IMG/VR virus record: IMGVR_UViG_2829740473_000003
Span: 3,016 to 67,015 of that record
Length of the DNA stretch: 64,000 nt
Reading direction: 5' to 3' (one strand)
DNA from: a virus
Taxonomy: Duplodnaviria; Caudoviricetes
Shown: piece after piece, positions 1 to 64,000 of the stretch
Layout of the letters: each line of letters starts with the position of its first letter
Numbering within the stretch: position 1 is the stretch's first letter
Notes under the pieces: generated by a model
The model's database searches: none
Told to the model about the DNA's origin: nothing
What the model saw: only the letters and a program-made list of their open reading frames with translations
Made by a program: the position numbers and the translations under genes

Positions 1-301
1 CGATTGTGGGCAGACCGTGGTATAGTCGAGCAGTCCGCTCTAGGAATGCGCCTAGTCGGACCGAGCCGGGCGGTTCTCTGCCACGGCCGCCCGGCTCGCC
101 TTAAAGGTACGAAAGGCCGCCAGGAGTCGGCGACGCAGAACGAAGCGTCTTTGCTGCCCCAATTCGGTGAACGATCGGCGGACAGCGTTACCACCATCGG
201 TAGTATCTGCTTCCTTGCACCAATTCCCACGGTTGCGCTAAGTTGCGGCGCCTGTCACGGGAGGCAGGCTTGCCCAAGGGCTGGTTGGTCGGGGAATAAA
301 A

Positions 302-1015
302 ATGACAAACGGCAGCTTAAAACGTCTCCATCTAGGGGCCTCCTCGCTAGAATTGTTATCTCAGACGCCTACTGCCGAGTTCATCGACTCGTCATGGGTT
401 CATCTTGGAGATGAACCCAACTATGATGCGCGCTCCGATACGGGCACCATCAAGTCAAAAGCAAGATCTATTGCGAAGAGAATCTTACGCAAGGGCCGTG
501 TGGTCAAGTCGGACGGGGCTAGTGATCTATATAGAAAGACAGATTTCAGGCAGTGGATGTTTAATAGTGGTGATAAACTTCCATTCGACGATAATAGAAT
601 TTCCTTCATTTATTCAGAGCACGTCCTTGAACATTTTCGCTTTGACATCGCAGTTGAATTGCTGGCGGAGTCCTATCGGGTGCTTCAGCCCGGAGCAGTA
701 ATCCGCACCGTTGTCCCAGATGCGGATTATCGGACTTATGAGGCGCCCGAGCCGGTTGGATATCCAGGCCGCGCTTTGGCGTTCAATCACCCGAACAAGC
801 ACAAAGTCCGGTGGAACGCCTATATGCTTGGAAGGACGCTCGCTTTTGTTGGCCTGAAGCCCGTCAATATCGTGTGGTGCGATGAAAGCGGAAATTACAT
901 CAGAAACAATCCCGCAGAGATTTATGAACCAAACAGCGTCGACTTCGCAATGTCCTCGACTCTACGCTACGTTCAGCGGCCAACGTCTTTGATCGTCGAT
1001 GGCGTAAAAGCCTGA
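302..1015 (+). CDS. Class I SAM-dependent methyltransferase (Methyltransf_11-like), phage moron
   Basis: LPF..FIYSEHVLEHF..LLAESYRVLQPGAVIRTVVPD motif; visibly AT-richer than its flanks; opposite strand to the late operon. Confidence 0.75.
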   Translation: MTNGSLKRLHLGASSLELLSQTPTAEFIDSSWVHLGDEPNYDARSDTGTIKSKARSIAKRILRKGRVVKSDGASDLYRKTDFRQWMFNSGDKLPFDDNRISFIYSEHVLEHFRFDIAVELLAESYRVLQPGAVIRTVVPDADYRTYEAPEPVGYPGRALAFNHPNKHKVRWNAYMLGRTLAFVGLKPVNIVWCDESGNYIRNNPAEIYEPNSVDFAMSSTLRYVQRPTSLIVDGVKA

Positions 1016-1036
1016 CGCGCGAAGCGCGTTTGTTTG
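1016..1036 (+). terminator. Intrinsic terminator of the methyltransferase gene
   Basis: ACGCGC-GAA-GCGCGT hairpin followed by TTGTTT immediately after the stop codon. Confidence 0.5.
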
Positions 1037-1040
1037 ACGC

Positions 1041-1274
1041 TCATGCCAGCTCGTAGCCTAGGGCTACGAGCGCGGCTGCCGGCGAGAGAACCGGCTCATT
1101 TGGGAGAAGCGGCGCGGCGTGCTCCTGCCCATCCGACCCGACCCCAAGCAACCACATACGGCCCGATGATGCATGGTAGGCAAGGCGCATGAAAGAGAGC
1201 CCGTCAGAGAAAGGTAGGATCGGCTCGGACAGGTCGTAATAGCCGTCCTGCGCGAGGGTTGCGGTCTTGCTCAT
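1041..1274 (-). CDS. Hypothetical phage protein (77 aa), last visible gene of the late operon
   Basis: ATG at 1274 (MSKTATLAQDGYY) preceded by an AGGAGA RBS, just downstream of the SGNH gene. Confidence 0.6.
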   Translation of the reverse strand: MSKTATLAQDGYYDLSEPILPFSDGLSFMRLAYHASSGRMWLLGVGSDGQEHAAPLLPNEPVLSPAAALVALGYELA

Positions 1275-1285
1275 GTCGGGTCTCC

Positions 1286-2722
1286 TCAAGCCACCAGAGG
1301 CAGCATTTCGTTGGCGTAGGCGGAGGCCATGCGGCCGGCGAAGTACATAGTCCCCTTGTCGACGGGATGGACGTTGTCGCCGCCGATGTACTGACTGATG
1401 TTGGAGGACCAGCTGTAGCTCGCGTTGTTGTGCGAGCCGGTCAGCCACGGTGGCGTGGCGGTGACCAAGGACTTGTAGAAGATGTTTTGCCCCGGTCGGG
1501 CGTCACATGCCGCCTTGATTGCTGCGTCCACAGCTTGGATGCTGGAGTAGCTGCCGGAGATGGGCGCCGGACCGAACCAAAAGATCGGCGCGGAACTTCC
1601 CGGTTGGCCTCCCGCGCCGCCCCGGATCGCATCGATGCAAGCCAGAGCCTCCGCCGTGATCGCTGCCTGGTTGGAGCCAATATCGTTGGTGGATCCCTGG
1701 AGAAAGATTACATCAGGCTTCAGAGCAAGAAGCTGGGGCACCCGTTCTCGGTAGGTATAGTAGGGGCCGGTGCCGGGGTTAAGAAGCCCGGTGCCACCGA
1801 TTCCCAATCGCCACATGTCATCAACGCCGATGAGCCGCCCGAAGTGTTCGGGGAGCGTGTCGCCGAGGATAAATGGGCCATAGCTCGATCCGGCAAGATA
1901 GCTGTCGCCGAGAGCCCCGCCGCGGAGCGTACCGGGGCTCGGTGCCGGCCAGATCTGGTCGGCCGAAGTGATTGCAATTTGCATGAACGTTGCGTTGTCG
2001 CGCCCGTAGTGGATTTCCCACAGGCGCGGCTTGCGCGTGCCCCAGTCGACAACCTCCCAAAAATTGGATGCCGCAAACGGATAGATCGGTCCCGCCGTCA
2101 GAGGGCGGCCGTCACAGAAGATCCGCATGCCCGCAGTGCCGGACGGGGCTTCAAACCCGATCTTAGGGGCGTCGGACCAGAACGCGACGAAGCCTCCGCG
2201 CTGTACGGCGCCACCAACCCCGATCGTGAAGACGTTGAGGTAGGCCCGATTGGTCGCATACTGCGCGGGCGCGCACCCATTGAAAGTGAACAGGGCACGG
2301 TTTGCCCACACATCGAGCGCCGTCAATCCCGCTGGTGTACTGGTCGAATTGGTCGGCGTGAGTATAGGCTTGGCGGGGTCGTCGGCCGCATCCCAGGAGG
2401 GGCCACCGAGATGGGTCCATAGCACCCCCCCATCGCTGACGGCAGCGCCGCTGGTGTGGGTAGGCTCGGTCGCGCCGCAGGTTCCAGCACTTCCCGCGAC
2501 ATACCATTGCGCAGCGGAGTTCTTCCGCACATCGCCTTGCTTCACTGCCTGCAGGGGCACCCATGCGGATGGGCCCTCCCACGGCCGCGTCCACAATGGA
2601 CGGCCAGCCGCAAGCGCCTGCTGAAGGCGGGTCTTGAGGGCGGCGCTGCTGGTGCCCCAGTTTTGGGCGGTCTGCTCAGGGCTCGCCGCCAGCCCCAGTG
2701 CCAGAGTGCCGATCGCGCTCAT
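1286..2722 (-). CDS. SGNH/GDSL hydrolase-domain tail-associated protein
   Basis: Blocks GDSY, GIGGTG, GSTND and DNVHP; N-terminal W...GD...W...G carbohydrate-binding-like segment. Confidence 0.75.
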   Translation of the reverse strand: MSAIGTLALGLAASPEQTAQNWGTSSAALKTRLQQALAAGRPLWTRPWEGPSAWVPLQAVKQGDVRKNSAAQWYVAGSAGTCGATEPTHTSGAAVSDGGVLWTHLGGPSWDAADDPAKPILTPTNSTSTPAGLTALDVWANRALFTFNGCAPAQYATNRAYLNVFTIGVGGAVQRGGFVAFWSDAPKIGFEAPSGTAGMRIFCDGRPLTAGPIYPFAASNFWEVVDWGTRKPRLWEIHYGRDNATFMQIAITSADQIWPAPSPGTLRGGALGDSYLAGSSYGPFILGDTLPEHFGRLIGVDDMWRLGIGGTGLLNPGTGPYYTYRERVPQLLALKPDVIFLQGSTNDIGSNQAAITAEALACIDAIRGGAGGQPGSSAPIFWFGPAPISGSYSSIQAVDAAIKAACDARPGQNIFYKSLVTATPPWLTGSHNNASYSWSSNISQYIGGDNVHPVDKGTMYFAGRMASAYANEMLPLVA

Positions 2723-3045
2723 GCCGAGATCCTTACGTTGGCGGCGCCCGAGAAGTCAGCGCCGGCGGTCCACCGCCAGCTGACACCCGCCTCGCTCTCC
2801 TCGGCCGGCGTGCAGCCGATGCGCTTGGCGACATAAAGCTGCGTGTTGCCCACCACGATGGGCACCCAGTTGACGCCCCCATCCGGCGAGCGCTCGAGGT
2901 AGAGCGAGCCGGTCCACGAGGAGCCGGGAAGCACCCATGCGGAGAAGGGCCAGGAAACAAGCCCGCCCCGCCTGCTTTCGCTGGGGGTGAATGGCGCGCT
3001 GCTCCCCGGGCCGGAGAGCGTGGCCTGCACTGCGTCGATGCTCAT
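2719..3045 (-). CDS. Hypothetical phage protein (108 aa, beta-rich)
   Basis: ORF with a 4-bp overlap into the SGNH gene; GGGAG RBS upstream. Confidence 0.65.
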   Translation of the reverse strand: MSIDAVQATLSGPGSSAPFTPSESRRGGLVSWPFSAWVLPGSSWTGSLYLERSPDGGVNWVPIVVGNTQLYVAKRIGCTPAEESEAGVSWRWTAGADFSGAANVRISA

Positions 3046-3089
3046 GATTTCACTCCCTCGAATGCGAGGCCCGCGCGCGGGCTAGATCG

Positions 3090-3428
3090 TCACGCCGCGC
3101 CCGGCGCCGCGGGCGGGTCGAGAACGTCGACGAGAGGGCCGAGCACGGCGGTCGGCCAGGCCGTGTTGGCGCACTCCTTGAGCAGCACCACGTCCTCGGC
3201 CGAAAGGTCGGCATAGTCGCCGGCCGCCTCGATCGTCTTGGCAAGACGGTGCCGGCGCATCTTCTGATCGAGGGTCTGATCGCGCTCGCGCGGGCCGACG
3301 GCGAGGAGTGCGCCGGTGCAGGCATAGCGCACCGTCACCGGCTCCGGATCGGAGCCCGCCGGGCCGGGCGGCGTGAGGATCGGCTTGCCGGAAACATCCC
3401 GCAGCTCCTGCGCCAGGTTCACTTTCAT
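3090..3428 (-). CDS. Small protein after the tail fibre, possible fibre assembly factor
   Basis: Start MKVNLAQEL overlaps the fibre stop codon (ATGA); position is typical of fibre chaperones. Confidence 0.55.
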   Translation of the reverse strand: MKVNLAQELRDVSGKPILTPPGPAGSDPEPVTVRYACTGALLAVGPRERDQTLDQKMRRHRLAKTIEAAGDYADLSAEDVVLLKECANTAWPTAVLGPLVDVLDPPAAPGAA

Positions 3429-5284
3429 TGCAGCACCTTCTTCGTCTTGAGGGTCTGGTTTTCGCGCGCGAGCGCCTGCACGGCGCCCCACAGCAGGGCC
3501 ACCTGCGCATTGAGGTTCACCGCGTCCCGGGCGCAGCCTTCGGGGCGCGTGACTGCGAGGCGAGGATCAAAGCCCGCCTCTTCCATCACGTCGGAGAGCC
3601 CCTTGATGCTTCCCGCATTGCGCGAGGAAACGCCCAGCCGCCGGGGCGCGGGACCATGGGCGGCTTCGTCTCGATAGGTCCACGAACACAGATCCGTGCC
3701 CGTCACGACCGAGAGCATGCGGCTCGCTTCATCCACGATGGCGAGCCCATCCTTGCTGTCCGGGTCCGACACGGTGTGAACCGTGCCGTTCATCTCGATA
3801 TAGGCGCCGGACGATGTGCCGAACGCATAGGTCCAGGAGCCGGCCGAGCCATTGCCGGCGTAGAAGGCGACGCCCACGTTGGAAAGCTCTTCGGCAATGG
3901 CAATGACGCCGTTGATCTTGCCGCCGAAATAGTCCGTGAGGCCGTTCCATCGTCCGGCAAGGATCTGGATGCGCCCCGCCGCCCACGTGCCGGAGCCCGA
4001 GACGGTCGCTCCGCCGCCGGCATTGAGGACGAACCGCGCCTCTTCCCAGGCGCCGAAGCTGGTCAGATCCCCCTCAAGCCACGCCTGCCCTTGGATGGCC
4101 GCAGTGTCGCCTGCCGAATAGCCTGCGGCGGAATAGTCCCGCGACCCGGTGTAGCCGCCCTTCACGAAGATGCCGAGGCCGCTGGTCTGCCCCTCGATCG
4201 CGAGGTTTGGCTTGATGCGGGACAGACCGAGCGCATAGCTCGTTTCGGCATAGTGGCCCGAGCCCGTCGCCGCCGAGCGATCAACGATATGGACCGCATA
4301 GCGGTCATAGGCCACCTGAATGGTCCAGTCGGCATAGGTTCCGGAGCCGACACACGTGGTGATGGAGCAGGTGAGGGTGGTGCCGCTGTAGGAGGTGATC
4401 GTGCCGACCATGTAGGCGGTGCCCGCCGCCGTGGCGGACTTGATCGTCACCACCTTGCCCACCACGGGGGTGGTGAGGCCGGACGCGATGGTGAACACCT
4501 TCGTGCCGGTCCCGAAAGCCAGCGACGTGCTGGAGGCGATGCGCGCGGCCGTCAGATAGGCGCTCTCCGAATAGGAGAAGCGGGCCGCTGCCACGCCGTC
4601 GTTCGGGCTGGTCACATAGTGCGGCAGGTATTTGTCGGCCGTGGACAGCGTTTGAACCCGGCCGTCCGTCCAGATCTGCTTGCCGTTGAGGTTGAAATAT
4701 CCGGCCGTGTCGAGGTTAAACCCGCCCGCGGCATTCATATAGATGATGCCGGCGCCGACCGTCTGGATGGCGATGTTGCCATCGCCGCGCTGCAGAAGGC
4801 TCACATCGCCGTTCGGCCCGGAATTTCGGATGATCCGGAACTCATAGTCCGTCGAATCCTGCGCATGGAAATCGATGTAGGCGACGCGGTTTCCGGTGGC
4901 GAGCGACCCGCCGATCTCCAGAAACTGGACGTACCCAACATCCTGCTGCGCCTGCAGGCCCGCACGCCCGGTGGACTGCGAGTTGCCCCCCGTGCCGCCG
5001 TTCGCCACAGCGATGATGCCGTCGGCGTTCGGGTCATAGGTGGAGCGCAGCATGTCGCCGCCGCCAGGGAGCGCCACCCATTGCACGGCGTAGTCGGCCG
5101 CCGAGGACTTCGCCAGCACATAGCCGGTATTGCCGCCCGCTGGCAGAAGCCGGCTCCCGATTGAGGCGGTCACCTCGGCGAGGCCGGTCCACAATGCGGC
5201 GATGGCGTCGTAAACGCCACCGGCATAGGCATTTCCGCCAATGTCGGTGTCCGGATATGTCGGCGGGTAGACCGGCGTCACCAT
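3425..5284 (-). CDS. Tail fibre with C-terminal intramolecular chaperone (peptidase S74-like)
   Basis: Likely start MVTPVYPP; fibre motifs IAVANGGTG, YIDFH..DYEFRI, TSLAFGTGTKVF; C-terminal VSD..K motif and coiled-coil end (VALLWGAVQALAREN). Confidence 0.8.
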   Translation of the reverse strand: MVTPVYPPTYPDTDIGGNAYAGGVYDAIAALWTGLAEVTASIGSRLLPAGGNTGYVLAKSSAADYAVQWVALPGGGDMLRSTYDPNADGIIAVANGGTGGNSQSTGRAGLQAQQDVGYVQFLEIGGSLATGNRVAYIDFHAQDSTDYEFRIIRNSGPNGDVSLLQRGDGNIAIQTVGAGIIYMNAAGGFNLDTAGYFNLNGKQIWTDGRVQTLSTADKYLPHYVTSPNDGVAAARFSYSESAYLTAARIASSTSLAFGTGTKVFTIASGLTTPVVGKVVTIKSATAAGTAYMVGTITSYSGTTLTCSITTCVGSGTYADWTIQVAYDRYAVHIVDRSAATGSGHYAETSYALGLSRIKPNLAIEGQTSGLGIFVKGGYTGSRDYSAAGYSAGDTAAIQGQAWLEGDLTSFGAWEEARFVLNAGGGATVSGSGTWAAGRIQILAGRWNGLTDYFGGKINGVIAIAEELSNVGVAFYAGNGSAGSWTYAFGTSSGAYIEMNGTVHTVSDPDSKDGLAIVDEASRMLSVVTGTDLCSWTYRDEAAHGPAPRRLGVSSRNAGSIKGLSDVMEEAGFDPRLAVTRPEGCARDAVNLNAQVALLWGAVQALARENQTLKTKKVLQ

Positions 5285-5288
5285 GCCA

Positions 5289-8200
5289 TCAACTCCAACT
5301 GAAGGATGCTTCGCCGCGCTGGCCTGCGCCGCCGTTCTGCACACCGCCGACACCGCCGGCGCCAGCGGCACCCACCACCACGGCCATGACGGTGCCGGGC
5401 ACCAGATCACCGCGGGCATAGGTCCGCTGGCGCCGTGCCCCGGAACCGGTGCCGGAGGTGAGGTAGGGCGTGCTCGAAATCGTCCGGTATGCGCCGGAGG
5501 CGCCGGCACCCGGCGCCGTGCCCTGAAGGCCGTTGCCGTTCGCCGTCACCGCCGCACCGCCGGTTCCCGTCGTGCCGACCGCATCGCCGCCCTTGCCCGT
5601 GGCGGTCGTGCCCGTGGGGACACCACCGGCATTGCCGTTGGAGCCGCTACCCGCCCCGGACCCGACGCCGCCGAGCCCCGCCGTCAGGCGGTTGGCGGGC
5701 ACCTGCGAGCCGCCCGCCACCATTCCGTCGAAGGTGGTATCGCCGCCCGCCGTGCCCGCCGGAAAGGTGGAGGTGTTGGTGATGCCGTGGGAGCCGGCCG
5801 AGGCGCCCACCAGCGTCACCGTCAGGCTGGTTTCATAGTTCGGGACGACGAAATAGAAGGCGCCGTCGTGGTCGTAGATTTGCGAGCCGGGGGCATCGAA
5901 GGTGCCCGCCGCCGTCCGCACCAGATCCGGCGCCTCATCCACGGCCACGATCGAGAATGTCAGGTCTTCATTGGGCGTGACGCCGAACACCAGAAGGCGC
6001 TTCGTCTCTTCGTCCACCGGCCCCCAGAAGATCAGGGAGCCATCCTCCGCCTCGCCGATGGCGGGCACCGCCTCGGTATCCCACCCCGATGCGACCGTGA
6101 CGGTTGCGTCCGGCACCGGCGTCTGCAGGGTGACGGTTTCGTGCCAGCCCATTCCCTCGGTGATGCGGTGCGTCGAAAACGTGCCGTCCTGCCGCCGGAT
6201 GATGATGCCGACGGGGCCGAGCACGCCCACATCCGCAAGGCTGTCCACCTCGCTCATGTCCGTGATGGCGCCGAAGCTTGCCGCCGTCACATAGATCGCG
6301 GCATCGAGCACCAGCCCGGTCACATTGCCGCCGGAAGTGATTTTCGCCTTCACCCGGGCCGAGCCGGCTTGTCGGGTGAGCACGTCGTGGGTAAGCCCGA
6401 TCAGGTCGCCGCGGCGGCAGACGATGGCCTCGGCGGGGGCGTCGAAATAGTAATAGGTGCCGCGCGCCACAGCCTGCGCCAGGTCGAAGCGCGCCCGCGC
6501 CACGGCCTGCGGCTCGGTCACGATGCCGGAATAGGTGACATTTTCCAGATTGGCGCCGGTCGCGCCCTCGCGCATGACGACGATCTGCTGTTGCTCAAAG
6601 TCGGCGGACTTGTCGGAATAGGTGACGCGGAAGCCATCCGGGAGCCGGGCAAAGGCCCGCTCCCATTTGAAATTCGCGCTGTTGCGCGGCGAGAACACCT
6701 GCACCGGCGCGTCCGCGCTGCGGTCCCGGTCCTCATAGACGCCCCACACCTCGCTCTGCGTCGGCCGGGCATAGCCGCAGGAGCCGATCAGTGTCAGAGT
6801 CTCCTGAATGCTGGAGCCCTGCACGATCGCATCGCAGGTGTAGCCCTCGGCGGCGCAGCTGTTGCGCCAGTCCAGCAACGCATCCTCGTCGATGAGGTCC
6901 GCCTCGATCGGGTCCGCATTGAGCGACCCCGCCAGCACGAAGCGGTAATGATAGGCGGGATTGCTGGTGGTGACCCACGGGCCGGCAAGAGCATCAAGGT
7001 CCGGAACCCAGCCGGATGCCAGGACGGAGACATTCTCGATCGCGCGGTTCTTTGCCCTGATGGCGATCAGCGCATCACCGGCCATCTGCACCGGGTGCTG
7101 ATCCCATTCTGACTGACACCGGATGAAGTAAGCCGATCCGAAGAAGTCGTCGTCGTTCGGGATCTTGTAAGCGCCACCCGTCGTCTGATATCCGAAATAA
7201 TCGAGAACGCCGATAATGGAATAGCTGTACGATGTCAGGTTGTGCGACTGCTTGGCGATAAGACAGCCGCGCTTGTACTGGATTTCATAAGTCGTCTTCG
7301 GGAACAAGTCCGGGTCGAGATAGAATGTTACGCTGTCGCCCGTCATGTGCGTGTGCAGAACGCCGCTGGCGGCGGTCGTGCCGCTCGAAAGGTAAGGCTG
7401 CGTCTTGCTCGGGTCGCTGAAATAGCTGTGCGCCGCCCAGCCGCCGAGGCCGATGGGCGCGACCGTCTGCGCGGGCACCGTGCGATAGGCATAGACCCAG
7501 CCCTTGTTCCCGGGCGGGTCCGGCACCGCCGGCTCGGTTCCCCAATCGATAATCACCTCGCCCTTTTTCGGCGGCTGGCGGCGAGAGGAGAACATCACCT
7601 CGGGAAGGTTGATCCAGCCCGTGCCCCCGCGCGGCCGGATGCGGAAGCGAAAGGGCATGAGCACGAGGGCGTTTTCGTTGTCCGGGTTGGACGTGCCGAT
7701 GCCCTGCGGAAAGTCCAGGCGAATGCGGGCGCGATCGGGCGCCTTGCGGGTGGCGACCGTCTGCCATTTCGGGATGCTGTTGGCCGGCGTCGTCTGGTCT
7801 TCCAGCTTCGTGACATTATCGGGGTCGAGCGCGTGCCCGCTCACCTCGCCGGATGCGCCGGTGATGCGCACCTGCCGATCCACGAGGGTCAGGGGCGCAT
7901 CCCCGCTCCACCCCTCGCGGGTCTCGTATTCCAGATCGTCGGCATCCTCGATATCGGCGTCACCGATGCGGATGGCCTCAAGCTTGTGCGGGCCAGCCAG
8001 CGCGCCGACGATGGACACGAATTCGTCCTGCCCGATCACCTGATAAAAGGGATCGGTGATGAGCGCGGGGAACACGCGGAACGTGCCGAGCACGCGCGGC
8101 AAGGGCTCGCCGGGGTCGATCAGGTTGCCCGAGGCGGACGCCGTGCCCTTGTTCTTCGTCTTGCGGTTGGTATCCGGCTCGCTTGGCGGTGCCGTGAGGG

Positions 8201-8663
8201 CGCCGATGGCGAGGGAGCCCACAAGGCCAACCGCACCCGCCGCCAGCTGCGCCCCGAATGTGCCGCCGGCGATGATTCCGGGAATGCCGATGCTCGCGAT
8301 GCCCGCCGTCGCCACCACAAGCGCCAGGGCCGCCACCACGCCGATGATGGACTTTGAACTGTCTCCGCCGTTGCTGTCTCCCGAGCCGCGCGGGCGCAGG
8401 TGGAACGTGACATAGGTGGGGTGCTCGGGATCGAGCGAGGGGCGCGGGCGCACGCGGTGCCAGTGCTCACGCGGGATCACGTTCCCGCTGATCTGCACAT
8501 CGCCATGGCGCTCGAAATGCTTGGGCAGGCCGGGCGTGGTGGCGACAAGCTCGCCGATGGTCGGCCCGAACGCCTCGTAGCGTTGCCCATAGGCCCCGAT
8601 GAAGGGGCCACCATAGGCGACGGAATAGACGGGGACGCCCTCAGGGGGCCGATCGTGCCTCAC
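5289..8663 (-). CDS. Tail tip / host-specificity protein (TipJ-like) with Gly-rich C-terminal extension
   Basis: 1124 aa after NlpC/P60; PLPRVLG, SNPA, RGDLI motifs; GTG start overlapping the upstream TGA. Confidence 0.85.
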   Translation of the reverse strand: MRHDRPPEGVPVYSVAYGGPFIGAYGQRYEAFGPTIGELVATTPGLPKHFERHGDVQISGNVIPREHWHRVRPRPSLDPEHPTYVTFHLRPRGSGDSNGGDSSKSIIGVVAALALVVATAGIASIGIPGIIAGGTFGAQLAAGAVGLVGSLAIGALTAPPSEPDTNRKTKNKGTASASGNLIDPGEPLPRVLGTFRVFPALITDPFYQVIGQDEFVSIVGALAGPHKLEAIRIGDADIEDADDLEYETREGWSGDAPLTLVDRQVRITGASGEVSGHALDPDNVTKLEDQTTPANSIPKWQTVATRKAPDRARIRLDFPQGIGTSNPDNENALVLMPFRFRIRPRGGTGWINLPEVMFSSRRQPPKKGEVIIDWGTEPAVPDPPGNKGWVYAYRTVPAQTVAPIGLGGWAAHSYFSDPSKTQPYLSSGTTAASGVLHTHMTGDSVTFYLDPDLFPKTTYEIQYKRGCLIAKQSHNLTSYSYSIIGVLDYFGYQTTGGAYKIPNDDDFFGSAYFIRCQSEWDQHPVQMAGDALIAIRAKNRAIENVSVLASGWVPDLDALAGPWVTTSNPAYHYRFVLAGSLNADPIEADLIDEDALLDWRNSCAAEGYTCDAIVQGSSIQETLTLIGSCGYARPTQSEVWGVYEDRDRSADAPVQVFSPRNSANFKWERAFARLPDGFRVTYSDKSADFEQQQIVVMREGATGANLENVTYSGIVTEPQAVARARFDLAQAVARGTYYYFDAPAEAIVCRRGDLIGLTHDVLTRQAGSARVKAKITSGGNVTGLVLDAAIYVTAASFGAITDMSEVDSLADVGVLGPVGIIIRRQDGTFSTHRITEGMGWHETVTLQTPVPDATVTVASGWDTEAVPAIGEAEDGSLIFWGPVDEETKRLLVFGVTPNEDLTFSIVAVDEAPDLVRTAAGTFDAPGSQIYDHDGAFYFVVPNYETSLTVTLVGASAGSHGITNTSTFPAGTAGGDTTFDGMVAGGSQVPANRLTAGLGGVGSGAGSGSNGNAGGVPTGTTATGKGGDAVGTTGTGGAAVTANGNGLQGTAPGAGASGAYRTISSTPYLTSGTGSGARRQRTYARGDLVPGTVMAVVVGAAGAGGVGGVQNGGAGQRGEASFSWS

Positions 8664-9091
8664 GCCAAGGCCTCATGCCGGAAAGTCCCTTCCCGCCGCC
8701 AACGGACTTGCGGCGCGCGGGAAACAGGGACGATGACGGCGGACGTGGCCGCCTCCACATGCAGGACGTGGGCGGCATCCACCATGACGCCGACGTGCAG
8801 GGGCTTGCCGCGCATCACCAGCACATCAAAGGGCCGGGGCGCGCCGGTGACCGGGAGCCAGGGCGCGCCCGCGCTGTCCTCCCGGATGCGCTCGGTCACC
8901 CGTGCCACGTCGTGGGCGGAGATCTCGCCATAGGTCGGCAGATTGATGCCGATCACCTCGCGGTAGACGAGATGCACGAGGCCCCAGCAGTCGCAGCCGG
9001 CGCGATCGCGCCCGCCGTCGACGAAAGGGATACCGACATAGGGGGTCGACCACCCGTCCGGAGCCGGGTGGCACACCGTCAATGATGGCAT
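8660..9091 (-). CDS. NlpC/P60 family tail tip protein
   Basis: YVGIPF..GRDRAGCDCWGLV..HVGV..VLH catalytic motif. Confidence 0.9.
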   Translation of the reverse strand: MPSLTVCHPAPDGWSTPYVGIPFVDGGRDRAGCDCWGLVHLVYREVIGINLPTYGEISAHDVARVTERIREDSAGAPWLPVTGAPRPFDVLVMRGKPLHVGVMVDAAHVLHVEAATSAVIVPVSRAPQVRWRREGTFRHEALA

Positions 9092-9100
9092 GGCGTCAGG

Positions 9101-9610
9101 TCACCGATAGAGGCCGGGAAACTTGTCCTGCGTGGCGAGGCGGGCCGGGAAGGAGTCCTGCGAATAGTCCCGGCTAATGACGTCGCCGGTGATCATCATG
9201 GCGTCCACCGACACGTTGGCGAGGCGCAGGTGGTTGGCGCTGTACTCGACGGGCGGGGTGCCCAATGGCGTGCGCGGGTCGGCTGTCTGGTCAAATTCCG
9301 ACGCCGCCACCAGATCGAGCCGGAGGCGCGCCGTGGAGGACAGGGCGCGCAGCTTGTCGCCGATCGCGCGATCGACGTTCTGCACCTCGATCTGGCATTT
9401 CGGCGCACCCTCGTCATCGGAGAGCAGCTGCATCTTGAAGGGAAAGCCGATCCAGTCCTCGCCCTGCCATGAATAGTCCACCCCGTCGCTCGCCACCCGG
9501 ATCGGAGCGGCGAGGTCGTCATGATCGATGGTGAGGAAGGAGATGATCGCTTCGCCGCTCTCCTGCAGCAGAAGGGCGCGCCGGAGCGAACTGGAGATCG
9601 CGCGGGCCAT
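9101..9610 (-). CDS. DUF1833-like tail tip protein
   Basis: Position between the distal tail and NlpC genes; LTIDH..PIRVA..FPF..IEVQNVDR pattern. Confidence 0.7.
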   Translation of the reverse strand: MARAISSSLRRALLLQESGEAIISFLTIDHDDLAAPIRVASDGVDYSWQGEDWIGFPFKMQLLSDDEGAPKCQIEVQNVDRAIGDKLRALSSTARLRLDLVAASEFDQTADPRTPLGTPPVEYSANHLRLANVSVDAMMITGDVISRDYSQDSFPARLATQDKFPGLYR

Positions 9611-9963
9611 CAGGGCAGCATCCGAAGCTTCAGCGACACGTCGTAGAGGTCTACGTCCACCGTGTCATAGGCCCACGTGCCGTCCTCTATCGTCCACGTC
9701 TCGCTCGCGCCCGTGACCGGGTGGGCCATCGTGAACCGGAGAGCGCCGTCTTTCAGGTCGTTCTCGAAGAAGGAGGTGAATGTCTGCAGCTGGGCACCCG
9801 ACATGCGGAACGTCATGGTGGAAATGCGGGTGCGCACCGTGCTGCGGCGCCGGCGGATCGGCGGGCCGACCTCGGGCGTGAACGGGACCGTGTTCGGCTG
9901 GGATTGCTCACCCCAGCCATTGCGCATTGGCGCGGGAAGACCAGATGGCCATGCAGCGGTCAC
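9610..9963 (-). CDS. Distal tail protein-like
   Basis: 117 aa directly after the tape measure; WPSGLP..F..FF..DLKDGALRF..HP pattern. Confidence 0.65.
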   Translation of the reverse strand: MTAAWPSGLPAPMRNGWGEQSQPNTVPFTPEVGPPIRRRRSTVRTRISTMTFRMSGAQLQTFTSFFENDLKDGALRFTMAHPVTGASETWTIEDGTWAYDTVDVDLYDVSLKLRMLP

Positions 9964-9965
9964 TG

Positions 9966-12449
9966 TCAGCCCCTCCGCGTCGGCGCCGGGCCGACACCGT
10001 TGCGGGACTTTGTCACCTTGTCGAAGCCACCATTCGCATAGTCCTTCTTGACCGCATTCAGGACCAGACGAAGCACGGGCTGGCCGTTCTGGCCGCGGGC
10101 CATCTCAGCTTTACCCGTGGCCTCGACGCCGGTCTGGTTGACGATCTGCACCTCGGGCACGCCGAGAGCCAAAGCGCCGCCGCTCCCGCCGCCGACCGAG
10201 CCACCGGCTGCGAGGCCAGGGACCGCCATCCGCCCGGAGTTGATCGCCTCCAGGAGACCGCCATAGCGCTTCGCCATCGCGGCGCGGACCACGAACTCGC
10301 CATTGGAGAGCGCGAACAGCCCAGCACGGTCAGAAGTCCCGGAGCCCGGGCCCACCACCCGGCCGCCGGTTGCGGCGTGGCCGATTCCTCCCGACCCGAA
10401 AGAGCCGCTTGACGCCCCCGAGGAGAACAAGCCGCCCCAGTTGAAGCCGCCGGCGTTCAGCGCGCTCATCAGGGCATTGATCAGCTGGTCCTCGATCTTG
10501 GAGATGATCTTGTTGAGGACGTTCATCGCGGCGTTTCCGAACGCCTGCCAGAAGGTCTGCCCCTGCTGAAGCCCGGTGCGCAGGTCATCGAGGAAGCCCT
10601 TCAGCGTGTCGGAGACGAAGCTGAAAGCCTCCTTCGCCTTCTTCGCAGCGACCTCAAGCTTGCCGATCTCTGCCGCCTTGGCCGCGATCTGCGCCTTCTG
10701 CTGGGCAGAGAGGGAGATGTCCTTCTCATTCGCCTGGTTGAGAAGATCCTGCTGCGCCTTCAGCGTCGCGGCGGCCTGCTCGGACATGCCGACGGCGGCG
10801 ATCTCAGCCTTTAGCGATGCGATGTGCCGATCCGCGCCCGCGATGATGTCCGCATAGGCCTTCTTGGCCTTGTCATCGACTTCGGCGAGGCCCGCCGCCC
10901 ACTCCTTCAGCTTTGCCGATGCGGCAGATGCGCCCTTGGAGATGGCCCCGCCGATCTTACCGAGGTAGTCGGTATTCAGCTCTTTCTGCTGCTGCGCGCC
11001 CCGGGCATTGCCGGCCGCTTCATTAGCGGCAGCGTAGGGATTGGCGATCTGCCCGAAGCTGACCTTGCCCATTTCCCCAATCTGGATGCCGCCAGGCAGG
11101 TTGGAGAGCGCTTCATTCACCTTCGCGATGAAACTGTTGAGCAGCGCTCCACCGGCATTGATCATGGTCTCCATGGCCTTCAAGACGGCATTCGCCGCCC
11201 CGATCGCCGCTCCGCCCATGATCGAAGGAAAGTTGGTCCAGAGGAACTTGATGTCGTTGAAGGCCGCGACGAACGACCCGATGATGTAGTTGACCCCCTT
11301 TTTCGCCGCGCCGACGATATCGACGCCGAAGATGCGGGTGATATCCTTCTGAAAGGCGTTGAGGGCGGTGAGCGCCACGGCGATGCCGAGCACGAGCGCC
11401 CCGAACGGGTTCGCCGCAGCTGCGGCCACCGCCATTGTGCCCAGCACCACCACAAGGCGGGCGATCGCCGCGACCACTGCCACAATGCCGGAGATGATCT
11501 GCGGCGCGTAGATGAGCGCGAGGCCGGCGGCAGCGGCAGCGGCATAGGGCGCGATGGTGGGCAGGATTTTCGCGAACCCGTACAGCGCGGCCTGCGCCAC
11601 CTTGATCCAGTTCACCAGCTGGATAATGCCGGCGACGAGGGCGGTGATCGAAATGATGATCAACGCGACCGGCGAGAAGACGACGGCGAACGCGGATCCG
11701 AGGAGCGCCAACGTGCTCGCGCTCTTACCGCCCTCGGCCGCCATGTTCGAAAAGACCATGGCCATCTGCGTGCCCTGTTGCAGGGCAACCTGGATAGGGT
11801 TCTGGCCGCCAGCGGCCGAGACGGCCACGTCCTGAAACTGAGCCGCGAGGTTGGCCGCGTGGTGAGACCCGACCTTCGCTGCCGCGGAATTGTCGTTGAC
11901 CGCGTTGGTCAGCCGGGTATTCGCGTTGGCGGCTTTGGTTGCGGCCGTCGCCTGCCCTTCGATGGCGCGCTCGGCTTGCCCAGAGACTTGGGCGAGATCC
12001 ATCAGGGCGGCTTCGACGCTGCCAACGGCCGCCGAGAGTGCCGCGTTGCTGTTCGCGGCCTTCCCCATTGCGTTTCCGGTGCGCTGCACGGCGGCAGATG
12101 CGGACTGGGCAGCGGTCTCAATCTTCCCGAACGACACGGAGACACTGGACGCGCTGATCGCCATGGTCTCCGTCTTCGCGGCCGCAGCGGCGGAGGCGGC
12201 ACCCATCCCGTCCATCTTCGCGCTCGCCGCCGCCAGTCCGGCGGACATGCGTCCAATCGCGCCTTCCACGTCCCGAACGGCGGTCTCGATCGCCATGAGG
12301 AGGCGTTCAAGTCGAGCGAAGGCGTTCTTGAGCCCGCCCCCAGCCTTCTCGGCCTTGTTGGAGGCGTTCGAGAGCTCATCAAGGGCCGTCGCGCCCTTGC
12401 GGACCTCTGAACTATCGACGCTAAGCCCAAGGCGTGCGACGTCGGCCAT
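9966..12449 (-). CDS. Tail tape measure protein (lambda-like)
   Basis: Likely start MADVARLGLSVD; Ala-rich coiled coil; NLAAQFQDVAV..QNPIQVALQQGTQ motif; C-terminal A.GG motifs. Confidence 0.9.
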   Translation of the reverse strand: MADVARLGLSVDSSEVRKGATALDELSNASNKAEKAGGGLKNAFARLERLLMAIETAVRDVEGAIGRMSAGLAAASAKMDGMGAASAAAAAKTETMAISASSVSVSFGKIETAAQSASAAVQRTGNAMGKAANSNAALSAAVGSVEAALMDLAQVSGQAERAIEGQATAATKAANANTRLTNAVNDNSAAAKVGSHHAANLAAQFQDVAVSAAGGQNPIQVALQQGTQMAMVFSNMAAEGGKSASTLALLGSAFAVVFSPVALIIISITALVAGIIQLVNWIKVAQAALYGFAKILPTIAPYAAAAAAGLALIYAPQIISGIVAVVAAIARLVVVLGTMAVAAAAANPFGALVLGIAVALTALNAFQKDITRIFGVDIVGAAKKGVNYIIGSFVAAFNDIKFLWTNFPSIMGGAAIGAANAVLKAMETMINAGGALLNSFIAKVNEALSNLPGGIQIGEMGKVSFGQIANPYAAANEAAGNARGAQQQKELNTDYLGKIGGAISKGASAASAKLKEWAAGLAEVDDKAKKAYADIIAGADRHIASLKAEIAAVGMSEQAAATLKAQQDLLNQANEKDISLSAQQKAQIAAKAAEIGKLEVAAKKAKEAFSFVSDTLKGFLDDLRTGLQQGQTFWQAFGNAAMNVLNKIISKIEDQLINALMSALNAGGFNWGGLFSSGASSGSFGSGGIGHAATGGRVVGPGSGTSDRAGLFALSNGEFVVRAAMAKRYGGLLEAINSGRMAVPGLAAGGSVGGGSGGALALGVPEVQIVNQTGVEATGKAEMARGQNGQPVLRLVLNAVKKDYANGGFDKVTKSRNGVGPAPTRRG

Positions 12450-12451
12450 GG

Positions 12452-12772
12452 CTATTTTTTCCTGCCGCTTGCCTTGGGGGGAGTTTTCGGAGCGGGCTTT
12501 CGCAAAGCGTCGCGCCAAGCCCGCCATTCCTCGACGCCGGTCATAAAGCCCGCGTCCATCTGCCGGAGGATGGCGATTTCCTCGCGGCTGACCACTTCAC
12601 CCGTCAGGGCGATCCATGCTTGGATTTCGGCGAACCCGAGGGGAAGAGGTCCCGCCATGCCCTGCTGGCGGGATGAGGAGAGAGACCAGAACCATTCCGC
12701 GAGGTGTTCAGCGCCTTCCGGAACCTCAGCGTCGGGGATGGTGTCTCCGCGGCCGAAGCGCTCGGCGCGCAC
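12452..12772 (-). CDS. Tail assembly chaperone C-terminal part (gpT-like), expressed via -1 frameshift from the upstream gene
   Basis: The -1 frame is open from the slippery site at 12856-12862 through this ORF; WF..LS..R..G..PL...EI.AW motif. Confidence 0.8.
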   Translation of the reverse strand: MRAERFGRGDTIPDAEVPEGAEHLAEWFWSLSSSRQQGMAGPLPLGFAEIQAWIALTGEVVSREEIAILRQMDAGFMTGVEEWRAWRDALRKPAPKTPPKASGRKK

Positions 12773-12834
12773 AGCCCGGGTGTCCCCGTCCTCGTCCTTC
12801 GTGTTGAACAGGACGAAGACGCGGACATACTCGG

Positions 12835-13221
12835 CTAGGCACTCTCCGAGGTCCCGAAAAAAGCCGCTTCATCCCCGAGTGCAGTGTCGATCTGCTTGGC
12901 GACCCACGGCACCGAGAGGAGCTTGGCCTTGTTCTCGGAGGTCAACGGAGGAGCAGACAGGGAACCGAGCGTCAGGCCTTCGGCCCACGACCAGCCGACG
13001 ATGGAGGCCGCCAGGAGGGCAACGGTGTTCTTCTCCATCTTCTCCGCGGTCATGGCGTTGCGCCCCGACTTGAGGGCCGCGTTTTTGATCTGCCGCTCCA
13101 CGGCTTTGACCGCATCGCTTTCGAGGGACACGCATTCGACCGACAGGCCGATGGGCGCGCCCGTCTTGGGATGGGTGATCTCCACCGTGATGGTGTTTGG
13201 CTGGATCGCGAGAATATCCAC
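12835..13221 (-). CDS. Tail assembly chaperone (gpG-like)
   Basis: Lies between tail tube and tape measure; ends EAAFFGTSESA with a slippery heptamer. Confidence 0.8.
   Translation of the reverse strand: MDILAIQPNTITVEITHPKTGAPIGLSVECVSLESDAVKAVERQIKNAALKSGRNAMTAEKMEKNTVALLAASIVGWSWAEGLTLGSLSAPPLTSENKAKLLSVPWVAKQIDTALGDEAAFFGTSESA
12856..12862 (-). other. Programmed -1 ribosomal frameshift site T-TTT-TTC
   Basis: GCT TTT TTC in frame; -1 frame reads FRDLGECLAEYVRVF..RAVRAERFG with no stop. Confidence 0.8.
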
Positions 13222-13233
13222 GAAGTGCTCCTA

Positions 13234-13719
13234 TCAGGAAAGGGCCGCTTCGACCGTGACCGGGAGCTGATTGAAGCCCACCGTATAGGTCTCGGTCACG
13301 AAGTCTTCGACGCCCCCGCCGTTCAGGACCGGCCCGGTGATGATCCCGGCGCAGTAGACAACCGTGTTGTCGTAGGCGTCAGATGGCGCGTCGGAGAATT
13401 CGATCTTGATCGCGTAGTTGAACTTGGTGAGCGCCGCGGCGCGCATCGCGACCTGACCGGCGTCATCGAACAGCCGGGCCACCTCAATATCGAGGTTGCC
13501 TGCGTCCGTGATGCCCTTGGCCTTCTGCGTCACCTCATCGGCGAAGGTGTCGTAGTTGACGATGTTGGTGTCCGCACCGAAGTCGCCGCGATTGCCGACG
13601 CCCTTGATCTCGACGTAGGTGAGCGCCTGAAATGCCGCCTGGTTGAGCGGCAGCGCGGTCTGCTCCGTCGCGCAAACATAGATCTTGGTGCCGGCGTTGG
13701 TGAACTTCTGACCCGCCAT
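13234..13719 (-). CDS. Major tail tube protein
   Basis: EIKGVGNRGDFG..KAKG..DAG..D.GQ..RAA motif; position upstream of the chaperones. Confidence 0.85.
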   Translation of the reverse strand: MAGQKFTNAGTKIYVCATEQTALPLNQAAFQALTYVEIKGVGNRGDFGADTNIVNYDTFADEVTQKAKGITDAGNLDIEVARLFDDAGQVAMRAAALTKFNYAIKIEFSDAPSDAYDNTVVYCAGIITGPVLNGGGVEDFVTETYTVGFNQLPVTVEAALS

Positions 13720-13731
13720 GAGAACCTCCTG

Positions 13732-14145
13732 TTAAGCCCTCCAGCGGGCCGTCACTGGTACTTTCAGATAGATGCCGTCCTTGAACGGCGTCGCGATGCC
13801 GGGCGGGGTATAAATGCGCACCGTCGTGCTCCCGCTCGACAGGCGCGTACCCTCCGCGAAATGAGCGGCCACCAGACCGGCGACTTCCAGCGCAGGCGCT
13901 TCACCGGCCCCAAGGGGGGCGCCCACCGTCACCTGCATGAGCCCCAAGCGATCGGCGCGGCCGTGAAAGGCCATCTCGCCCTTGTTCGTCGCGCTCATCA
14001 TGGGCCACGCCTCAAGCCACATGCCCGAGGCGGGCGGGGTGAAGTCGACCATGGGCCAAGCGATCGGGAGTGCCGGAGACAGGCTCAGGCCGGCCAAGTG
14101 CCCGTTCAGCAGGTCGAAGATGATCGCTTCCGGCTGTGTGGACAT
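13732..14145 (-). CDS. Tail terminator-like protein (DUF4128-like)
   Basis: IAWP..F.PP..WL..GLMQV..P.G.G motif; position before the tail tube. Confidence 0.7.
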   Translation of the reverse strand: MSTQPEAIIFDLLNGHLAGLSLSPALPIAWPMVDFTPPASGMWLEAWPMMSATNKGEMAFHGRADRLGLMQVTVGAPLGAGEAPALEVAGLVAAHFAEGTRLSSGSTTVRIYTPPGIATPFKDGIYLKVPVTARWRA

Positions 14146-14162
14146 TCGGCTACCGTGCCCCG

Positions 14163-14348
14163 ATGCGACTGACCGACGAAGAGGCCCACCAGCGGCTTGT
14201 GGCGGCCCGTGAGGCCCTTGGCGATGATGCCGGTGAAAGCGTGCACGCCAACGCGGCCCTTGAGGCGGCGAGGCGCGCGCTGGTGATGTTTCAGCTGGCC
14301 CTCGTCGCGGCCATGGAGAAGGTCAGGACGCCCGAAGGCGAGCGGTGA
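14163..14348 (+). CDS. Small hypothetical protein (61 aa), antisense insert in the tail operon
   Basis: ATG at 14163 (MRLTDEEAHQRL); helical Ala/Glu-rich ORF filling the gap between two minus-strand tail genes. Confidence 0.45.
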   Translation: MRLTDEEAHQRLVAAREALGDDAGESVHANAALEAARRALVMFQLALVAAMEKVRTPEGER

Positions 14349-14754
14349 CGTTCCCCACGATGGTAGGCCACTGCTGCGCAGCCCTTTCGACGAACTGGCG
14401 CGGCGCCATGCGCCCGGTGCCATAGTTCACGTACCCGGCGTAGTTGGCGGTGTATCCCGCGACAATGGTGTCTCCCAGCGCCGCGCCCGCGATCACCATG
14501 TCCACAGGGCGCGGGGAGAAACCTGCGCCACCGGGGTTCTTTCGGTTGGTGGCTGGCAACTCGGTGTTGATGGACACCACGAGAGATGCGCGAAGGAAGC
14601 CGGTGTCTACGGGCATGTTGCCGCCCCCACCGACTGGCGTCTGCATTGCCTCGATCACGTCGGAAGCCGCCGTCTTGAACACCGCCTCCATCCGCTCGCG
14701 GGTCTGCCGTGTCCATTCGTCCACCTGAGCGGCAAAGCCAAGGCGAGGCATCAT
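14323..14754 (-). CDS. HK97 gp10-like tail completion protein
   Basis: PVDTGFLRAS..YAGYVNYGT..APRQFV motif. Confidence 0.85.
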   Translation of the reverse strand: MMPRLGFAAQVDEWTRQTRERMEAVFKTAASDVIEAMQTPVGGGGNMPVDTGFLRASLVVSINTELPATNRKNPGGAGFSPRPVDMVIAGAALGDTIVAGYTANYAGYVNYGTGRMAPRQFVERAAQQWPTIVGNVTARLRAS

Positions 14755-14765
14755 ACACCCTTATG

Positions 14766-14787
14766 AAAAAGCCCCCCGTTGAGGGGC
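14766..14787 (-). terminator. Intrinsic terminator in the sense direction of the late operon
   Basis: Minus strand GCCCC-TCAACGG-GGGGC-TTTTT, just upstream of the gp10-like gene. Confidence 0.6.
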
Positions 14788-14865
14788 GATGGGCGACGAC
14801 TCGGCGGCTACACCTCGGCTTCAAGCGGTGGTAGCGTGCCGGAATGTCAACCAATGGGGGAAGAG

Positions 14866-15330
14866 ATGAAATTTGTGAGAGGGCTGCTCAGGTTTGTGGT
14901 GGGCGGCGTCTTCGGTGTGATTGCCGCCTTCGCGCTGATCCCCGCCTTCGCAGCTGTGTTCCCTTCAAAGGACGGAAGTGTCACTGGCGCAGGCCTGACG
15001 CTTGCAGTGGTCGTCGTGGGCGCATTGTTGGGGCTGTTTGCTCCGTCAATCCGCAGGGCTTTCGGTCGCGGGTTCCTGTTGGCAGGCGTCGCGGTCCTCG
15101 CTCTGCCATTGTCCGCTTTCATGCTTTCCGCCCGGACCGCCCATGAGGTGGTGACGTCGTCCGACAAGATGGAACAGGCCGGGCAAGCCTTGGGGGCCGG
15201 GCTGGCTGGTGCGGCATTCACCGGCGTTGCCGCTTTCATCGGCCTGATCGGCGGGGGCATCCTCATCATTATCGGGCTGGTCCTGGCACTTGGCGGCCGC
15301 CGTGAAGTCATCATCGTCGAGCGGCGATAG
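14866..15330 (+). CDS. Multi-pass membrane protein (moron)
   Basis: About four hydrophobic segments; opposite strand, inserted between the head morphogenesis and tail completion genes. Confidence 0.75.
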   Translation: MKFVRGLLRFVVGGVFGVIAAFALIPAFAAVFPSKDGSVTGAGLTLAVVVVGALLGLFAPSIRRAFGRGFLLAGVAVLALPLSAFMLSARTAHEVVTSSDKMEQAGQALGAGLAGAAFTGVAAFIGLIGGGILIIIGLVLALGGRREVIIVERR

Positions 15331-15335
15331 GCGCC

Positions 15336-16361
15336 TCACTTAACCCCTTTGAGGAAGTCCATCTTCACGTCCATGTGGCACCGGCACATGACCGTCTCCG
15401 ACGACGGCGCCATGGGATCATGCGGGTAGCGCAGAAGCGCGCCCGAGGGCGAGACAAAGGCCTCCTCGAAAGCCACCTGCTGGCCGTTCAGCCGACGGTG
15501 GGTGTGGCGGACCCGCTCATCCATGGCGGAACGCCACACCTTCGTCAGCTGCTCGACCCTCACCTGCCCCTTGGCGATGGCCTGCCGCCACCCCTGCATC
15601 TGGCTCTCGTGAAGCGCCGAAAGCGCCTCGGTTCTGCCGATCGCCTCCGCGCGGTACTTCAGCGCGCTGTTCAGGTAGGCCGTGACCATCTTGTCGATCT
15701 TGTCCGCCGGGATCGGTTTGCCCTCCCGGATCGCCTTCTCGACTGTCCGGTCATAGCGCTTGTCGCGCAGCCCCATGGCAAGGGCCTCGCGCATCTGTGC
15801 CGGGTCTCCAGATCGCAGGCGGGCTTCGTAGGAGGCCACCCATTTCACCTGGGACGAGGTGAGGCCGATCAATCCGCCCTCGCGGCGGCCCGTAGCCGGG
15901 TTGATGCGGCCCGTCAGGTCCAAGGCTACCGTGCGCGGGTTCTCGCCCTTCTCAATGCCCTCGACGATGCGCTGCCGCACCATTTCGCGGGTGTCGCGCT
16001 CGATCTCGGCCACTAGGTCGGCGCCAAACTCTCGAAGCCAGCGCTCGGCTTCCAGGTTGCGGGTATCGAACTGCACCTTGAGCAAGAACCCGTCAGGATC
16101 CCGAGTGGCAGGGATCTGGCCGGTCGTAAGCTTGCCGCCCGCCTCGAAAGCCTGAGCAATCCCGGCATCCAAGGCCCGGAACGCAACCGGGTCGAGCCCG
16201 ACCGCCCTCAGCGCACCGTCCACGTCTCCCCGTTCGAGCATCTTGACGAGAAGCTCGATCTGCACCCGGTCGCGAGAGGCATAGACCGCCTCCAGAAAGG
16301 CGCGGGACAGCTTCGGCGCCCACACCTCTACCAGTTGCTCAATCGAGCCATTGGAGGCCAT
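15336..16361 (-). CDS. Head morphogenesis protein (Mu gpF / SPP1 gp7-like)
   Basis: RAEAIGRTE..KVW..DERVRHTH..LNGQ..F..P..LRYP.DP..CRC motif. Confidence 0.85.
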   Translation of the reverse strand: MASNGSIEQLVEVWAPKLSRAFLEAVYASRDRVQIELLVKMLERGDVDGALRAVGLDPVAFRALDAGIAQAFEAGGKLTTGQIPATRDPDGFLLKVQFDTRNLEAERWLREFGADLVAEIERDTREMVRQRIVEGIEKGENPRTVALDLTGRINPATGRREGGLIGLTSSQVKWVASYEARLRSGDPAQMREALAMGLRDKRYDRTVEKAIREGKPIPADKIDKMVTAYLNSALKYRAEAIGRTEALSALHESQMQGWRQAIAKGQVRVEQLTKVWRSAMDERVRHTHRRLNGQQVAFEEAFVSPSGALLRYPHDPMAPSSETVMCRCHMDVKMDFLKGVK

Positions 16362-16366
16362 CGGGA

Positions 16367-16876
16367 TCAGGCCGTGCGGGCGAGAACCGCCAGCTGGTAG
16401 GTGTTGGAAGCGCCCGAGCTATTGGTGACGCGCAGGATGTCACCGGTGGACGCAGTGACGGTCGCGATGCCGGTCGCATCTGGGTTCATGAGCAGGAACA
16501 CGCCGCCCGGCTTCACCACATGGCCGGCGGCGGTGAAACCCGGCACGCCGCTGGTGCTGCCGCCGATGGTGAGGTTGGTGATGTTGGCCGTCCCGTCCTT
16601 CTTCTTGTTCACGATCAGAACGGCGACAAGTTCGGCCGCGGTGATGGTCACGCCGAGGGCGTCCACCAGCACGCCGGCCAGGTCCACGTCATCGTTGGAG
16701 GCGCTCGCGACGGTGCGCTCAGCCATGTAGATCCGGTCCACCTTCTCGGCCGTGACGCCGTCGGCGAAGGACTGGACCAGATCGATCACGCCATCCCAGT
16801 AGGGTCCGGCGTTGAAGGCATTGCTGCCTTTGAGGTTCGCGGCGAGGTGCAGACTGAGCTTGGCAGAGACGGTCAT
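16367..16876 (-). CDS. Hypothetical beta-rich phage protein, probably a virion component
   Basis: 169 aa, 1-nt gap after the peptidase gene, inside the structural operon. Confidence 0.65.
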   Translation of the reverse strand: MTVSAKLSLHLAANLKGSNAFNAGPYWDGVIDLVQSFADGVTAEKVDRIYMAERTVASASNDDVDLAGVLVDALGVTITAAELVAVLIVNKKKDGTANITNLTIGGSTSGVPGFTAAGHVVKPGGVFLLMNPDATGIATVTASTGDILRVTNSSGASNTYQLAVLARTA

Positions 16877-16877
16877 A

Positions 16878-17318
16878 TCAATCCTCCTGAAGAGTCAAAA
16901 CGTCGACACCCGATCCGCTCCACACGTCGCATTGGCAGGCGATTTCAACGGCGGCCACGGCACTGGCGCCCGCCATGAGCGCGCCGATGGCGTATTCGGA
17001 ACCGCTCCCGATCGCGAAGAAGGCCCCATCGAGAGGCCCCGCAAATGCCTCGCCGTCCTTGAAATAGAAGACGTCGCCGTTTGGCAGCACCAAGAGCGCT
17101 TGCACATTCATGCCCGGCGGATAGGCACCGGCTGGACCTTGCTCTTCAACCAGTCGCCGAAATCGCTCCGACGTGCCGGGGTTCGGGGTACTCGCTCCGA
17201 TGAGAGAACCGTCGGCAAGACGCGCGATCTTCGTCTTGGCCCCGATCGGCAGCTTCTCACCGGCAAAGGCCCTGCGGTCGGCGGCCAGCACCCCGTCACG
17301 GAAGACGATGGTCGTCAC
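16878..17318 (-). CDS. HslV/proteasome beta-like Ntn (Thr) peptidase
   Basis: GTG start overlapping the upstream TGA gives an N-terminus (M)TTIV; LAAD, TKI, AIGSGS..A.GAL and D..SG motifs. Confidence 0.75.
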   Translation of the reverse strand: MTTIVFRDGVLAADRRAFAGEKLPIGAKTKIARLADGSLIGASTPNPGTSERFRRLVEEQGPAGAYPPGMNVQALLVLPNGDVFYFKDGEAFAGPLDGAFFAIGSGSEYAIGALMAGASAVAAVEIACQCDVWSGSGVDVLTLQED

Positions 17319-17689
17319 CTGCGCCCCCGGCATACCCAGACGGCTTGGGCTGGGTCGGTTTCCACGGCCGGCGCCGAGCCCCCATCCGAGACGATCGTGT
17401 AGGTCGATCCCTGCACCGTCACCCGATCGCCCACGGCAGGCACCACAGCGATCGTGGATGCCAGGATCAGCAGCCTCGCGTCATTCGCCGCTACCATGCC
17501 GTTGGCGACGTGATAGGCGCTCCAGGTGTCCGGGAGCGCCTTGCAGGCGTGCTCCGTCGTCGTGATCGCGCCCGGGGTCCAGTCGTTCTCGCCTGCCGCG
17601 CGCGCGTCTCGCGCCAGCGTTGCGGGATAGAAGACGCCCGACATGGCCTTGCCGATGGTCGCGGCGACCTTGGATAGGGGCGACGCCAT
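17315..17689 (-). CDS. Head closure / head-tail adaptor protein
   Basis: Position after the connector; VPAVGDRV..Y.IV..DPA..W.C motif. Confidence 0.65.
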   Translation of the reverse strand: MASPLSKVAATIGKAMSGVFYPATLARDARAAGENDWTPGAITTTEHACKALPDTWSAYHVANGMVAANDARLLILASTIAVVPAVGDRVTVQGSTYTIVSDGGSAPAVETDPAQAVWVCRGRR

Positions 17690-18201
17690 CAGCAGCGCAC
17701 CGCAGTGCCGAACATGACCGATGCCGGCCGGAGCAGGCGCGCGACGGCATGATCGATATCCTGAAAGACCGTCGCTGCAGGCGCGGTTCCGGCATACTCG
17801 ATTTCGACGCTGCCAGCCTTTATGCGGCTGATGGCCCCTCCCCGATCGAGGTCGGGAGCCAGTGTCCCTGGCTCAAGCGCCTCGCGATATGCGCCTTCGC
17901 AGGTCGCACGCACGATCTCGGCCGGGACTTCGCCGAAAGGCAGGATCCATCCCTCCGCGTCAACCGCGTCGACGCGGGGCCATTCAAGGGCCTGGCTGCG
18001 CTGGCGACGGCGACAGCCGGGGAACCGCCCACGGTACCGCGCATCGACATAGGCTGTGGCCTTGCGGATAGCCCGCTCGATTGCATCCGACCCGGGGAGA
18101 GTGGTCCCATAATAGTTTGCGACCCACTCGGCGAAAGCGGCGGCCGAGACATAGGCGTCAGCCGCGGCGAGGCCTTCGCCTGTTTCCACCGTGAGGGCCA
18201 T
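17689..18201 (-). CDS. Head-tail connector (DnaT-like domain family)
   Basis: MALTVETGEG..ADAYVS..RKAT.Y.D..QALEWPR..P.EI..A motif. Confidence 0.8.
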   Translation of the reverse strand: MALTVETGEGLAAADAYVSAAAFAEWVANYYGTTLPGSDAIERAIRKATAYVDARYRGRFPGCRRRQRSQALEWPRVDAVDAEGWILPFGEVPAEIVRATCEGAYREALEPGTLAPDLDRGGAISRIKAGSVEIEYAGTAPAATVFQDIDHAVARLLRPASVMFGTAVRC

Positions 18202-18211
18202 GATGATCTCC

Positions 18212-18634
18212 TCAGGCCGCCGACCGGCTCGCGAGCGCCGCCGCGATCACTGCATCCGCCGCTTCGGTCTGGGTCTGGCCGGCCGCCGGATCAAGCGTGG
18301 CATCCCCGTTCAGCTTCTCCGCCAGCGCCACGCGCTGCTTCCAGTGGAGGGACTTCCAGTCGGCCGGAATTTCGATCGACACAGGGCCGGGCGTGCCCTG
18401 CTGGGCGGCAACGGCCGCGGCAACTTCCTCGGCGGTGCTGCGAGAGATGTAGCCCGCCGCAACGAACTCGGCGACGGTCGGGCCGTCGGAGCGCAGGCCC
18501 GGCTCGGCCGCCTTCCCCGCCTCACGGTCGAACAGGACATGAACCGCCGGGTCATACTCCGCGGCCGGGATGTTCTTGTAGCCGGCCCGGAGGTTCTCCG
18601 GGCACACGATGCTGACGGTCTTCGCTGGTTCCAT
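18212..18634 (-). CDS. Hypothetical protein downstream of the major capsid gene
   Basis: Start MEPAKTVSIV; RSDGPT and IPADW..L.W motifs of a type seen in capsid-adjacent proteins. Confidence 0.65.
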   Translation of the reverse strand: MEPAKTVSIVCPENLRAGYKNIPAAEYDPAVHVLFDREAGKAAEPGLRSDGPTVAEFVAAGYISRSTAEEVAAAVAAQQGTPGPVSIEIPADWKSLHWKQRVALAEKLNGDATLDPAAGQTQTEAADAVIAAALASRSAA

Positions 18635-18690
18635 GTCGATCTCCGAGTGAGCTTTGTGACGGGGCCGCCGGAGCGGTCCCGCTTCAAAGA

Positions 18691-19854
18691 TCAGCCGAGC
18701 AGGGTGGCCGCGTGCTCCGACTTCACGCCGGCGACGCCCCACGCCAGGCCGATCTCGATCTTCACGCGCCGGTACTGGCGGTACATCGCGACCTGGAAGA
18801 CGAGGCCGGAGATCGGGTCGGTGACGAGCATCACGTCGTCGGCGCTGTCACCACCCTGCGGCATTGCCGGAACGCGAGCGGCGAGCACGAACGCGTTCTG
18901 GGTGAAAGCGATGTTGGGCGTGTAGCTGTTGCCAATCGACACAGCATCGTTGTCCGCGGCACCGATGATGAGGCCGGGGTTGCCGATGACGATGTCGCCG
19001 GCGGTGGCGGCGAGGCCGGTGTTCACCACGTACTTGTTGGCCGAGTCCGACGCATGGGTGATGATGTCGCCGGCCTTGATGCCCGTGGTGTTCACCGTGA
19101 TGGTGTCGAGGGTCAGAGTGGTCTGCCCCGCCGCCTCGGCGCCGTTGATGAGCTGGCCGGAGGCCGCACCCTTCACGTGCTGCACGAGGCCCGCCGAATA
19201 GCCCATGGTGAAGCCCTGCAGCTGGCGCATCTGGCGCTGGCGGAGCATGGCGCCGGCATCGCCGGACTCGTTCACCTTGAACAGCTCGGAATGCTTGCCT
19301 TCCAGTTTGGCGCGGGCGGCCGAGTTGAGCACCATGACGCGGCCGGTCGCCGGAGCGCCGTTGTCGTCGAGGATGCGATTGATCTCGGCGAGGTCGGAGA
19401 GGTCGCCGGCGGTGGTGAACGGGGTCGTGCCGGCGGTGCCGTAGGCGCGGGAAGCACGGGTCTTCGCCATCGCCGCAAGGTCAGTCTCCACCGCGTTGGC
19501 GATGGTCCGGAAGCCCTGCGCGAACTGATCGGCCAGGATCGTGTTGTACTGGCCGAACTGGCTCACGGACAGCTGCTCCTCACCGGTCCAGCGGATCGGG
19601 TAGGCCTTGGACTTGGTGATCGTCACATCGGCATAGCCGATCGTCTGATCGCCGCTGTCCGCCGGGGTCGCGCCGGCGGTGATGTCTTCAAGCGAGGCGG
19701 CCGGCACGATCGGCGAGCGCACCGTCTGGCCGACGGCGCCGGACTGGGCGGTGGCGTCGCGGTTCACGTTGGGGATGAAGCCGATCTGCTCACGGGAGAC
19801 GACGTCGAGAGCGGTGTAGATGGTCGGCACGAGGCCGGTGAGGGTGTTTGCCAT
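18691..19854 (-). CDS. Major capsid protein (P22 coat-like)
   Basis: MANTLTGLVP..ALDVVSRE..GFIP..GQTVR motif; 387 aa after the scaffold gene. Confidence 0.88.
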   Translation of the reverse strand: MANTLTGLVPTIYTALDVVSREQIGFIPNVNRDATAQSGAVGQTVRSPIVPAASLEDITAGATPADSGDQTIGYADVTITKSKAYPIRWTGEEQLSVSQFGQYNTILADQFAQGFRTIANAVETDLAAMAKTRASRAYGTAGTTPFTTAGDLSDLAEINRILDDNGAPATGRVMVLNSAARAKLEGKHSELFKVNESGDAGAMLRQRQMRQLQGFTMGYSAGLVQHVKGAASGQLINGAEAAGQTTLTLDTITVNTTGIKAGDIITHASDSANKYVVNTGLAATAGDIVIGNPGLIIGAADNDAVSIGNSYTPNIAFTQNAFVLAARVPAMPQGGDSADDVMLVTDPISGLVFQVAMYRQYRRVKIEIGLAWGVAGVKSEHAATLLG

Positions 19855-19855
19855 T

Positions 19856-19928
19856 GGATGGCCCTTTCAGATCGGTGATTTTCTGGGGTTGGGCCATCCG
19901 GCCCGTGCGCCTTTGCCCTATCCGGGGC
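19856..19928 (-). promoter_or_regulatory. GGAU-loop hairpins in the capsid 5' leader, with an alternative RBS-adjacent helix
   Basis: GCCC-CGGATA-GGGC (19915-19928) and GGGC-CGGATG-GCCC (19891-19904); 19856-19864 is complementary to 19891-19899. Confidence 0.5.
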
Positions 19929-19940
19929 GTGGCGTTGAAC

Positions 19941-20699
19941 TCAGTCGACGAGCGTGTACCCGTCGCGCATCTTGGACATCTGGTCGGCCGGGGGGAGCTT
20001 GCCGAATTCTTCGCGGCTCAGCTGCTTCTTGCCCGGATCTCCAGAGCCGCTGCCATTGCGCGAGCCGCTGCCGTTGCCACCCGTGCCCTTCAGGATGTGA
20101 TCCTTGTAGGGATAAGACGACACGAGCGTATCCAGAGCCTCGTCGAAGCTCGCGAGCTCGCCGGGATTGGCCTTGGAGAAGATCTTGTTGCCGTTCTGGT
20201 CGTAGGCCACGACCTTGCCGTCCTCGAGCTTGAAGGACTGGCCAAAACGCGCCTGCACCATGTCGGCGGGGATGACGAACTTCTCGGAGATAATCTTGGA
20301 CCGGGCGAATGCGCCGCCGATCTTCTCGGCATAGAGCTCGCCCTTGAGCTTTTCGTTCTCGGCGGCGACGGGCGCAAACCTCTCTTCGACCGCCTTGATG
20401 GCCTCCGCCTTCACCTTCTCAACCTCGCCGGCGTCGACCAGCTTCTTGGCATCCAGGTTGGCGAGGGTCTCCAGTGCCTTCTTGGCGGCCGCGGCGTCGG
20501 TGATACCCTCGAAGGCCTTCAGCTTGGTCTCGGCGGCCTCCTTCGCCTCTCGGTGGCCCTTCGCCTCGCCATTCAGGCGGGTGATGGTGGCGACAGTGCC
20601 GGGCGCATCGAATGCGACCTCGGACCCGTCATCCCGCACGTACACGGGCTTACCGTCGGACACGACGACGTGCCCGGCCTCATCCAGCTTCAGCTTCAT
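19941..20699 (-). CDS. Capsid scaffolding protein (DUF6651-like)
   Basis: MKLKLDEAG.VV..DGKPVY..EAK.HRE..KLVDAGEVEKVK..GNKIFS..PGELA.FDEAL motif. Confidence 0.85.
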   Translation of the reverse strand: MKLKLDEAGHVVVSDGKPVYVRDDGSEVAFDAPGTVATITRLNGEAKGHREAKEAAETKLKAFEGITDAAAAKKALETLANLDAKKLVDAGEVEKVKAEAIKAVEERFAPVAAENEKLKGELYAEKIGGAFARSKIISEKFVIPADMVQARFGQSFKLEDGKVVAYDQNGNKIFSKANPGELASFDEALDTLVSSYPYKDHILKGTGGNGSGSRNGSGSGDPGKKQLSREEFGKLPPADQMSKMRDGYTLVD

Positions 20700-20708
20700 G
20701 GTTTCCTC

Positions 20709-20778
20709 CGGGCATCCGCCCGCTCAATGGGCCATCCGGCCCGTTCACCGGGGGCGATCCTTGCCCCGGCCATCCGTC
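20709..20778 (-). promoter_or_regulatory. GGAU-loop hairpins in the scaffold 5' leader
   Basis: GGGC-CGGATG-GCCC (20729-20742) and CGGGC-GGAT-GCCCG (20709-20722) abutting the GGAGG RBS; 17-nt identity with 19890-19906. Confidence 0.5.
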
Positions 20779-22339
20779 AGACGGCGGGGCCGTTGTCCGG
20801 AAGCACTGCACCCGTCACCGGGTCGATGTTCTGTTCGCCGGTCGCATCGGCCTGCTCGTCGGCGAGGCGGAGCTGATCTTTCTCATGGTCGTAGTCGTCG
20901 GAGAGAACGCCACGCCGCTTGAACTCCTCGGCGACGGTCTGCTTCGACACCACCCGCTGCTTCTCAGCATTGAGAAGCGCGGTCAGCTCCTCGCCTTCCT
21001 CCGCCTCAACCGAGAAGTCCTTGTAGACTTCGGCCGATGCCTCGTCGGGGATGCCGAGCCATTTGCAGGTGATCGCCAGCGCCTGATCCAGCGCATCCTC
21101 GAACAGGATCGCCCACTTCTGTACCTGTGACGACGCCTTGCGCGACAGGTTGGCCGATGTCACCACCGTGAGATTGGAGCGGGCGAGCGGCTGCATGCCG
21201 AGGTCGCGCATCTGGTCCCGGAAGGTGTTCAGTCGCTCCTCAAGGAACTTCAGGCTTTCCGCCGAAGGCTCGATGAACTTCCACTCGCCGTGGTTTCCGT
21301 CGTTGTTCGGCGGAGCGAAGAGCACGCTACGCGGGCCGACCGGGACAACGATGGCCTCGCCCTCCTTATCCACCGGCGGGTTCACGCCGTTGCCCGCCAG
21401 CATGGGAAACGCGGTGAGCATGGAGATGCTCTTGAGGTTCGCCTCCTGCTGGTATTCCTCGACCTGCATATAGGCGAGGTCACGAAGAGGCGGGATCACG
21501 CGAAACGAGGCGCCGACCCGCTGGCCGATGAATACCGGGACCAGCGGGATTAGGCCGATCGAATAGGCCCCAGCATCGATCTCGACCCATTCGGGTTGGT
21601 CTTTACCGTCCCGCTTCTGCTCCTCGTAAAGCGTCCATGTCGCCGGCCCGAGCGCGGTCGGCGCGCCATCAGGGGTCACATCGAGAAAGGCCCGGTCCAT
21701 CACACGGACGCGCTTGACCTCCTTTTCACCGAACCCATTGCGCACCTTCTCGCATTCCAACACGCGGGCATGGAACAGTGTGTCCACCCCGCCCACGGCG
21801 ACACTATAGGCCGCGATCACCTGTTCGGGAGGCAGGTGGACCCAGTATGGCCGCAGGCCCTGTGCCTGCTCTTCCGCCTGCGATAGGGGGCGTCCTTCGA
21901 CCGTGGGCCGCGCGCGGGTGAAGTCCACCAGGATCCACGTCAGGCCCTTGTCGACGCCCTCCTTGAAGGAATTGCTGGCGAAGACATGCAGGTTGTTGCC
22001 CTGCGCATCGATATTGTCCGCCAACCCTCCGGAACGCTCGCCCTCGACGTCGGCCGTGCCGGCGATTTCCACGGGGGTCGCGTCCGAAAGGCACAGCTCC
22101 TTCGCGAAAGGCTTGCTTGCGAGGTTCCCGCTGATGTCGCCATAGATGTTCGTGAAGGGCGAGAGCGCGACGCGGCTATCGTGATCCGCCGTGGTCTCCT
22201 CAGGGAGCTTTGGCAGGTAGCTCTCGCAGTTCTTCCGCATGGCGGGGGCACCGCCGAGGATGTCCCTCACCATCCCCCAGAACTGTGCCATCGCAGTGTG
22301 ATCGGAAGACGGCGTGGCCGGCGTCGGCTGGTCGGTCAT
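20777..22339 (-). CDS. Portal protein (DUF4055-like)
   Basis: Likely start MTDQPTP; YLPK.P.E..R..F.N..G..VD, PPL.DLA..Q motifs; position after terL. Confidence 0.85.
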   Translation of the reverse strand: MTDQPTPATPSSDHTAMAQFWGMVRDILGGAPAMRKNCESYLPKLPEETTADHDSRVALSPFTNIYGDISGNLASKPFAKELCLSDATPVEIAGTADVEGERSGGLADNIDAQGNNLHVFASNSFKEGVDKGLTWILVDFTRARPTVEGRPLSQAEEQAQGLRPYWVHLPPEQVIAAYSVAVGGVDTLFHARVLECEKVRNGFGEKEVKRVRVMDRAFLDVTPDGAPTALGPATWTLYEEQKRDGKDQPEWVEIDAGAYSIGLIPLVPVFIGQRVGASFRVIPPLRDLAYMQVEEYQQEANLKSISMLTAFPMLAGNGVNPPVDKEGEAIVVPVGPRSVLFAPPNNDGNHGEWKFIEPSAESLKFLEERLNTFRDQMRDLGMQPLARSNLTVVTSANLSRKASSQVQKWAILFEDALDQALAITCKWLGIPDEASAEVYKDFSVEAEEGEELTALLNAEKQRVVSKQTVAEEFKRRGVLSDDYDHEKDQLRLADEQADATGEQNIDPVTGAVLPDNGPAV

Positions 22340-23691
22340 CGCTTCGTCCCGTAGGTTCCGAATATGGGCGCTGCCGCTTGGGCCGCCAGCATCAATTCGG
22401 TGATCGCCCACACCGCGGCATCTGCACGATCAGGAGAGCCAGATCCGAGATAGCCATTGGTCGCGAAGGAGCACATCTGGTCCTCCATCTCCGGGAATGC
22501 CCCGACGTGGCGGACGCAGCTTTGTTCGTACAGGGCGGCCACCGGCTCGGCACGAGCAACCTTGCCTCGGCTCGCGGTCACCTCCCGATAGGAGACCCGG
22601 GGATCAACTGATCGAATGACATGCTCGACCATCGCACCGCCGAAATTGCGCTCGGCGACGATGCGGTCGGCTTTCCACTTCGCAGCAAGTGCGACGGCCC
22701 GGCGCCCCCAGGCCGCCGGCGGCAGCTTGCAGGTCGCGTCTTCGAGGATATAGGCGTTGCCGTCCACCCCCTTCCCGGCCGCCACGATGCCAATCGCGTC
22801 CCCGGTATCCTCTTCGCCCTTCGTCCCAGATGGGTCGACCGCAACGACCACTCGCACCAATTCCGGCGCCTTCCTCACCCGGCACGCGTCGAGCATGTCG
22901 CGCGTCCAGAGCGCGCCCGGCACGTCGTCCAGCACCTCGGCATTCAGCTCCTGCCGTCCGAGTCTGGTGCCCTCGAATTTTTTCACCACTTCCGTTAGGA
23001 ATGTGCCGGCAAGATTGGCCCTGTTTTCATAGGTGGAGCCCCGCGTCGTTCGCGTGGTCTCGGCGGCCATGATCTGCTTCAGCACCGGGATCGGCCGCGG
23101 CGTCGTCGTCACCACCTGGCGAGGTTGGAGGCCGAGGCGAAGGCCGAATTGCAGCTGGTCCCACGTCTCGCCAGCGTATCTCCACTTCGCCAGCTCGTCG
23201 CACCACGCGCCATCATGCTGCGGCCCGCGCAATTGGTCGGGCTCGACGGCGTTGTAAAGAGTCGCGACCGCGCCGTTCGGCCACGTCAGGCGGCGCTTTG
23301 ACGGCTCATAGAGAGGGCGGAACTCTTTCGGGTGCACCGAGAGGATGCCGCTTTCTCCTTCGACCATCACGTCTCGGGCGTCAGCGGCAGTTTCCGCCAC
23401 CAACGCAATGCGGCCCAGCACGCCCCGCGCCAGAGGCGTCGCCCCACACACCACTGAGCGGACCCACTCGGCGCCAGTCCTCGTCTTTCCATACCCACGG
23501 CCAGCGAGGATCAACCACGTCAACCAGTCCCCGGGTGGCGGCAGCTGGTTCGGCCTTGCCCAGAATCGCCAGTCCCACAGGATCTGCTCAGCCTGCCTTT
23601 TCGTCAGGCCCGCCAGAACCCGAGCCCGCTCCGCCTCGGGAAGAGATGCGATCGAGTCGGCGAGCGAGGAGTTCGATGGCGGAACCGTCAT
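22336..23691 (-). CDS. terL: Terminase large subunit (start uncertain)
   Basis: AGRGYGKT Walker A, LRGPQ, WCDE Walker B, VAVDP nuclease and DRADA motifs. Confidence 0.93.
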   Translation of the reverse strand: MTVPPSNSSLADSIASLPEAERARVLAGLTKRQAEQILWDWRFWARPNQLPPPGDWLTWLILAGRGYGKTRTGAEWVRSVVCGATPLARGVLGRIALVAETAADARDVMVEGESGILSVHPKEFRPLYEPSKRRLTWPNGAVATLYNAVEPDQLRGPQHDGAWCDELAKWRYAGETWDQLQFGLRLGLQPRQVVTTTPRPIPVLKQIMAAETTRTTRGSTYENRANLAGTFLTEVVKKFEGTRLGRQELNAEVLDDVPGALWTRDMLDACRVRKAPELVRVVVAVDPSGTKGEEDTGDAIGIVAAGKGVDGNAYILEDATCKLPPAAWGRRAVALAAKWKADRIVAERNFGGAMVEHVIRSVDPRVSYREVTASRGKVARAEPVAALYEQSCVRHVGAFPEMEDQMCSFATNGYLGSGSPDRADAAVWAITELMLAAQAAAPIFGTYGTKR

Positions 23692-24205
23692 GGGCATCGG
23701 GGTCGCTGGGATCGCGCTCCTCGGCATCGAGGTTGTATGCCTGACGCTCCAGCGGGATCAGCCGGGCTCGAACCCTCGTCAGCTTCTCCAACAGATCACC
23801 GGGGCTTTCCTTGTCACCAAGGCATTTGCCTTCGACCGGGTCGCCGTTCAACACAGCGGCAAGGCGCGTGGCCAGGATGTTGGAGATGGCCGTCAGCTGC
23901 GTGATATCACGCCGGTGGGATTGAACGACCTGAAACCCGAGGAGAGAAGCCCCCTCCACAATGTCCCTATCGTTCGCCCGTTGCTCCTGCGAACTCGGCT
24001 GCGAACCATCACTGCGAACCAGCTTCTCGCGAACCGCCTTGCGGACCTGATCGGCGAGCGCCCGCTCCCAGCCTCTGGCCTTGGCTTCCTTCCGGATGGC
24101 GGTGTCGCTGACACCGTGCTTTTTGGCGATCTCACGGATCGAGAGCTGACCGGCGCGGTACAGGCGCTCAATCGCCTCCCAATCCGTCTTTCGCTTCTCA
24201 GACAC
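23588..24205 (-). CDS. terS: Terminase small subunit
   Basis: DWEAIERLYRAG.LSIREIA..GVSD.AIRK.AK..GW HTH; ERQAYNLD C-terminal motif. Confidence 0.85.
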   Translation of the reverse strand: MSEKRKTDWEAIERLYRAGQLSIREIAKKHGVSDTAIRKEAKARGWERALADQVRKAVREKLVRSDGSQPSSQEQRANDRDIVEGASLLGFQVVQSHRRDITQLTAISNILATRLAAVLNGDPVEGKCLGDKESPGDLLEKLTRVRARLIPLERQAYNLDAEERDPSDPDAHDGSAIELLARRLDRISSRGGAGSGSGGPDEKAG

Positions 24206-24217
24206 AGCGTCCTCGCT

Positions 24218-24376
24218 TCAATCCCTGCACCCAAGCCCCGCCGCGTAGCCGAAAGCGACCCACGGCAAGACGCACGCGAACCAGACTACGGCCTCTCCAG
24301 CAGCCGGGGCGTGACCGAGGAAGGATGATGCGAGCCCAGCCACGATGACGACGCTGCCAATCCAGATGAGGGGCAT
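24218..24376 (-). CDS. Small two-TM protein (52 aa), possible holin; not in the ORF track
   Basis: Manual translation MPLIWIGSVVIVAGLASSFLGHAPAAGEAVVWFACVLPWVAFGYAAGLGCRD; stop followed by the terS RBS. Confidence 0.4.
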   Translation of the reverse strand: MPLIWIGSVVIVAGLASSFLGHAPAAGEAVVWFACVLPWVAFGYAAGLGCRD

Positions 24377-24392
24377 TGGGTGGCCGCCTGAT

Positions 24393-24469
24393 TGGTGCTG
24401 CCGGCAGGCATCGAACCCGCGCGCTCCCGCTTACGAGGCGAGTGCTCTACCGAACTGAGCTACGACAGC
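24393..24469 (-). tRNA. trnT: tRNA-Thr(CGU), CCA encoded
   Basis: Full cloverleaf: GCTGTCG/CGGCAGC acceptor stem, GCTC/GAGC D stem, CTCGC/GCGGG anticodon stem with loop CT-CGT-AA, TTCGA T-loop, ACCA end. Confidence 0.92.
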
Positions 24470-24960
24470 GGAGGACTTCGAGAGAGGCCGGACGCGACCC
24501 CGGCCACCTTGCGGGCGGGGCACGATCCCCGCGTTGTGTCGCGCATGACGCGGGTGCTAAAGCGCCGGCTTGCCGAACGCCTACGCACCGCCAGCTACTT
24601 TCCCCTTCAAGCGGAGGCCGTTTCCTACCGGGGCACACAAGGCCCGGGTTGGCTTGCTCTCTCGAAGCTGCATCGACGTGGGCCGGGTTCATTACCGAGG
24701 CAATTGCCCCCCCTTACAGCGGGTTAGCCGCCCTTCTCAGGACAGCGCTCATCACGTCGAACTTGTGTGCGCCGTAGCGCGAAACATCGGGATCGGCAAA
24801 GGGCCCGGGCCCACCGGCTTTCGCCGTCCTCTCCCTGTCGCCGTAGCTTTCCGGCGTGCCATCGCGGGGCCGTGCCGCGCCACCTACTCGCCCGCACCAA
24901 TCGGCACTATCGCGCACCGACCTTCAACACGAGCTTTCGCGCAGGGATTTTAGGTGCCGT
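24470..24960 (-). ncRNA. Candidate large structured non-coding RNA (boundaries approximate)
   Basis: No credible ORF; several GNRA-capped hairpins and two nested long-range helices (9 bp and 8 bp) on the late-operon strand. Confidence 0.5.
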
Positions 24961-25105
24961 GCATCTAGCAGGCGATGACCAGAGGAAATTCCGCTTGCAC
25001 AGGATTGAACGTGCATTGTTGTATTACGCGCCAACTTGATGGGTCGCGGCGGCGAGAGATCCAAAGCACTCACACCGGCTCTTTAGCTTGTACGGAGGAT
25101 CGGAA

Positions 25106-25558
25106 ATGAAAGAACCAATTTTCGCATGCGATCTGGAATACATCGACATCATCAAGCCTGATGAGATCACCGAAATTGTAAGCAGCAAATCTTTCCTTGA
25201 CGGAAAATGGCTATCCAAAACAAAACATAAGCTATTTAACGAACCTGAACTTAGAAAGTATTTTATCCCAATTGATTTTTCATGTTACTCACTGCAATTA
25301 ATAAGTATAATTGAACCAGGAACTATTATACCAGAACATTCACACACAGAGACCGTATATAGATACGTTCTGGATGGCTCATTCGAGCTTAATGGTCTAA
25401 AGTTCGAGCGGGACGATTGGATATTAGTCCCAAAAGATTATAAATATTCAATTATTACAGAAACTGGATACAGAGTTTTATCAGCGTATCATGCAGAATG
25501 CCAAGAATGCCAGTGGCATACTTTGAGCAAACTTCCCCTAGGCAGGATACGGCCGTAA
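25106..25558 (+). CDS. Cupin-domain protein (AT-rich moron)
   Basis: PGTIIPEHSH..YRYVLDGSF..DWILVP cupin motifs; GGAGG RBS; markedly AT-rich. Confidence 0.7.
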   Translation: MKEPIFACDLEYIDIIKPDEITEIVSSKSFLDGKWLSKTKHKLFNEPELRKYFIPIDFSCYSLQLISIIEPGTIIPEHSHTETVYRYVLDGSFELNGLKFERDDWILVPKDYKYSIITETGYRVLSAYHAECQECQWHTLSKLPLGRIRP

Positions 25559-25570
25559 TACCGATGCGAA

Positions 25571-25599
25571 CCGCGCCTCGTTCTTGTCACGAGGCGCGG
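25571..25599. terminator. 11-bp GC hairpin between the convergent cupin and NusG-paralog genes
   Basis: CCGCGCCTCGT-N7-ACGAGGCGCGG; weak U-tract only. Confidence 0.4.
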
Positions 25600-25742
25600 C
25601 AAATACCCATCATTACCCGAATAAAAGGCACAATGTCTCCGAGTATGCGAGCGCTCCCGAAGGCGCTGCTGGGGGGAGTATGGCTGTGCCAGGAGACTTA
25701 CCCTCGTCCAGCACCGCTTATCGCCGATTTGCCCGCCGGGCG

Positions 25743-26396
25743 TCAAGCGGCGGGCTCCAGTTTCCACGTCTCAATTGCCTCCTCCCGTTCTGAGCCGAAC
25801 ATTTGGAGCAAGATTTTCGCGTTAGGTCCCTTCACTTCCACCACGGGGACGACAATGCCCTCGAAGGGGCCTTGAGAAATGCGGACCAGATCGCCACGCT
25901 TGTACTCGCGCCACGTCTTCATGAACTGCTCTTCGTCCGGCCGCACGAGCCCGTTGCGGTAGCTGCCGATCAGCTTCTTCATGCCTTCGGGCCGGACGCG
26001 GCGGGGCTCGCCGTGAACGCCGACGCAGCCGAGCACCGGGCCAATGGAAAACAGGTCGAGCCACGCCGGCACGCCCGGCACGAACCCGGCGAACACATAG
26101 CTGGGCATGAGCGGATAGGGGATCAGCTGCTTGGCCTTCTGGAACCGCGTCTTGCGGCGCCAGCGGCTGTCCGAAGGGCAATAGGTCACGATCCCCTTGC
26201 GGGACAGCAGCTCCTGCACCACGAATTCCTTCTGAGGCGCGACGCGGATCACGTACCATTCCAGGTCGCCAGCGAATTCCAGCAGCAGCTCGGCGCGCAC
26301 CGGCTTGGTGGGGCAGCGCACGATGGTGCCACGCTCGCGCGGCCGGGCACGGTAGATGGTCGGAGCAGTCTTGGGCGCCTCGGTCGTCTTGTCCAT
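25743..26396 (-). CDS. NusG-family (specialised paralog) transcription antiterminator
   Basis: NGN domain WYVIRV.PQKE..PLMPSYVF and KOW domain GDLVRISQGPFEG..ILLQMFG; occupies the lambda-Q position. Confidence 0.88.
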   Translation of the reverse strand: MDKTTEAPKTAPTIYRARPRERGTIVRCPTKPVRAELLLEFAGDLEWYVIRVAPQKEFVVQELLSRKGIVTYCPSDSRWRRKTRFQKAKQLIPYPLMPSYVFAGFVPGVPAWLDLFSIGPVLGCVGVHGEPRRVRPEGMKKLIGSYRNGLVRPDEEQFMKTWREYKRGDLVRISQGPFEGIVVPVVEVKGPNAKILLQMFGSEREEAIETWKLEPAA

Positions 26397-26465
26397 GCTT
26401 CTCAGCCCCTTCGGTTTCGGTCTCGTGTATTCGCCGGGGTGTCGCAGGCCTCGGCGGGTGGTGGC

Positions 26466-27044
26466 TCAATTCGGGAGCAGGGTCCGAAACCGGGCGGCGA
26501 CGCGGGCGCGCTCCTCCTCGGTGATCTCCCGCTCGACCTCGGCTTCCAGCAGCCGGCGGAGCAGCACGGCGTGCCAGCGCGCTGGCCGGGACGCGTCGTT
26601 CGCGACCTCCCGCAGTTGCGGGGGAGTCGGCATGAAGCTGCCCTTCAGCCCGGCCTCGCCCTTCAGGATCCGCCGGACAGCCTCCTCAAGGGCAAAGGCC
26701 GGCACCTCCTCAAGAGCCATGGCGTAGGCTCGGACGTTCGCCTTGGCCGCGGTCGGATCCGTGATCGTCGTCGGGAACGAGCACTGCAGGAGCGCGAGCG
26801 CCGCGCCGACCTCAGCCGGCGAAGCGGGGGCGAGGTGCTGGGCCAAGCGGCAGGACATCTCCGCCACCGTAGCCCTCTGCTCCACCGTCAGAGCGAAAGC
26901 CGCCGGAAGCTTGGGGCGGAGCCCCTCCCCCAGTGCTTTCAAGCACCCAGTCAGCCACGGCGGAGAGACCGACCGAGGATCGAGAAGGGCTTGGCGGAGG
27001 CGGCGGGAAGGGTCCTCGCTGGATAGGGTCAGGTCCTGGTTCAT
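26466..27044 (-). CDS. Hypothetical replication-associated protein (start uncertain)
   Basis: Follows the initiator gene; Y..ALEEVP.FAL..A..R..F.PT..L pattern; large overlap with the upstream gene suggests a later true start. Confidence 0.55.
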   Translation of the reverse strand: MNQDLTLSSEDPSRRLRQALLDPRSVSPPWLTGCLKALGEGLRPKLPAAFALTVEQRATVAEMSCRLAQHLAPASPAEVGAALALLQCSFPTTITDPTAAKANVRAYAMALEEVPAFALEEAVRRILKGEAGLKGSFMPTPPQLREVANDASRPARWHAVLLRRLLEAEVEREITEEERARVAARFRTLLPN

Positions 27045-27651
27045 CGTCCCATCGTCCTTGTCGGAGCCACGTTGCCGGGTTGCACCACGGCCGATCTGGG
27101 GGCTTGGTCCGCATGTAGCGATCCAGGGCGGCGAGCATCCGGTCGAGCGTCACCGCGCCTCGCTTCATCACGGAATTGAAAGCCTTTTCAGCATCTTGCT
27201 TGCCGACCTTGTGGGGGTAGACCTGCCAGAAGCGTGCGAATGCTTCGGCATGAGAGCGGTCCGGCGCCGGCGGTGCCACGCTGACAGGTGCAGGCTGCAG
27301 ATGGAGGACTGACCCCGCCTGCGGCTGCGGGCTACGCGCGTCCGATGCGTCAGCATCGGAAGAGGGGTGAGTTTCTTTAGAGGGGGTGCAGGGGGAGACC
27401 TTTCTTTCCTGGGGAGGTGTCCCGGCCACGTCACGGGACAGGTCAGGATTGTCCCGTGACGGTCCCGTGACCGTCACGCCCGCGTCCCGTGACCGCTCGC
27501 GCTGCCGCGCCTTTCGATCCCGATCCGCGGCGCGGCGGCTGGCAATTTCCATCTGGACGGCTTCGACCGCTTCGACGGCGATAGCGATCGCCTCTGGTGA
27601 GGCGCCAGCGGCGGCCAAGCGACGAACAAGGTCTGCGATCGAGGCACTCAT
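26812..27651 (-). CDS. Phage replication initiation protein
   Basis: FARFWQVYPHKVGKQDAEKAF and PATWLRQGRWDDE motifs. Confidence 0.75.
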   Translation of the reverse strand: MSASIADLVRRLAAAGASPEAIAIAVEAVEAVQMEIASRRAADRDRKARQRERSRDAGVTVTGPSRDNPDLSRDVAGTPPQERKVSPCTPSKETHPSSDADASDARSPQPQAGSVLHLQPAPVSVAPPAPDRSHAEAFARFWQVYPHKVGKQDAEKAFNSVMKRGAVTLDRMLAALDRYMRTKPPDRPWCNPATWLRQGRWDDEPGPDPIQRGPFPPPPPSPSRSSVGLSAVADWVLESTGGGAPPQASGGFRSDGGAEGYGGGDVLPLGPAPRPRFAG

Positions 27652-27740
27652 GTTCCTCGCCCCCTCCGGGAGCGCAGGTGCGCAGACACCTCAATTGCGG
27701 TACCTGTCGAAGGGCAACTGCGACGACAAGGAAACGCGGG

Positions 27741-28478
27741 ATGAGGGATGGATTGGGAGCGGCGTTGATCTGCTGCCTTGGCGTCGTTATCGGCGTCGTG
27801 CTTGGGTTCGCCTTGGCGGCCACCTTCTGGGATCAGTTGGTCGGCGCCATCAACGAGAACCAGCTGTCGAACTGGCTCGGCTTCACCGGCGCCGTGCTGG
27901 GAGCCCTGGCGACCGTGACAGCGGGCGCGCTCGCCTACGTCGGTGTGCTCTACGGCCATGCTGCCAGCAATCGCGACGCGGCCGTTCACCGGATCACCGG
28001 ATACCTCGCGACCATCCGAAACCTCTATTCGACATGGATGGAGATGCGTGACACCGCAGACACGGATCCTAACCGGTTGATGAAAATCGACACGCTGCGG
28101 AGCCAACTCCAACGGCCGGATATCACCGTCGCCCTCTATGACTCGATCCTGCAGGAGGATCAGGTCGCGATCTTTGTGTTCTGCAACACGCTGAGGGTCG
28201 CGCTCACGCACGGCCATCCTCACCAGCACAACGCGGCGGATATCGCCCTGTACATTTTCGAGGACGTGACACGGGCTCTGACGATCCGAAAGCGGCTTCT
28301 CGAAGAAGGAAAGCCGCTGCGGGAGGTCCAATCCACGAAGTTTCTGCGGCCCGATCCCTACATCAAGGCGCTCTCCTCGGGACAGACCGACGAGCTGGCG
28401 GCGCACAAGGCGTGGGTAAACTTTGCGCCGGCGGTTACCGCCGATCCGTTGCCGGCCCAGTTGGTCGCCGGAGGATAG
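27741..28478 (+). CDS. Membrane-anchored hypothetical protein (moron)
   Basis: Two N-terminal hydrophobic helices followed by a helical domain; opposite strand to its neighbours. Confidence 0.7.
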   Translation: MRDGLGAALICCLGVVIGVVLGFALAATFWDQLVGAINENQLSNWLGFTGAVLGALATVTAGALAYVGVLYGHAASNRDAAVHRITGYLATIRNLYSTWMEMRDTADTDPNRLMKIDTLRSQLQRPDITVALYDSILQEDQVAIFVFCNTLRVALTHGHPHQHNAADIALYIFEDVTRALTIRKRLLEEGKPLREVQSTKFLRPDPYIKALSSGQTDELAAHKAWVNFAPAVTADPLPAQLVAGG

Positions 28479-28547
28479 AGAGAGACAGAGACTGATCTGG
28501 GAACCGCAGTCGGAACCGCCGCGCGTCGAAGCGCGTTGCGACTCGCC

Positions 28548-28790
28548 ATGACACTGAATTGGGACATGCCGCTTCCTCAAACGCTGCGCCTGAAGCGCGG
28601 CGGGGAACTGCGCACCCTCGGCGACGCGGGCCGGTTTGCACTCGACCGCTACGGCTCGGTCATCAAGTCCGAGGGCGTCGAGCACATGCTCGACCTGCTG
28701 CTGCGCGCGGCGGAGACCGGCCGCGAAGGCGATGTCGCCGCAGCGACCGACCAGCTGAAGCACACATTGATGGCAAGCCGGGAAATCTGA
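28548..28790 (+). CDS. Small hypothetical protein (DUF982-like)
   Basis: W..P....L.....LRTL.DA..F pattern, 80 aa. Confidence 0.55.
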   Translation: MTLNWDMPLPQTLRLKRGGELRTLGDAGRFALDRYGSVIKSEGVEHMLDLLLRAAETGREGDVAAATDQLKHTLMASREI

Positions 28791-28940
28791 CGGCCCTCGT
28801 CGCAAGTTGCCAGATGCGCCGAGGCGCGCCCCGTATTCACAAGGCCGTGAACTAAAATACTCGTTTGAAGAAGTCGTTGTCTCGCTTTTTCGACGCGGCA
28901 CACTCGCCTGCATACACGCTTGGAATGCAGGGTAATAGAA

Positions 28941-29294
28941 ATGAGCCAAACTATAAATTTTGACCGCGCTTGGGATATTATCTTGGTTGAATACGAACGG
29001 GTAGCAAAGCTTCATGCAGGCGCCACTCGTCGCGCGCTGGCCCGTTTGGGAGACCGAAAGCTGGTCGTCATCCGGTTTTTGTACGACGCCAATGGTCGCG
29101 ATGGCTTTTGCAAATGCATCGAACTCGGGCGGCCAGAATTGACGTTCGAATGCCTCGTCTGCGCATTCCCAGGGGAGTTCTCGGAGGACATCGTCGCGAA
29201 GGCACGACGAGAGCTGCGTCGCGCTGGCGTTGACGTTGAGGTAGCGATCCGCAATTGCCTCGCGCTTGCCGGGCATCATTCTGCCGCCTCCTGA
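28941..29294 (+). CDS. Hypothetical protein (moron)
   Basis: 117-aa ORF with G..ELTFE.LV..FP..FS...V..AR..L pattern; AT-richer upstream region. Confidence 0.6.
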   Translation: MSQTINFDRAWDIILVEYERVAKLHAGATRRALARLGDRKLVVIRFLYDANGRDGFCKCIELGRPELTFECLVCAFPGEFSEDIVAKARRELRRAGVDVEVAIRNCLALAGHHSAAS

Positions 29295-31288
29295 AAGAAC
29301 GACGGCTGCTCGGAGCGGCGCGCCCGGCGCGGAGCCACCACCTCGCGCGGCACATAGTTGGCACGCACCAGCGCCTCGGCCTCGGTCGGGCAAACCGCGT
29401 TTCCGCACATATGGCCCTGCTGTTCCTGCGTGAAGCGGAGGACGCGGCCGTCCTCATCGAGGCCGTGATCGATGGTGTAGTCGCGCGGGAATCCGTTGGC
29501 GCTGTAGCGCTCGCGCGGCGTGAGCATCCGCATGCAGATATCGACGATGACGAAGGTGGTGCCGTCGATCTCCACAATCACCAGGTCGCCGCCCTCCCAG
29601 CAGCCATGCCCGCGCAGGAACGTGGCCACCTCGCGCGCCCGGGCCTCATGCTCCGGCCCGAAGGGCGGCACAGCGGCGACGGAGGAGACGAGCCCGAAGC
29701 GGTCGCGCACGGTGTCCGTGCGGCCGGGCAGGTCCACGCGGGTCGCGTCTTTCTCGCTGCCGTAATAGACCGTCAGCATCGGCAGCTGCACCACGGCATG
29801 GTGTTGGCCATGGGCCGAATCTGTGCGCAGGGGCTCTGCCGCTGCCGCGTCGCGCCGGTCGGAGCCGCGCAGGGTCAGCATGTGGGCGGCGACGAGGCCC
29901 TGCTGCGCGCCGGTGGTGGTGATGGTGGAGACAGGCCCATCGGCCGCCCGGCCCGGCGCGCCGCCGCGCGGCCCGTCATTGTGCTGGGCGATGAAGGACG
30001 ACACGAGCGCCGTCTTGCCGCCCCCGCCCGCCGTCACAGTGCCCACGGGTTCGCCGGCCTCAGATCCGACCGAGGCGCCAAACTGCCGAGACAGGTGGAC
30101 GACCGCCACACTGCCCTCGTTACCGGTCGGCACTGGCGTCGGTCCTGGCTTGTCGCAGGGATAGGTGCGCGGCTCCTGCCCGGGCCGCTCGCCGTAGCGG
30201 GGCACGAGATAAGGCACCACGACGGCGTTCTGGTCTTTCGGCGACGCCGTGATGGTGTGGAGCGGATCGGCCGGCGAGCGGACGCCGCCGCCCTGCTGCG
30301 CATAGGCGATGACGGGCGAGACGAGGGCATCGTCCCGCTTGCTGGTCATGGCGGTAAGCGGCACGCTCAAGGCTCGGTCGCGCGCCTCATCCCGCGCGGT
30401 GTGGTTCACCTTCACCAGGAACGGCCGCGCGGCATCGAGCACATAGCGCCGCACGCCCTTGGCGATGCGCGCGCCGGTCTTCGGGGCCAGCGGGCGCTTG
30501 GCGGTGATGCCGAGCTTCGCGCGGATCTGCGCCGCCGTGTCGAAGATGGAGGGGATGGGCAGGGTGAAGTCGATGCTGTCCGCCGCCGTCACCCACGGCT
30601 TCAGCTCGCCCGCCGCGATGCGGGCCGCATCCTCCGGGTCCGCCGGATTGCCGAAGGCGCGCTCCGGCCAGACGATGGGCGCGCCGTCGCGGCGCATCAC
30701 CATGTAGAGGCGGCGGCGGATGGTGCCCGAGCCGCTCCACCAGGCGCGCCGCTGGCGCCATTCGATCTTGCCGTAGCCGAGCGCCTTCCACGCCGCAACG
30801 AACTCGCGGAAGGTCTCGCCCTTGCGCACGGGGCAGCGCTTGCCATCCGCCAGCAGCGGACCCCAATCGACGTATTCTTCCACGTTCTCGAGGAAAACGA
30901 CGCGCGGCCTCTGCCATGCCGGGAGCGCCTTCACCCAGCCGACGATGGCCCAGCCGATGCCGCGCGTGGTGCGGTCGCCATCCCGGCGCGGCGCCGCGCC
31001 CTTGGCCTTGGAATGGTCCGTGCAGTCGGGCGACATCCAGAGCATTCCGATGGGCAGGCCGGCGCACATGCTCACGCTGTCCACCGTCGCCACGTCCTGG
31101 ACCATGTGGCGGGTGCCGGGATGGTTCACGCGGTGCATGGCGAGCGCCAGCGGGTCGTGGTTGATGGCGATGTCCGGATCTCGGCCGAGCGCCATGCTGA
31201 TGCCGGTGGAGGCGCCGCCACCGCCAGCGAAGCTGTCGATGACAAGCTCGCGGACCTTGATGCCGGCCGGGAGGGTGTGAGCGTTCAT
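29276..31288 (-). CDS. C5 cytosine DNA methyltransferase with a long variable region
   Basis: DSFAGGGGAS (motif I), SPDC (IV), ENVEE (VI), R.RLY (VIII), GNAVCP (X). Confidence 0.9.
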   Translation of the reverse strand: MNAHTLPAGIKVRELVIDSFAGGGGASTGISMALGRDPDIAINHDPLALAMHRVNHPGTRHMVQDVATVDSVSMCAGLPIGMLWMSPDCTDHSKAKGAAPRRDGDRTTRGIGWAIVGWVKALPAWQRPRVVFLENVEEYVDWGPLLADGKRCPVRKGETFREFVAAWKALGYGKIEWRQRRAWWSGSGTIRRRLYMVMRRDGAPIVWPERAFGNPADPEDAARIAAGELKPWVTAADSIDFTLPIPSIFDTAAQIRAKLGITAKRPLAPKTGARIAKGVRRYVLDAARPFLVKVNHTARDEARDRALSVPLTAMTSKRDDALVSPVIAYAQQGGGVRSPADPLHTITASPKDQNAVVVPYLVPRYGERPGQEPRTYPCDKPGPTPVPTGNEGSVAVVHLSRQFGASVGSEAGEPVGTVTAGGGGKTALVSSFIAQHNDGPRGGAPGRAADGPVSTITTTGAQQGLVAAHMLTLRGSDRRDAAAAEPLRTDSAHGQHHAVVQLPMLTVYYGSEKDATRVDLPGRTDTVRDRFGLVSSVAAVPPFGPEHEARAREVATFLRGHGCWEGGDLVIVEIDGTTFVIVDICMRMLTPRERYSANGFPRDYTIDHGLDEDGRVLRFTQEQQGHMCGNAVCPTEAEALVRANYVPREVVAPRRARRSEQPSFFQEAAE

Positions 31289-33981
31289 TCGGCGGCCTCC
31301 GCAGGGTGTGCGGCGAGGTAGTCGAATAGCGTCGGCCCGGAGCCGCCGGCGGCCGCCGCCTCGGCATAGGCCACGCCGTCGCGCCAGTAGTCGGGATTGA
31401 GCTCCACCCCGATCGCCCTGCGGCCCATGCGCAGCGCGCAATAGGGGACCGTCATGATGCCGCCGAAGGGGTCGAAGACGGTTTCGCCGGCCATGGAGAA
31501 GTCTTCAATGGCGCGCTCGACAATGTCGAACTGGAGAGGGCACAGGTGCATTTCCCGGCCCTTGCGCTGCTGCAGCATGTTCAGCGTGCGCATGCGGGCG
31601 ACGTCGGTGCGGATCGCAGGGTGATCCATGTGGGGCGGTGCCAACATGAATTCCGGCGGCAGCTTGCCCTCGGCGTCCAGGACCTCGCAGAACTCCACGT
31701 GCGTCGCGTGGTCATAGACGTGCGAGAGGTTGAAGGCCTTCCAGCCCCGATAGATGCCTTTCTGGTCCATCCGGATCAGGGCGCGCAGTTCATCGGGCAG
31801 AAGCGGCCGGTCTCCCGAGGATCTCCACACGCCGTGCGCGTCGATCTGCCAACGGGCACGGCTGAAGCCGGGGCCAGGCACCGGGCGAAGCCGCCGGTCG
31901 AAAGGCACGAGGCGCACCCCCTCCCCGACCGGCGCGGCCTTGTCGGGCTGCTCCAGGTGGTCGGCGAAGCATGGCGGCTTTTCCTTCACCACCGGCACGT
32001 CGGCATAGCCGTTGGAGCGATCCGTGGGCGGCTTGCGGAATTCCAGGACGTATTCGGGGAGGCCCCGGCCGTGGCGCGTTCCGTCCTTGCATTGCTCGGT
32101 CCAGCCGAGACGGTAGGAGCCGGCGTTCTCCCGCACCACGTCCGTGCCGACAGTCACCCGCGCCATGAAGGCCCAGCCATGCTTGCGGAAATGGGCGATG
32201 CAGTCGTCGGAGAATGGGTTGACGGTCTGGAAGCCGAATCCGTTGATGCCCCCGGGCACGATCCGGTCCTTCACATGGATGATGGCCGTCCGCCCCGGCT
32301 TCAGGATGCGCAGCAGCTCCGGGGTGAGGAAATCCATCTGCGCCCAAAAATGGGCGTCATCGTCGGTGTGGCCGAAATCGTTGAACGACGGGGTGTATTC
32401 GTATTGCGTCGAGAACGGGATGCTGGTGACGATGAGGTCGACGCTGTTTTCCGTCATCGACCTGGTCTCTTCGACCGTGTCGTTGTGGACGATCCGGTAG
32501 GTTTCGCCGCGCGCCTCCTGCCGGACCACGCCCATGGAGCGTCCCATGGCCTTCTCGACCGCCTGCTCGGCGAGGCCGAACCGCCGGATGATCGCCGACA
32601 TGCGCGCGGCCTGCTCATCGAACTGGCGCCAACGGCGTTCCAGCGTCCGCCGCATCTCGCGTTCCGCCTCGGTGTAGATGAGATCGAGGCGCACCGGCCG
32701 CGTCTGGCCGAAGCGCTGGGTGCGGAACACCGACTGGATGAAATCGTGAAACTTGAAGCCGATGCCGAGATAGACGTTCCAGGCGCAGTGGCCTTGGAAG
32801 TTGCAGCCAGCGCCATTGAGCACGGGCTTCGTCGCCAACTCCGCGACCTCGCCCCGCGCGAAGGCGATCACGCGCCGCTCGCGCTCCTCGAGGTCCTGTG
32901 AGCCCCACACCGAAACGACGGACGGCACCGCCTTTTCGATGGCGGCCCGCTCAGTCTCCAGGTCGTGCCAGATCAGCCGATGCGCCGCCGGATCCTCGGC
33001 GCGGATCTCCATCATCTTGGCGACGCGGGCGTCCAGCGAAAGCTTCTTTTCGCGCGCTGCCTCGGTCACGCCGTGGGCCGAATTCGCCAACAGCCGCAAT
33101 TGGCCGTCTTTCTCTGCGCCCGCGGCGGTGTGGTCGGACGGGATCTCGTGCCAGCGGATATCGAGCGGCGGCAGGTCGTACCCTTCATCGGGGAAGCCGA
33201 GGTCGGAGGGCTTCTGGACGAACAGCGCCCAGCTGGCGACCCACAGCCAGAACTCCTCCTCCTTGTGCGGGTGGAGGCTGAGCTTGTCCGCGTGCTCGCT
33301 GTCACGCTTGAAGAAGCGGGTCTTAGCCTCGCCCACGTCCATCACACCGAGGAACGCGGCATAGGCCAGCAGCTCTATATATTCGTTCGGATCCGGCACC
33401 GCCGTGGCGACGAACCGATAGCGCACGCCGGCGTGCTTCCGGCCCGCCTTCCGATCATCGCCCGCGAAGGTCGCCATGAACTCCCGGAACGTCTTGGTGC
33501 CGCCGAAGCCGCGCAGGCAGGCGGCCTCATCGAGCGAAGCCGCGGTGAACAACAGCGGATCGAGCTTGCCGTCGCGGATCGTCTCGTAGTTGGTGAGATG
33601 GATCACGACGTCCACGCTGTCCGGCGCGTTGGGCGCCTCCATCTCGGCCGCCGAACGGATGAACTTCAGCCGGATGTGCGGATGCCGCGCCTCGACCTCG
33701 AGGAAGAATTCGTGGCGCACGCCGAGCGGCACCACGATCAGCCCATGGCCGCCGGCATGCATGAGGCACTGACGGATCACCTCGAGCTGCGTCGACGTCT
33801 TGTGCAGGCCGAAGCGCAGGAAGAGCGCGCGTCGGCCGCCGCGGCAGGCCCACGGCACGATGGCGCGGGTCATCGGCTTCAGCATGCGGTTCACGCTCGC
33901 GGGCGAGACCTCAAAGCCGAGCATGGGCGCGGTACGGACCTTCGCCTTGAGAAAATCGTGATAGTCGGCATGGGCGTTCAT
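31285..33981 (-). CDS. SNF2-like helicase fused to an N4/N6 amino-DNA methyltransferase
   Basis: N-terminal GLHKT, LDE, ATAVP..N, RTQRFGQ motifs; C-terminal TSIPF and DPFGG..GVEL motifs. Confidence 0.85.
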   Translation of the reverse strand: MNAHADYHDFLKAKVRTAPMLGFEVSPASVNRMLKPMTRAIVPWACRGGRRALFLRFGLHKTSTQLEVIRQCLMHAGGHGLIVVPLGVRHEFFLEVEARHPHIRLKFIRSAAEMEAPNAPDSVDVVIHLTNYETIRDGKLDPLLFTAASLDEAACLRGFGGTKTFREFMATFAGDDRKAGRKHAGVRYRFVATAVPDPNEYIELLAYAAFLGVMDVGEAKTRFFKRDSEHADKLSLHPHKEEEFWLWVASWALFVQKPSDLGFPDEGYDLPPLDIRWHEIPSDHTAAGAEKDGQLRLLANSAHGVTEAAREKKLSLDARVAKMMEIRAEDPAAHRLIWHDLETERAAIEKAVPSVVSVWGSQDLEERERRVIAFARGEVAELATKPVLNGAGCNFQGHCAWNVYLGIGFKFHDFIQSVFRTQRFGQTRPVRLDLIYTEAEREMRRTLERRWRQFDEQAARMSAIIRRFGLAEQAVEKAMGRSMGVVRQEARGETYRIVHNDTVEETRSMTENSVDLIVTSIPFSTQYEYTPSFNDFGHTDDDAHFWAQMDFLTPELLRILKPGRTAIIHVKDRIVPGGINGFGFQTVNPFSDDCIAHFRKHGWAFMARVTVGTDVVRENAGSYRLGWTEQCKDGTRHGRGLPEYVLEFRKPPTDRSNGYADVPVVKEKPPCFADHLEQPDKAAPVGEGVRLVPFDRRLRPVPGPGFSRARWQIDAHGVWRSSGDRPLLPDELRALIRMDQKGIYRGWKAFNLSHVYDHATHVEFCEVLDAEGKLPPEFMLAPPHMDHPAIRTDVARMRTLNMLQQRKGREMHLCPLQFDIVERAIEDFSMAGETVFDPFGGIMTVPYCALRMGRRAIGVELNPDYWRDGVAYAEAAAAGGSGPTLFDYLAAHPAEAAE

Positions 33982-34214
33982 GCGGCCGTGCTCCCTTGGT
34001 CGGCGGCCCGGCGCGCATCGGCGCGATCCGCGAGGTGCTTCAGCGTTTCGGCAATGGCTTGCTTGTGGGTCAGGCGGATGCGCATGAGAGCCAAGGCCTC
34101 CGGCGTGCGCTTCGACTTCTCGTCGCGTGTACCGGCGAGGTTCTCGATCCAGTCGCGATATTCCATCGCTGCCAGTTCGGCTTCGTCGGCCTGGGTGCGG
34201 AGGGAGACGGTCAT
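33978..34214 (-). CDS. Hypothetical protein (78 aa)
   Basis: 4-bp start/stop overlaps with both neighbours. Confidence 0.55.
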   Translation of the reverse strand: MTVSLRTQADEAELAAMEYRDWIENLAGTRDEKSKRTPEALALMRIRLTHKQAIAETLKHLADRADARRAADQGSTAA

Positions 34215-34753
34215 ATCTGCGGGCCCCCCAGCTTGCGGCAGATCGCGTCCACGTCCCGCGCGATGGGGGGCCCATCGGCGATCATCGCCTCGATCTTCTG
34301 GCAGTTGTGGAGCGCCGTGGTGTGGTCGCGTCCGAACCTGCGGCCGATCTCCGGGAACGAATGACCCACGAATTTCCGGCACAGGTACATCGCGACCTGA
34401 CGCGGAAGCACGTAGGGGTGAAGGCGGGAACTGGACAGAATGTCGACCCGAGGCACGTCGAAATGCGCGGATACCGCGGCGATGATGAACGAGGTGGCGC
34501 CGGGCCCTTTCAGCCTATCGGCTGCGGCGCGGCGAGTGCGGACATGGGCATCCGCCTGGGGATTGAAGCCATAGAGGCCCCTTTGGCGTTGGCGCCATTC
34601 CCAGACGTGCATGCAGGCATCTTCGCCGGTGATTGCGGGAGGCGCTTCGCGCCGCGCAGCAGCCGTGAACCTGCCCATCCGCTCCTTGTGCGCCTCGTGC
34701 TGCTTCCGAAGCTCAGGGCTGTTCACCTGCATGTGGACGGGAAGCGAGTTCAT
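34211..34753 (-). CDS. DnaA C-terminal HTH domain protein
   Basis: RQVAMYLCR..SFPEIGRRFGRDHTTALH motif. Confidence 0.85.
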   Translation of the reverse strand: MNSLPVHMQVNSPELRKQHEAHKERMGRFTAAARREAPPAITGEDACMHVWEWRQRQRGLYGFNPQADAHVRTRRAAADRLKGPGATSFIIAAVSAHFDVPRVDILSSSRLHPYVLPRQVAMYLCRKFVGHSFPEIGRRFGRDHTTALHNCQKIEAMIADGPPIARDVDAICRKLGGPQI

Positions 34754-34980
34754 TCCTCCCTCCGAGCAGCTGCAGCCGCGTCGATCATCGCGCGGGTCGC
34801 GGGATCGACCGTGCGGATGGGAAAGCCGAAGTGCGCGGCCGGGAACTGGCAGGTCACGACGGTCGGCTCCCGGCATTCGGAGAGCAGTCGGCCGAGCCGC
34901 CGGCGCTTCATGGCGTTGGTGCCTTTGGCCTTGATGGCGGAGCGGTGCTCCTTTTGGCGGTCTGAGTGGGCTGCCATCAC
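34750..34980 (-). CDS. Hypothetical basic protein (76 aa)
   Basis: 4-bp overlaps with both neighbours. Confidence 0.5.
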   Translation of the reverse strand: MMAAHSDRQKEHRSAIKAKGTNAMKRRRLGRLLSECREPTVVTCQFPAAHFGFPIRTVDPATRAMIDAAAAARREE

Positions 34981-35597
34981 TGCGCCCTCCCCGCCTGCAC
35001 TTCATCGCCAAGCATCTCGCGCATGGCGCCGAGGCCGATCGGGAGGAAGCCGGGGATCTGGCGGGTCTCGCCCGTGGCAAACCACTTCCCGGCGATGCGC
35101 CGCCCGGAGAGAGCGAACTGCGCCACGGCCTCATCGACCGTCGTGCCCACGAACCAACGGGCGACGCGATGCTCCTCGCCGGTCTCCACCTGCAGATCGC
35201 GCAAGCGGCGTTCGAGATTGGCGGACAGGCCGATCCGCACCACATCCGGTGCGGTGACGGGATTGGCGAAATAGACAAAACCCACCAAGTTCGGTGCGAT
35301 CGGCGGCAGGTTGAGCACGGGCATCGCTGGCGGGCGGCGGCGGAACTTCAGCCACGCCTCCACGGAGCCATGCCGGACGATGGCCGCGACGACGGTGCGA
35401 GCGAAAGCCGGCGTCGAACCGATGAACCGGCCGGCGGCATAGAAGGCATTCCGATCGTCAGGCTCGCCGACAGCGAGCATGGGCTTCAGAAGGTCGGCCA
35501 GGTAATGGAGCCGTGGTGCGGTCGGCGTGAGACGGTTGGTGAGCGCCCTCACCTGCTCCGCCACCTCTGGCGAGGACATGGACGGGATCGCGGACAT
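34977..35597 (-). CDS. GIY-YIG / T5orf172-like domain protein
   Basis: GFVYF..VRIGLS.NLERRLRDLQ..KWF motif. Confidence 0.65.
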   Translation of the reverse strand: MSAIPSMSSPEVAEQVRALTNRLTPTAPRLHYLADLLKPMLAVGEPDDRNAFYAAGRFIGSTPAFARTVVAAIVRHGSVEAWLKFRRRPPAMPVLNLPPIAPNLVGFVYFANPVTAPDVVRIGLSANLERRLRDLQVETGEEHRVARWFVGTTVDEAVAQFALSGRRIAGKWFATGETRQIPGFLPIGLGAMREMLGDEVQAGRAQ

Positions 35598-35796
35598 GGA
35601 ACCTCCTTCAGGGCGCACGGGAGCGCCCGGCGAAATGCCGGTCATTGCGGATCGGGTGATGTGAGGCGGCCGAGCCGCTGAATTCAGCGGGGGCCGTAAA
35701 GCGCCGTGTACCAGACGCCGAGCGCTAGACCGGCCATGGCAAAGGCGATGCGCTCGGCGATCACACCCGCCGCCCGAAGAAGCGCTCTACGGTTGC

Positions 35797-36237
35797 TCAC
35801 CGGTCGTCTCCTTCAGCCAAGGGGCGATCTTCAGGGCGAGCCCCTGCGAACCGCTCGAGCACCAAAGCAAGCACCTCGCGACGAAGGTCCGCGTCCACTT
35901 CCACAGCTCTCGCGACAAGCTCGCCGAGGTCTGCGGTTCGTTCGATTTGGCCTCGGGCATGGGCTTCCGCCTTATGGTTTGCCGCTTCTAGGGCGGCATA
36001 TGCCGCGTTGATCCCATCTCGGACGGATGACTTCGGGTCCGACACCAGCCCGTAAAAGATCTTCCGAGCTTGGCTAAACGAAATGCCTGAGGCACGCGCA
36101 GCCCTTCGGAAAAGATCGTCGCGGTTCTCGGCATAGCCGCCCAGCGCCCTGACCTTCTGTGAGAGAGGAATGTCGCAATTCACGGAGCCCCCCTCTCTAT
36201 TTCGATTTCGGAACGGATTCTTCCGCATTCGGAACAC
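35797..36237 (-). CDS. Putative CII-position transcriptional regulator
   Basis: HTH-like RAARASGISFSQARKIFYG; lies downstream of cro in the early operon. Confidence 0.55.
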   Translation of the reverse strand: MFRMRKNPFRNRNREGGSVNCDIPLSQKVRALGGYAENRDDLFRRAARASGISFSQARKIFYGLVSDPKSSVRDGINAAYAALEAANHKAEAHARGQIERTADLGELVARAVEVDADLRREVLALVLERFAGARPEDRPLAEGDDR

Positions 36238-36916
36238 TCCACGCGATAGCTTCGCAAACGTGGAGAGGAGCTCGACACATGCTTTTTCTCACTGCGGATA
36301 ATCTTGGCAGATATGCCGTAGCGAGCGTCGATAGAGGCCCCCAGCCGGCCGGAACCGGCGTGGGGGAAGATGGCCAGCGGGGCAATCGAAACGCTGGCCG
36401 GGAGGAACTCGGCGCTTGGCAGAGCGCAGGAACTCTCACTGGCAAGATCGTGGAGCGAATTGGACAGGATCGGGCCGCGCGCAATGCCCCGCGCGAGACG
36501 GCCCGCGCGCCGGCGGCAGGAGAAGTCGCACTCAAGGGCCGCCGGCGCCCCAACCATCAGGAGGGTCATGTGACGATCGGGATGACACGCGTCTTCGCTA
36601 CTATCCTCGCTGGGCTGGCGCGCGAGCGGCCGGACCGTGGCGAGAGCCTGCTCGGCTATGTTGAGGCCGAGGCCGGGTACCTCAGGGACAAGATGCCGGG
36701 CACGGCGGACGCGATGCGTGAGGCGTGTGCCGAAGCGCGCCGTCTGCGCAGTCGGGACCGCGTCGCGGCGGAATAGATGCGTCGGACGGCTGGATTGACG
36801 GCAATGTCTACCGGGCAGAGCCCGGCGGCGGGGACCGATCCAACCTTTCATCGACCCGAGGCCGACGCGCCCCGGGCGGCAATACCCCGCCCAAGAATTC
36901 TGCATCTGTCGGGGGC

Positions 36917-37282
36917 TCAGCATCGCGCCGCCTCCGCCTTCATGGCGCTGACACGGCGCGCGGCGATTTCCTCGCCATAAAGCTCGGCGAAGTCGACATA
37001 GTCGTCATGGAGATTGCGAGGCACCCACTGGGGCACGATCTCGCTCTTCGGCGGGCGGCCAGCGGATCGGCCGGCGCGCGACAGGTGCGCCCGCTTCGCC
37101 GGGTCAGAAAACCGGATGATCTGAGCCTGCGAGCGGGTGGGCAGCTTGATGCCGGCCCACCTCGCCCACTTGGCGATGCAGCTCGGCGCCACGCCGATCG
37201 CCGCAGCGATCTCCTTGGCGATCCGCCCTTCAGCGGCCATCTGGCGGACGCGAGCGATATTCTCGGGGGTGCGCTTAGTCAT
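36917..37282 (-). CDS. HTH protein (GcrA-like N-terminus)
   Basis: VRQMAAEG..AKEIAAAIGV..IAKWA; start overlaps the cro stop codon. Confidence 0.6.
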   Translation of the reverse strand: MTKRTPENIARVRQMAAEGRIAKEIAAAIGVAPSCIAKWARWAGIKLPTRSQAQIIRFSDPAKRAHLSRAGRSAGRPPKSEIVPQWVPRNLHDDYVDFAELYGEEIAARRVSAMKAEAARC

Positions 37283-37530
37283 GCGGCTTCCCCTGCTCCC
37301 GCCGCGACAGGAACATTGCGCGGCCATGGCGTGCCCTCCGGCCAATTGGTCGAGAACCAGCGCATGATCTCGTCGTAGGTGCGTGCCGTGAACGTCTTGC
37401 CGTCAGCGATCCGATCGAAGAAACGCCAATCACCGGCGGCCAGCTTGGCAACGGTAGTCAGCTTCCGCCCTGTGGCGGTCGCGTATGCCTCAGCGCAAGC
37501 ACGAAGGTGGGCCCGAAGCTCATGTTCCAT
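37279..37530 (-). CDS. cro: Cro-like repressor
   Basis: 83 aa, divergent from cI; TVAKLAAGDWRFFDRI..T..Y...MRWFS.NWP....WP family pattern. Confidence 0.8.
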   Translation of the reverse strand: MEHELRAHLRACAEAYATATGRKLTTVAKLAAGDWRFFDRIADGKTFTARTYDEIMRWFSTNWPEGTPWPRNVPVAAGAGEAA

Positions 37531-37537
37531 GAGCGAG

Positions 37538-37617
37538 AATGTAGTGGGATTTTTCCTACTGCGTCAATCGGATTTTTCCTGCTCGCACGGCGCCCTTGTC
37601 CGGAGGATAAATCCGAC
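37538..37617. promoter_or_regulatory. OR region: PR-like promoter and three operators (GTNGGA-N4-TCCNAC)
   Basis: Minus strand TTGACG-N18-TACATT; sites at 37544-37559, 37567-37582 and 37602-37617. Confidence 0.75.
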
Positions 37618-38343
37618 ATGGCTTCGCTGAAGGAAATCGTTGAAAAGCGCTTGGCGCAGACCGGTCGCAAGCCCGTTCCTGCTGCGACCGGGGCCGGCCT
37701 AGAGCGCAACTTCATCAACGATATCCTTACCGGCAAAAAAACGTCGATCCGTCAGGCAAGCCTTATCAAGCTGGCGGCAGCTCTAGATATGAGCGCTCCG
37801 GAGTTGGGGGCTCAGCTCGCAGGTGATCCCGAGTCGTCCCTTGGACACTCAACGGTGTCCGCGGTCACCTGGGGCGGACCGACGATTCCGGTCGCCGGCG
37901 TCGTCGAGGCGGGCGCCTTCCGCGAAGCCGACGACAGCAATCAGGACGAACCAGAGTTAGTGCCTGCGGAGCCTGACAAGCGCTGGCCCGAAGCTCGACA
38001 GGTCGCCTTCCGGGTTGCCGGCGACAGCATGAATGCGCTGAAGCCGGTACCAATCCTCGAAGGCGCCACGCTGATCTGCGTCGACTACGAGGACATTGCG
38101 GATCGCCATCCGCTCCGGAGCGGCATGATCGCGGTGGTCGAGCGCGCTGCGCTTGGCGGCCAGATGCGAGAATGGTCGGTCAAGCAGCTCGAGGTGCTGG
38201 ACGATCGGTTCGTTTTCCATCCTCGCTCGACTAGTCAGAAGCACAAGCCGATCGTCGTGACGACGGACTTTGAGGCTGACGACGGAATGACGGTGAGTGT
38301 GTTAGCGCTGGTGCGGCGGATCGACAATCCGGTCATCGACTGA
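37618..38343 (+). CDS. cI: CI-like repressor (HTH plus S24 autopeptidase)
   Basis: N-terminal HTH; VEAG cleavage site, GDSM (Ser) and VKQL (Lys) catalytic motifs. Confidence 0.88.
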   Translation: MASLKEIVEKRLAQTGRKPVPAATGAGLERNFINDILTGKKTSIRQASLIKLAAALDMSAPELGAQLAGDPESSLGHSTVSAVTWGGPTIPVAGVVEAGAFREADDSNQDEPELVPAEPDKRWPEARQVAFRVAGDSMNALKPVPILEGATLICVDYEDIADRHPLRSGMIAVVERAALGGQMREWSVKQLEVLDDRFVFHPRSTSQKHKPIVVTTDFEADDGMTVSVLALVRRIDNPVID

Positions 38344-38373
38344 ACAAAATGTCGATCAGGGAGTTTATATTAA

Positions 38374-38386
38374 AATCAATGACTTA
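38374..38386 (+). promoter_or_regulatory. IHF binding site
   Basis: AATCAATGACTTA is an exact match to WATCAANNNNTTR. Confidence 0.6.
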
Positions 38387-38416
38387 TGCCGTCGATTCAG
38401 CTACTCGAGCGTAGCA

Positions 38417-38445
38417 TTGACATATTGATCCGAGTCGGATACCCT
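38417..38445 (+). promoter_or_regulatory. Sigma70-type promoter for the GNAT pair
   Basis: TTGACA-N17-TACCCT. Confidence 0.55.
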
Positions 38446-38506
38446 CTAGGCGATTTTATCGCAGAGACCGCCCAGGTCCAAGGGAAAATCGCCTAGAGGG
38501 TATCCG
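38436..38506. repeat. Perfect 22-bp inverted repeat with a 27-nt spacer
   Basis: CGGATACCCTCTAGGCGATTTT (38436-38457) / AAAATCGCCTAGAGGGTATCCG (38485-38506). Confidence 0.95.
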
Positions 38507-38645
38507 GCGCCCCCTAGATTGCGACCACCGTCAATAGCTATTATATCTGGTTTTGTTGACCGCCAATCCAGCGACTTTCCCATTGAGGAACACGCTGTGA
38601 TCGGGGGCGTTTTTGCACGAGGCAGGACTGAGCCAGGAGACAGAA

Positions 38646-38843
38646 ATGGCCACGCTAAGACTGCCTTTCGGCAGCCTCTTCGGCCGCCAAAAGGCTTCTC
38701 CCAAAGTCACGGAATCTCGACGCGCTCGCGAGTTCGCAAAGAAGGCATATAACCAAACTGGTGGCGTAACACCAGACCTCAAGCGTGTGTATGATGCCTT
38801 CCTCGACAATGAGCGACGTAGAAACAGCGGCAAGAAGCCCTGA
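38646..38843 (+). CDS. Small basic protein, putative antitoxin (65 aa)
   Basis: Upstream of and overlapping the GNAT gene by 35 bp, in toxin-antitoxin-like arrangement. Confidence 0.6.
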   Translation: MATLRLPFGSLFGRQKASPKVTESRRAREFAKKAYNQTGGVTPDLKRVYDAFLDNERRRNSGKKP

Positions 38844-39372
38844 AACTGCTACCACGATCGAATTTAAGCGCCTCACTGCGGCATGTCAGCGGGGCGCTTT
38901 TTCATGTGGCGAGCGAGAGATCGACACATGGTTTCGCTCGAAGTCACTGAAACACCATAACAACCTCTATCTTCGGGTGATGACGGCGCATCTAACCGGC
39001 AACCCCGCCCCTATGGGTTTCTATGCCCTGAGCATTAATCTAGAAAATGAAAGCGAATTAGAGCCGCGCAATCGCCCGATTTTCAGAAACACATCCGGCC
39101 TCTTCGCCAGCGTCCATTTATCATGGATTGCCATTAGTCGGCCAATGCAGAGGCAGGGACATGGCACCACACTGATGGGCGCCGTACTTGACGATTTCTA
39201 CCAAATTGCAGTGCGCACGGGCATCTTTGCCTTGACGCTCTCCGCGATAAACCCTGATGTCGCGCAATTCTACAAAAAACTCGGCTTCGTAGAATATGGA
39301 AGCCAGACAGCCCGACCGAAACTGTTTCTGCCCTCAAGATCTGTGATCGAGCTTCACGAACAGCAAAGCTGA
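38809..39372 (+). CDS. GNAT acetyltransferase, AtaT/TacT-like toxin
   Basis: FSCG..IDTWF, GFYALS, QRQGHGTTLM (acetyl-CoA motif), AQFYKKLGF. Confidence 0.8.
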   Translation: MSDVETAARSPETATTIEFKRLTAACQRGAFSCGEREIDTWFRSKSLKHHNNLYLRVMTAHLTGNPAPMGFYALSINLENESELEPRNRPIFRNTSGLFASVHLSWIAISRPMQRQGHGTTLMGAVLDDFYQIAVRTGIFALTLSAINPDVAQFYKKLGFVEYGSQTARPKLFLPSRSVIELHEQQS

Positions 39373-39399
39373 GAGCGCTCGTCACGATCCTGATCCTAT

Positions 39400-39648
39400 T
39401 TATGCCGCATCAAGAGCCCCTTCGGGCACCGCTCCAAAACTGCCGATAAGCACGGCCTCGTCTGCGTCCTCTGTTTCAGGATCGACGGCACGTGAAAACG
39501 CGACTGCGCCAGCCTTGACCAGCGCCATGCGTTTCGCGACGCGCATTGCATCGTCAGCCGTCCGGACCTCCATCGGCACGCCCGCTTTGAGTACCCCGCG
39601 CTTCCCCAACTCATATGGCTGCACGACGTAGAACGTCTTCTTGGCCAT
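39400..39648 (-). CDS. Small hypothetical protein (SOS cassette, gene 2)
   Basis: FYVVQPY..A.R.A..AGAVAFSR..DP pattern; GGAG RBS. Confidence 0.7.
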   Translation of the reverse strand: MAKKTFYVVQPYELGKRGVLKAGVPMEVRTADDAMRVAKRMALVKAGAVAFSRAVDPETEDADEAVLIGSFGAVPEGALDAA

Positions 39649-39650
39649 CG

Positions 39651-39893
39651 TCACTCCTCCCCCATCTGTCTGATAGCCGTCACCAACCCGATCGCACTCT
39701 CGCATTTCGGGCACACGAACTGCTGCCGAGCCAGGAAAGCGCTTTCAACTAAGTCATCGATCGTGTCGGGCGCGTCGGCGGCGTCCGGTACAGCGAGGTT
39801 GCGCGCATACGACCGGCGGCAGTTCTGGCAGACGATATTCAGCCTGAAACGTGCCCGTACCGGCCCGGCGACAACAACCTCAGCGCGATCCAT
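39651..39893 (-). CDS. Zn-ribbon small protein (SOS cassette, gene 1)
   Basis: CQNC..CPKC; GGAGAGGG RBS; LexA box upstream. Confidence 0.7.
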   Translation of the reverse strand: MDRAEVVVAGPVRARFRLNIVCQNCRRSYARNLAVPDAADAPDTIDDLVESAFLARQQFVCPKCESAIGLVTAIRQMGEE

Positions 39894-39914
39894 AACCCTC
39901 TCCGCAGCAGATTT

Positions 39915-39929
39915 GTTCTCATTTCGTTC
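39915..39929. promoter_or_regulatory. Alphaproteobacterial LexA box
   Basis: GTTC-TCATTTC-GTTC. Confidence 0.75.
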
Positions 39930-39984
39930 TCGTGAGGAGCAAGAGTCAAGGCCCCGACTGAGGCATCGATTCGGGATCGAAATA

Positions 39985-40036
39985 GTCGGAAATTTCCCAC
40001 CTTAATGTTGACAGTAGGATTTTTCCTACTTACCTT
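39985..40036 (+). promoter_or_regulatory. OL region: PL-like promoter and two operators
   Basis: GTCGGAAATTTCCCAC (39985-40000) and GTAGGATTTTTCCTAC (40014-40029); TTGACA-N17-TACCTT. Confidence 0.8.
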
Positions 40037-40063
40037 CTCCCCTTCGACCGACGGGGACACGTC

Positions 40064-40417
40064 ATGGACGCCTCAGCCACCAAAGCCGCGATCTACACCG
40101 CAGTTTCCGACCGGAGCGCCGTGGACAGCATCTCTCTCGATGCGGCGGTGCGCGCTGGCGAAACCGGCCTCCCCGTCTACTGGCACAACCGTTCCTACAG
40201 CGACGCCTTCGCGACCATCTTCGTGGACCTCGTCCATTCCGTCGGCCTCGACGGCGCCATGGCGGAGATGAGCCGCCGCCACCCCACGCATCCCGAGGCG
40301 TGGCCCGAGCGCCTACTGGCTCGCCTGATACCCATTTCCGAAAGCGCCCGCGCCGAACTGTCGGCCGCCCGTGCGCGCCTCGGCCTCGTCACCCCTGCCG
40401 ACAGGAGCGCCGCATGA
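40064..40417 (+). CDS. Hypothetical protein, first gene of the PL operon
   Basis: GGGGA RBS; ATGA overlap with the next gene. Confidence 0.6.
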   Translation: MDASATKAAIYTAVSDRSAVDSISLDAAVRAGETGLPVYWHNRSYSDAFATIFVDLVHSVGLDGAMAEMSRRHPTHPEAWPERLLARLIPISESARAELSAARARLGLVTPADRSAA

Positions 40418-40584
40418 GCACGGAAGCCGAACTGGAAGCCGCACGCGAATGGCTGCGGCGGCTCTTGGAAGGCGTCACCGCTGCGAATAGCGCGGCCGAG
40501 GCCGTCGCCCTCGCCGCATTCCGGCAACACGGCCCGCGTGCCCAGCAGGTGCCCGCCGTCAGGATCATGGAGGCAGCCGAATAG
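40414..40584 (+). CDS. Hypothetical protein (56 aa)
   Basis: AGGAG RBS; coupled start. Confidence 0.5.
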   Translation: MSTEAELEAAREWLRRLLEGVTAANSAAEAVALAAFRQHGPRAQQVPAVRIMEAAE

Positions 40585-40586
40585 CC

Positions 40587-40919
40587 ATGGGCACCGTTCT
40601 TTCCTTCCGCCCGACCCGGCGCATCCTGCGCCTTCTCAGTTTCCGACGCGCCGCCACGCCCCCGGCGGTGCCGCAGTCGCCGGCCCAAGGCGCACCCCAG
40701 CCGGAGCCGGCGACTGCCCCCTTCCCCTGCGAGGTGGTGAGCCTCGAAGACCCGCGCCTGCCCGGCGTCTTTCCGTGGTGCCCGCCCATGCCGCCCTACG
40801 TCGGCGTGCTGGTCATCGGCGCCGCGGTCGCCACCAGCGCGGCGGCGCACCTCGCCGCCGACCTCTCCCTTCTGCCGGGCCGGATCACGGTCGCGGCCTT
40901 CTCCCCCTGGAGCGCGTGA
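40587..40919 (+). CDS. Hypothetical protein (110 aa)
   Basis: MG.VL.F start; GGAGG RBS; TGATG overlap with the next gene. Confidence 0.5.
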   Translation: MGTVLSFRPTRRILRLLSFRRAATPPAVPQSPAQGAPQPEPATAPFPCEVVSLEDPRLPGVFPWCPPMPPYVGVLVIGAAVATSAAAHLAADLSLLPGRITVAAFSPWSA

Positions 40920-41317
40920 TGTCCAACCTCAAGGCCAAGACCACCGACGCAGATGCGGCAATCGGTTCCCGCATCAAACTGAGCCGAGTGCGCAATGGGG
41001 TGAGCCAGGAAGCCTTGGCCGACCACCTCGGCATCAGCTTTCAGCAGATCCAGAAGTACGAGAACGGCAAAAACCGCCTTTCGGCCAGCGCACTCTGTGT
41101 CGTGGCCGACTTTCTCGGCGTTTCCGCTCTCTGGCTCTTGCGCGGCAGCGAAACCGATGCTGATGCGCCGCCGCCCGCGCCCATGGATGCCGTCGCCGTC
41201 AGGGCGTCGCTGATCATGGCTGGCCTTTCGCCTCGCGCGAAGCACGCCGCGATGACCGCACTTCGTGCGATCGCCGAAGTCGATGGCGAGACGCGGATTG
41301 AAGCGGAGGCGGCCTGA
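40919..41317 (+). CDS. XRE-family HTH transcriptional regulator
   Basis: IGSRIK..R...GVSQEALADHLGISFQQIQKYENGKNRLSAS. Confidence 0.88.
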   Translation: MSNLKAKTTDADAAIGSRIKLSRVRNGVSQEALADHLGISFQQIQKYENGKNRLSASALCVVADFLGVSALWLLRGSETDADAPPPAPMDAVAVRASLIMAGLSPRAKHAAMTALRAIAEVDGETRIEAEAA

Positions 41318-41320
41318 GCC

Positions 41321-41557
41321 ATGGTCCTCTTCTCCGACCGGGTGAACCTCATGGCCCGAGAGCTGACACGCAACGCCGTGGACCTTGGCGACGAACGCGC
41401 CGTCATCGGCCACCTGCAGGGCGCGGGCTTCACCTCCGGCGAGATCTTCGCCGGGCTTGATGCCGCGATCGACACCGCCCGCGTCGAGCGCATCAACGAG
41501 GACATCCTTTCCGGCCTCGCTGGCGGGGAGTGGCCGGGGGCTCGCTCCTCTCGATGA
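41321..41557 (+). CDS. Hypothetical protein (78 aa)
   Basis: GGAGG RBS; in operon orientation. Confidence 0.5.
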   Translation: MVLFSDRVNLMARELTRNAVDLGDERAVIGHLQGAGFTSGEIFAGLDAAIDTARVERINEDILSGLAGGEWPGARSSR

Positions 41558-41662
41558 TCCGCCGCTACTGGAAAGCCCAGTCCAGCGGCGCATCTCCCGA
41601 AACCTATGCGGACCCCGCCGGCGACGTGCCGGCTGTGCCGGTCCATGCCATCGGAGATCGCA

Positions 41663-42700
41663 ATGTCTGACCAGTACGCAGCTTGGCGCGCCGCCCTCGC
41701 GGGCGAGACTGTTGCCATCCATGACGCCGAGCCCAATTCCGGCTTCTATCGGGTCAAGCGCAAGAGCGGGGAGTTGCACCCCGTCGCCATCTGGCGCGAG
41801 GCCGGATCCGTGTTCGCCCAGCTGAACGGCGAGGCCGTCGAGCCCTCGTCCGTGTGGCCGTGGGCCGCGAAGAAGCCTGTCACCTATGAGGCCTATCAGG
41901 ACTTCATGAACGGCAAGGGCTGGCCGGACGACGCGCCCGCGCTGCCCGCCGACAAGCCCGCGACGATCACGACCGCGGACGGCCCGGCCGAGAACCCCCG
42001 CGCGGTGCCCGCCGACAACAGCGGCGACGCCGAGGGCGCGGAAGCCATGCGGCTCGAACTTCTCGGCGAGAAGGAGCTGGCGGACCAGTTCCTCGCCAAG
42101 CCGATCACGTCGCAGGAGGCCGCCGATCAGGTGGCCGTGTGGTCCAAGCGGATCTCCGATCTGAAGAACCGCGCCGACAAGGCCTTTCAGGCGGAGAAGG
42201 CGCCTCACCTCGAAGCCGGCCGGTTGGTCGATGAGAAATGGCGCTGGCGGCAGGACGCCGAGGCGCTGGTGCGCAAGCTGAAGAGTCACGTCACGCCGTG
42301 GCTGGAAAAGCTGCGCGCCGAGGAGCAGGAGCGCGCCCGAAAGGCTGCGGAAGAAGCACGGCGCCAGCAGGAGGAAGCCGCCCGGCTCGCCGCCGCGGCG
42401 CAGGCCGGCGACGCAGCCGCCGCCGCCCAGGCGGAAGAGGTGCAAGCCCGCGCGATCGAGACGGCCAAGGCTGCCGAGGTCCAGCGCACCGGCGCCGGCC
42501 GGACGGGCGCGAAGGTCTCCCTGCGCACCGTGACCGACGTCGTCGTCACCGACCTTCCGGCCCTCGCCGCCTTCTATGCCGGCATGAACGACGCGCCCGC
42601 CGACCTCAAGGAGGTTCTGCTGAAGCTCGCGCGCCGCAACATCTCGTCCGGCGTCACGCCGCCCGGCGTGACCGTCACCACCAAGCAGGTCGCGGCCTAA
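41663..42700 (+). CDS. Conserved phage protein preceding RecT (coiled-coil)
   Basis: GGAG RBS; GFYR..PVAIW N-terminus and EKAPHLEAGRLVD..W motif. Confidence 0.7.
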   Translation: MSDQYAAWRAALAGETVAIHDAEPNSGFYRVKRKSGELHPVAIWREAGSVFAQLNGEAVEPSSVWPWAAKKPVTYEAYQDFMNGKGWPDDAPALPADKPATITTADGPAENPRAVPADNSGDAEGAEAMRLELLGEKELADQFLAKPITSQEAADQVAVWSKRISDLKNRADKAFQAEKAPHLEAGRLVDEKWRWRQDAEALVRKLKSHVTPWLEKLRAEEQERARKAAEEARRQQEEAARLAAAAQAGDAAAAAQAEEVQARAIETAKAAEVQRTGAGRTGAKVSLRTVTDVVVTDLPALAAFYAGMNDAPADLKEVLLKLARRNISSGVTPPGVTVTTKQVAA

Positions 42701-42710
42701 GGAGGCGCCC

Positions 42711-43991
42711 ATGAACACCGCAGTCGCCCCGAAGGACCTCACTCCCGTCGAGCGCTATCGGATGCAGGTTCTGCCACCCGATCGCGCGGCAGACCTCTAT
42801 CGCGGGCTTCCGAGCCACATCAAGCCGGCCGTGTTCGAGCGCAATCTCGTCAACGCGCTGATGCAGAACCCCGACCTGTTGGATTTCCATCCCAGCCTCG
42901 TCTACCGGGAGGTTTCCAAGGCGGCTGGCCTCGGCCTGCTGCTCGATCCGCAGTTGGGCGAGGCCTACATCGTCGTCGCGTGGAACGGCAAGACGCGCCG
43001 CCAGGAACCCCAGCTGCGGATCGGCTACAAGGGCATGCAGAAGCTCGCGCGCCAGACTGGCGACGTGACGAACATCTACGCCCACGAAGTCTGCGCGTCC
43101 GATCAGTTCCGCTGCCGGCTCGGCACCGACAAGAACCTGGAGCACGAGCCGGACGTCTTCGGCGAGCGAGGCCCGGTCGTGGGCTACTATGCAGTCATCA
43201 AATTCCGCGACGGCACGAACGATTTCGAGCCGATGACCGTTACGCAAACCCAGGCGATCCGTGACAGGTCCGACGCGTGGAAGGCCTTTAAGGACGGGAA
43301 GATCAAGTCCACGCCTTGGTCCACCGATGAAGACGAGATGGCGAAGAAGACCGTCCTGCGACGGCTCCTGAAGCGCCAGCCGCAGTCGCCCGAACTCTCT
43401 GAGGCGATCAAGATCGAGGACGAGGCGGAGTTCCCCACCTTCCGCGAGCGTTCCAGCGTCGTGCGGGTGTCCGGGCCCAAGCCGCCGGCGCCCCCCGCCC
43501 CGGCTTCCGAAGATGCCGAAGTGCCTGAGACAACTGTGGTCGCAAGCACCACCACCCCTCCTCCACCCGCCGCCCTCGCCCCGCCCGCGCCGACGGCCGA
43601 CCTTGTGTCTCCGCTCGACAAGCTCACCGACCCGGCCGTCCGGGAGATGGTGACCACCAGCGTGCAGGCGCCGCCGCACATCGCTCAGAGATCCGCTGCC
43701 CCGCCGGCTCCCCCGGCGCCTGCAGCTGCCCCGGCGCGCGAGGAGCGCGCACCCAGCCCGGCCGAGGGGGCGCAAAGCCCTGACCGCGCCCCCTCGCCGG
43801 TGCCCTTCCCGAACCTGCCCGAGCATCTCGCGGGGCTCTGGAAGCAGCTTTCCGAGTGCGAAAACCAGATCGCTCTCGAAAACACCTGGGCGTTCGAGGA
43901 AGACGACATCAACGGGTGGTCCATGGCCGATCGGGAACGCGCGGCCGCGCTCTACGAGAGCCGCCTCGCCGAGCTCTACCGGAAGCGGTGA
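42711..43991 (+). CDS. recT: RecT-family single-strand annealing protein with Pro-rich linker
   Basis: GLLLDPQLGEAYIV..QLRIGYKG..W..DEDEMAKKTVLRRLLK motif. Confidence 0.88.
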   Translation: MNTAVAPKDLTPVERYRMQVLPPDRAADLYRGLPSHIKPAVFERNLVNALMQNPDLLDFHPSLVYREVSKAAGLGLLLDPQLGEAYIVVAWNGKTRRQEPQLRIGYKGMQKLARQTGDVTNIYAHEVCASDQFRCRLGTDKNLEHEPDVFGERGPVVGYYAVIKFRDGTNDFEPMTVTQTQAIRDRSDAWKAFKDGKIKSTPWSTDEDEMAKKTVLRRLLKRQPQSPELSEAIKIEDEAEFPTFRERSSVVRVSGPKPPAPPAPASEDAEVPETTVVASTTTPPPPAALAPPAPTADLVSPLDKLTDPAVREMVTTSVQAPPHIAQRSAAPPAPPAPAAAPAREERAPSPAEGAQSPDRAPSPVPFPNLPEHLAGLWKQLSECENQIALENTWAFEEDDINGWSMADRERAAALYESRLAELYRKR

Positions 43992-43996
43992 AGCAC

Positions 43997-44437
43997 ATGG
44001 ACAGCTTCCTTCTGGAGAAGACGCCCCGCGGCTTCGTCCCTGCCTTTCCGCAGGATGCGGACGACGCCGCCCAGGTGCCAATGGGAACGCAGGTCCGCGT
44101 CTCGATGCCCGGCAAGTCCGAGAAGACGAACCGCTTCTTCTGGGCGCTGATGACCCACGTCGGCAACGCGTTGGGGATCGACAAGCGGTCCCTCGCCACC
44201 GAGCTGCTGGTGAAGCTCAACCGGGTGGACGCCTTCCAGTTCACGGACGGAAGGATGCAAGTCGTCCCGCGGTCCATCGCCGCGATGAAGGTCGATGAGT
44301 TCCGGACCTTCCTCGACGAGGCGCTGCTGCTCCTCGTCACCCACTACCTGCCCGACATGCCCCGCGACCGGCTCCTCGCCGAAGTGCTGCGCATGTGCGG
44401 GGTGAGCTATGCCGATATCATGGGAGGCCGCCGGTGA
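43997..44437 (+). CDS. Hypothetical protein (DUF1367/NinB-like)
   Basis: NRFFWAL..VPRSIAAM...F..F pattern. Confidence 0.55.
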   Translation: MDSFLLEKTPRGFVPAFPQDADDAAQVPMGTQVRVSMPGKSEKTNRFFWALMTHVGNALGIDKRSLATELLVKLNRVDAFQFTDGRMQVVPRSIAAMKVDEFRTFLDEALLLLVTHYLPDMPRDRLLAEVLRMCGVSYADIMGGRR

Positions 44438-45333
44438 CGTTTCGCCCGATCCAGGCCGACGATCATGTCCTGCTGATCGACGGCTCTTCCTTCCTCTGGC
44501 GCGCATTCTACGGCAGCGCGGCGGTGACCCGGCGCAGCGACGGCCACCCCGTCGGCGCGATCTCCGGCTTCTGCTGGATGATCTGGACCCTGCTCCACGA
44601 AACCCCTGCGCTACCGCCGGCCTCGCACCGCGCGATGATATTCGACGCCGGCCGCCGGAATTGGCGCCACGACATCCTCGCGACCTACAAGGCGAACCGC
44701 AGCGAGCCGCCCGACGACATCAAGCGGCAGTTCGGCCCGGTGCGCGCCGCGTGCGCCGCTCTGCCGATTCCGATGGTGGAGCTCGCCGGCTACGAGGCGG
44801 ACGACCTGATCGCCACCTACACCCGCAAGGCCGTGGCCGCCGGTGCGGGCGTGACGATCGCCACCGGCGACAAGGATCTCGCTCAGCTGGTGGACGACCG
44901 CGCCGGCGTCTGCCTCTACGACGCCAGCAAGGGCAAGACGATGCGCGAGGCCGAGGTGCTGGAGCGCTTCGGCGTCCCGCCGGCCGGCGTTCTCGACTTT
45001 CTCGCCCTCGCCGGTGACACCACCGACAACATTCCCGGCGTGCCCGGCATCGGCGCCAAGCGCGCGGCCGAACTGGTTTGCCGCCACGGCACGGTCGAAG
45101 ACATCATCGCGGCCGGCGCAGCGCGGCGGGAAAAGCAGGCGGTGAAGGTCGCCGAGCACGCCGAGAGCGCGCGGGTGAGCCGTCGTCTGGCCACCCTCGA
45201 CAGCGCGGTTCCGGTGCCGACCTCGCTCGCCCACTTGGGCGCCAACGAGCCGGATACCGACGCCTTCGGCGCATTCCTCGATGAATGGGATCTTGGCGGG
45301 CTCGCTGAGCGCCTGAGAGCGAGGGCAGCATGA
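44434..45333 (+). CDS. 5'-3' exonuclease / flap endonuclease (PolA N-terminal-like)
   Basis: LLIDGSS..RAFY, YKANR, EADD.IAT, TGDKDL, ALAGDTTDNIPGVPGIGAK motifs. Confidence 0.9.
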   Translation: MTFRPIQADDHVLLIDGSSFLWRAFYGSAAVTRRSDGHPVGAISGFCWMIWTLLHETPALPPASHRAMIFDAGRRNWRHDILATYKANRSEPPDDIKRQFGPVRAACAALPIPMVELAGYEADDLIATYTRKAVAAGAGVTIATGDKDLAQLVDDRAGVCLYDASKGKTMREAEVLERFGVPPAGVLDFLALAGDTTDNIPGVPGIGAKRAAELVCRHGTVEDIIAAGAARREKQAVKVAEHAESARVSRRLATLDSAVPVPTSLAHLGANEPDTDAFGAFLDEWDLGGLAERLRARAA

Positions 45334-45755
45334 CCGCCTTTCGCATCGTGCGCCCGGACACTGCATTCGCCGCCGCCCCCTCAAAAGGGGCAAAGCGCCC
45401 GCGCCGGTTCCACACCGACCATCTCCGGTTCATCCGGACCCTGTCATGCACGGTCTGCGGCACCCATCGCTTTGTCGAGGCCGCCCATGTGCGCATTGCC
45501 TCCGCCGTCCATGGGAAGCGCGAGAGTGGCATGTCGCAGAAGCCCGACGACTGCTGGTCCGTGCCGCTGTGTGCCGAGCATCACCGCGAAGGGCCGGACG
45601 CACAGCACAAGGTCGGCGAGGACGCGTTCTGGCGCGCCCAGGGGATCGACCCCTGCAACCTCGCCCTCGCCCTGTGGTGCGCCACCGGAGACGAAGAGCG
45701 GGCCGAATCCATCCTGGCAGAGACGCGGGCGCGCGCCCGGAAGGATCCGAAATGA
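45330..45755 (+). CDS. DUF968-like putative HNH nuclease
   Basis: HLRFIRTLSC.VCG..EAAHVR..KPDD.W.VPLC.EHH..QH..GE..FW. Confidence 0.8.
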   Translation: MTAFRIVRPDTAFAAAPSKGAKRPRRFHTDHLRFIRTLSCTVCGTHRFVEAAHVRIASAVHGKRESGMSQKPDDCWSVPLCAEHHREGPDAQHKVGEDAFWRAQGIDPCNLALALWCATGDEERAESILAETRARARKDPK

Positions 45756-46204
45756 CGGCCTCCGAACACCCCGCCCCTGAGGGCGGCAGGCCCACCCGTG
45801 TCCAGCTTTCGCGCGCCAAGGGCTGGAAGATGCCAGAGAACGCCGTGAAGGTGGACCGCTCCACCCGCTGGGGGAACCACTTCCGAGTTCTCGCCTGCGA
45901 AGACGGATCGTTCGAGGTTCGCCGCAACATGGACGAGCTTTGGAACGCCCCGGAAGCCGTCGCAGAAAGCCGTGAAGGCGCCATCGCTGCCGCGGTCGAT
46001 CTGTTCCACGAATGGGCCATGGGCGAGTTCGGGCGGCACTTCCGCAGCCGCGTTCGGAGCGAATTGCGCGGCAAGAACCTCGCCTGCTGGTGCAAACTGG
46101 GCACGCCCTGCCATGCCGACGTGCTGCTGGAGATCGCGAACCGGCCCGTGTGCGAGCCCATCACCACCCACGCAAGCGAGAAGACCGATGAAGCCTCCAT
46201 CTGA
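45752..46204 (+). CDS. DUF4326-domain protein
   Basis: P.RVQ.SR.KGW.MP..V.VDR.TRWGN.F..LRGKNLACWC..CHADVLLEIAN. Confidence 0.85.
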   Translation: MTASEHPAPEGGRPTRVQLSRAKGWKMPENAVKVDRSTRWGNHFRVLACEDGSFEVRRNMDELWNAPEAVAESREGAIAAAVDLFHEWAMGEFGRHFRSRVRSELRGKNLACWCKLGTPCHADVLLEIANRPVCEPITTHASEKTDEASI

Positions 46205-46367
46205 ATATGAGAAGGCAAGGGATGCATTGATCGTGGCGGCCCTCATCGTCGTGGGGATATTCCTCGTCTTCGTCATCCTGTTGGCGCAGGCACGCGGCGA
46301 GCGCATCGCCGACGCGGGTTGGGGCCCCCTCTACTCCCCCGAGTGCGCGGAGGTGCACCAGGGATGA
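46188..46367 (+). CDS. Small single-TM protein
   Basis: One hydrophobic stretch; overlaps both neighbours. Confidence 0.45.
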   Translation: MKPPSEYEKARDALIVAALIVVGIFLVFVILLAQARGERIADAGWGPLYSPECAEVHQG

Positions 46368-46558
46368 GCCGTCGCCCCGCTCTGTTCACCCAAGCTGATC
46401 TCGCGCGCGTGTTCTGTGCCGCGAAGCGTGCGGGCATGGCTGTGCGTGTCGATCTTGTGCGGGGGACCGCCGAGGTGCTGCCCACAGAGAGGGTCCAGGC
46501 GATCACCACCCCAGATGTACAGCCTCCAGTTGAGCCCAAGCGGGTCATTGTGATGTGA
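46364..46558 (+). CDS. Excisionase-like protein
   Basis: MSRRPALFTQADLAR..AA..AG pattern, directly upstream of the integrase. Confidence 0.65.
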   Translation: MSRRPALFTQADLARVFCAAKRAGMAVRVDLVRGTAEVLPTERVQAITTPDVQPPVEPKRVIVM

Positions 46559-47637
46559 TGGCACCCATGCCCCGAGCCCGGCCGCCCTACCTGCTGCGAG
46601 AGGTGACGCGCCACGGCGCCGTCGCATGGTACGTGCGCAAGGACAAGGGCCCAAGGATCCGGCTTAGGGGCGAATACGGGACCGCCGAATTCTGGGCCGC
46701 CTATCGCGAAGCGCTCGAAGGCCGCGCTGCGTCCGATAAGGCAAAGGCCAACCCTCACACCTTGCAGTGGGCGATCGACCAGTATCGTCAAAGCTCGGCT
46801 TGGGCACGCCTCTCGATCGCGACGCGCCGCCAGAGGGAGAACATTTTCAAGGCCGTGATCAAGGCCGCTGGGAAGGAGAAGCTCTCCGACATCGACCGGG
46901 CTTCGATAATCGCCAGCCGGGAGCGCCGATCGGCGACACCCCACGCCGCCAACGTCTACCTCAAGACCATGCGCGCGTTCTTCGCGTGGGCAAGCGGCGA
47001 TGGAGGCTTAGTGGCGGACGATCCGACAAAAGGGGTCGGCCTCCTCAAGGGCAGCAATGATGCGGTCGGCTTCCATACCTGGACCGAGGAAGAAGTTGCC
47101 CGCTTCGAGGAGAAATGGCCGGTAGGGACACGGGAGCGACTCGCCTTCGACCTGCTCCTGTTTACCGGCCTCCGGCGCGGCGACGCAGTTCGGATCGGCC
47201 GCCAGCACGTGCGCGACGGCATGATTCACATCAAGGCAGAGAAGACCGGCGAGGACCTGTTCATCCCGATCCTGCAGCCGCTCGCCGACTCGATCGCGGC
47301 AGCTCCGACCGGCGACCTCGCCTTTATCATCGGCTCCGACGGAAAGCCCTTTGTGAAGGAGAGCTTCGGCAACTGGTTCCGGGAAGTTTGCCGGGCGGCG
47401 GGATGCCCTGGCTCAGCGCACGGGCTGAGGAAGGCGGGCGCCGTACGTGCGGCCGAGGCTGGAGCTTCCAACCGGGAGCTCATGGCACTGTTCGGCTGGA
47501 CCAGCGGAAAGATGGCGGATTTGTACACCCGGGCGGCCGATCGAAAGCGCCTGGCGAAGGCCGCCGCGGAACACCTCTTGAACAAAAATCCCCCGCACCT
47601 TGTACCCGGTGCGGGGAACAAGGCGAAAAACTCTTAA
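46558..47637 (+). CDS. int: Tyrosine integrase of prophage A
   Basis: FTGLRRGD (R), HGLRK (HxxR), GWT..MADLY (W, Y) catalytic motifs. Confidence 0.92.
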   Translation: MAPMPRARPPYLLREVTRHGAVAWYVRKDKGPRIRLRGEYGTAEFWAAYREALEGRAASDKAKANPHTLQWAIDQYRQSSAWARLSIATRRQRENIFKAVIKAAGKEKLSDIDRASIIASRERRSATPHAANVYLKTMRAFFAWASGDGGLVADDPTKGVGLLKGSNDAVGFHTWTEEEVARFEEKWPVGTRERLAFDLLLFTGLRRGDAVRIGRQHVRDGMIHIKAEKTGEDLFIPILQPLADSIAAAPTGDLAFIIGSDGKPFVKESFGNWFREVCRAAGCPGSAHGLRKAGAVRAAEAGASNRELMALFGWTSGKMADLYTRAADRKRLAKAAAEHLLNKNPPHLVPGAGNKAKNS

Positions 47638-47638
47638 A

Positions 47639-47651
47639 TTTCAATGTCTTA
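47639..47651 (+). promoter_or_regulatory. IHF-like site next to the att core
   Basis: TTTCAATGTCTTA, one mismatch to WATCAANNNNTTR. Confidence 0.45.
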
Positions 47652-47660
47652 GAAATTGAA

Positions 47661-47707
47661 TGGTGCCCAGGGGCGGAATCGAACCACCGACACTGCGATT
47701 TTCAGTC
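47661..47707 (-). repeat. att core: 3' half of tRNA-Phe(GAA), junction between elements A and B
   Basis: Minus strand GACTGAAAATCGCAGTGTCGGTGGTTCGATTCCGCCCCTGGGCACCA; D-arm and 5' acceptor strand are absent. Confidence 0.9.
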
Positions 47708-47826
47708 TTAAGGTTATCCCCCACGCTCGTGATCGCTCAATAGCAAAACGCTCATGTTCACTGGTTCTTTTTCAGCGGCGGACATTTTGCGGATGCTGTA
47801 CGATACCGATGATTTCCCCGGGCGTG

Positions 47827-47841
47827 GTTCCTCGGTGGTTC
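47827..47841. promoter_or_regulatory. LexA box upstream of integrase B
   Basis: GTTC-CTCGGTG-GTTC, ending 23 bp before the ATG at 47865. Confidence 0.55.
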
Positions 47842-47864
47842 CCGTTCGCTACATAGGCCATTGG

Positions 47865-49163
47865 ATGGGCACGAAAATCACTAAGCGGGCCGTAGACGCC
47901 CTAAAGCCGACGGCGCAGGAGTATTTTACTTGGGACTCTGATTTGCCGGGCTTTGGCGTCCGCGTCCGTCCGTCGGGGGCCATGAGCTACGTCGTGAAAT
48001 ACCGCGCGGGTAAGGGACGCTCCGCGCCGACGCGGCGCGTGACGATCTCTGCAGTAGGCAAAATCACACCTGAGGAGGCGCGGGAGCAGGCGAAGCGAGT
48101 TGTCGCTGACGCGATGCGGGGCAACGACCCTGCCCGCGAACGGGCTCGTGAGCGCGGCGCCCCTACCCTTTCGGCTCTTGCAGATCGTTTCCTTGCGGAA
48201 CATGTCGACGTGAAGCGGAAGGCCAGCACCTCAGTTGGCTACCGGGGCATCGTCGACCGCGATCTAAAGCCAGCGCTCGGAAGCCGAAAAGCCGAGACCA
48301 TCATCCGGGCCGACATTGCGCGACTGCACAGCGACATGGCCGATCGGCCCATCCAGGCAAATCGAATGATCGCAATCGTGGGCAAGCTATACGCTTGGTC
48401 TGCAAGCCGGGGGCTGACTCCGGAAGGCGTAAACCCCGCTCGCGGGATTGAGAAATATCGAGAGAGCGGGCGGGAGCGTTTTCTGACTGCCGAAGAGCTC
48501 GGGCGCCTCGGCGCAGCGCTGGAAGAAGCGGAGACCGTCGGCCTCCCCTATGTGGTTGACGAGGGGGGCCCGAAGGCCAAGCACGCACCAAAGGCCGAAA
48601 ACCGCAGGGTAACTCTCGGCCCCCATCCGGTGGCCGCATTGCGGTTGCTCCTATTCACCGGCGCGCGGCTCAGGGAAATTCTGCATCTGCGCTGGGAGGA
48701 GATTGATTTCGAACGCGGCCTGGCCTTCCTGCCTGACTCGAAAACGGGACGAAAACCACTTGTCTTGAGTTCGGCTGCGCTGCGAGTGCTGGCAGCCCTT
48801 CCGCGCGTCGGCCAATTTGTGATTGCCGGCGACAGTGAAGATCAGCCCCGGCGCGATCTCAATCGCCCTTGGATGGCGGTTCGGCGGCGGGCCAAGCTGG
48901 ACGGGGTGCGCCTCCACGATCTTCGGCATTCCTTCGCCAGCGTCGGTGCCGGCGCCGGCCTCGGGCTGACGATCGTCGGTAAGCTTTTAGGCCACGCTCA
49001 GCCGTCCACAACAGCCCGCTACAGCCATCTCGACGCTGACCCTCTCCGGCGTGCTGCGGACTCGATTAGCGACAAGATCTCAGCCGCGATGAGCGGAGCA
49101 AAAGCCGCGGACGTTGTTCGGATTAACACCCCCGACGGGCAGCCTCGCAAGATCGTGAGCTAG
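47865..49163 (+). CDS. int: Tyrosine integrase of element B (P4-like, N-terminal arm-binding domain)
   Basis: KITKRAVDAL..WDSDLPGFGVRV; TGARLRE, HDLRH, LGH..TARY motifs. Confidence 0.92.
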   Translation: MGTKITKRAVDALKPTAQEYFTWDSDLPGFGVRVRPSGAMSYVVKYRAGKGRSAPTRRVTISAVGKITPEEAREQAKRVVADAMRGNDPARERARERGAPTLSALADRFLAEHVDVKRKASTSVGYRGIVDRDLKPALGSRKAETIIRADIARLHSDMADRPIQANRMIAIVGKLYAWSASRGLTPEGVNPARGIEKYRESGRERFLTAEELGRLGAALEEAETVGLPYVVDEGGPKAKHAPKAENRRVTLGPHPVAALRLLLFTGARLREILHLRWEEIDFERGLAFLPDSKTGRKPLVLSSAALRVLAALPRVGQFVIAGDSEDQPRRDLNRPWMAVRRRAKLDGVRLHDLRHSFASVGAGAGLGLTIVGKLLGHAQPSTTARYSHLDADPLRRAADSISDKISAAMSGAKAADVVRINTPDGQPRKIVS

Positions 49164-49422
49164 GCCTGAGGCACTCACAGCTAAGCAGGCCGAAAATGCA
49201 GGAGCAATTTTTAGAAAAAGGGCTTCGAATTAAAAAGTTGTTTGATATCAACGAAGCTGACCGTTCTTGGGTTAAGGGCCTAGCGCAGGCTGTCAACACA
49301 GGGCCCGCTGGGGCGGCATCTTTCAAGGCCGATTTTTGTCAACAGTTGTAATGGCTTAGCCATTGACGCGCGACCTGAGACCCTCCACCCTATCCATTGT
49401 CCGCGATGGAGGGTGAAAGGCA

Positions 49423-49644
49423 ATGATCGAAAGCAAATCTCCGTATCTGACAATTTCCGATGCCTCGAAGTACCTGCGCTTAGCGCCGATCACCTTGGCC
49501 AAGATGCGGACTTACGGGGGCGGACCCGCGTTCATTAGGTTGTCTGCAAAGCACATCGTCTATCGGATCGACGACCTCGAGCATTGGGCGAGCGCTCGAC
49601 GTTTCAAGCACACCAGCGAATATGCCCGGGAGAGCGCAGCTTGA
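49423..49644 (+). CDS. alpA: AlpA/excisionase-like HTH regulator
   Basis: YLT..A..YL.L...TL..MR..GGGPAF......VY...DL..W. Confidence 0.85.
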   Translation: MIESKSPYLTISDASKYLRLAPITLAKMRTYGGGPAFIRLSAKHIVYRIDDLEHWASARRFKHTSEYARESAA

Positions 49645-50120
49645 ACGCAGTCTCGTGGTTTCCACCTGAGGAGGAGCCGCCGTCTCCCCTCCGCTTCACC
49701 GGCCCGATGGTCGTGTTTGGGCATTCATGCTTCGGATCGGTCGCCAATCTCTTCCTGCTGCCTGGGGTCGAGCCACTTTGCGCGCACCTTCGCTGCGCGC
49801 TTGAAGCCGCGCCGAACCTGCGCGTTATCGTCTTTGCCGACCCCCTAAAGGACTGCAATGGAACGCATTACCCCCTCCTGACAGACTTCAACCTTGAGGC
49901 GGTCAGGTGGGCAATCGCCGCAGCGGACGAGATCGAAGTTCAGGAAGCGGAACCGTCATTTGAAGAAGCAATCGGCCAAGGGCTCGTAGAAAGCCTTCGA
50001 TACCGTCGAAAACTGACGATTCGAACAGCCAAAGATCTGGTTTCGGCTTGGTCAGAATCGCTCCGTGGGGAGATCGCGCAAATCAAATCTGGCAACGAGG
50101 GCTCTCGCCCGATGTCCTAA
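49641..50120 (+). CDS. Hypothetical protein
   Basis: TTG start overlapping the alpA TGA; ORF fills the gap before the primase gene. Confidence 0.5.
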   Translation: MNAVSWFPPEEEPPSPLRFTGPMVVFGHSCFGSVANLFLLPGVEPLCAHLRCALEAAPNLRVIVFADPLKDCNGTHYPLLTDFNLEAVRWAIAAADEIEVQEAEPSFEEAIGQGLVESLRYRRKLTIRTAKDLVSAWSESLRGEIAQIKSGNEGSRPMS

Positions 50121-50127
50121 ATAAAAG

Positions 50128-50165
50128 AAGGCCCGGCGCGCTGGAGAGAGAGCGAACCGGGCCTT
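50128..50165. promoter_or_regulatory. Hairpin upstream of the primase gene
   Basis: AAGGCCCGG-N20-CCGGGCCTT. Confidence 0.4.
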
Positions 50166-50262
50166 GATGGTGGTTGAACATGACAAATGTAGACGAATTG
50201 CTCCGAGCAGGCGAGCAACATTTTCAGGCGCCGTGCGCTCTTCTTGCGCGAGGAGCCACAGA

Positions 50263-52923
50263 ATGACCATCAACCTCGTCGACATCCTGAACGACCACGC
50301 CGCCAATTTGGTTAAACAGAAGGCCCGTCAAGCGGCGGCGGCGGCAGGGATCGAAGCACGTTTCGCCGCGGCGCGCTCATCGCCGCTCCCCGAGGCCGCG
50401 GTTGATGAATACGGCTTTGCCGAGCCTGCTGGTGTGCCGGAAGACTTGGCCGAAGCCGCGCCCCCGGCCCGCGCCCGGCAAGACACCGTCAGCGACCAGA
50501 GCGCCACCCCCATGCTCGACCATGCACTCGCGGCGGCGCGCCGCGGCATTCGGGTCATTCCGATCCCAGCCAACAGCAAGGCGCCGGACCTGCCGAAGTG
50601 GCAGGAGAAGGCCACGACCGATGAAGCCCAGATCCGCCGGTGGGCGGAGGAACACCCGGGCTGCAACTGGGGCGGGCTGACGGGCTGTATCCTTGATTTC
50701 GACGTCAAGCACCGCAAGCGCGGCGCCGAGATGTTCGATCTCTTCCAGATGCTGTTCCCGGGCACGTACACCCAGCGGTCCGCGTCCGGCGGGTATCACA
50801 TGTTCTTCCGCCCGCCAGAGGGCGCGCCGCCCATCTCCAACGCCACAGGAAAGCTGCTCGCGAAGTTCGGCAAGGACTGCGGCATCGACGTCCGCGGCGC
50901 GGCCGGCCAGGTGGTGCTGGCGGGCTCCGTCGTGGACGGGAAGGCCTATGAGGTGGTCGACGACCTGCCGATCGCCGAAGCGCCGGAGGACCTGCTGGCG
51001 CTATGCGGGAAGGAACGGCGGAAGGATGGGGTCGGCACTGCCGAGGGCATCTTCGCTGACCACCCAGCGGACGTGGCGCGGGCGGTGGCGCTGCTGCGAG
51101 ACGCGGAGCCGGCGGTCGAAGGACAGGGCGGGGACCAGGCCACGTACGACCTTGCGTGCGAGGTGCGCGACCGCGGCGTGAGCGAATCGACCGCGTTGCA
51201 GCTGATGCTCGATCACTGGAACGAACGCTGCGAGCCGGTGTGGGAGGTGGAGGACCTTGCTACGAAGGTCAGCAACGCCTATGCCCACGCGAAGGACTAC
51301 GCTGGGAACAAGTCGGTAGCGGCGGACTTCGGGGCGCCGGACCCCGAGGCCCAGGAGCGGGTGGAGGCGTCGGAACCTCCCTGGGGCGATTGGCCGGAGC
51401 CAGAGGACCTTTGGGCCGACTCGCGCCCGCCTCCCCGCCTGCCGCCGGGCTTGCTGCCCTCCGTTCTCGAGCGCTGGGCCCGAGACGAAGCTCTCCGCAT
51501 GGATGACACCGACCCGGGGTGCTTCGCAGGGGCCGCTCTGTCCACGCTGAGCGGCATCGCGCCGGCGAGCCTCGAAGTCCAGGTCCGCCAAACGAACACT
51601 GGGTTCAAGGTCCGGCCGATCCTCTGGTGCGTTCTCGTGGGGGCGCCCGGCGCAAGGAAGACCCCGACCTTGAAGGAGGCGTGGAAGCCCGTCCAAGGCA
51701 TTCAGGGGCGGCTAGACGCTGCTAACCGCAAGGCGCGCGAGCAGCACCACGCCGCGCTGTCGGCAATGGGCAAGCAGAAGACAGGCACTCTGGGAGCGCC
51801 ACGGCCGGAGAGACCGCGACAGTCCTTCGTGTTGATTGAGGACGCGACCACTGAGGCGGTCGCGCGGGCGCTGGCGGAGAACGGCCAAGGCGTCGCGTGC
51901 TGCGTCGATGAGCTCCGCGGGTGGCTGTGCGGCTTTGATGCATACCGCGCAAACGGCAAAGGCAAGGACGCCGGCTTTTGGCTCAAGGGCAAGGACGGTT
52001 CGCCCCACCGGGTGCTCCGCGTCGGAAGCGACCCTATCGAGGTTGTGTCTGTCGCGGTCAGCGTCTGCGGCGGCATCCAGCCGGAGGTGCTCCGTGGAAT
52101 GTACCGTGACTTAGGCGCCGACGGCATGCTCCAGCGCTTTCTGGTCTTTCACGTCGCCAGCCCCGTTTCGGAACACGACCTCGCGCCCGACCTCGACGCG
52201 ATCGCCCGGTATCGGGCTGTGGCGGAAAAATTGTGGGAATTGCGCGGCGCCGGGGAATTCATGCCGTCTTTCCGGTTCGCGCCGGAGGCAGATCGGTTCA
52301 GACGTGAGGTTGTAGCTTTCCAGCAGCGCGAGATCCGCGCCCCCGACGCTCCGGCCGGACTTTGCGGCTGGCTCGACAAGCTCGAAGGCGAATGGGCCCG
52401 CATCGCATTGATGTTTCACCTGATCGATTGGGCGGACGGTGTCGAAAGCGACGCTCTCGACCTGCCACTTCGCGAGATCGGTCCTCTAAATGCCGAGCGC
52501 GCCTTTCGCTTCCTGACCGAGTACGTCTTTCCGCATGAGCTTTTCGTCCACCGGTGCGCCGATGGCAGGCGGGGCCCTGATTCCGATGCCGTATGGATCG
52601 CCGGGTACATTCTCAGCCACGAGAGCCTGGAAATTCGCCAGCGCGAAATCCTGAGAGCGAACGCGTCCCTCAAGAAGTTGCCACTCGAGGCGCAGGCGAG
52701 ACGTGTGGCAATAGCCATGGGCGAACTTTGCGAGGCGGGATGGGCACGGCGAGCGGAAGCTCAAAACGGTTCCGCGCCCTGGACCATCAACCCCGCCGTC
52801 CACCAGCGCTTCGCGGATATCGCAGTTCGGGAGCGAGCTCGCCGAGCGCATGCTCGCGAAAAAATCAGCGAAGCGGGCGCGGCTCGACGTGCCATCCGCG
52901 ATTTAACCACCGGGGGCACCTGA
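50263..52923 (+). CDS. Bifunctional primase/polymerase fused to a DUF3987 NTPase (replicase)
   Basis: Prim-Pol motifs VIPI..SKAP..W..ATTD..DFDVK..SGGYH; VGAPGARKT Walker A, CVDEL Walker B, G.LQRFL. Confidence 0.85.
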   Translation: MTINLVDILNDHAANLVKQKARQAAAAAGIEARFAAARSSPLPEAAVDEYGFAEPAGVPEDLAEAAPPARARQDTVSDQSATPMLDHALAAARRGIRVIPIPANSKAPDLPKWQEKATTDEAQIRRWAEEHPGCNWGGLTGCILDFDVKHRKRGAEMFDLFQMLFPGTYTQRSASGGYHMFFRPPEGAPPISNATGKLLAKFGKDCGIDVRGAAGQVVLAGSVVDGKAYEVVDDLPIAEAPEDLLALCGKERRKDGVGTAEGIFADHPADVARAVALLRDAEPAVEGQGGDQATYDLACEVRDRGVSESTALQLMLDHWNERCEPVWEVEDLATKVSNAYAHAKDYAGNKSVAADFGAPDPEAQERVEASEPPWGDWPEPEDLWADSRPPPRLPPGLLPSVLERWARDEALRMDDTDPGCFAGAALSTLSGIAPASLEVQVRQTNTGFKVRPILWCVLVGAPGARKTPTLKEAWKPVQGIQGRLDAANRKAREQHHAALSAMGKQKTGTLGAPRPERPRQSFVLIEDATTEAVARALAENGQGVACCVDELRGWLCGFDAYRANGKGKDAGFWLKGKDGSPHRVLRVGSDPIEVVSVAVSVCGGIQPEVLRGMYRDLGADGMLQRFLVFHVASPVSEHDLAPDLDAIARYRAVAEKLWELRGAGEFMPSFRFAPEADRFRREVVAFQQREIRAPDAPAGLCGWLDKLEGEWARIALMFHLIDWADGVESDALDLPLREIGPLNAERAFRFLTEYVFPHELFVHRCADGRRGPDSDAVWIAGYILSHESLEIRQREILRANASLKKLPLEAQARRVAIAMGELCEAGWARRAEAQNGSAPWTINPAVHQRFADIAVRERARRAHAREKISEAGAARRAIRDLTTGGT

Positions 52924-52935
52924 TTTTAATCACGC

Positions 52936-53082
52936 GGATCGAACTGTCACCACTGTCACTTGCGCGGGGGATAAAGGCATTTTTCCTATTTTTTATTCAA
53001 TAAAACTCTTTTTCTGATTTTTGATTTTTCTCTCTGTCCAACCTTCCTACCCGCGCAAGTGACAGTGGTGACAGTTCGATCC
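52936..53082. repeat. Perfect 33-bp inverted repeat flanking an 81-bp AT-rich spacer; probable replication origin
   Basis: GGATCGAACTGTCACCACTGTCACTTGCGCGGG (52936-52968) and its reverse complement (53050-53082); two CTGTCAC iterons per arm. Confidence 0.85.
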
Positions 53083-53101
53083 CCAAAGCGGGGTCAAAGC
53101 C

Positions 53102-53707
53102 ATGGAGTTCACGTTTAAGGGCCACGAGTACCGGTACCTGGGGCAAGAGCCCCACACGCGCCGCGACGGCTCGGAAACCCTTCTCTCGGTGTGGGAAACA
53201 CGCTGTGTCGAATGCGGCCGGCCTTTTCAGCTGCGCACGACGCTGCTCGGCCAAGGTGGTCCAACACGGCGTTGCGAGCAGCACCGGCTGCCGCGCCAGT
53301 GGTCGCCGCGCCGAAAGCCGGCAACCGGAAAGGCCAAGAAAGGATGCCGAGAGGTGCCCACCAAAGCGCCCGGCCGTGCGCGCACCCGCTCTGCCGCGCC
53401 GACGCGCCCCAGGCACCAAATCTGTGCCGCCGCGGCCCGCACCCTCGCCCGGAGTCGCCGGTTCGGCGAGTGGCGCACCCTGCAGTCGCTGATGTGGCTC
53501 GCGTCGGGGGATGACTGGCGCGCGCTGCGCGAGCCTGACGGCCGAAGCGAGAGCCTCAGACGCGAGCTCGGCGGCCGATCGGAAATCCCGACGCCGCAGG
53601 GAACCCTGCAGGTGGAGGAGCGGACAAAAGGCCATTGGCATTTTCGCCTGCCGCCCCTCGCCGACTGGGCCGAGGAAATGGCGGGTCGATACCCCTGGCT
53701 GGGCTGA
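53102..53707 (+). CDS. Hypothetical protein with CxxC motif
   Basis: CVEC..C..H; basic central region. Confidence 0.6.
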   Translation: MEFTFKGHEYRYLGQEPHTRRDGSETLLSVWETRCVECGRPFQLRTTLLGQGGPTRRCEQHRLPRQWSPRRKPATGKAKKGCREVPTKAPGRARTRSAAPTRPRHQICAAAARTLARSRRFGEWRTLQSLMWLASGDDWRALREPDGRSESLRRELGGRSEIPTPQGTLQVEERTKGHWHFRLPPLADWAEEMAGRYPWLG

Positions 53708-53746
53708 CACGCCTCAGCTGTCGCTGAACCGCCCCTCGCGGTTCGC

Positions 53747-54157
53747 TCAGGCATTGTAGTCGGGATGCCCCGGCTCCGGCCGGCCATTCACGACTCGGGG
53801 TCGGCTCCAGGGGAAGCGCCGGCGCGCTGGGGCCGGCGAAAGGTGGAAGGCGGCGCGCGGCCGCGGCGCGCTGTACGCCCCTTCCCGGTTCGCCCAATCG
53901 AGATAATCCGGATCGCCTGGCATGGGGTGCGTCGGCGCGGCGCTCGCCGACCTGCTGTCCCTGATCTCCCGCAGCAGAGCGCCGCCGGCAAGGATCGGCA
54001 GGCCCACAGTGATGGCGAGCAGCCAGCGCAAGGTCGCCACGACCAGCCCCACGCCGATCAGCAGCAGCAGGATCCAGCCTCCCGCCACGAGGGCCGGGAT
54101 GAACAGCCCAGTCAGCAGGAGCGCGAGAAGGAAAAAGGCCACCAGGAGGGCGCGCAC
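53747..54157 (-). CDS. Membrane protein with Pro/Arg-rich tail
   Basis: About 65-aa hydrophobic N-terminus. Confidence 0.55.
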   Translation of the reverse strand: MRALLVAFFLLALLLTGLFIPALVAGGWILLLLIGVGLVVATLRWLLAITVGLPILAGGALLREIRDSRSASAAPTHPMPGDPDYLDWANREGAYSAPRPRAAFHLSPAPARRRFPWSRPRVVNGRPEPGHPDYNA

Positions 54158-54552
54158 GGCTCAGCTCCAAGCGTTGCACGGACCGAGGATGGCAGCTTCC
54201 GCGGGAGCTGTCGACGGCGTATTATTGATATGTTGTATCAATTAGAAGGACGCAGCCGGGAAGGCATTGTGCGCGCCTCTTGAATCCTAAGAACATCTGC
54301 AACCGTTCTTATCGCCAGCTCACAGCTGACAGGATGAAGGGTTTCCCCGAAAAACAGGCCCCTGCCGCCTCCAACGCTCTTTTAATCAAACGGACCAGAG
54401 ATCCGCCCGACCCTGTCGCAGATGTCAGGCACCTTGCCCGCGCATGTGGAGGATGTCCCGATAGAGCGGCTGCCGGTGCGCCATTGTGCAGGCTGTCCGG
54501 GCTTCAGCGACAACGGCAGCCCCGCTAAACATGCCACCGCATTGATGCGAGG

Positions 54553-54586
54553 AGCCGGACGGCGCAGCAAGGTCCGCCGTCCGGCT
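54553..54586. repeat. 12-bp perfect inverted repeat in a long intergenic region
   Basis: AGCCGGACGGCG-N10-CGCCGTCCGGCT. Confidence 0.7.
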
Positions 54587-54783
54587 GCCTACCCCGTGTG
54601 AAACTTGGGCCGTGGCAGGCAGATGCAACCTATCGCAACCTAAAGCAGAGCAGCAAGAGCCGGGCGCACATGCGGGGGAATGGCGCCCGGCTCTCCCGAC
54701 GCCGGCCGGCCGTGGCGAGCAGTTGGATAACGACCCTCATGGAGCGCAGAGAGGCATGCGCAGGTCGATGTTAAGAATACTAC

Positions 54784-55419
54784 CTACGACTCATTTTGAA
54801 GGGTCGTGCTCAGGGGCTCGGCAATCGCGACACTAACATCTCCGTTCGTTGAAGTCTTCAGAATACAAAGAATAATACGCCCATCAAGTCTGTTAATGTG
54901 ATGCGACTCTAGCAATCTAATCAATTTATTTGTGTATAAAACTAGATCGTCAATTTCGTACTTGATCGGATATTTTGGTTTAATTAATTTTTTTAGGCTC
55001 CCCTTGTGCAATATATCCCCGCACTCTCTCACCAATTTGATCATTTCATCTTTTGTAAGATATGGCTCTGTCTTTGGGGTTATATTGTTTAGTCGTCCAT
55101 TTTCCGTTCGGACGTGGGGGGTTGGGAAGAAATCGCTGTGAAGATCTGAAAGTCTATTTATTATTTCATCAGCTGCGTACTTTTTTCGTAAATCAGAAGA
55201 TTGTGTTGCTTTAATATCTTCATGGGCAACGAGACAGCCAAGCGCTACAAGTTCGCAAATCATACGAAGTTGTAAAAAGCCAAACTCTCTTCGTATTGGA
55301 AATGGAAATAGGAGTGGGTGCGCTAAAAGTTGATTAATAGCTCCAATCCTAACCTTCACTTCATCCATCAGCGATGCGTATAAATCGAGAGACTGTTGTA
55401 CGGGATCATTTTTTGCCAT
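54784..55419 (-). CDS. AT-rich helical protein, HEPN-like
   Basis: LQLRMICELVAL and RECGDILH (R-x6-H) motifs; 2-nt gap after SRAP. Confidence 0.55.
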   Translation of the reverse strand: MAKNDPVQQSLDLYASLMDEVKVRIGAINQLLAHPLLFPFPIRREFGFLQLRMICELVALGCLVAHEDIKATQSSDLRKKYAADEIINRLSDLHSDFFPTPHVRTENGRLNNITPKTEPYLTKDEMIKLVRECGDILHKGSLKKLIKPKYPIKYEIDDLVLYTNKLIRLLESHHINRLDGRIILCILKTSTNGDVSVAIAEPLSTTLQNES

Positions 55420-55421
55420 TT

Positions 55422-56195
55422 CTACTCTCGAATGATATTTCTCGACAGATCAGCTGCGCCTTGCTTCTTAAGCTCAGGTGTTGCGTCGCTTTTTACGCCC
55501 CGCGCCACGATCTGCAGCGCGCCAGCAACTAGCGGGCGCTGCAATACCTTCGCATCCTGCCATGGCGCCGTCATCCAGATTTCTATCTCCTCCGGCTCCG
55601 TGAGGATCACCGGCATCGCCTTCGGGTGGATGCTCGCGACCGGCTCGCTCGGCTCCGTGGTGAGAAACCCGAACAGGTCGATGGTCTCCACGCCAGTCTT
55701 GATCTTGCGGACGCAGGTCCATCCCGTCGTCCAGATCCCGGCGAACACGGCCAGCGGGCGTTCTTCCGAGAACGCGAACCACACGTCCCCGCCGGCGGCC
55801 TTGTTGAATTCGCTGAAGCTGGTGAACGGCACGACGCAGCGGTTCGCCGGCCCCAGCCACCGCTGCCAGTGCTTGCTGCTGGTGTTGCGGATGTTCGTCG
55901 TCCCGGCGTCCGGTTCCAGGCGCAGCAGTTCCTTGAAGTCAAAGGCCTGCCCCTTGGCCTCCAACTTCGCGGCGCGCTTCTTGGCCGCCTCCATCAGCGC
56001 CAGCTGGGATGACGGCATGCCCCATCGCGCCATAGCGATCTCGCGCGCGCCGTCGGCGCCGGTCCGCACGATGGGCGCCTCATAGTCCGGGAAAATGCCC
56101 GGCTGCGGCGGCAGGTTGCCCACGAGGCTCCGCGTGGCGCGCACCAGATCGATGATCGCCTGAACGTTGGAGGTGTGGCTGTAGAGGTTGCACAT
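55422..56195 (-). CDS. SOS response-associated peptidase (SRAP/HMCES family)
   Basis: N-terminal MC, RWGM, RCVVP..F.E, AGIWT, LTT....V..IH..MPVIL. Confidence 0.92.
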   Translation of the reverse strand: MCNLYSHTSNVQAIIDLVRATRSLVGNLPPQPGIFPDYEAPIVRTGADGAREIAMARWGMPSSQLALMEAAKKRAAKLEAKGQAFDFKELLRLEPDAGTTNIRNTSSKHWQRWLGPANRCVVPFTSFSEFNKAAGGDVWFAFSEERPLAVFAGIWTTGWTCVRKIKTGVETIDLFGFLTTEPSEPVASIHPKAMPVILTEPEEIEIWMTAPWQDAKVLQRPLVAGALQIVARGVKSDATPELKKQGAADLSRNIIRE

Positions 56196-56251
56196 GGCTG
56201 GAGGCTACGGCACAGCGCCGGCCGCACGCCAGCCCCTATATCTCGTGGCTT

Positions 56252-56266
56252 GTTCTCTTTTCGTTC
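56252..56266. promoter_or_regulatory. LexA box between divergent SRAP and small genes
   Basis: GTTC-TCTTTTC-GTTC. Confidence 0.8.
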
Positions 56267-56300
56267 TCATGGAATCCATAGGCGCAGATCAGCGCCGGAG

Positions 56301-56516
56301 ATGACCATGTCGAGCGAGCCCCAGCCCGCCGAGCAAACCCCTTTTGACGTCAGCGATGCAGAGATTGAGGAGGCCTTGGCGGCTTGCGACGGCGATCCGC
56401 GGGCGACGATCCGCGCGCTCCTCGTCGGCCAAGCCTACCTTGAGCACGAGATGTCCCGCCTCCAGGCGGACGCGTCGTCGGGCTTCCGCCGGCGTCGCCA
56501 CGCTCTTGGGGATTGA
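56301..56516 (+). CDS. Small conserved protein (CDGD.RATIRALL family)
   Basis: GGAG RBS; divergent from SRAP across the LexA box. Confidence 0.7.
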   Translation: MTMSSEPQPAEQTPFDVSDAEIEEALAACDGDPRATIRALLVGQAYLEHEMSRLQADASSGFRRRRHALGD

Positions 56517-56517
56517 G

Positions 56518-56742
56518 GTGGGCCGCCGATCCAAGCGGTATTGGAGCTCGGCCGACCGAGAGGCCTTCATCGAGGCTGTGGGGGCGGTCCGCCATCGCAT
56601 CAGCGCCCTGATGAGCACTTGCCCTATTGGATCTCCGGAATACCGTGCGCTTTCGGACCTCATGGAGGCGGTGAACGCGGCGGGCAGATTCCTTGATCTG
56701 AAATGGACCCATCCAGGAGGCAACCAGTTTCAAGGAAAATAG
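56518..56742 (+). CDS. Hypothetical protein (74 aa)
   Basis: GTG start 1 nt after the upstream stop. Confidence 0.45.
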   Translation: MGRRSKRYWSSADREAFIEAVGAVRHRISALMSTCPIGSPEYRALSDLMEAVNAAGRFLDLKWTHPGGNQFQGK

Positions 56743-56960
56743 ATGAACGACCAGCCTTGGACCTCGCCCGACGCGCCGCGCTGGAAGCGCTGGGCAGGGA
56801 ACGCGATCCTAGTGTTCTGCGTGGTTGGGGCGTGGATCCTCCTTCTCCTCGACCCGATCGTTCGGCTGTGGCGGTGGTGGTTCGGAGTCTGACGTCCCGG
56901 CACCGTCGAACGCCGTCTCGGCCGGTGATAGCCTCCCGTCACCACCTGTGGGAGGGAATC

Positions 56961-57203
56961 ATGAAGACGCTCGCAATCGCGCTCGCCCTGCTGTCGCTTT
57001 CTGCCGGAGCCGCCTCGGCGGACACCTGCGTTGCCAATGCCGACGCGAAGAAGCTCGCCGGCGCGGCGCGCACCAGCTTCCTCTCCAAGTGCCAGAAAGA
57101 TGCGGCGGTGGCCTGCAACACCCAGGCGGCTGACAAGAAGCTACAGGGCGCGGCCCAGACCAGCTTCACCACCAAGTGTGTGAAGGATGCTGTGGGGCAG
57201 TGA
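56961..57203 (+). CDS. PsiF-repeat secreted protein
   Basis: Signal peptide plus two C..A..KKL.GAA..SF..KC repeats; GGAGGG RBS. Confidence 0.8.
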   Translation: MKTLAIALALLSLSAGAASADTCVANADAKKLAGAARTSFLSKCQKDAAVACNTQAADKKLQGAAQTSFTTKCVKDAVGQ

Positions 57204-57636
57204 CGGCTAAAGGTGGCTGCAGCGTCGCGCTTTGCTTCGGCCGGCCTCGTCAGCAGCAGCAAGGGCCCTTGGCGCCGTGGTTGTGCCGGCGGTCGGCTGA
57301 GCTGCGAAGCGGTCGGCCGGCCGGATGACCGCTCAAAACGTCGACAAGCTTGTACGCATCATCTGGGCCGGCGGCACGCGCGCCTCGGCCGTCGCGCCTC
57401 CGAATGCCGTGCAGCTCGTCGCAGCGAGGAGCCGCGACGGTGTGGCCGGCGCCATCATCATGGACGGCAACAGGCGTTGAATTCTTGGGTTCAAATCAGC
57501 GACCAGGTCGGAGCGTGTAGGCGATGCGGTCGAATGGCGTGGCGCGCGCAAATCACAATGGCCGACTTACTTCGTTCCCTTGAACGTGACGGCGCTGTCT
57601 TAATTGGCGTCCGATCTGGAGGCGGTCGACTTTGAT

Positions 57637-58227
57637 TTAATCAACAGCGCTTCCAGGCTGACCCTCGGTAACGGGGCTCTGCAGCTTAATGTCAGAATTT
57701 GAGGCACGGGCCTCTCTATGAATTTTTCCGAAATCGAACGTCGAGAGATCGACTATGCCGCCGGATTCAAACAAATAGACCAAATCCGCCCTAGCTTTCT
57801 CCCGATTATTCTTCTGCCAGTAATCCTTTTCTTTCGTTACGTCTGAAAAGCCGATAACCGCATGAGCGCAATAATCTTCAAGGCCGTCATCGATCACGCA
57901 AAATGTTCTGCGCCCATCTATTGCCAGATCTCTGATTCTAGAGCATATAACCGAAAAGCCGCCGACTAACTGTCGCTCCGAATTCTTTTCCAACTTCGGG
58001 TTCACGATTCGATCGAATACTTCCGAGCTTTCCGAATATTCGACCCTGCAAACCGAAAGACTGCAGCTCTTTAGATCGCTTTTCTTGAACGCTGTAGCAG
58101 CTATTTGCCCATCATTGATATCGTCTGGGTCCAGAAGGACGTAGAGAATTCGTTCGTGGCCTTCCACCACACAAGGCGAGTGCTCACTTTGGGTTTGCGC
58201 TTCTTTCGGGCAAGCCTCGCAAAGCAT
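57637..58227 (-). CDS. Putative ART/RES-like toxin, gene 3 of a three-gene operon
   Basis: E.I...LL.P..DG.I...AF..LSV.R..G....IR..D...AHAVI pattern. Confidence 0.5.
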   Translation of the reverse strand: MLCEACPKEAQTQSEHSPCVVEGHERILYVLLDPDDINDGQIAATAFKKSDLKSCSLSVCRVEYSESSEVFDRIVNPKLEKNSERQLVGGFSVICSRIRDLAIDGRRTFCVIDDGLEDYCAHAVIGFSDVTKEKDYWQKNNREKARADLVYLFESGGIVDLSTFDFGKIHREARASNSDIKLQSPVTEGQPGSAVD

Positions 58228-58230
58228 CCA

Positions 58231-59019
58231 TCAAAACTCTTTCAGATAGGCGACCAAATCGGCGGGTGCTCCCCCGGGAATCCTACCCTCGGCCTCCCCG
58301 GGAACAAAACCTTGCCCGAGCCTAAAAGTGTAGCCGAAAGACTGATCGCCCTCAAAAGACACCAGCGCATGCCGCTCGCCATCTCGCCACTCTAAAACAA
58401 TCTCACCATCAGACCCGACGGAGCAGCGTGGAAGCGGCAAGGGTGGCGAGTCGGCAAGGAAGTGACGAACATCTGCCAGTGCGCGGCGCAATGCTGCAAC
58501 GTCTTCGATGTTGCGGCGAGACCTCATCCGAGCGTCGAGCGCGGACAGTATATGCTGATTTACGGAGGGAGCGGCGGTCTCGCTTCCAACGATGCCCAAC
58601 GACTTCGATGCGGAGGACGTCAGGGCCACAGCTCCGAGCAATCGTAATTTGAGCTCCCCCCAGCTCACCTCTTCAGGCGCGGCCAACCGACGCATTTCAT
58701 AATCCGTGGCGAGCTTCACGACGCGGACTGCAAGTGAATAGCCTACGCTAGCGGCCACAGCTTCAACGGATCGAGAACCCGCCTCATCAATCTCCAAGAA
58801 GCGACGGACAGGAGGCGCAAATTCTGCGTCGGCGCGCGTTTCGGCCGACAGCCGGACGATCGTCCTGAATAAGCCGCCGCTCCCGAGGTCTGTCGACGAT
58901 GTCTCATCGCAACCATAGACGACGATATCAGGGTCCACGCTTGCCGCTAGCCCACCCGTGACGCAGGCAGCCAGCAGGCCTTCAGGCGCTGCGAACTGAG
59001 GCGTGGAGGTCATCGGCAT
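58231..59019 (-). CDS. Putative antitoxin, gene 2 of the operon
   Basis: Low-complexity N-terminus; C-terminal PLP.C....DGEIVLEW..SF.GD..Y domain. Confidence 0.55.
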   Translation of the reverse strand: MPMTSTPQFAAPEGLLAACVTGGLAASVDPDIVVYGCDETSSTDLGSGGLFRTIVRLSAETRADAEFAPPVRRFLEIDEAGSRSVEAVAASVGYSLAVRVVKLATDYEMRRLAAPEEVSWGELKLRLLGAVALTSSASKSLGIVGSETAAPSVNQHILSALDARMRSRRNIEDVAALRRALADVRHFLADSPPLPLPRCSVGSDGEIVLEWRDGERHALVSFEGDQSFGYTFRLGQGFVPGEAEGRIPGGAPADLVAYLKEF

Positions 59020-59765
59020 TCACCCTTTTCAGCATTTTCGCACAGCAAATCCACGAGCTCGTTATAGATAGCTAGCGCCTCCGACTTTTCAATCTCTTTA
59101 GCGTTGCCCTGAGATGTATTAATATCAATATCGATGTGAACAAATACTTCCCTCCCGGGAAGCTGTGTAGCCTCCCCAGAAGAGGACAATTGAGCGGCGA
59201 TTATTGTCGGTATATTGAACCCTGTTATCCTATTTATTATTCCATCTGGAGCTTTATTTGAGGTGACGGCCCAATTGACCTTGTAGATCACCTCTCTCAT
59301 TCGCTTAGGGTCAACATTCAGAGAGGAAGTAATCTCAGATAGGGCTTCGTATGCTTGTTCTACAGATTCGGCTGGAATAAAAATTCCTGCCCCTACAGCC
59401 AGCCGACTATAGCCATGTAAATCCGAGTTTATGATACTTTTTGACATATCAGTGAACTTCGGAAGTTCGTCAATAAAAAGGGGGTTGTCACTCGAAAAAA
59501 GGTCACCCGCTGTTGAGCTTGCGGCCGGGCGTCGAAATATATCCTTCCGGCCCGGCGCCTCTAACAGCTCCAGAATCCCCCCTATAGGAAGCTCAACTCC
59601 CCGCCGGCGAGTACCGTCCCGCGGTCGCTGTTCGTCGAAATCCGGCGTGTCCGGGAAAACCGCGGGCCAAATGTCGCCTACCGAGCTACCTAGGCCCACG
59701 CCCAAGAGCGTAAGGCGTAGCTGGTGCACGCGAACCGAAGAAAGCTCCCACAAATTTGACCCCAT
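59010..59765 (-). CDS. TIGR04255-like protein, gene 1 of the operon (start may be 59792)
   Basis: About 250 aa, RLAVG and C-terminal IDIDIN motifs; 10-bp overlap with gene 2; AT-richer. Confidence 0.5.
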   Translation of the reverse strand: MGSNLWELSSVRVHQLRLTLLGVGLGSSVGDIWPAVFPDTPDFDEQRPRDGTRRRGVELPIGGILELLEAPGRKDIFRRPAASSTAGDLFSSDNPLFIDELPKFTDMSKSIINSDLHGYSRLAVGAGIFIPAESVEQAYEALSEITSSLNVDPKRMREVIYKVNWAVTSNKAPDGIINRITGFNIPTIIAAQLSSSGEATQLPGREVFVHIDIDINTSQGNAKEIEKSEALAIYNELVDLLCENAEKGECR

Positions 59766-60490
59766 TCGAGCAGCTCCAACGACCAGCGCCAATTGATACC
59801 ATATGCAGGTGGCGCCGCCAGATTAACATCTGCCGCACCCCTTGAGCGCCCCCATGCCCCGGTCGGCGTGACTTTAGCAACGGCTAATCGGAGATAGAAC
59901 CCATCCTGCGGGTCTCGTCTAGGATGTCCGCCCAACGCTGCATCATCCCCACCCGCCATTTCCAATGTTCGCCGCGGGCGTAGGGCCGACACATGTCGTA
60001 CCTCCACACGGGGCAGCCGCCGCTCGATTGCGTCGGGGTTCCACAGTCCACTTTCGTTCAACAGCGTCGACGCCGTGGCTCGGAAGCCGTGCGCCGCCCG
60101 CCGTGGCCTATTGAGGGCGGGGCAAAAGAGAGGAGGACGTCCTAAAGGACGCTATCGCAGGGACCGCTGCGGACGATGCTGGTGATCTCCCAATCGTCGG
60201 CTGTGGCGTTCGCGACCTTCCGTCGGGGCTTGTGTTCACCATGATCCGGCAGGTCGTCGACGAAGCCACCGCCGGCGCGACGGCGATCCCATAGCGATCG
60301 TTGTAGGCGGGAAGCCCGACCGTCACTGTCGGGCCGGCCCCCGGGAAGGGCCTTCGGGTCTAGTCGAAGATGGACCCCGCTCGATTGGCCTGGAAGCCTG
60401 TCGACTCCCCCGCCGCATCCTACCTACCTGCTCCTCCCGATGTTCGACATGAGCGGAGACCGCCGCCAGCTCACCCATGTCGCGCCGCCT

Positions 60491-60802
60491 CTATCGCTTC
60501 TTTCGCGGGGGCGGAGCGATCCGGCGTATTAGCAGCATGCGCTTTATGACGTGCTGCGCCTCGGCGTCCATAAGATGGCGAAGGCCGACTGAACGTGGGT
60601 CGCCGCCATCACCCAACACTTTCCAGCACAGGACGGCCGCGACGTGCGTGTCATCGAACCTCCTGTGCCCGCCAGGTGTCATTTCTGGCTCATGGAGCCA
60701 ACCATTCCCGACCCACGTCAGGATTTTATATGAGGGCACGCCTGCGATCCTGGCCATAGCCGGCAGGGTGTAGGTTCGATTGAATGCCGGTCGCCGTTTC
60801 AT
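60491..60802 (-). CDS. MerR-like HTH protein, paralog 2
   Basis: YTL..MARIAGV..I..W...GWLHEPEMTPGGHRRFD. Confidence 0.75.
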   Translation of the reverse strand: MKRRPAFNRTYTLPAMARIAGVPSYKILTWVGNGWLHEPEMTPGGHRRFDDTHVAAVLCWKVLGDGGDPRSVGLRHLMDAEAQHVIKRMLLIRRIAPPPRKKR

Positions 60803-61173
60803 CGTGGTCTCCGAGCGGCGGCACGCTTCTCACGTGCAGCGATGAATTCCAGAAGCCGGGCGCGGATGAAACGACGCGCTTCCAACTCCTCGGGTGTAGG
60901 GGGAGCCTCTGGCGGCTTCGGCGGGGGCGACGGGGGCTCATGCAACGTTCGGTATCGACCGAGGATTGCAGCAACATGCGTCTCATCGAACCTCCTGTGG
61001 CCGCCCGGCGTCCTGCAGGGTTCGTGAAGCCATCCCTCCTTCAAAAAGCCTTTGATCGTGTTGGGATGCATCCCCACAAGTCGCCCAAGCTGCCGCGTCG
61101 TGTACAGCCGCGGCTGGCTTCCGCTGCCTTCAGAACCGTGATGATCTGCCTCAGCGTCGTGAGCCTTGATCAT
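60799..61173 (-). CDS. MerR-like HTH protein, paralog 1
   Basis: YTT..LGRLVGMHPNTI..GWLHEPCRTPGGHRRFD. Confidence 0.75.
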   Translation of the reverse strand: MIKAHDAEADHHGSEGSGSQPRLYTTRQLGRLVGMHPNTIKGFLKEGWLHEPCRTPGGHRRFDETHVAAILGRYRTLHEPPSPPPKPPEAPPTPEELEARRFIRARLLEFIAAREKRAAARRPR

Positions 61174-64000
61174 CGCTCGGCTCCATTCCTTCTCGGGCCC
61201 CCTCGGCGCCGGCGATCAGCCGCAGGAGCTTCCCGTTCCAGCGCTGCGTCCCCACGTCGTTGGCGTTCCGCGTGAGCAGGTGCATCGCGAGCTCGGGGTC
61301 GAACATCATCCGGGTGACGAGGCGCTGGGGCATGCTTTCCGTGTGCGCATCCGGACCAGCCGCCACCTTCAGCGTGCGGGTAATGCCGCCGCCTTTCAGC
61401 ACGCCGAACGTTGCCTTGAGGCCCAGCTCGATCGCTCGCCAGAAACCGCTGTTCGCCGAATCCACCGAGCCCGGCATCGCCTTTGGCGCCTCCCGCGCCA
61501 AGGGCTCGAGCATCTTCTGCGCACGTCGGAGCGCGTTCATCTGCTCGGGACTGTAGACCTGCGCCAGCGCCCGTTCGTACTGCCGGAAGGCCTCGGCGAG
61601 GCGTCGGTACTCGGGCGCGAAGTCGCCGTCCGTCACCTTCCCGGGCGAGGCGGTCGTCACTTTCTGGATCAGGCGCTCCGACACGGCCCGCTGCCAGGCG
61701 AGCCGCGCCTCCGGGCTCTGCGATACCGTCGCCATGACCTCGCGCATCGCCCGCTCGGGATCGCCGCTGTCGAGGACTGCAGCGGCCGCCTTGGTCGGCT
61801 CGCGGCCCAGCACGAGCGAGAGGCCCGAAGCGTCCACGTCGGCCTGCGTCCGCTTCAGCTGCGCGCCGGCGCGCTCGACCTCCCCCGCCATGCGGTTGCG
61901 CGTCGCGCTCCCGGCGCGGATGTCGGTCAGCAGCTGCGCGACCTCATCCCGGACCCGAGGAAACTGGGACAGCGCCTCTCCCCAGCCGCTCGGGCCGTTC
62001 AGCCAGCGCGCCAGGGCGTTCTCGTGGATGCGGCCATCCCGGCCAATGGTCCGCGTCAGGTCGCCCAGGACGTAGGTGCGCACCGCGCTCTCCGCGGCGG
62101 CGCGGTTCGTCGGATCGGCGATGGACCCCACCACGCGGGATAGCGCCTCGGCCTTCTCCCGCGCGCCGGCGCCGGTGGACAGGAAGCGGCCGGCCGTCGC
62201 CGTTGGCGCCGCGGCCGTGCGGTGGAGGCGGTCGACGTTCAGGTCCTGCCGGAACCCGTACGCCTCGCCGGCGCCGCGGCCCCACACGGGCGCATAGACG
62301 TTCTCGAAATGGCTGACGGCGGCCTGCGCTTCCGGCTGCTGGTTGGTCGCCCGGTTGATCTCCACGCGAAGCCGCTCGAGGTTGTCGAGGTACGGCGTCG
62401 GCGCGCCGTCCTTCCGCGCCCGGGCGATTTCGGCCGCCAGGATCGGCCGCAGGTCGTTGATCGTGCCGAAGGTGACGTCGTTCACGCCATTGATCCGCCC
62501 ATCGGCGTCGCGCCGCAGGAGGCTCTCGAAATCCTGCAGCCACTGCTCGGGCAGCACCTCCCGGCGCGCGTTTTCCGGCAGGTGCTCGGCGGCACGGCGG
62601 ATCCCGGCCGCGGTCTCGACGAACGGCCGGCCCGGCACGGTCGCGTCGCGCGGCACGGCGTCAAACGCCGCGCGGCGCTCAGCGTCCATCGGCTCGAGGC
62701 TGCCCTGGACGATCGAACGGTCAAGGCTGGCGCTCGCATCGCCCTGGCGGCCGGCGAAGGGCGCCACCCGGCCGGCAACGTCGCGCTGTCCCTGCTCGGC
62801 CTGCGCGAGGCGCGCCTCGGCGGCCTGCAGCTCGCCCGAGGCGGCGTTCACCCGGTTGTCGACTTCTCGCCGAACGAATTCCGTCGCCGCGCGAGGGTCG
62901 GCGCCGAGCGGGACGTTGCTCTCCAGCTCGCCCATGGCGGCATCGCGGAGCGAGACGTCCCTCTGCGCGAACGGGGCCGGGTTGCGGTTCCGCTCGGCCG
63001 CTGCGATGGCCGCGACGCCCGGATCCTCCGAGAGCGCGCCCACCGACGGGAGCGGCGCACCCATTGCGCGATAGTCGTTGGCGTTGGCCGCGATGTTCTC
63101 GGCAGCGGTGGAGGGCTCCGACGCATTGCCCTGGACGTACCGCGCCGCCTGGTCGGCGTCACGGTTGCGCGCCCAGCGGCCGGTCTCGGGATCAATCGGA
63201 ATATCCGACGCCCGGGAAAAGCCGCGGGCGGTCGACAGTGCCGCCTTCGGGAGGCCGGTGGCGATGTTCGAGGCAACGCCTCCGGCCGTGCCGCCCAGCA
63301 GCATGCCGAGCACGTCAGTGATCGCGCCGGTCGCCGCCGCCGTGGGGCTCGACTTCCGCGCATCCTCGGGAAGCAGCTCCTCGGATACGGTCTTCCCAAG
63401 GCCAGCACCGACGCCGGCGGCACCTTCGCCGACCACCGTGCGGACAGGTGCGGCGCCGTAGCCTGCCAGCAGGCTGTCGAACGCCTGCGGCAGTCGCGCA
63501 ACCACCGGGGCTGCGCGCCCGACTGCAGCCGGCACCATGGCCCCGGCCGTCAGCGCTCCGAGCGTGCCGAAGGCGTTGGCGTTGTAGACCGCCTTCTCCC
63601 CGGGGGTCATTTTCTCGGGGTCGTGCACTTGGAGTCCGGCGGACTGCGCGGCGTTCCCGGCAAGGGACGTCAGCATCTCGGAAGGCATCTTGAATCGGAA
63701 CGGCACGCGGCCGAGCCCGGTCTTGTCGCCGATCCAATCCGCGCCGGAGAGCAGCACATTGGCGCCCATGTTCGCCAGATCGAAAGGTTGCCCGACGGCC
63801 ATGCCGATGCCACGAGCGGCGCCTTGGACGCCGACCCCCAGATCCAAACCGGCCGGCGCCGGCGCGCTTGCGACCGTGGGGCCGGGCCGCGCCGCGGCCG
63901 GCTGCGAGGGTTCGTCGAACCGATCGAAGAAATTCGGCTTCGGCGGTTCGGTCACCGGGGCTGCAGGAGCGACGTCGAACTGATCGAAGAAGTTGGGCAT
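61151..64000 (-). CDS. Large phage DNA-ejection / internal virion-type protein (ATG falls on the window edge)
   Basis: 949 aa; tandem N-terminal NFFD(Q/R)FD motifs, Gly/Ala-rich hydrophobic helices, then long amphipathic helical body. Confidence 0.65.
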   Translation of the reverse strand: MPNFFDQFDVAPAAPVTEPPKPNFFDRFDEPSQPAAARPGPTVASAPAPAGLDLGVGVQGAARGIGMAVGQPFDLANMGANVLLSGADWIGDKTGLGRVPFRFKMPSEMLTSLAGNAAQSAGLQVHDPEKMTPGEKAVYNANAFGTLGALTAGAMVPAAVGRAAPVVARLPQAFDSLLAGYGAAPVRTVVGEGAAGVGAGLGKTVSEELLPEDARKSSPTAAATGAITDVLGMLLGGTAGGVASNIATGLPKAALSTARGFSRASDIPIDPETGRWARNRDADQAARYVQGNASEPSTAAENIAANANDYRAMGAPLPSVGALSEDPGVAAIAAAERNRNPAPFAQRDVSLRDAAMGELESNVPLGADPRAATEFVRREVDNRVNAASGELQAAEARLAQAEQGQRDVAGRVAPFAGRQGDASASLDRSIVQGSLEPMDAERRAAFDAVPRDATVPGRPFVETAAGIRRAAEHLPENARREVLPEQWLQDFESLLRRDADGRINGVNDVTFGTINDLRPILAAEIARARKDGAPTPYLDNLERLRVEINRATNQQPEAQAAVSHFENVYAPVWGRGAGEAYGFRQDLNVDRLHRTAAAPTATAGRFLSTGAGAREKAEALSRVVGSIADPTNRAAAESAVRTYVLGDLTRTIGRDGRIHENALARWLNGPSGWGEALSQFPRVRDEVAQLLTDIRAGSATRNRMAGEVERAGAQLKRTQADVDASGLSLVLGREPTKAAAAVLDSGDPERAMREVMATVSQSPEARLAWQRAVSERLIQKVTTASPGKVTDGDFAPEYRRLAEAFRQYERALAQVYSPEQMNALRRAQKMLEPLAREAPKAMPGSVDSANSGFWRAIELGLKATFGVLKGGGITRTLKVAAGPDAHTESMPQRLVTRMMFDPELAMHLLTRNANDVGTQRWNGKLLRLIAGAEGAREGMEPSDDQGSRR

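Follow-up and report, generated by a model that had tools for sequence, protein, structure and literature searches.

A gene-free stretch before the packaging genes of a prophage is predicted to encode a series of helix-closed RNA domains, two of them from small uncatalogued families

The minus (late) strand of a prophage with a GC content of about 65% carries, between a NusG-like gene and the packaging genes, a gene-free stretch (24470-24960) predicted to form not one giant RNA but a row of three helix-closed RNA domains (A, B and C) ahead of tRNA-Thr. On the evidence of a small set of homologs, domains A and C appear to be real, conserved and structured phage RNA domains that belong to two small uncatalogued families. 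The stretch itself is non-coding, and its functional strand is the minus strand. Positions are those of the window, i.e., the whole stretch of 64,000 nucleotides of viral DNA that was analysed, and the coordinates of the features are collected in Table 1. There is about an even chance, in our judgment, that the stretch is the non-coding head of the late unit, whose separately folding domains would be co-transcribed with the tRNA and released as stable, trans-acting phage RNAs.

Along the minus strand, the genes are arranged in the order replication-type gene, NusG-like gene, a cupin-like ORF on the opposite strand, the gene-free stretch, tRNA-Thr(CGU), a 52-aa ORF, terS, terL, portal and major capsid protein. 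The host genus is very likely Xanthobacter, as one related locus is identical to a contig of Xanthobacter autotrophicus ATCC 700552. The absence of a credible ORF and the tRNA directly downstream had both been noticed in an earlier reading made from the letters of the sequence, and both are confirmed. Six candidate frames of 24470-24960 gave no Pfam match at E ≤ 1, the substitutions relative to homologs are spread evenly across the three frame positions with no 3-base periodicity, and none of the indels relative to homologs (of 1, 2, 5, 8 and 16 nt) is a multiple of three; the stretch is therefore non-coding. About 13% of the paired cells of module 3, the unit that forms domain C, are G.U when counted in the alignment, and since a G.U pair in domain C turns into a C.A mismatch when read on the plus strand, the structure is assigned to the minus strand. 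The tRNA-Thr is the sole tRNA call, and neither ARAGORN nor the Rfam tRNA model finds a cloverleaf in domains A, B or C. None of the sequencing runs listed as holding the stretch is on record as RNA. Two ORFs flank the array. The cupin-like ORF (25088-25558, plus strand), which separates the NusG-like gene from the RNA array, has a weak cupin match and a GC content of about 0.49 versus 0.65, and looks like an acquired cargo gene. The 52-aa ORF between tRNA-Thr and terS (24218-24376, minus strand) is strongly hydrophobic and has no family match.

Table 1. Positions of the RNA array and its neighbouring genes in the window
Feature	Positions	Strand	Remarks
NusG-like gene	25743-26396	minus	PF02357, phrog_6386
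Leading hairpin	24956-24973	minus	GCCUGC-UAGAU-GCA(C)GGC; same position before the first unit in other loci (by eye)
Domain A (module 1 + UNCG hairpin)	24762-24933	minus	predicted closing helix CUCGUGU (24927-24933) / ACACAAG (24762-24768)
Module 1 core	24782-24906	minus	about 125 nt, near-invariant; includes CGGC-GNRA-GCCG hairpin (24815-24826)
Linker hairpin	24769-24780	minus	GCGC-UACG-GCGC; preceded by GUUUC (24781-24785)
Domain B, variable insert	24673-24760	minus	predicted to be closed by UCGACGUG (24753-24760) / CACGUCGA (24673-24680)
Domain C (module 3)	24476-24669	minus	about 190 nt, multi-stem; predicted 12-bp helix GCUUCGAGAGAG (24658-24669) / CUCUCUCGAAGU (24476-24487)
Module 3 core	24511-24636	minus	alignment A6, 6 copies including Methylorubrum extorquens AM1
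tRNA-Thr (anticodon CGU)	24393-24469	minus	ARAGORN; Rfam tRNA 59.2 bits; 6 nt past domain C

The composition of the stretch shows a modest enrichment of structural motifs over shuffled sequences. GNRA hairpins with a stem of at least 2 bp number 5 versus 1.6 expected (13 of 500 dinucleotide shuffles reach as many), perfect 8-mer inverted repeats 10 versus 4.4 (27 of 500) and perfect 9-mer inverted repeats 4 versus 1.1 (40 of 500). The sequence-only reading had named a folding energy no better than that of dinucleotide shuffles as a point against it, and the energy of the region as a whole is indeed no better: the z-score of the minimum free energy (MFE) over the 491 nt is -0.80 for the minus and +0.80 for the plus strand. 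Taken separately, domain A gives no thermodynamic signal (z +0.82), domain C gives -2.36, and other copies of module 3 give -3.86 (in M. extorquens AM1) and -1.56 (contig L130). Because the plus strand of domain C also beats its shuffles (z -2.52), folding energy carries no strand signal for this domain. With a modest enrichment and an ordinary whole-region MFE, the sequence by itself is only suggestive, and the case rests on homologs.

Family searches agree with the suspicion of the same reading that the stretch is neither GOLLD nor ROOL. At gathering scores, cmscan of the whole window against Rfam returned only the tRNA, and a scan of 24300-25150 at E ≤ 10 returned no GOLLD, ROOL or known riboswitch match; the best non-tRNA matches in Rfam 15 scored 11-18 bits against thresholds of 45-81 bits (E 1.7-9). 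Hammerhead and other small ribozymes, group I or II introns, 6S RNA, Y RNA and retron msr were rejected, with no Rfam match, no core motif visible by eye and no expected partner gene in the annotated loci.

Homologs were collected by BLAST, motif scans and two covariance models, and form a small set of Xanthobacter prophages together with viral and metagenome contigs. The homologs with compensatory changes that the sequence-only reading had called for exist, for the closing helices and for several inner helices. With only 5-6 related sequences per module, covariation counts are few, and the structures were derived from the same sequences on which the following figures were counted: in alignment A4 of the module 1 core (6 copies: the window, G026 twice, G008 and two IMG/VR contigs), 95.7% of cells pair versus 35-59% in controls with slid partners, with 3 covarying pairs (C-G/U-A, G-C/C-G and U-G/U-A/C-G), while in alignment A5 of domain C (5 copies), the paired share is 97% of 298 cells, and both partners have changed in 4 pairs. 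Identity between the window and L002, one of the prophages of G026, is 87% over the module 1 alignment and 82% over module 3, compared with 70% at the synonymous third positions of terS; modules 1 and 3 are conserved above the synonymous-site level of the adjacent terS gene.

The predicted closing helix of domain A, which RNAalifold also proposes, has 7 bp in L002, L006 and L009, with U-A replaced by C-G in L009; it reads CUCGUUG/CAACGAG in L086 (by eye) and contains one C.A mismatch in the window copy. Inside the domain, the hairpin that had been read as CGGC-GAAA-GCCG is present, and its loop stays of the GNRA type among homologs (GAAA, GCAA, GCGA). A second GNRA hairpin of that reading, GC-GAAA-GC, can be found at 24933-24940 on the minus strand, but it overlaps the 5′ strand of the domain A closing helix, so that the two cannot form together. 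A pseudoknot had also been proposed for GGCCCGGG; this was not borne out, as GGGCCCGGGCCC instead appears to be a local hairpin whose sequence varies among homologs. The 9-nt direct repeat CGCCGTAGC does occur at both 24770-24778 and 24839-24847. Upstream of domain A, the leading hairpin keeps its pairing with different stem letters (by eye): GCCGGC..GCCGGC in L002 and L003, CCUGG..CCAGG in L009, L129 and L145, and GCCGG..CCGGC in L086. The linker hairpin follows module 1 in the window, L002, L006 and L009, and takes the form GCCC-GAAA-GGGC instead of GCGC-UNCG-GCGC in L086.

Domain B appears to be closed by an 8-bp long-range helix that had been proposed from the window alone and that proves to covary. 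Its two strands read UCGACGCGG/CCGCGUCGA in L009 and L012, and the same by eye in L002 and L006; in L130, the helix contains one G.U pair. In the domain B stem, the letters vary and the pairing is kept, with GUG/CAC in the window, GCGG/CCGC in L002, L006, L009 and L012, and GACGGC/GCCGUC in L129 (GGC/GCC segment; by eye). The interior, 56-102 nt long, is not alignable between loci. In domain C, one inner helix is missing from L130 with both its strands, as is the hairpin next to it, and one variable position carries different hairpins in L002, L130 and AM1. The hairpins GGCCGG/CCGGCC (24486-24505) and GCGG/CCGC (24719-24731) are both present on the minus strand as had been described. The letters of a further supposed hairpin, CC-GCAA-GG, are found at 24507-24514, but they are predicted to form one strand of an inner helix and no GNRA loop (L002 reads GCAG).

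The distribution of the domains among phages is modular. Counting RNA coordinates from window position 24960 downward, RNA 12-206 recurs in G026 (two prophages), in G008 and in the IMG/VR contigs L009 and L086, and RNA 290-484 recurs in G026, G020 and the IMG/VR contigs L129 and L130. Domains A and C occur together in only 2 of about 11 loci, the window and L002, where the three domains follow one another at spacings of 0-5 nt. Domain A is found without C in L006, L009, L086 and L004, and C without A in L003, L129, L130, X9, X14 and AM1. Two metagenome contigs fix the exact borders of the domains. X14 matches exactly 24478-24665, directly preceded by an apparent tRNA 3′ end (…CCA-GUA). X9 carries tRNA-Thr and 24386-24661 joined to 24757-24783 via a shared UUCGA; it lacks 24662-24756 and everything 5′ of 24783, so that the linker runs straight into domain C with neither A nor B. 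The X9 run is labelled RNA-Seq, but the match is an assembled contig and says nothing on expression.

Homologous arrays adjoin tRNA-Met, tRNA-Pro, tRNA-Ser and tRNA-Thr. A tRNA-Met directly follows the module 1 core in G008 (L004), and the 3′ ends of tRNA-Pro (L003, G020) and tRNA-Ser (L012) lie directly before the GUUUC-GCGC-UNCG-GCGC linker hairpin. All arrays lie in phage DNA, and in most cases packaging or head genes come next (window, L002, L009, L129, L086 and G020). In the second G026 prophage (L006, 1390-1480), an apparent tRNA T-arm and a truncated tRNA 5′ half, which ARAGORN does not call, immediately precede a truncated linker hairpin and module 1. In L009, an HNH endonuclease gene (1901-2395, minus strand; phrog_99, E 2e-60) starts right after the conserved 5′ boundary of the cassette, inside the array. 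L145 (G013:C51, about 1000-1500, minus strand) has a different inner RNA within the same framework of leading hairpin, linker hairpin, stem of the domain B type and boundary helix UUUCGAGAG/CUCUCGGAA, which suggests that boundary sequences may be common to different cassettes. The reuse of the boundary helix around other contents, i.e., another RNA in G013 and the HNH gene in L009, points to cassette exchange.

Both families are rare in the genomes searched. The covariance model of module 1 (R1) found it in 3 of 32 genomes of the genus; further R1 matches of about 22 bits in G008, G010 and G026 looked like coding DNA and were rejected. With the model of module 3 (R2), neither a sample of 150 other genomes of the order nor the other array loci yielded a further copy, and among 50,697 phage records BLAST matched nothing beyond the tRNA. 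In 400 genomes of the family, the BLAST matches were all short (E 1e-5 to 1e-2) and were judged to be chance, and a metagenome scan with GAGGACGGCGNNAGCCGGTGG gave 33 loci, all of them chance matches in GC-rich coding DNA. Scanning genome contigs for the linker motif produced chance matches within genes in Paracoccus and Oceaniovalibus. Most of the linker-motif matches came from the Thermomicrobiales MAG CAXTHM01 (L013-L055), in which more than 30 exact copies of GTTTCGCGCTNCGGCGCNCAC are spread over many contigs and probably represent an unrelated dispersed repeat.

One diverged and unannotated copy of module 3 lies outside this set, between genes on the megaplasmid of Methylorubrum extorquens AM1 (L136 4986-5168, corresponding to NC_012811.1:275523-275723). 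BLAST aligned 126 nt of it to the window, at 68% identity. In its closing helix of 15 bp, five positions differ from L130 and 14 of the 15 pairs still form. A Mom-like gene and a short ORF lie upstream and a 108-aa ORF downstream, with no tRNA within 5 kb. Used as a BLAST query, this copy retrieved nothing in phages and only itself in plasmids, and a published M. extorquens sRNA study does not cover the megaplasmid locus.

The reading to which we give about even chances is that of beads on a string, in which the interval would consist of the leading hairpin, domains A, B and C, each with its own closing helix, and tRNA-Thr. Domains A and C would be exchanged between phages as cassettes, in a slot where relatives carry tRNA genes. 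The string would be transcribed together with the tRNA; RNase P would cleave 6 nt past domain C, and the closing helices and linker hairpins would be cut by other nucleases specific for tRNA or for double strands. Such cuts could free the domains as stable small RNAs, which may act in trans on a putative partner during lytic growth. A comparable case is the tRNA cluster of bacteriophage T4, where species 1 and 2 are structured non-tRNA RNAs that share a precursor with tRNAs, are matured by tRNA-processing enzymes and have no known function. The array resembles them as structured RNA among phage tRNA genes; kinship in sequence would not be expected, and co-transcription and processing are only inferred here. 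For its location, GOLLD and ROOL are a precedent. It is the signs of cassette exchange that lead us to favour the trans-acting, stable-RNA reading.

An unlikely, though by no means negligible, alternative is that the array is a cis-acting leader of the late operon, whose domains would act on the polymerase or the transcript through NusG-like antitermination, or would stabilise or time the late mRNA. Known antitermination leader systems include the lambda PR′-tR′ leader ('6S') with Q, the put RNA of HK022 and the LoaP/RfaH signals. Like them, the array is non-coding and lies where such a leader would, after a late regulator (here the NusG-like gene) and ahead of the first late gene (terS); in L002, a classical hairpin + U5 terminator closes the array immediately upstream of terS. 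A weaker terminator-like hairpin follows the tRNA-Thr of L129, ahead of terS. In L140 (G008) and L144 (G030), at about 1430-1500, tRNA-Met is followed by an intrinsic terminator (GGGGCGG…CCGCCCC and a U-rich tract that starts UUCG), which runs straight into the UNCG linker hairpin. Module 1 of L086 lies directly ahead of head genes, and competing pairings, of ACACGAG with either CUCGUGU (module 1) or CUUGUGU (module 3), also speak for a leader. Against a leader, a tblastn search of nine homologous loci with the NusG-like protein found nothing at E < 1e-3, and the ORFs upstream of homologous arrays have no NusG domain and are unrelated to one another. The NusG-like gene thus does not travel with the modules, which weakens the specific model of a NusG-paralog leader. 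The modules also swap with tRNAs and with each other, which would not be expected of a polymerase-loading signal; in G008, module 1 sits among regulatory genes and not before late genes; and a promoter and terminator scan of the minus strand (24200-25100) found nothing in the window, with no terminator-like site between the array and terS. The terminators of L002, G008 and G030 nevertheless keep a role in transcription control in play.

The AM1 copy fits a cis role better, as module 3 stands there alone, in a 5′ UTR-like position with no nearby tRNA. In this respect, it resembles a riboswitch aptamer, as does domain C more generally, with its closing P1 helix, multi-stem junction, highly conserved unpaired stretches and peripheral hairpins of variable length. 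Unlike riboswitch aptamers, it matches no known model and, in phages, is followed by a tRNA or a terminator whose distance from it varies.

It is improbable that the whole interval folds as one composite RNA of about 470 nt, with conserved domains, a variable linker and long-range contacts, after the manner of GOLLD. The sequence-only reading had proposed a single RNA of about 490 nt; its parts are found independently in other phages. GOLLD and ROOL are phage RNAs located near tRNA islands, and tRNAs are sometimes found inside the GOLLD linker (doi 10.1101/2024.12.08.627333). The present array shares with GOLLD (RF01998) and ROOL (RF03087) a phage or prophage setting, a multi-stem and GNRA-rich structure, the lack of an ORF and a location next to tRNAs, and GOLLD, too, has a variable half and embedded tRNAs. 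It differs from them in that its units are 170-190 nt versus 500-800 nt long, occur independently and match neither model at E ≤ 10. GOLLD and ROOL form homo-oligomeric cages from RNAs of more than 500 nt; what is known of the array, from sequence only, points to separate units. The contiguity of A, B and C in the window and L002 would suit a composite RNA, as would a 9-bp complement between 24762-24770 and 24633-24641, which had been taken for a long-range helix and is indeed perfect in the window and 9 bp long, including two G.U pairs, in L002. However, this helix competes with better supported pairings, sharing bases with the covarying closing helix of domain A and with an inner helix of domain C, and its CUUGUGU partner is missing from L130, which has domain C, and from AM1. 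The rarity of loci that hold both A and C, the direct junction of the linker to domain C in X9 and the ordinary folding energy of the region also count against a composite RNA.

We consider it hardly probable that there is no RNA function at all and that the pairing is a GC-rich palindrome by-product of recent mosaic recombination or of DNA-level signals for packaging, recombination or homing: the arrays are clearly mosaic, the families rare, short repeats such as the UUCGA of the X9 deletion are shared at junctions, an HNH gene lies inside one cassette and the array adjoins terS, a common location of pac or cos sites, but conservation exceeds that of terS synonymous sites, the AM1 copy keeps its helices through changes on both sides at 68% identity, invariant G.U pairs make the pairing strand-specific, and loop types (GNRA, UNCG) are kept while the letters change.

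The locus would represent a smaller, modular counterpart, in GC-rich alphaproteobacterial prophages, of the large RNAs of tRNA islands such as GOLLD and ROOL. It adds what appear to be two compact RNA families absent from catalogues, whose borders are defined, whose GNRA and UNCG loops are conserved and whose helices covary. The short units (125-190 nt), with their predictable ends, lend themselves to Northern blots, probing and structure work, and, one copy of module 3 being present in the well-studied M. extorquens AM1, existing transcriptomes could reveal its expression. A broader proposal, which is possible but advanced only tentatively, is that alphaproteobacterial temperate phages keep an exchangeable RNA cassette slot before their packaging genes, in which tRNAs and at least two new families of ornate stable RNAs, module 1 and the module 3 that extends to Methylorubrum, would be swapped at conserved boundary helices and hairpins, released by host enzymes that process tRNA and double-strand RNA, and act in trans, e.g., as decoys or sponges against host factors. 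If this cassette reading is true, the array would offer a handle on how phages trade in non-coding RNA cargo.
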